5,061 nt of DNA from a virus. The DNA lies in IMG/VR virus record IMGVR_UViG_3300029539_000104, positions 1-5,061 of that record. The stretch is one strand, 5' to 3'. How positions within the stretch are numbered: the first letter of the stretch is position 1; each line of letters starts with the position of its first letter. A program made the position numbers and the translations under genes. The notes under the pieces are model-generated. The model was not told the origin of the DNA and made no database searches. It saw only the letters and a list, made by a program, of their open reading frames with translations. This document shows positions 1 through 5,061 of this stretch, one piece after another.

Positions 1-79
1 CTGAGTCTTCGCGCATTGCCGTTGAGGAGTTCCGAGAAGTTGCTGAAGACCCCTCTCCTTTTAGTGACGATGGGTTTGA
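1..79. repeat. Exact 79-nt terminal redundancy with 4983..5061. This is a circular-genome wrap-around or a tandem unit junction, with a unit length of 4,982 bp.
   Basis: Direct comparison of the two ends of the window shows that they are identical. Confidence 0.9.
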
Positions 80-98
80 TGATATATCTTTATTCTGA
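1..98 (+). CDS. C-terminal end of the Rep ORF. It is the continuation of 3944..5061 across the circular junction, with the stop codon TGA at 96-98.
   Basis: Positions 1-79 are identical to 4983-5061. The reading frame (codons starting at 3, 6, ...) continues the Rep frame and reaches TGA at 96-98. Confidence 0.7.
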   Translation, partial: ESSRIAVEEFREVAEDPSPFSDDGFDDISLF

Positions 99-116
99 TG
101 AAAGGATGGTCACTCA

Positions 117-359
117 ATGAAAGTTACTGTAGTTGGTAAGTCCCGCCGCGCTGGTACTTCTAAACAGGGTAAAGACTATGATTTTACCACTCTCATGGCC
201 GAATATTCGATGCGTGCAAACGATGACAATGACGGTGTGCAGGTTGATAGAATCAATGTCGACGCTCGCATGATGCCTTATGCGCTCATTGTCGTTGGCG
301 CTACGTATGATCTCGACTTTGATCGCAACGGTTATCTTCTCGGAATTGAGGAAGTCTAA
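117..359 (+). CDS. ssDNA-binding protein, filamentous-phage gene V (gpV)-like, 80 aa.
   Basis: Its size of 80 aa is close to the 87 aa of M13 gV. It has an N-terminal motif MKVTVV...AGTSKQGKDY, which resembles M13 gV MIKVEIK...SGVSRQGKPY (recalled, not searched). An AAAGGA Shine-Dalgarno (SD) lies 10 nt upstream. It sits immediately downstream of rep, as in Ff phages. Confidence 0.6.
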   Translation: MKVTVVGKSRRAGTSKQGKDYDFTTLMAEYSMRANDDNDGVQVDRINVDARMMPYALIVVGATYDLDFDRNGYLLGIEEV

Positions 360-395
360 CTTCCTTTGTTCAAACCCAAATTTCATTTCCTATGG

Positions 396-415
396 GAGAG
401 CGGTTCGCCGCTCTC
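396..415 (+). promoter_or_regulatory. Perfect 8-bp hairpin gagagcgg-UUCG-ccgctctc (UUCG tetraloop), 4 nt upstream of the tRNA-like gene.
   Basis: The arm 396-403 is the exact reverse complement of 408-415, and the loop ttcg is at 404-407. No T-run follows it. Confidence 0.6.
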
Positions 416-419
416 ACAT

Positions 420-493
420 GGCGGGGTAGTGCAATGGTCGCATGTCACTCTCTGAAGGTGAAGCTGCTGGTTCGAATCCAGACCCCGCAACCA
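420..493 (+). tRNA. tRNA-like gene with anticodon CUG (Gln), 74 nt including an encoded CCA.
   Basis: Manual cloverleaf, arm by arm:
- Acceptor stem: 420-426 pairs with 483-489, giving 6 bp plus a G1:A72 mismatch.
- U8 is present.
- D-stem: 429-432 pairs with 440-443.
- D-loop: AATGGTC, which contains G18 and G19.
- Anticodon stem: 445-449 pairs with 457-461.
- Anticodon loop: cuCUGaa, with U33 and a purine at position 37.
- Variable loop: 4 nt.
- T-arm: GCTGG-TTCGAAT-CCAGA, i.e. the canonical GGTTCGAATCC.
- Discriminator: A490.
- CCA: 491-493.
The 3' half resembles bacterial tRNA-Gln. Confidence 0.6.
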
Positions 494-494
494 A

Positions 495-513
495 AACGGA
501 CTTGACCTCCGTT
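495..513 (+). other. Small hairpin aacgga-cttgacc-tccgtt immediately 3' of the tRNA. It could be a weak terminator or a processing element.
   Basis: 6-bp perfect stem with 495-500 paired to 508-513 and a 7-nt loop. It is followed by the U-containing tract attcgatttcg. Confidence 0.35.
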
Positions 514-541
514 ATTCGATTTCGCGAAAGGTGGTGGCGAA

Positions 542-1708
542 GTGTATAAGGTTGCGAAGCGCTTCGTCGCCCTTCTCGCGGCTCTGATGGTTTCTCTTTC
601 TTTGTGTACTCCTTGTTTTGCTGGATTCGAAACTGAAGCTGATATGCCATCTTTGGATGATTTCTATAGTCATCATGGTTCGTGGTATGTTTGGCGTAGT
701 GCTACTATTTCTGGCTTCTCTTATTATGAGTTGCTTTGCTCTCCTATCTCTGTTTCTGGCACTTCTTATTCTCTTCCTTATTCGGTTTCTTATTCCACTA
801 ATGCGTGTGATGTATCTTATTTAGCTAATGATTCTGGCAAATCTTATGATTATGCTTGCGCTTTTCCTCTTCCTCTTCGTGGTGCTTCTGGTTATTGGTA
901 TGAACTTCCCTCTTTCCCTATTGGTTCGGGGCTGAAGCTTGATACATGCTCTGTACGTGTTTATTCTACCGCTGCTCAACCTTCTGGAACTTATGGCTTT
1001 TTAACTTCTTCTTTTAGCCGTTCAGACCGTATTCTTTCTTTCGGTAATACTTACGGTTCTTCTTATGGCTCTTCTACTGATACTTTAGATTCGTTTACTT
1101 TTTCATCTCCTTTTTATTCATATCCTTTTGCAATTCGTGAAACTACTTCTTCTTCTGCAAGTGGTTATGTTTTACAGGGTGGTGACAATAATTTTATTAT
1201 TCCTTCGCCTGACTATTCAAGTACCCGTGCTTTGAATCTTGGTGTTACTCGTTATCTCCGTGGCACTAATTCTTTTGTCCCTTATCCGTCTGGATACACT
1301 ATCCCATCTTCTGATATTGGCTTTGTCTTTGTGAAGCAACCTTCTTCTTCTCCTGTTTATTCTGCTTCTGCTTTTGATACTACCGGTTCTTTTGCTTTTT
1401 CTCTTCTTGTTCCCTCTTCTCGTTTGACTGATGTTAAGCTTGGTGACTGGCTTTCCGATTCTCCGGAGGATTTACAAGATGTCATTACTAACGAGTTTGG
1501 CGTTGATTCTGATACCATTAAAGACTCCAAAGATAACTTGAATTCTTGGAATTCTGCTTCCTCTGTCGATTCTGATATTGCTTCCGGTGCTTCTGGTCTT
1601 CTCGGCGGTCTTTTTCAGAATTTAGGCACGTTTCTCTTTTCTGTTTCTCTCCTTTGCTTCGGTGCTGTTGTTCTCCGAATGCTCATTAGAAAGGCGGTTG
1701 ACGGATGA
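542..1708 (+). CDS. pIII-like minor coat / adsorption (receptor-binding) protein, 388 aa, with a GTG start.
   Basis: - The N-terminus MYKVAKRFVALLAALMVSLSLCTPCFA-G is a signal peptide.
- The body is extremely rich in Ser/Tyr/Thr/Gly, of low complexity, and has Cys pairs.
- The C-terminus has a hydrophobic anchor LLGGLFQNLGTFLFSVSLLCFGAVVL followed by RMLIRK.
- An SD aaaggtgg lies upstream of GTG 542.
- This architecture and this position (first of the virion gene block) match pIII of inoviruses. Confidence 0.6.
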   Translation: MYKVAKRFVALLAALMVSLSLCTPCFAGFETEADMPSLDDFYSHHGSWYVWRSATISGFSYYELLCSPISVSGTSYSLPYSVSYSTNACDVSYLANDSGKSYDYACAFPLPLRGASGYWYELPSFPIGSGLKLDTCSVRVYSTAAQPSGTYGFLTSSFSRSDRILSFGNTYGSSYGSSTDTLDSFTFSSPFYSYPFAIRETTSSSASGYVLQGGDNNFIIPSPDYSSTRALNLGVTRYLRGTNSFVPYPSGYTIPSSDIGFVFVKQPSSSPVYSASAFDTTGSFAFSLLVPSSRLTDVKLGDWLSDSPEDLQDVITNEFGVDSDTIKDSKDNLNSWNSASSVDSDIASGASGLLGGLFQNLGTFLFSVSLLCFGAVVLRMLIRKAVDG

Positions 1709-1836
1709 CTTTTCTTGACTTTTTCAAATCAGTTTTCGGCCTTTTCGGTTCTGGTGGTGCTCTCGTCATTGCCGTTGTCGTTTTCCTTGTCGGCCTTGGT
1801 ATTTATAAGTTTGTAAAGGATTGGTTGCCATGGTAG
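1705..1836 (+). CDS. Small virion/membrane protein, 43 aa, a coat-protein candidate: MTFLDFFKSVFGLFGSGGALVIAVVVFLVGLGIYKFVKDWLPW.
   Basis: ATGA overlap with the pIII stop (ATG 1705-1707, TGA 1706-1708). An SD gaaagg lies 10 nt upstream. It has a single TM helix with a basic C-terminus, like signal-less inovirus coat proteins such as Pf3 (44 aa). Confidence 0.5.
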   Translation: MTFLDFFKSVFGLFGSGGALVIAVVVFLVGLGIYKFVKDWLPW

Positions 1837-1997
1837 ATTTTGTTTCGACTCTTGGTGTTGTGACATCGTTTATTGCTAATGTTCTTAACCTTTCTTTTTT
1901 CGGTTTCGGCACTTTTGGAACAGTTGTCCTTATCTTTCTTCTGCTTTCGCTTGTTGGTTTTGTTCTTCGTGGCCTTTGGGATGGAGGTGATAAATAA
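1830..1997 (+). CDS. Small two-TM membrane protein, 55 aa, a minor virion protein candidate analogous to pVI/pVII/pIX.
   Basis: ATG 1830 overlaps the stop TAG 1834-1836 of the previous ORF (ccATGGTAG). An SD aaagga lies 10 nt upstream. It has two hydrophobic segments. It ends in TAA 1995-1997, which shares one base with the next ATG. Confidence 0.45.
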   Translation: MVDFVSTLGVVTSFIANVLNLSFFGFGTFGTVVLIFLLLSLVGFVLRGLWDGGDK

Positions 1998-2608
1998 TGG
2001 AAGTTCCTGCTATCATCAAAACTTGGGTTGATTCTGACGGTGTTACTGTCTACACAGTGCAGTATAAAGACGGTAGTTCTTGCGATATGACTGTTCAGCA
2101 GTATGACTATCTCAAGGCATCCGCGCAGGCTGTCACCGATATGGACGCTAAAGCCGCCGCCGAATCTCCCTCGGATGCTGCTTCTGCTCCTGAGCAACCC
2201 GCGCAGAATATTACCGAATCTCCAGACCTCCGCGACGGCTATGTGCCTCATGAGGGTGATTTACCTTTCGAAGGGAGCTTAACTGCTTATGATGACCGCG
2301 CTGCAGATACTCCGGCTCTGTATGCTAATCTCCCTAACGTCTCTAATAGTTTCACTGCTATTATGGATTGGTTCGGAGATACTTTTTTTATCGAACGTAC
2401 TGAAACGGTGCATAAGTCCGGATATACGTCCGAAAGGTATTCCTATAACAGTTCGACTCAACTCATTCAGCTTCCTTATGAGGAAGATTCCACTACTACG
2501 TCTCAGGTTCTCAACCCGCAAGCTTGCGTTTCTGCTTTGCTTGTTGTCCTTGTCTTCATTACTACTGTTACTTGGATTAAAAACGCGATTTGGGGGCGCA
2601 TGAGCTGA
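1997..2608 (+). CDS. Hypothetical 203-aa protein with a C-terminal TM anchor and an Ala/Ser/Pro/Glu-rich linker. No family was recognised.
   Basis: A strong SD ggaggtga lies 6 nt upstream of ATG 1997. The protein has no signal peptide. Its C-terminus ALLVVLVFITTVTWIKNAIW is hydrophobic. The central segment (about 2140-2290) uses GC-ending codons, unlike the rest of the genome. Confidence 0.55.
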   Translation: MEVPAIIKTWVDSDGVTVYTVQYKDGSSCDMTVQQYDYLKASAQAVTDMDAKAAAESPSDAASAPEQPAQNITESPDLRDGYVPHEGDLPFEGSLTAYDDRAADTPALYANLPNVSNSFTAIMDWFGDTFFIERTETVHKSGYTSERYSYNSSTQLIQLPYEEDSTTTSQVLNPQACVSALLVVLVFITTVTWIKNAIWGRMS

Positions 2609-2721
2609 TGGAAATTCTTCCTTTACAGTATTGTTTCGGTATCTTCTCTATCCCCGAAATTGGCTATTTCATTATCTTCGCTGCTGTTTTCTCTATGTTG
2701 GTTCTCCTGCTCCGTCCGTGA
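2608..2721 (+). CDS. Small single-TM protein, 37 aa: MEILPLQYCFGIFSIPEIGYFIIFAAVFSMLVLLLRP.
   Basis: TGATG overlap with the previous stop (TGA 2606-2608, ATG 2608-2610). It is hydrophobic and of pVII/pIX-like size. Confidence 0.4.
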   Translation: MEILPLQYCFGIFSIPEIGYFIIFAAVFSMLVLLLRP

Positions 2722-2823
2722 CAGGTGCCATAAATATTTTTTATGAAAGGATGATGACTTCAGGGCACTACTGCTTCTATTCTCGCTACGCTGCTTTCCT
2801 TGGTCGGTGAGTTCTTCACTTCG

Positions 2824-2952
2824 ATGATTACTTGGATGGGTCAGCTCATTGACTTTTACGAGTCTCAGCCCATTCTCCTTGTCTTCGTGATTCTCACTAT
2901 CGCTGGCATCGTTCTCCGTGTCCTTCGCCGCTGGATTCCTGGCCGTAGTTAA
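2824..2952 (+). CDS. Candidate major coat protein (pVIII-like, class II, no signal peptide), 42 aa: MITWMGQLIDFYESQPILLVFVILTIAGIVLRVLRRWIPGRS.
   Basis: It has an acidic N-terminus (D, E), a hydrophobic core, and four Arg residues at the C-terminus, which is the typical major-coat charge layout. It is followed directly by the strongest terminator in the genome, as gVIII is in Ff. The start is uncertain: the SD is weak, and the frame is open upstream back to 2758 with no ATG. Confidence 0.45.
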   Translation: MITWMGQLIDFYESQPILLVFVILTIAGIVLRVLRRWIPGRS

Positions 2953-2966
2953 CCGCTGAGAGAAAA

Positions 2967-3008
2967 CGCCGCCGACCATTTTTAATGGTCGGCGACGTTT
3001 TCGCATTT
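2967..3008 (+). terminator. Rho-independent terminator after the virion-protein gene block.
   Basis: A GC-rich stem with 2967-2979 paired to 2985-2997 (10 contiguous bp, gccgccgaccat / atggtcggcgacg) and a 5-nt loop, followed by the T-rich tract TTTTCGCATTT. Confidence 0.65.
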
Positions 3009-3025
3009 AGAAAGGATTATATGTT

Positions 3026-3649
3026 ATGCTTTATGGTATTCTTATCTTTTGCATTTGCTGGCTTTTTGTTTATATCGATAACTATTGCAAAAACCCCTAC
3101 AAACTTGAGGCTGTTGTTGGTTCAAAAGGCTCTGGCAAGTCTCTGTATATGTCTCGTGTTGCTGATAAGTGGCTACGTGCTAATAAGGGGCTTATCTATA
3201 GTAATATGGGTATTGGTTACGAGTTAGAGCCGGAATACTGGAAACAGACCTTTATCCCTGATTCCCTTATTCTTATTGATGAAATAGGCGTTCTGCACTC
3301 TAATCGTGATTTTAAAACTATGCCCCGTGAAGCTGTTGAGTTTTTTAAAATGCAGCGTAAATATCATTTGACAATTATTGTATCGTCTCAGACCATGGAC
3401 TTTGATAAAAAGATACGTGACCTCTGTGACCGCATTTACCTCTGTAACCGCATTGGCTGGTTTTGTCGTCTCACTCCCTATCGCTCTTGTATCGCTATGG
3501 AACATCGCCCCGAGGGAGGGCAAGAACTCGTCAACACGGTGCGCAAGGCGGGGCGTGCAAGGTGGTATACTATCCCAAAGTCCGTGAAGCAGGTGAGCGC
3601 CTTAGAATACGATACAGAGCAGGTTATCAGCAAGACCACCCCGAAGTAA
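3026..3649 (+). CDS. Zot / pI-type phage assembly ATPase (P-loop NTPase), a minimal form of 207 aa.
   Basis: - Walker A: EAVVGSKGSGKS.
- Walker B: SLILIDE.
- The layout parallels M13 pI VYFVTGKLGSGKT...LLVLDE (recalled).
- It has an N-terminal hydrophobic segment ILIFCICWLFVYI.
- An SD aaagga lies 9 nt upstream.
- It has no long periplasmic C-terminal domain. Confidence 0.7.
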   Translation: MLYGILIFCICWLFVYIDNYCKNPYKLEAVVGSKGSGKSLYMSRVADKWLRANKGLIYSNMGIGYELEPEYWKQTFIPDSLILIDEIGVLHSNRDFKTMPREAVEFFKMQRKYHLTIIVSSQTMDFDKKIRDLCDRIYLCNRIGWFCRLTPYRSCIAMEHRPEGGQELVNTVRKAGRARWYTIPKSVKQVSALEYDTEQVISKTTPK

Positions 3650-3700
3650 AAAAAAGTTCTCCCCGTGCCCCCGTAGGGGGTCAGGGGAGTTCTTTTTTTT
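3648..3700. terminator. Long compound hairpin with an A8 tract 5' and a T8 tract 3'. It is a bidirectional rho-independent terminator immediately after pI, and a candidate packaging-signal hairpin.
   Basis: Outer stem ctcccc 3659-3664 paired to ggggag 3684-3689. Inner stem ccccc 3668-3672 paired to ggggg 3676-3680, with a gta loop. A8 (3648-3655) pairs with T8 (3693-3700). In f1/M13 the packaging signal is a terminator-like hairpin just after the last gene. Confidence 0.6.
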
Positions 3701-3759
3701 ACCGGAGCATTCCCGCCGTCTTGTCACGCGATAGCGTCTCCACCGCGTCCCCCGTCCCC

Positions 3760-3778
3760 GCAAGGGCAAAGCCCTTGC
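3760..3778. other. Intergenic hairpin gcaagggc-aaa-gcccttgc, a candidate minus-strand origin element.
   Basis: 8-bp perfect stem with 3760-3767 paired to 3771-3778 and a triloop. It lies in the GC-rich intergenic region. Confidence 0.4.
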
Positions 3779-3819
3779 CCTTCCAAAACAGGCTGGCAGG
3801 GGCTTCCGATATGTAGTGA

Positions 3820-3837
3820 CTGCCGTGACGGCGGCAG
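3820..3837. other. Intergenic hairpin ctgccg-tgacgg-cggcag.
   Basis: 6-bp perfect stem with a 6-nt loop. Confidence 0.4.
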
Positions 3838-3839
3838 CC

Positions 3840-3880
3840 GGTGGGCGTGCGTGTAATACGCCCACCTTTTTAATATTTTC
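3840..3880 (+). other. Hairpin ggtgggcgt-GCGTGTAAT-acgcccacc followed by TTTTTAATATTTTC. It is a terminator-like element and a candidate plus-strand origin (dso) nick region for the Rep_trans Rep.
   Basis: 9-bp perfect stem with 3840-3848 paired to 3858-3866. The loop contains GTGTAATA. pT181 RepC nicks in the loop of its IR-II hairpin at CTCT/AATA (recalled). A T-run follows the stem. Confidence 0.4.
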
Positions 3881-3882
3881 TC

Positions 3883-3911
3883 TTGACAACTTCTTCATAT
3901 TGTGGTAACAT
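3883..3911 (+). promoter_or_regulatory. sigma70-type promoter for rep: -35 TTGACA, a 17-nt spacer, and an extended -10 TGgTAACAT.
   Basis: TTGACA at 3883-3888. TG at 3902-3903. TAACAT at 3906-3911. The predicted TSS is about 3918-3920. An SD aaaggtgg at 3927-3934 precedes ATG 3944. Confidence 0.6.
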
Positions 3912-3917
3912 TTAGCC

Positions 3918-3947
3918 ATGGAAATGAAAGGTGGTTTTCTCACATGA
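3918..3947 (+). CDS. Nine-codon uORF (MEMKGGFLT) whose stop overlaps the rep start (ATGA).
   Basis: ATG 3918. TGA 3945-3947, which overlaps rep ATG 3944-3946. It contains the rep SD. It could be a leader or coupling ORF, or meaningless. Confidence 0.2.
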   Translation: MEMKGGFLT

Positions 3948-5061
3948 AAATGGTTGTTAAACTTGACTATGCTACGTTTGCTTTTGAGCAGGGTTCAATT
4001 TCTATTCCCAAAATCGAAGATGCTCTTTCTCAGTGTGATTTGCATTTTGCGCAGACTTCCAACGCAAGTGAGAATTCCCCTTACAATTCCCCTGCGGGAC
4101 TATTCTTTAAGCCGAATAACGGCGCCGAACAGTCTCCGCACTCTTTACAAGTTTCTGGTCATGGTTGTGAGCTTTTCCGTCCCACATTGCCGCGTCTTGC
4201 GTCACTGATGCAGGAAGGTCACGAATTCGGTCACTTTTCTCGTCTCGACTTTTGTTTTGATGTTGTGATGACCAAAGAACGCTGGCGTCAATATTATCTT
4301 GGTGTTATCTCTGCTTCTGTCGATGAGATGAATCATCCCGAAAAAGCCCGTAAGGTTCGCAAGTTCATGTATCAGGGTTATGGGGATGAGACTACTATTT
4401 ATATCGGTCGAAGAACGTCTTCATATGCTTTCTGCCGTATCTATAATAAATCCCTGCAAGACCCTGATAAAAAGCTCTGTACGGCTTCTGGTGCGCTTCT
4501 GGACTGTCCCGATGATTCCTATATCATTCGTTATGAGATTGAGTTTAAATTTACTTCTCGTGTACGTTCCGGTTCTCGTTCCGTTTATGACCCGTCTCCG
4601 CTTTTCTGGTTTTATTATGAAGACCCTGACAAGCTCTTCGCCTATCTCCGTAAAGTCTGGAATCGTTACGGGAATGATACTATTCTTCCTGATGGCTGGG
4701 AAGATATGCAGTTCGTGACTGATATTGAAGCCCGCAATATTCAGTTTGTTAAGGACTTATTGCATCCCCTTAGTGATGACCTTGCACAAAAGTTTTCCGT
4801 ATCTATCCATACCGTAGAACAGAAAATGTCTTATGTCGCTAATATCTTTGGACACCGTATCATCGATATTCTGCTTTATCGTCCTGAGCTGCTTTTCTTC
4901 GCTTGTTGTAAGTGGGAGCAGTATTATAATGAGCGTCTTCCGTTCTCTCCTCTTGCGTTGACACAGGAAGTTGCACAATTTTCTGAGTCTTCGCGCATTG
5001 CCGTTGAGGAGTTCCGAGAAGTTGCTGAAGACCCCTCTCCTTTTAGTGACGATGGGTTTGA
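3944..5061 (+). CDS. Rolling-circle replication initiator, Rep_trans family (pT181 RepC / CTXphi RstA type). It runs off the window end and continues at 1..98, for about 378 aa in total.
   Basis: - The ORF is open in frame 2 from ATG 3944 to the window end.
- Motifs match recalled pT181 RepC: GHFSRLDFCFDV against GFTRLDLAFDFE (4241-4264).
- YAFCRIYNKS against RFIRIYNKKQ. The Tyr at 4442-4444 corresponds to the catalytic Tyr191 of RepC.
- IRYEIEFK against WRVEIELK.
- The promoter and SD described above lie upstream. Confidence 0.8.
   Translation, partial: MKMVVKLDYATFAFEQGSISIPKIEDALSQCDLHFAQTSNASENSPYNSPAGLFFKPNNGAEQSPHSLQVSGHGCELFRPTLPRLASLMQEGHEFGHFSRLDFCFDVVMTKERWRQYYLGVISASVDEMNHPEKARKVRKFMYQGYGDETTIYIGRRTSSYAFCRIYNKSLQDPDKKLCTASGALLDCPDDSYIIRYEIEFKFTSRVRSGSRSVYDPSPLFWFYYEDPDKLFAYLRKVWNRYGNDTILPDGWEDMQFVTDIEARNIQFVKDLLHPLSDDLAQKFSVSIHTVEQKMSYVANIFGHRIIDILLYRPELLFFACCKWEQYYNERLPFSPLALTQEVAQFSESSRIAVEEFREVAEDPSPFSDDGF
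4983..5061. repeat. Second copy of the 79-nt terminal redundancy (identical to 1..79).
   Basis: Exact identity to the first 79 nt of the window. Confidence 0.9.

Follow-up and report, generated by a model that had tools for sequence, protein, structure and literature searches.

The inovirus genome analysed here appears to encode an initiator-type tRNA-Gln that would decode CAG as the start codon of a coat-like gene, replacing ATG, a reading of the sequence to which we would give a probability of about three in four. Extended to its relatives, it seems likely that gut inoviruses of Clostridia possess a natural orthogonal initiation system, composed of a non-methionine initiator tRNA and a reassigned start codon (CAG, or CAA with a UUG anticodon), which would serve the coat gene and, in a single lineage, the adsorption gene as well. 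No natural precedent for an initiator tRNA starting at CAG was found in the literature searched.

The tRNA gene and its surroundings

The window, that is, the whole stretch of 5,061 nt that was analysed, is a circular genome of 4982 nt, with positions 1-79 identical to 4983-5061. It encodes a Zot-like ATPase, a Rep of the Rep_trans type and a small RstB-like protein. It is an inovirus genome of roughly 5 kb, and the tRNA gene it carries is complete and has a Gln anticodon. The elements around this gene, and the promoter discussed below, are:

117..359, + strand: RstB-like (ssDNA-binding type) gene, 80 aa, upstream of the tRNA (phrog_929, E = 6.5e-4)
396..415, + strand: perfect hairpin of 8 bp, loop TTCG, whose end lies 4 nt 5' of the tRNA
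420..493, + strand: tRNA gene for Gln, anticodon CUG at 452-454 (ARAGORN; Rfam RF00005)
495..513, + strand: terminator-like hairpin immediately 3' of the CCA, within the 5' leader of the g3p-like gene (terminator scan)
542..1708, + strand: signal-peptide protein, 388 aa, in the position of the adsorption (g3p) gene and directly 3' of the tRNA
3883..3911, + strand: the best sigma-70-like promoter of the genome (TTGACA, 17 nt, TG-n-TAACAT), upstream of rep (promoter scan, 10/12 matches plus the TG extension)

The initial annotation, made from the letters alone, had described a complete tRNA-like gene for Gln (CUG) at 420-493 and had proposed a covariance-model search as a check. It is confirmed: ARAGORN calls a single tRNA, at 420-493 (+), Gln, CUG, and RF00005, whose gathering score is 29, gives it 46.2 bits (E = 9e-8), covering the full model, 1-71. 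The details it had listed are likewise all present: a 7-nt D-loop with G18 G19, the T-arm GGTTCGAATCC, U33 and a purine at 37 within the anticodon loop CUCUGAA (C32 U33 / CUG / A37 A38), an encoded CCA (491-493), the mismatches G1·A72 and G49·A65, and the two flanking hairpins. The copies of the relatives score 48-60 bits, and those of L005/L006 (L numbers are our handles for individual sequences) are called by ARAGORN and fall below the Rfam gathering threshold. The case for a tRNA is comparative and not thermodynamic, because folding energy does not single out this one sequence (MFE z-score -0.62).

At the comparative level, the tRNA is found at the same place, immediately 5' of the large signal-peptide gene, in four GenBank pig inoviruses that are ~82% identical to the window and in two distant ones, in 33/37 IMG/VR relatives, the other four being partial contigs without the region, and in further metagenome contigs; every related inovirus contig spanning the region has kept it. 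IMG/VR, which was also scanned with contiguous IUPAC patterns, contains exact matches, L015 being one. An alignment of 30 distinct sequences has 91.3% of its cells paired and shows changes on both sides in 10/21 pairs, a level reached by 0/500 shuffles. All five anticodon-stem pairs covary, therefore the register, and hence the anticodon, is fixed, and the alternative anticodon-stem register that the initial annotation had left open is ruled out. The 49:65 mismatch is repaired (U-A or G-C) in 9/30 aligned variants. Position 37 is A in 30/32 distinct sequences and C in L005/L006 and L101 (loops CUCUGCA, UUCUGCA), and the tRNA of the window has the YUG anticodon with U35, G36 and A37 by which an elongator tRNA-Gln is recognised.

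Several matches were discarded on the way. L105/L112 and most 17-mer matches in large IMG/VR contigs are chance matches or unrelated tRNA-Met genes; L100, which might have been taken for a phage with a U1:A72 copy, is a cellular contig (CPR-assigned) without phage genes; and the inverted repeat between the T-arm (462-481) and 621-640 is due to chance, with only 5-14/20 matches in the relatives.

The position of the gene is also constant, since in L005, L101 and L103 the tRNA again lies immediately 5' of a large signal-peptide (g3p-like) gene, and on its other side the homologues of the 117..359 product are annotated as RstB-like in bajarodino viruses. The hairpin at 396..415 is no core part of the tRNA module, and is likely a 3' stabiliser or processing element of the upstream rep-ssb message: a hairpin of different sequence occupies its place in MT135292/293/296/305 and L101, and none is present 5' of the tRNA in L118-L120, which have another replication module. 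The hairpin at 495..513 is kept together with the tRNA in L106, L107, L111 and L118-L122.

A coat-like gene with a proposed CAG start

The codon that this anticodon would read stands at the head of a short ORF, with these elements:

2745..2760, + strand: ribosome-binding motif GAAAGG (2745-2750) and an invariant 10-nt spacer, ATGATGACTT; the same motif is found before canonical starts
2761..2763, + strand: CAG, the proposed start codon, complementary to the anticodon CUG
2761..2952, + strand: ORF of 63 codons plus stop, missed by standard annotation and without a canonical start
2962..3002, + strand: strong hairpin with 19-nt arms, 95% complementary, 3' of the coat ORF and conserved in all relatives, probably a transcription terminator

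Inside the spacer there are two in-frame stops, TGA TGA (2752-2757), followed by CTT and then by CAG, which occurs at 2761 in 42/42 aligned relatives and also in L118-L122. The motif GAAAGG has eight copies on the + strand, five of which sit 10-12 nt 5' of canonical starts (117, 542, 1705, 3026, 3944), and one 10 nt 5' of the CAG at 2761. Mean diversity over 2745-2763 is 0.029, compared with 0.156 just upstream. In the 20 codons that precede the first ATG (2824), diversity by codon position is 0.10/0.07/0.32, a coding signature, the peptide encoded there, SILATLLSLVGEFFTS, is conserved, and the indels right after CAG are all of 3 or 6 nt.

Other ways of starting this gene were rejected. TTG 2800 has no ribosome-binding site, is CAG in 11 relatives and is preceded by the conserved peptide, and ATG 2824 has the 20 conserved codons with their coding signature before it. 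Initiation at ATG 2751 or 2754 followed by a +1 frameshift would begin out of frame and only 0-3 nt after GAAAGG; the frameshift site is not slippery and varies (ACT TCA / CTT TCA / TTT TCA / ACA TCA), and L005 and L118-L120 differ in sequence there. A second GAAAGG-11 nt-CAG, at 2432-2451, is attributable to chance: it falls within the 203-aa ORF but in another frame, and the stretch it opens has just 10 codons.

The ORF is homologous to the 62-64-aa, ATG-started proteins of relatives that lack the tRNA. The AF2 model of its product (pLDDT 87) has helices at 4-35 and 37-58, and the protein has one long predicted helix, a hydrophobic core and a basic C-terminus (RVLRRWIPGRS), in agreement with what is expected of a g8p-like protein, namely a small single-helix protein with such a core and C-terminus, encoded before a terminator. 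Because the 63-aa protein has no match in Pfam, PHROGs, the PDB profile search or Foldseek, we infer from these properties, rather than from a family or fold, that it would be the major coat protein (g8p-like). All other ORFs of the window have a PHROG family and this one has none, and gene callers give it as 38, 42, 50, 57 or 69 aa.

Comparison across lineages supports a link between the presence of the tRNA and a CAR instead of an ATG start, with an anticodon that matches the codon. In L005, GAAAGG and 10 nt precede the CAG that would open the first of two coat paralogues; in L101 and L123-L125, whose tRNA is CUG, GAAAGGAG and 8 nt are followed by CAG; and in the prophage L103, whose tRNA is UUG, GAAAGGAAG and 9 nt lead to CAA at the coat gene. 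L103 has a second CAA, 8 nt after GGAGG and before a perfect signal peptide, where L101 has TTG. In the tRNA-less L113, L115, L116, L117, L130 and L131, the aligned position after the same motif is ATG, and in the tRNA-less L114 it is GTG. The cases of the L101-type phages, of L005 and of the g3p-like gene of L103 are ambiguous on their own, as the first have an in-frame ATG upstream of the CAR, overlapping the stop of the previous gene, and the other two an in-frame GTG upstream of the CAR, inside the ribosome-binding site. L127/L128 have TTG-CAG after the ribosome-binding site, on contigs from which the tRNA region is absent.

Initiator and glutamine features of the tRNA

The features that point to initiation lie at the acceptor end. 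An unpaired 1:72 defines initiator tRNAs (PMC5389676), and the window has G·A at this position, which is unpaired in 30/30 aligned phage variants (G·A or C·A, with A72 invariant) and also in the type-B and L118-L122 copies. G2:C71, C3:G70 and A73 are invariant in 32/32 distinct sequences. This combination is the acceptor-end signature of bacterial initiator tRNA, the one recognised by the formylase. The acceptor strands, (C/G)GCGGGG...CCCCGCA-A-CCA, are those of E. coli tRNAfMet (a 77-nt reference with 100% identity matches, ~4 copies per genome), from which the window differs at base 1 only. The initial annotation was right to flag G1:A72 as odd; 1:72 is unpaired in all the phage copies examined. 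Its suggestion that the mismatches betray a tRNA mimic, and not a functional tRNA, finds no support, and the conserved mismatch appears to be a functional clue, an acceptor end of the initiator type.

Other initiator traits are present only in part. The three consecutive G:C pairs (29:41, 30:40, 31:39) are replaced in the window by A29-U41, C30-G40 and U31·G39, and all three occur only in the L103/L109 variant (anticodon stem UCGGG/CCCGA), with G30:C40 and G31:C39 in type B; at 30:40, the 32 distinct sequences have C-G in 24, G-C in 6 and another combination (U·U, U·G) in 2. The window has U:A at 11:24, which is of the elongator type, and in place of a CAU anticodon with methionine identity there is CUG, or UUG in L103/L109. 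In E. coli, a mid-CG initiator enters 70S complexes and fails to sustain growth (PMC5389676).

With regard to the amino acid, the tests used the Gln identity set of PMC9976931, which for E. coli GlnRS consists of G73, U1-A72, G3-C70 and U38, U1:A72 being an identity element for GlnRS, GluRS2 and the amidotransferases. The U1:A72 pair is confined to two cellular copies, those of L100 and of the L109 host; it is absent from every phage copy, and instead of G73 and G3:C70 the phage tRNAs carry A73 and C3:G70. As the set is matched only in part, and the amidotransferases use U1-A72, the amino acid attached is uncertain. The CPR tRNA-Gln of L100 likewise has A73 and C3:G70, so the E. coli set G73/G3:C70 is not universal. 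This same cellular tRNA-Gln(CUG) has the acceptor sequence of the phage copies together with a normal U1:A72 pair, hence the acceptor sequence alone is no proof of descent from tRNAfMet. In L103/L109, the D-arm and the anticodon loop are shared with the host tRNA-Gln(UUG) of the same contig, and the acceptor end is of the initiator type. As part of the CAG-start reading, and with the same degree of confidence, the element at 420..493 would be an initiator-type tRNA-Gln.

If we accept this reading, the promoter at ~3883-3911, probably the source of a rep-ssb-tRNA transcript, would drive the tRNA together with the early rep-ssb genes, and the tRNA would be released by RNase P and 3' processing, with its CCA already encoded. 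A host enzyme would charge it, most likely with glutamine, either through GlnRS or through GluRS followed by an amidotransferase, and the host formyltransferase would formylate it, a step proposed because 1:72 is unpaired and G2:C71, C3:G70 and A73 are in place. Once delivered to the ribosomal P site, its CUG anticodon would pair with CAG 2761-2763, and translation of the 63-residue coat-like protein would begin there, this start being proposed because the CAG lies 10 nt, a normal distance, after the standard GAAAGG of the phage. Coat-protein synthesis would in this way depend on the phage's own tRNA, and the N-terminus would be (formyl-)Gln in place of Met. Such a chain of events is feasible in the laboratory, where GlnRS charges an E. 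coli initiator tRNA bearing the anticodon CUA, which is formylated and starts translation at UAG (PMC2268962).

Alternative explanations

An ordinary elongator tRNA-Gln that supplements CAG decoding, as the initial annotation had suggested, with the coat ORF started by other means, is unlikely, even if it accounts for the conserved CUG anticodon and anticodon loop and agrees with the 30 CAG against 12 CAA in the ORFs of the window, with the existence of a cellular tRNA-Gln of near-identical acceptor sequence (L100), and with the common occurrence of elongator tRNAs in phages (PMC10264068). However, 1:72 is never paired, when a single G-to-U or C-to-U change would suffice and 49:65 is often repaired; two sister prophages of almost equal CAG:CAA usage (31:25 and 28:22) carry CUG and UUG, respectively, and the tRNA-less relatives are equally CAG-rich; and it would remain unexplained why the coat ORF is without a canonical start only in the genomes that carry the tRNA. 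A second function that has been considered is that of an RNA-processing or stability signal, in which RNase P would cut the transcript in two, an early rep-ssb message with the 396-415 hairpin at its end and a message for the structural genes, the decoding capacity being irrelevant. The tRNA does lie between the two halves of the operon, always directly 5' of the g3p-like gene, with a stable hairpin 4 nt upstream and a terminator-like one 1 nt downstream, but such a signal has no need of a conserved anticodon, of an acceptor-end signature or of a match with a codon 2.3 kb away, and the upstream hairpin is dispensable in L118-L120. As the principal role of the fold it is quite improbable; as an additional one, it could be compatible with the initiator role.

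The other two proposals of the initial annotation concern the DNA itself. A minus-strand origin or priming site, in the form of a cloverleaf in the packaged ssDNA, would agree with the location of the element on the packaged strand, which that annotation had inferred, and with the good folding of 380-530 as DNA (z = -4.1). This low energy stems largely from the flanking hairpins, and the conservation of tRNA-specific loop nucleotides, of the CCA and of an anticodon that covaries with the start codon is left without explanation, while the element is missing altogether from related inoviruses and a separate G+C-rich hairpin cluster, typical of the inovirus intergenic region, is found at 3646-3870, away from the tRNA; we regard an origin as very improbable. 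Still harder to sustain is an attP site or the remnant of an integration into a host tRNA-Gln gene. tRNA genes are the integration targets of many temperate elements, and the related prophage L109 adjoins a host tRNA cluster that includes tRNA-Gln. Yet an attP would be expected to lie at the junction between prophage and host and to match the 3' portion of the host tRNA, and this reading is already contradicted by the prophage maps: in L101, L103 and L109 the tRNA lies 1.2-1.4 kb inside the left junction, and the same phage occupies two different host loci. In addition, the tRNA is full length, with compensatory changes that reveal structural selection, the host tRNA-Gln of L109, where identity of the attB kind might have been sought, is different throughout the acceptor stem and the T-arm, and the ORFs of the window include no integrase, as the initial annotation had noted. 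Of these explanations, the CAG-reading initiator tRNA fits best.

Relation to known systems

Met-tRNAi (fMet in bacteria) is regarded as the universal initiator, with no exceptions known to us other than engineered tRNAs, IRES tricks and the leaky use of near-cognate codons. If the reading proposed here is true, this would be the first natural initiator tRNA other than tRNA-Met and a new way for a virus to control gene expression, in a genome of 5 kb, in which the synthesis of a virion protein would be gated by an early-transcribed tRNA of the phage's own and the coat protein would have an N-terminal Gln that could cyclise to pyroglutamate. In practical terms, the coat gene of an abundant group of gut phages is missed or truncated by standard gene callers, and a tRNA-aware exception would have to be added to the start-codon tables applied to viral metagenomes.

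The phage tRNA resembles bacterial tRNAfMet in its unpaired 1:72, G2:C71, C3:G70 and A73, and in L103/L109 also in the UCGGG/CCCGA stem, but it differs from it in having CUG or UUG instead of CAU, three G:C pairs that are not conserved, U:A at 11:24 and a 7-nt D-loop, and in being encoded by a 5 kb phage. With the elongator tRNA-Gln, as represented by two cellular copies, from the Oscillospiraceae host (L109) and from CPR (L100), it shares the anticodon and a large part of the anticodon loop, the 4-nt variable loop and the length (74 nt), and the D-arm is identical in the type-B phage copies and nearly so in L103; in contrast, the cellular copies pair U1:A72 (with G3:C70 and G73 as well in the host copy), and the phage copies never pair 1:72.

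Among viruses, crAss-like and Lak phages carry suppressor tRNAs with which the stop codons of late genes are recoded, and the logic is the same, that of a phage tRNA needed for structural or late genes that the host reads differently; those tRNAs, however, act in elongation at stops within genes, and here the codon is a start and the tRNA is of the initiator type. The intergenic IRES of dicistroviruses initiates independently of methionine, with a capsid ORF that begins at a Gln or Ala codon, and so offers another viral capsid gene opening with a non-Met sense codon. This IRES is eukaryotic, is driven by RNA structure, dispenses with an initiator tRNA and brings the first aminoacyl-tRNA into the A site, whereas in the inoviruses a Shine-Dalgarno sequence and a dedicated tRNA would be at work.

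Engineered initiators are a further case, as the amber initiator, an E. coli tRNAfMet with the anticodon CUA (PMC2268962; bioRxiv 10.1101/2024.07.29.605542), shares with the phage tRNA the combination of an initiator-type acceptor end and a non-CAU anticodon; other non-AUG initiator tRNAs have also been engineered (PMC11744186). The amber initiator is man-made, derives from tRNAfMet, reads the stop UAG and keeps the three G:C pairs, whereas the phage element is natural, would read the sense codon CAG (or CAA), has a D-arm and anticodon loop like those of tRNA-Gln and, in the window, is without the three G:C pairs. With the amber initiator, phage genes have been made dependent on a special tRNA, and these inoviruses, if the reading is true, would be the natural counterpart of such synthetic biocontainment systems.

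A tRNA with a probable role in initiation

With a confidence of about three in four, we regard the tRNA at 420–493 as genuine and its function as most likely a novel one: judging from the sequence, this tRNA-Gln(CUG), with an initiator-type acceptor end, would start the coat-like ORF 2761–2952 at CAG. It is rated so because the literature searched yielded engineered counterparts only; it contained neither a phage-encoded nor a non-methionine initiator tRNA of natural origin, and nothing that linked a tRNA-Gln to inoviruses.

The window genome is circular (4982 nt, 1–79 being a repeat of 4983–5061), and all its ORFs lie on the + strand.

Protein-coding features of the window (basis in brackets)
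117–359, +, RstB-like protein, 80 aa (ORF call and PHROGs)
542–1708, +, signal-peptide protein, 388 aa (ORF call and PHROGs)
between 1705 and 2721, +, several small membrane proteins (ORF call)
2761–2952, +, 63-codon coat-like gene, without annotation in GenBank relatives
3026–3649, +, Zot-like ATPase (ORF call and family searches)
3944, wrapping to 98, +, Rep_trans-type Rep (ORF call and family searches)

The zot–rep intergenic region holds a G+C-rich hairpin cluster (3646–3870), with a hairpin of 27-nt arms at 3646–3702 and a terminator-like one at 3840–3866, and likely serves in replication origin or packaging functions; downstream of it lies the best promoter (3883–3911).

Detection and conservation of the tRNA

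The tRNA, with its CUG anticodon, which the initial annotation had read from the sequence, is borne out by ARAGORN, as the single tRNA of the window (420–493, +, Gln), and by Rfam RF00005 (46.2 bits, gathering score 29); the G1·A72 and G49·A65 mismatches, the encoded CCA, the TTCG hairpin at 396–415 and the hairpin at 495–513 are likewise all present as described. The tRNA is found in GenBank pig “Inovirus sp.” genomes (~82% identity to the window), in two distant GenBank pig inoviruses, and in 33 of 37 IMG/VR relatives, the remaining four being partial contigs that do not span the region. Its conservation exceeds chance: among 30 distinct sequences, both bases have changed in 10 of the 21 stem pairs and pairing holds in 91.3% of cells, while none of 500 shuffles matches the real alignment and slid controls give 32–53%. 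All five pairs of the anticodon stem covary, which fixes the register and the CUG anticodon and excludes the alternative register, with another anticodon, that had been considered.

A second tRNA type, ~65% identical to that of the window, occurs in six close relatives (L009, at 793–866, L014, L020, L022, L023, L032) and in contigs L121 and L122, and retains G1·A72, G2:C71, C3:G70, A73 and CUG, which suggests, at the level of sequence, that the tRNA module was swapped out under an unchanged functional constraint. This second type has exactly the D-arm of an Oscillospiraceae host tRNA-Gln, and the Zot proteins of the L009–L032 genomes are 96–99% identical. The tRNA of the distant pig inoviruses L005/L006 (MT135307, MT135309) combines C1·A72 with an unusual C37; ARAGORN detects it, whereas its Rfam score stays below the gathering threshold. 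In the GenBank records MT135292/293/305/296 both the tRNA and the coat gene are unannotated, and gene labels are microvirus-style (“protein A/C/F/H”). The T-arm (462–481) is 85% complementary over 20 nt to 621–640, at the start of the g3p-like gene; this is probably chance, as relatives match at only 5–14 of the 20 positions.

A coat-like gene that probably opens at CAG

The coat-like ORF lies between the end of a 37-aa ORF (2721) and a hairpin at 2962–3002, and filamentous-phage major coat genes are likewise followed by a strong hairpin. Its 63-aa product, for which the model shows a single long helix (pLDDT 87), is hydrophobic in its core and basic at its C-terminus, and is the sole one in the window with no PHROG family. 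Public gene calls give five versions of it, truncated or extended (38, 42, 50, 57 and 69 aa); in the window the longest canonical version starts at TTG 2800 (50 aa). When the start region was aligned across 42 relatives, this TTG read CAG in 11 of them, and the peptide 5′ of the first ATG (2824) was conserved, with a codon-position diversity of 0.10/0.07/0.32 ahead of that ATG, the third-position excess being as in the remaining gene. CAG 2761–2763 is invariant in this alignment, the indels all lie right behind it and are without exception of 3 or 6 nt, and two in-frame stop codons (2752–2757) stand immediately 5′ of it. The ribosome-binding motif GAAAGG has eight + strand copies in the window, five of them 10–12 nt ahead of the canonical starts 117, 542, 1705, 3026 and 3944, and another 10 nt ahead of the CAG. 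The spacer between the motif and the CAG (2751–2760, ATGATGACTT) is almost invariant and holds two ATGs out of frame and two TGAs in frame; it might lengthen the duplex with 16S rRNA or prevent initiation further upstream.

Distribution of the tRNA and of the start codon

tRNA and codon at the aligned coat start in the lineages compared
Window clade, both tRNA types, and related contigs L118–L120: tRNA CUG; CAG
Distant pig inoviruses L005/L006: tRNA CUG; CAG on the first coat paralogue, ATG on the second
Oscillospiraceae prophage L101 and relatives L123–L125: tRNA CUG; CAG
L103, sister prophage of L101: tRNA UUG; CAA
Bajarodino virus 60, Dulem virus 75, L113, L117, L130, L131: no tRNA; ATG after the same motif
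Bajarodino virus 79: no tRNA; GTG

The comparison takes in about four independent lineages with the tRNA and five that lack it; the association between the tRNA and a CAG or CAA start, as read from these genomes, is small but clean, with no exception among the lineages compared. In some lineages an in-frame ATG or GTG lies shortly 5′ of this codon and overlaps the previous stop or the ribosome-binding site, which counts against the CAG or CAA start there. A second CAA in L103, 8 nt past GGAGG, stands ahead of a textbook signal peptide, and L101 has TTG in its place; the large adsorption-type gene of the UUG-tRNA prophage (L103 4517–4400, minus strand; L109 3144–3260; CAA AAA TTT AAA CGC) also appears to start at CAA, the case being ambiguous, with an in-frame GTG within its ribosome-binding site. 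The tandem coat paralogues of L005 lie at 4307–4505 and 4521–4685. L118–L120 share the structural module, tRNA and CAG start with the window clade, carry Rep_OBD in place of Rep_trans and have no hairpin 5′ of the tRNA; these inoviruses are thus mosaics in which the tRNA moves together with the structural module.

The three functions initially proposed for the tRNA are each contradicted by specific results. A supplement to codon decoding is at odds with codon usage, compared between relatives with and without the tRNA; an attP, with the prophage maps of L101, L103 and L109; and an origin fold acting at the DNA level, with the related inoviruses that lack the element. A processing function in the polycistronic transcript, on the other hand, could readily exist alongside one in initiation.

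Origin and comparison with known initiators

Phages of this kind are integrated at different loci in Oscillospiraceae MAG contigs (L101, L103, L109, L123, L124, L130, L131), several with an rve-family integrase gene past zot, and Oscillospiraceae are thus hosts of this branch. On L109 the L103 phage adjoins a host tRNA cluster that includes a tRNA-Gln(UUG), whose D-arm and anticodon loop are common to the phage tRNA; the host tRNA, however, has G73 and the anticodon stem UCAGA/UCUGA, whereas the phage tRNA has A73, an initiator-type acceptor end and UCGGG/CCCGA, which yields the three G:C pairs of initiators. From this comparison, the phage tRNA looks like a glutamine tRNA body bearing initiator features.

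In the phage tRNAs base 1 is G in most copies, else C, opposite an invariant A72, so that the 1:72 pair is absent from every copy, and G2:C71, C3:G70 and the discriminator A73 are invariant; of the 30 aligned variants, 9 have a U-A or G-C pair in place of the 49:65 mismatch. A 1:72 mismatch with 2:71 and 3:70 pairs is the mark of bacterial initiator tRNAs and the formylase's major determinant (PMC5389676). The 5′ half of the inovirus tRNA, with its D-arm, is met again in tRNA-Met(CAU) genes of other phages; those of four unrelated large IMG/VR phage contigs, L058 (6865–6939), L066, L073 and L087, share the short D-arm GTGC AACGG-A GCAC and have an initiator-like CGCGGGG acceptor stem, with 1:72 mismatched in L058 and other combinations of bases 1 and 72 in the rest. 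It counts against the initiator reading that the tRNA-Gln of a cellular CPR (candidate phyla radiation) contig has the acceptor sequence of the inovirus tRNA, with U1:A72.

The phage tRNA has the same acceptor strands as E. coli tRNAfMet (77-nt reference, confirmed at 100% identity, ~4 copies per genome). The three G:C anticodon-stem pairs of initiators are absent in the window tRNA (A-U, C-G, U·G), which likewise counts against the initiator reading. By the identity rules of GlnRS and the amidotransferase, a single attached amino acid is not predictable for the phage tRNA (PMC9976931). A direct laboratory precedent for the initiator role is an E. coli initiator tRNA given the anticodon CUA, which GlnRS charges, which becomes formylated and which starts translation at UAG (PMC2268962).

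Follow-up and report, generated by a model that had tools for sequence, protein, structure and literature searches.

The window analysed here, a stretch of 5,061 nucleotides, repeats its first 79 bases exactly at positions 4983–5061 and thus represents one circular genome of 4,982 bp. All genes of this phage genome lie on the plus strand (Table 1), and every one of them is matched end to end by PHROG families, which derive from near-identical phages. The replication initiator scores 25.1 bits with Pfam Rep_trans, under the cut-off for that family; the 388-aa pIII-like protein found no match in a Pfam search and is not a secretin. The hairpin that separates the coat gene from the ATPase gene is kept in relatives, and the promoter-like site ahead of the replication gene is located in a GC-rich intergenic region. 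The closest GenBank records are four genomes named "Inovirus sp." from pig samples, in which the ATPase protein is 95–96% identical and is named only "protein H". The clade to which the window belongs consists of genomes of about 5.0 kb with 45% GC, and about 120 near-identical contigs are present in IMG/VR and ENA. It is very common in the human and pig gut.

Table 1. Genes and other features of the circular phage genome, in window coordinates
Feature	Position	Strand	Support or remark
80-aa protein (orf80)	117-359	+	
Phage tRNA, anticodon CUG, encoded CCA, G1×A72 mismatch	420..493	+	ARAGORN; Rfam tRNA 46.2 bits
pIII-like protein, 388 aa, signal peptide and C-terminal anchor	542..1708	+	sequence
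Small membrane proteins orf43, orf55 and orf37	1705-1836, 1830-1997, 2608-2721	+	
203-aa protein (orf203), C-terminally anchored	1997-2608	+	
Shine-Dalgarno (SD) GAAAGGA of coat gene	2745..2751	+	two ATGs out of frame and TGA TGA in frame lie behind it
Major coat protein gene, 63 codons, directly upstream of ATPase gene	2761..2952	+	SD-positioned first codon CAG
Hairpin between coat gene and ATPase gene, terminator-like	2962..3002	+	19-nt arms, 95% complementary
SD AGAAAGGA of ATPase gene	3009..3016	+	matches the anti-SD complement over 8 nt; aligned spacing 7
Complete gene of the Zot/pI-family assembly ATPase, 207 aa	3026..3649	+	ORF, Pfam PF05707, PHROG 197, AF2 model
N-terminal transmembrane (TM) helix, aa 2-21 (hydrophobic core aa 1-17)	3029..3088	+	predicted N-out/C-in
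Walker A, GSKGSGKS, aa 32-39	3119..3142	+	alignment of 41 sequences
Walker B, LILIDE, aa 81-86	3266..3283	+	alignment of 41 sequences
Hairpin directly 3' of ATPase stop codon, flanked by A and T runs	3646..3702		27-nt arms
Promoter-like TTGACA-17-TAACAT with TG upstream, ahead of rep	3883..3911	+	consensus match only
Replication initiator (rep), Rep_trans-like, 378 aa	3944..5061, across circle junction to base 98	+	PHROG replication initiation 1e-249
GCATCCCCTTAG, 12-bp integration core of relatives, inside rep	4762..4773	+	L067 ends, L105 junction

Position 3026 is the earliest start possible for the ATPase frame after a preceding stop. The HMM search with Pfam Zot PF05707 that the initial annotation had proposed gives a match of modest strength that is nevertheless above the gathering cut-off (25.7 against 20.3 bits, E 9.3e-6) and covers residues 72–149 only. 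Zot is the sole Pfam family to exceed its curated cut-off for this protein, the weak AAA matches staying below theirs; moreover, most homologs carry a precomputed PF05707 annotation, and the PHROG families "Zot-like toxin" and "protein I of M13" match at 1.9e-9 and 1.4e-3, respectively. Across 41 homologs, residues G32, K34, G35, G37, K38 and S39 of Walker A and L81, I84, D85 and E86 of Walker B are invariant, and both motifs as wholes are invariant or nearly so. The AlphaFold2 model computed with these homologs as input (mean pLDDT 82) consists of a helix and then a β-α P-loop core; a single N-terminal helix precedes strand β1 and the Walker A loop, and no domain lies beyond the ATPase core. 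When the model was compared with the PDB by Foldseek, the best match was 2R2A, the N-terminal domain of Zot from Neisseria meningitidis (E 9.9e-8, TM-scores 0.51/0.55). When the 207-aa sequence itself was compared with all chains of the PDB, no significant match emerged (best E 1.3); the Zot structure was reached via the fold search only. The reading frame, the motifs, the hydropathy and the model agree with the original description of a minimal P-loop protein with an N-terminal anchor followed by Walker A and B.

Residues 1–17 are strongly hydrophobic (Kyte-Doolittle 2.48 over 17 aa), and the helix formed by residues 2–21 is modelled with a pLDDT of about 94. Among homologs, the hydrophobic character of this segment is kept and its sequence is variable. 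A hydropathy scan of the whole 207 aa, the method by which all TM segments were called, found no second hydrophobic segment after residue 17. Lysine and arginine residues are more numerous after the TM segment, up to Walker A, than before it in 175 of 184 family members, and fewer in none; by the positive-inside rule, this excess predicts an N-out/C-in anchor and a cytoplasmic ATPase.

The same layout is widespread. A word-indexed search retrieved homologs in 84 clusters at 90% identity (116–261 aa, with full-length members of about 205–260 aa), almost all on contigs of 4–6 kb; one such cluster comprises 3,081 member sequences. These homologs end just past a shared conserved C-terminal motif, Y-x-T-E-Q-I-I-S-K, and about 120 close relatives encode the same 201–207 aligned residues. 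A profile search of 1.84 billion representatives of 50%-identity clusters returned 1,621 proteins at E ≤ 1e-3, 551 of them at E ≤ 1e-10, and the best 150 of the matches are mostly 200–345 aa long. Of 231 proteins examined, 180 have a TM segment before Walker A and none later, and 10 have TM segments on both sides. The N-anchored layout without a later domain is characteristic of a large and uniform family.

Comparison with the classical systems puts this architecture in relief. Like pI/pXI of the Ff phages (M13/f1/fd), the window protein is a Zot/pI P-loop ATPase with Walker A and B motifs and a cytoplasmic-membrane anchor, is encoded after the structural genes and, by analogy, is predicted to power filament extrusion. 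M13 pI, however, is 348 aa long; its Walker A lies at residue 8 and its TM segment at residues 254–270, whereas in the window protein the TM segment precedes the core. The roughly 75-aa periplasmic tail of M13 pI contacts the pIV secretin; nothing follows the ATPase core in the window protein. Thus, neither a TM segment after the ATPase, nor a periplasmic C-terminal domain, nor a cognate secretin gene, all features of an Ff-type pI, was found in this protein or its phage. The statement that the genome has no pIV-like gene stands, since Pfam Secretin matches none of the ORFs on either strand of the 4,982 bp. CTXφ also has no secretin gene, using the host secretin EpsD, and its Zot has a homologous N-terminal ATPase domain; CTXφ Zot differs in having a TM segment and a periplasmic C-terminal domain, a region absent from the window protein. 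The tight-junction activity of Zot resides in that C-terminal domain, as had been pointed out, and the window protein has no sequence beyond its core. Because the toxin-bearing part is absent, the name "ZOT toxin" attached to relatives does not imply toxicity.

The envelope of the host was approached through integrated relatives. A scan of genome collections detected four loci, of which only one (L005, Zot 83% identical) has flanks. The record is titled Alistipes onderdonkii in GTDB. Its phage part, with 47% GC, abuts DNA of 62–65% GC. This DNA encodes a RadA from a 90%-identity cluster with the name Oscillospiraceae, and a PASTA-domain Ser/Thr kinase adjoining RsgA, an arrangement typical of Firmicutes. 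On the strength of these two flanking features we reject Alistipes, a diderm, as the host and consider the record a mis-binned Firmicute contig. The other three GTDB matches are contigs of 4–5 kb that were binned into Clostridia MAGs, and we give them little weight because small contigs cannot be binned reliably. A 13-kb Logan contig (L002) holds a whole prophage with a Zot 55% identical to that of the window, and the flanking RadA best matches Clostridia MAGs.

The most informative locus, in our opinion, came from a metagenome scan: a 50.7-kb human-gut contig (L067) with a complete prophage, whose Zot is 97% identical to that of the window in amino acids and whose nucleotide identity to the window is about 83%. 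The 12-bp direct repeat GCATCCCCTTAG is found at both ends of the prophage. Among the flank genes are one for an SLH-domain protein and one for an Hsp20 whose sequence is identical to that of WP_033121904 from Oscillibacter sp. ER4. In a second insertion (L105), the junction shows this same core and the flank differs from that of L067, which indicates a real site-specific insertion and not a misassembly; exact-sequence look-ups of the proteins in this second flank returned no named members. The phage tRNA was considered as an attachment site and rejected, since the integrated copies are cut inside rep at the 12-bp core and not at the tRNA. Oscillibacter valericigenes stains Gram-negative, yet it is a monoderm without LpxABCD, LptA, OmpH and BamA (PMC11448272), and the same monoderm condition is reported for Dysosmobacter, the sister genus of Oscillibacter (PMC13599835). 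As the Clostridia and Oscillospiraceae contigs described above show, relatives of the window phage are integrated in the chromosomes of monoderm Firmicutes. It should be noted that this host assignment is drawn from relatives with at most 83% genome nucleotide identity on metagenomic contigs, the window itself not being among them.

These loci lend support to export through a monoderm envelope, one of two routes suggested initially, and favour it over the use of a host channel. Close homologs confined to diderm hosts, a result that would have spoken against the suggestion, were not found among the loci of relatives, the only Alistipes label being due to mis-binning. The two further arguments that had been adduced, a strong SD sequence before every gene and an extended −10 element in the rep promoter, are weak indicators of envelope type, and their use for this purpose was overstated. 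The observations themselves hold in part. Seven canonical starts are preceded by SDs of the GAAAGG/GGAGG type, 10–12 nt upstream when counted from the end of AAAGG (aligned spacing 7–9 nt), whereas orf37, starting at 2608, has none and the SD at 2745–2751 precedes a CAG. The extended −10 is present insofar as TG lies upstream of TAACAT in a site recognised by consensus match alone.

Three other readings of the locus deserve consideration. If the ORF were truncated, with a frameshift or sequencing error hiding a C-terminal membrane and periplasmic domain, the missing part might be sought in a 117-aa ORF in another frame (3463–3816) that overlaps the 3' end of the ATPase gene. This ORF is, however, arginine-rich, with no hydrophobic segment and no Pfam match; more than 190 independent contigs place the end of the protein identically; and a hairpin lies directly behind the stop codon, just before which YxTEQIISK is conserved. 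We therefore consider truncation extremely improbable, and the claim that the periplasmic half of pI is lacking is borne out by the single TM segment, by the common end point of the homologs and by this search for a hidden frameshift. The protein could, alternatively, be a P-loop NTPase with a role other than virion assembly, such as DNA translocation, a replication helper or a plasmid-type function. Foldseek indeed also matches the STIV2 packaging ATPase B204, FlaH and RecA-like folds with similar TM-scores, and the sub-threshold AAA matches point the same way. Yet the top fold match and the only above-cut-off Pfam match are both Zot, relatives share the order coat gene–hairpin–ATPase as well as the set of inovirus genes, and a membrane anchor suits an assembly site, so that another role seems very unlikely. 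The inovirus context as such, a replication initiator together with short structural proteins with a single TM domain, is present in the window and in relatives.

The remaining alternative concerns the host rather than the protein. Many inoviruses carry no secretin of their own, and the phage could thus infect a diderm, for example a member of Bacteroidota or Negativicutes, and borrow a host secretin that is contacted via another phage protein. The GTDB record titled Alistipes onderdonkii seems to favour this possibility, and the SLH-domain protein in the L067 flank could occur in diderm Firmicutes as well. The former argument is offset by the PASTA kinase beside RsgA and the Oscillospiraceae-cluster RadA on that very contig, and the latter by the neighbouring Hsp20, identical to that of Oscillibacter, a genus without LpxABCD, LptA, OmpH and BamA. 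Moreover, GAAAGG-type SDs before nearly every gene fit 16S 3' tails of the Bacillota type and not those of Bacteroidota, which make little use of SD sequences. Taken together, these data make a diderm host very improbable.

The reading that we prefer, with a probability of about 0.8, is that positions 3026–3649 encode the morphogenesis ATPase of a small filamentous phage (Tubulavirales) whose hosts are monoderm Clostridia of the Oscillibacter/Oscillospiraceae type. Under this reading, the N-terminal helix would insert N-out/C-in, holding the ATPase at the cytoplasmic side of the single membrane, where the protein would oligomerise like other FtsK/HerA-type ATPases. Together with orf43, orf55, orf37, orf203 and the coat protein, it would use ATP to drive extrusion of single-stranded DNA, during which orf80, a putative DNA-binding protein, would be exchanged for coat subunits. 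The periplasmic half of Ff pI presumably serves to reach the secretin and may be dispensable in such a host: export from a cell that lacks an outer membrane would require neither a secretin nor a periplasm-spanning C-terminal half.

The stand-alone, N-anchored Zot architecture is not new, having already been described for inoviruses associated with Firmicutes. The pI-like criteria of Roux 2019 (PMC6813254) include proteins with one or two TM domains, N- or C-terminal, and four of the six candidate families of that study were linked to monoderm or wall-less hosts. Sugimoto 2021 described 56 inovirus genomes in human gut data and found that all Firmicutes-targeted ones encode a stand-alone Zot domain, and Burckhardt 2023 reported that the Gram-positive Enterocloster secretes inoviruses. 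The initial annotation went too far in calling either export route poorly characterised for inoviruses, as N-anchored and stand-alone Zot proteins had been catalogued in the first two of these studies. The window phage resembles the Firmicutes gut inoviruses (Sugimoto Clade-1, the Roux families and the Enterocloster phages) in its small circular genome, unfused Zot, association with Clostridia and lack of a secretin. It differs from Sugimoto Clade-1 (5.6–9.4 kb, 27–41% GC) in genome size and GC content, about 5.0 kb and 45%, and in its Oscillibacter-type hosts. Orf8 of Propionibacterium phage B5, a cultured Gram-positive inovirus of the Paulinoviridae, likewise gives a Zot match (25.0 bits) in a phage that has no secretin and a monoderm host; unlike the window protein, it has 308 aa and no predicted TM segment. 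Specific kinship with B5 Orf8 is not claimed, the profile comparison being too weak (58% probability).

What is new, in our opinion, is the link between this gut inovirus clade and Oscillibacter-type monoderm hosts, together with the correction of the mis-binned "Alistipes" record, the family-wide topology statistics, and the recognition that the gene named "protein H" or "ZOT toxin" encodes an N-anchored assembly ATPase without a toxin domain. Being small and abundant, and having a host genus that can be cultivated, this phage might serve as a model for the exit of filamentous phages from monoderm cells.

Far more interesting than the ATPase is the relationship between the phage tRNA and the start of the coat gene. 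The SD of the coat gene is followed by ATGATGA, in which neither ATG is in frame and both stand too near the SD. Two in-frame TGAs have to be passed before the coat frame opens, and the CAG at 2761 lies at the spacing that all other genes use. From this CAG onward, comparison of relatives reveals synonymous substitutions and 3n indels, as expected of coding sequence, and CAG at AAAGGR+9 nt was found in all 110 clade contigs covering the region. Two more conventional start codons were rejected: TTG 2800, for which relatives have CAG or CTG and which has no SD before it, and ATG 2824 as an SD-led start, which has no SD either and is preceded in frame by sequence with synonymous changes and 3n indels. 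Seven relatives without the tRNA have ATG or GTG at the homologous coat-start position.

Of the 88 clade contigs that are 4.8 kb or longer, 87 carry the tRNA, and the one that does not is also without the coat gene. At positions 2–7 and 66–71, the acceptor stem of the tRNA is identical to the one in E. coli tRNA-fMet, with G2:C71, C3:G70 and G4:C69, and A73 follows. Across unique tRNAs of the clade, the first position is mismatched as G1×A72 or C1×A72, variable between strains and never paired, while U1:A72 is found in the tRNAs of two distant relatives. Identity to initiator tRNAs, including a tRNA-fMet of host type encoded in the flank of L105, is 0.61–0.74, closer than to the E. coli elongator Met or Gln tRNAs. 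Compensatory changes occur in 14 of 19 stem pairs. It is not a normal tRNA-Gln. Other marks of initiators are missing: in place of three anticodon-stem G:C pairs the window tRNA has U:A, C:G, A:U, C:G and U.G (L006, L140, L186 and L192 retain two of the three), and in place of the CAU anticodon and A11:U24 it has CUG (UUG, CGU, AGU or CUA in relatives) and U11:A24. Without the three G:C pairs and with U11:A24, it is not a canonical initiator, and we have classed it as a tRNA that may work like one.

A further line of evidence is the match between the anticodon and the codon that the SD places first in the coat gene, which was observed in nine genomes from several lineages and involves five codons. 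CUG pairs with CAG in the window clade, UUG with CAA in L006, AGU with ACU in L008, and CGU with ACG in L134 and L135, the last with an in-frame TTG just upstream. In L139 and L140, whose Zot is only about 35% identical to that of the window, CUG corresponds to CAG on the first of two coat paralogs; in L192, it corresponds to CAG in two genes, that of the coat and that of the signal-peptide protein. Finally, L186 combines a CUA anticodon with UAG, placed at the same spacing after a 9-nt perfect SD and followed by a coat-like ORF. An automated scan for SDs followed by a codon of any kind proved too noisy for statistical use, and this covariation was therefore read by eye from homologous start positions.

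These data suggest that the clade probably runs a private initiation system, in which an anticodon-switched derivative of tRNA-fMet would start the coat gene at CAG. An alternative is re-initiation at ATG 2824 after translation of a short out-of-frame ORF. It is also possible that in L135 and L186 the tRNA is used as an elongator after an upstream TTG.

In the literature searched we found no natural pairing of an initiator-like phage tRNA with a non-AUG start, only engineered analogues. An amber initiator tRNA was reportedly engineered by Varshney and RajBhandary in 1990. Such anticodon-switched initiators, exemplified by amber tRNA-fMet(CUA), share with the phage system an initiator acceptor stem, a non-CAU anticodon and a complementary, SD-positioned non-AUG codon. 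They are E. coli laboratory constructs, whereas the phage pairing is natural and conserved and dispenses with the three anticodon-stem G:C pairs. If the proposal is true, an initiator-like tRNA combined with a non-AUG start, including UAG, on a virion gene would constitute a new mode of gene control in phages, and would account for the failure of gene callers to find the coat gene in these genomes.

The SD-defined first codon of the major coat gene in the window is CAG, and it is complementary to the anticodon CUG of the phage-encoded tRNA; ATG, GTG and TTG are all absent at that start. The same correspondence recurs in other lineages that carry a phage tRNA, in which anticodon and first codon covary as UUG/CAA, AGU/ACU, CGU/ACG and CUA/UAG (loci among L006, L008, L134, L135, L139, L140, L186 and L192). 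Relatives without the tRNA start their coat gene with ATG or GTG.

Features of the window and of integrated relatives (L067, L105)
Feature	Position	Description
Phage tRNA	window 420-493	anticodon CUG; initiator-type acceptor stem; 1x72 mismatch
Coat gene SD and first codon	window 2745-2763	CAG at the SD-defined start
12-bp core GCATCCCCTTAG	window 4762-4773; L067 773-784 and 5794-5805; L105 about 4260-4270	integration site of relatives in host chromosomes

Directly after the coat SD, a 19-codon out-of-frame ORF (ATG ATG ACT ... TGA; window 2751-2810) overlaps the 5' end of the coat gene. The relative L008 has an analog. The ORF may serve as a decoy or, as an upstream ORF, have a regulatory role.

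More distant relatives contain two tandem coat-protein paralogs (L139 4323-4740, L140 3775-4205, L186 3976-4389); in each pair, one paralog has ATG as its start codon and its partner has the codon cognate to the tRNA. In L192 (4024-4120), 20 nt past the tRNA gene, GGAGGTG is followed after 5 nt by CAG, the first codon of a 419-aa protein that has a textbook signal peptide; thus, a second virion gene may share the non-AUG start of the coat gene.

The nearest public records (GenBank MT135292, MT135293, MT135296 and MT135305) have only 2-4 annotated genes apiece, named in the style of microviruses (protein A, C, F, H), and their tRNA, coat gene and small membrane proteins are unannotated.

The integration core lies inside rep, in its 3' part. 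An integrase gene is absent from the phage, and integration at this core may be host Xer-type or Rep-mediated. The host side of the L105 junction contains a small hairpin, GGGGATATCGCATCCCC. Another integrated copy, L005, resides on a 95.9-kb GTDB contig titled Alistipes onderdonkii (CAVDWO010000002.1). In DNA of 62-65% GC, this contig encodes a PASTA kinase, RsgA and a RadA of the Oscillospiraceae type; it evidently comes from a Firmicute and was placed in a Bacteroidota MAG through a binning error.

Follow-up and report, generated by a model that had tools for sequence, protein, structure and literature searches.

The hairpin at positions 3840–3866, which lies between the Zot-like gene and rep in a small filamentous phage genome, is best explained as the site at which the double-strand (plus-strand) origin is nicked, a reading to which we assign a probability of roughly 0.8 on the basis of comparative sequence analysis and analogy with mapped origins. 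We favor this reading because the loop of the hairpin is invariant among relatives, its stem covaries, the element is linked to rep, its geometry is that of mapped nick sites, and the Rep protein belongs to the Rep_trans family.

The window, by which we mean the whole stretch of 5061 bases that was analyzed, corresponds to one circular genome of 4982 nt followed by a 79-nt terminal assembly overlap (positions 1–79 are the same as 4983–5061). All plausible genes are carried on the + strand, a strand rich in T (35%, versus 20% A), and PHROGs profiles cover these genes almost end to end (Table 1). The phage is small and filamentous and lacks a secretin, and the database records closest to it are unverified "Inovirus sp." genomes of pig origin. 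Rep homologues at 82–95% identity are found in more than 100 human-gut assemblies, on contigs of about 5 kb almost throughout. The sigma-70-like promoters, together with MAG bins assigned to Roseburia and Oscillospiraceae, would point to a clostridial host. A GC-rich block occupies positions 3703–3808, and two further inoviruses still match a segment within it, 3717–3758, at 93% identity.

Table 1 Features of the phage genome and of the region surrounding the putative nick-site hairpin (window coordinates)
Feature	Position	Strand	Remarks
80-aa protein	117–359	+	
tRNA-Gln(CTG) gene	420–493	+	
388-aa protein and several small membrane proteins		+	
Zot-like assembly ATPase	3026–3649	+	Pfam Zot
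Small upstream hairpin CTGCCGT-GACG-GCGGCAG	3820–3837	+	Predicted together with the putative nick hairpin; weakly supported
5' arm GGTGGGCGT	G3840–T3848	+	Perfect complement of 3858–3866; covaries with the 3' arm in relatives
Loop GCGTGTAAT	G3849–T3857	+	5' part variable; 3' part inside the invariant motif
Invariant heptamer GTAATAC	3853–3859	+	Sole invariant columns in 43 distinct sequences
3' arm ACGCCCACC	A3858–C3866	+	Pairs perfectly with the 5' arm
AT-rich spacer with T-run, hairpin to promoter	3867–3882	+	Possible weak terminator tail or Rep contact; clade-specific sequence
rep promoter TTGACA, 17-nt spacer, TG-n-TAACAT (TGgTAACAT)	3883–3911	+	10/12 consensus match, extended −10; −35 TTGACA at 3883–3888
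rep gene, 378 aa	3944–5061, across the circular junction to window position 98	+	ATG at 3944; Rep_trans initiator by sequence and predicted fold, catalytic Tyr167 in RIYNK

The arms and loop of the hairpin, as well as the stretch TTTTTAATATTTTC (3867–3880) directly 3' of it, read exactly as given in a preliminary description of this DNA, which had proposed a plus-strand origin resembling the IR-II hairpin of plasmid pT181. The stem is composed of 9 bp, 7 of which are G-C pairs, and folds as single-stranded DNA at −10.9 kcal/mol (z = −3.8), a value matched by none of 200 shuffled sequences; both strands fold equally well. Just two perfect hairpins in the 4982-nt genome have a stem of at least 9 bp that closes a loop of 3–12 nt, 3840–3866 being one of them. 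Dinucleotide-shuffled genomes contain a mean of 0.13 such hairpins, and the 294-nt intergenic region alone contains at least one in 1.4% of shuffles. GC-rich intergenic DNA often contains short GC-rich repeats; nevertheless, a functionless chance inverted repeat is hardly credible against this expectation and is already refuted by the comparison with relatives, in which the hairpin is kept in about 110 loci with compensatory changes in the stem.

The comparison set was assembled from pig inoviruses, 20 and 31 IMG/VR loci, four genome or MAG loci and 80 metagenome loci, and was scanned on the forward strand for any TAATA with perfectly paired arms of at least 6 bp on its two sides. The scan returned one hairpin per locus, always the equivalent of 3840–3866, always on the rep-sense strand and always adjoining rep. 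The hairpin is present in about 110 related loci from human-gut and pig inoviruses, representing 87 distinct origin regions, with stems of 7–10 bp and loops mostly of 9 or 11–12 nt. Two loci (L004 and L005) escaped the forward-strand scan because they are stored in reverse orientation, and the hairpin is present in both. Most other loci with no match include less than about 170 nt ahead of rep, or start within the gene, and their upstream DNA is therefore largely missing; three (L068, L079 and L139) gave no TAATA-loop hairpin in the scan despite 580–1200 nt of upstream DNA.

Conservation within the hairpin is sharply divided between loop and stem. GTAATAC forms the only invariant columns of an ungapped alignment of the 43 distinct sequences. 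The first 3–5 bases of the loop vary among relatives (GCG, TCG, GTG, GGCTT, AAGAA and others) while the GTAAT part never does, and the loop ends in either TGTAATA or AGTAATA. Lack of loop conservation had been named beforehand as an observation that could refute the proposed origin, and the comparison instead finds the loop conserved, in support of an origin hairpin of the pT181 IR-II kind. The stem, by comparison, is retained as a structure: eight stem pairs are 88.7% paired across the 43 sequences, despite a 1-nt register shift in some; compensatory changes that alter both sides are observed in seven of the eight pairs (61 cells); the covariation score was reached by none of 500 shuffles; and sliding the partner by 1–3 columns reduces pairing to 39–58%. 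G-T pairs are almost absent among the stem variants, as would be expected of a hairpin or cruciform formed by DNA and not of an RNA element. Beside Reps that are 37–93% identical to the window Rep, no fewer than 17 different stems are found, among them GGTGGGCGT, CGTGGGTGT, GCGAGGGCGT, GGCGAGGG, GGCAGGGG, TGCGGGGG, CCTGTCGGG, TCGGTTGGG and GGAGGGT. An invariant loop on a covarying stem implies selection on the sequence of the loop and, for the stem, on pairing only; as a sequence pattern it is the signature of a nick site that is read as single-stranded DNA.

The same comparison bears on whether the hairpin is mainly a Rho-independent terminator that shields the rep promoter from read-through of the structural/Zot operon. 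In the window the GC-rich stem, counted as 9–10 bp, is followed by TTTTT, and the site is one of four terminator-like sites found in a scan. The window has no excess of such sites (4 found versus 6.8 expected), and a much stronger terminator-like hairpin with flanking A8/T8 is already positioned after the Zot-like gene, at 3646–3702. A T-rich tail 3' of the hairpin is present in only 42 of the 87 distinct relatives, with AAATT, TAAAT or CAATA after the stem in the others; conservation follows the loop, not the tail, and terminators do not hold a loop heptamer invariant while the stem changes. A terminator as the main function is thus unlikely, and a secondary terminator role in the window genome would be at most a local extra.

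The preliminary description had also envisaged origin, terminator and rep promoter as one tightly packed, self-regulating unit. Of this layout the terminator falls away, its tail being unconserved, while the close spacing of hairpin and promoter holds in about three quarters of the relatives, where 15–17 nt separate the hairpin end from the −35 element; insertions of 60–250 nt part the two in others (L006/L062, L019, L043, L089 and L108). Occlusion of the rep promoter by origin-bound Rep is possible, but it is not a conserved requirement. The spacer itself is clade-specific: in the window clade it is mostly the palindrome GAAATTTC, the window having AATATT, and in the insertion variants the AT-rich spacer stays with the promoter and not with the hairpin. 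The proposal that TTTTTAATATTTTC provides a second nick context does not survive the comparison either, as its TAATA is specific to the window and relatives read TTTTTGAAATTTCC, AAATTGAAATTTCC or TAAATAG.

These spacings also speak to a further alternative, namely that the hairpin is an uncleaved operator of the rep promoter, bound by Rep or a repressor, with the nick positioned elsewhere, for example inside rep as in pT181, whose double-strand origin is within repC. The hairpin is indeed 16 nt upstream of the −35 element in most relatives. Operators, however, keep their arms and not their spacer, the reverse of what is observed here, and a hairpin–promoter gap of 60–250 nt is found in at least five relatives. 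No other TAATA-loop hairpin with a stem of at least 6 bp is found on the rep-sense strand of the related loci scanned, and the sole other GTAATAC in the window (1044–1050) is without a hairpin. We consider an operator without cleavage very unlikely.

Returning to the plus-strand origin, additional elements that might contribute to Rep binding were sought around the hairpin. No consistent IR-III-like binding palindrome is found next to it in the window or in the relatives. In the clade with about 40% Rep identity, the promoter spacer was also examined for a copy of the 3' arm; the matches are suggestive in two loci (L124 and L125) and inconsistent overall. The small upstream hairpin at 3820–3837 is conserved mainly by sequence within the window clade, is swapped for other small hairpins in a few close relatives (L007, L012 and L041), and is not consistently present in the clades at about 40% identity; it is a possible candidate for an accessory or Rep-binding repeat. 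The stem itself is a candidate Rep-binding element, since it changes with the Rep clade. A search of a plasmid database with 3809–3943 gave no match.

Linkage of the hairpin to rep is observed directly in the pig inoviruses. Their structural half is shared with the window at 83–91% DNA identity; the similarity breaks off at 3808 and is found again beyond rep, at about 135–418. Between these points the pig phages carry a Rep of about 40% identity, another promoter region and another stem, with the same loop. In MT135296 about 540 nt of other DNA stand in place of the GC-rich block at 3703–3808, and MT135290 and its relatives have an unrelated upstream region; the hairpin nevertheless lies directly before the rep promoter in each case. 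The GC-rich block is absent or different in L003 too, with the hairpin again beside rep. Across these genomes the hairpin, the promoter and rep behave as one exchangeable cassette, as would be expected for a cognate origin–initiator pair, though co-inheritance with rep could also be explained by plain physical adjacency.

A contribution of the hairpin to the minus-strand (single-strand) origin, as a site for primer synthesis by host RNA polymerase or primase with a loop like CS-6 of ssoA, has to be weighed against this linkage. The hairpin is within a structured intergenic region, a conserved loop on a covarying stem is also known in single-strand origin elements (pT181-type ssoA), and the Ff minus origin is positioned just upstream of the plus origin. 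A host-dependent single-strand origin should follow the host or the structural module, yet the hairpin follows rep and differs in its stem from one Rep clade to another; it persists where the block at 3703–3808 is missing or replaced (L002 and L003), and its loop resembles Rep_trans and pII nick sites and not CS-6. The block at 3703–3808, which is conserved across Rep clades, is the better candidate for a minus origin. We therefore regard a minus-origin role of the hairpin as quite improbable.

The Rep protein was compared with the Rep_trans family (PF02486) at the levels of profile, motif and fold. The window Rep matches PF02486 with E = 1.6e-5 and 25.1 bits, below the gathering threshold of 29.6; precomputed PF02486 matches are found for many homologues at 82–89% identity and for all but one of the listed homologues at about 40% identity. 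Comparison of the Rep family profile with pT181 RepC (hhalign) gives 95% probability and E = 3e-8, and places R165-I-Y167-N-K169 on R189-I-Y191-N-K193 of RepC. The RIYNK motif noted previously is present at residues 165–169, and R189, Y191 and K193 of RepC represent the catalytic tyrosine and religation residues described by Carr et al. (PMC4797284). A profile search of the PDB recovers RepDE and RepDN (4cwe and 4cwc) with E = 0.002–0.006; the profile is needed for this, the single Rep sequence giving no match in the PDB.

Rep_trans proteins share motifs N' (D), I (RxD), II (T/SxYxG), III (YxK, containing the catalytic Tyr) and IV (xRxE), as set out in PMC5714925 following Carr et al. All five are found in the phage Rep: D8; R100-L-D102; T151-I-Y153-I-G155; R165-I-Y167-N-K169, which is accompanied by Q172 in place of the consensus E; and R196-Y-E198. 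They are invariant across Rep clades of 37–95% identity. The AlphaFold model has a mean pLDDT of 70, with the core (residues 1–270) mostly above 75 and the C-terminal 100 residues poorly modeled. RepSTK1, RepDE and RepDN account for all of its top six Foldseek matches in the PDB (E = 1.6e-9 to 8.9e-9, probability 1.00; TM-scores moderate, 0.31–0.52), and the next match is a million-fold weaker (E = 2e-3). Tyr167 is positioned on a predicted β strand (162–168), as in Rep_trans and unlike in HUH enzymes. By profile comparison, motifs and predicted fold, the phage Rep is a Rep_trans initiator.

For comparison with mapped nick sites, the reference origins of pT181, M13 and CTXphi were read from database records. 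Written as 5' arm, loop and 3' arm with the nick as a slash, these are AACCGGC - TACTCT/AATA - GCCGGTT for pT181, GAGTCCAC - GTTCTTT/AATA - GTGGACTC for M13 (3' arm beginning GTGGAC) and ACCCCCGT - CTAG/TATT - ACGGGGGT for CTXphi (3' arm beginning ACGGGGG); the window hairpin reads GGTGGGCG - TGCGTGTAATA - CGCCCACC. A CT'AA nick in the loop of a GC-rich hairpin characterizes pT181 and is common to the MOBT relaxases (PMC9371924), M13 is nicked at TT/AA in the loop (PMC11765958), and the nick of CTXphi falls between the G and the T of its apical loop (PMC4439123). In all four systems an A/T-rich tetranucleotide abuts the 3' arm of a GC-rich (in M13, mixed) stem of 7–9 bp, and AATA in this position is common to the window hairpin, pT181 and M13. 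The nick core here is GT-AA (within TGTAATA or AGTAATA) in 43 of 43 distinct sequences, and not CT'AA; the loop closest to those of the GTAATAC hairpins is AGTATTA of CTXphi. The nick is predicted at T3854/A3855 if the rule of pT181, MOBT and M13 applies, or at G3853/T3854 by that of CTXphi, with about even odds between the two.

The similarity to hairpin 2 of CTXphi ori(+) and its initiator RstA extends to the biology, as both systems represent filamentous phages with a Rep_trans-type initiator, CTXphi being a phage of Vibrio cholerae. CTXphi is nicked, as is proposed for the present hairpin, in an apical loop closed by a GC-rich stem of 8 bp (PMC4439123), and its loop–arm junction AGTATTAC is one base off AGTAATAC or TGTAATAC of the present hairpins, AGTAATAC being the version of the MT135290-like clade. 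The CTXphi cut at G/T falls one base 5' of the pT181-predicted position. In contrast to the hairpin described here, CTXphi ori(+) spans 167 bp, needs HU and is positioned upstream of the divergent rstR gene; its host is Gram-negative, and RstA is only distant kin of the phage Rep (hhalign 46% probability, E = 2e-4).

IR-II (ICRII) of pT181 and pC221, the substrate of RepC and RepD, shares with the window hairpin the GC-rich stem, the nick in the loop (predicted here) and the AATA abutting the 3' arm, and the nicked strand of pT181 is the rep-sense strand, as is the motif strand here. RepC and the phage Rep belong to one family, with the catalytic Tyr aligned and the predicted fold matched. The two differ in the core (CT'AA in pT181, GT'AA here) and in placement, the pT181 origin being inside the repC coding sequence and followed by the IR-III binding palindrome, and the hairpin here being upstream of the rep promoter. 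Furthermore, pT181 is a plasmid in which Rep is inactivated to RepC* after one round, whereas the present system is a phage.

The origin of the Ff phages (M13/f1/fd) resembles the present arrangement in being intergenic, between the morphogenesis genes and the replication gene, and has an 8-bp stem and an 11-nt loop with T/AATA beside the 3' arm (PMC11765958). It differs in that its stem is not GC-rich, pII binding repeats and an AT-rich enhancer are found downstream of the nick site, and the initiator, the gene II protein, belongs to Pfam Phage_CRI, which is related to Rep_trans in motifs only (PMC5714925). The MOBT relaxases (ICEBs1 NicK, ICESt3 RelSt3 and Tn916 Orf20) are Rep_trans-related and act on a conserved GC-rich hairpin, cleaving CT'AA in its loop, and their binding site can be far from the nic site (PMC9371924); unlike the phage Rep, they function in conjugative transfer, contain an N-terminal HTH domain and use a different core dinucleotide.

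Based on these analogies, we infer cruciform extrusion, cleavage and the exact cut position as follows. The GC-rich inverted repeat would extrude as a cruciform in the supercoiled replicative form, leaving the loop single-stranded; such extrusion has been demonstrated for the inverted repeat of pT181 (PMC5062986). Rep, through Tyr167, is predicted to recognize GTAATAC at the 3' side of the loop and to cleave the plus strand there, becoming covalently joined to the 5' phosphate, with the 3'-OH in position to prime rolling-circle synthesis by a host polymerase and helicase. After one round, the regenerated hairpin would be cleaved and the displaced strand ligated into a circular plus strand for packaging. 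The stem would provide the structure and probably part of the Rep-specific recognition, and the loop would serve as the catalytic substrate. The motif is on the gene-bearing, T-rich strand, as for inovirus plus strands, and has the same orientation in all relatives, which suggests that the strand bearing the motif would be the packaged one. Counting against the origin reading are the GT'AA core in place of CT'AA and the one-base discrepancy between the two analogies, as well as the absence of a consistent IR-III equivalent and the Rep score below the Pfam threshold.

Several other sites were evaluated as candidates for the nick and rejected. The hairpin at 2962–3002 has a ATTTTTAAT centre, so that 3840–3866 is not, as had been stated, the only intergenic hairpin with an AT-rich loop; in about 40 relatives it has an invariant stem and a variable loop whatever the Rep clade, the opposite of what 3840–3866 shows, and is therefore no Rep-specific nick site. 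The structured 360–540 region holds the tRNA gene and travels with the structural module, not with rep. CTCTAATAG at 2340–2348 matches the pT181 nick core exactly; however, it is within the ORF 1997–2608, has no GC hairpin and was treated as a chance match. A Xer/dif-like attachment site would hold its arms constant, whereas the hairpin arms vary. Contig ends were also considered as a proxy for the nick: of the 80 metagenome contigs, 21 have an end in the 300 nt that precede the rep ATG, versus about 5 expected. These ends are scattered from −46 to −296 and do not gather at about −90, more likely reflecting a coverage effect of the GC-rich structured region; the scatter means that they lend no independent support to the predicted nick.

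Better places to look for the minus origin and the packaging signal are the elements left unchanged by Rep exchange, namely 3646–3702, 3703–3808 and 2962–3002, and possibly also the tRNA region. The mechanism proposed here is not new, and an origin hairpin before rep is ordinary and expected; its GT-AA core differs from the CT'AA of pT181 and MOBT and is closest to CTXphi. The analysis extends the origin-hairpin rule of pT181, Ff and CTXphi to a new clade, and provides a precise origin and nick prediction for very abundant, uncultured inoviruses of about 5 kb from the human and pig gut, whose Rep homologues are found in hundreds of metagenome assemblies.

A more speculative model, which we offer tentatively and consider rather doubtful as a whole, is that the invariant loop is a shared catalytic substrate and that the different stems, possibly together with the upstream repeat, form a specificity code for the cognate Rep. 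Gut inoviruses might then hold many mutually orthogonal Rep/origin pairs, swapped as a cassette from 3809 to about 135 between near-identical backbones; in the window subclade the hairpin with its T-run, 16 nt before the −35 element, might also terminate read-through and allow origin-bound Rep to repress its own promoter. If this were true, orthogonal Rep/origin pairs would be the equivalent of incompatibility groups. The natural series of covarying stems around a fixed loop provides a data set on how Rep_trans enzymes recognize their own origin, and a defined origin is a prerequisite for phagemids or mini-replicons in the probably clostridial hosts. The value of the finding lies in the precision of the prediction and in this natural covariation series.

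Two intergenic elements of the inovirus genome are conserved among relatives with divergent Rep proteins (the Rep_trans-type initiator). The stem of the hairpin preceding the Zot-like gene, GAAAACGCCGCCGACCA/TGGTCGGCGACGTTTTC, is near-invariant across about 40 relatives irrespective of Rep clade, and its loop varies freely (TTTTTAA, TTTTCA, TTTT or TTTTGG); either packaging or transcription termination is a candidate role for the element. On the other side of the Zot-like gene, the GC-rich block that follows the A8/T8 hairpin retains 87–91% identity even where the Rep of the phage compared shares no more than 40% identity with that of the window. Within it, positions 3717–3758 are 93% identical in the deposited inovirus records MT135307 and MT135309, and are the only similarity to these records within the searched stretch 3640–4982. 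The whole region, 3646–3808, is a candidate for the minus-strand origin, the packaging signal or both.

Features of the window and of related loci (L numbers) collected for comparison
Feature	Location	Strand	Description
tRNA-Gln(CTG) gene	window 420–493	+	Rfam tRNA, 46 bits
Hairpin	window 2962–3002		19-nt arms, 3-nt loop; between small ORF and Zot-like gene
Long hairpin with A8 and T8 flanks	window 3646–3702		directly after Zot-like gene
GC-rich block	window 3703–3808		next after A8/T8 hairpin
Rep C-terminal ~100 residues (278–378)	window about 4772–5061		
Insertion- or duplication-bearing relatives	L006 2680–2920; L019 545–760; L043; L089; L108		
Partial rep locus	L060 6001–6168		Oscillibacter sp. 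MSJ-31, 73.8-kb contig; L061 listed alongside

In some close relatives, insertions or duplications of 60–250 nt separate the nick hairpin, the predicted plus-strand origin, from the rep promoter. The insertion in L006 is bordered by repeated AAATTTCCTC, and in L019 the GC-rich block is partly duplicated, with the copy positioned after the hairpin. Elsewhere in the window, CTCTAATAG at 2340–2348 is identical to the 9-mer nick core of the pT181 double-strand origin, for which about 0.04 matches are expected by chance. This match lies within ORF 1997–2608 and has no GC-rich hairpin at its position in the window, and it was judged coincidental. Among independently assembled metagenome contigs of related loci, contig ends are enriched about fourfold in the 300-nt stretch before the rep start codon: 21 of 80 contigs end there, at points spread over −46 to −296 relative to the ATG. 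The enrichment probably arises because this intergenic region, being GC-rich and structured, is poorly covered by reads, and not from the nick itself.

Similarity to the window Rep ends at residue 276–277 in five relatives (L023, L111, L112, L119 and L120), and in all of these except L023 a different sequence follows. On this evidence the C-terminal ~100 residues look like an exchangeable domain; the same residues are poorly predicted in the structure model. The contig that carries L112 is 50.7 kb long and could represent either a prophage or an assembly error.

Filamentous phages of 5 kb do not usually carry a tRNA. The tRNA gene of the window is flanked by genes for 80-aa and 388-aa products, and exactly one tRNA is present at the same position in every ~5-kb inovirus relative checked (L001–L022, L054, L058 and L059). 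Its identity is clade-dependent, being Gln(CTG), Gln(TTG) in L058, or Thr(AGT) in L003 and L059. The gene could encode a real tRNA, or could instead mimic an attachment site or form a structure that primes minus-strand synthesis.

In the isolate genome of Oscillibacter sp. MSJ-31, all that is present is the promoter region of rep with the initial ~56 codons of an MT135290-like Rep. This fragment (L060/L061), the sole link to a cultured host, may be what is left of an integrated relative, or its junction.
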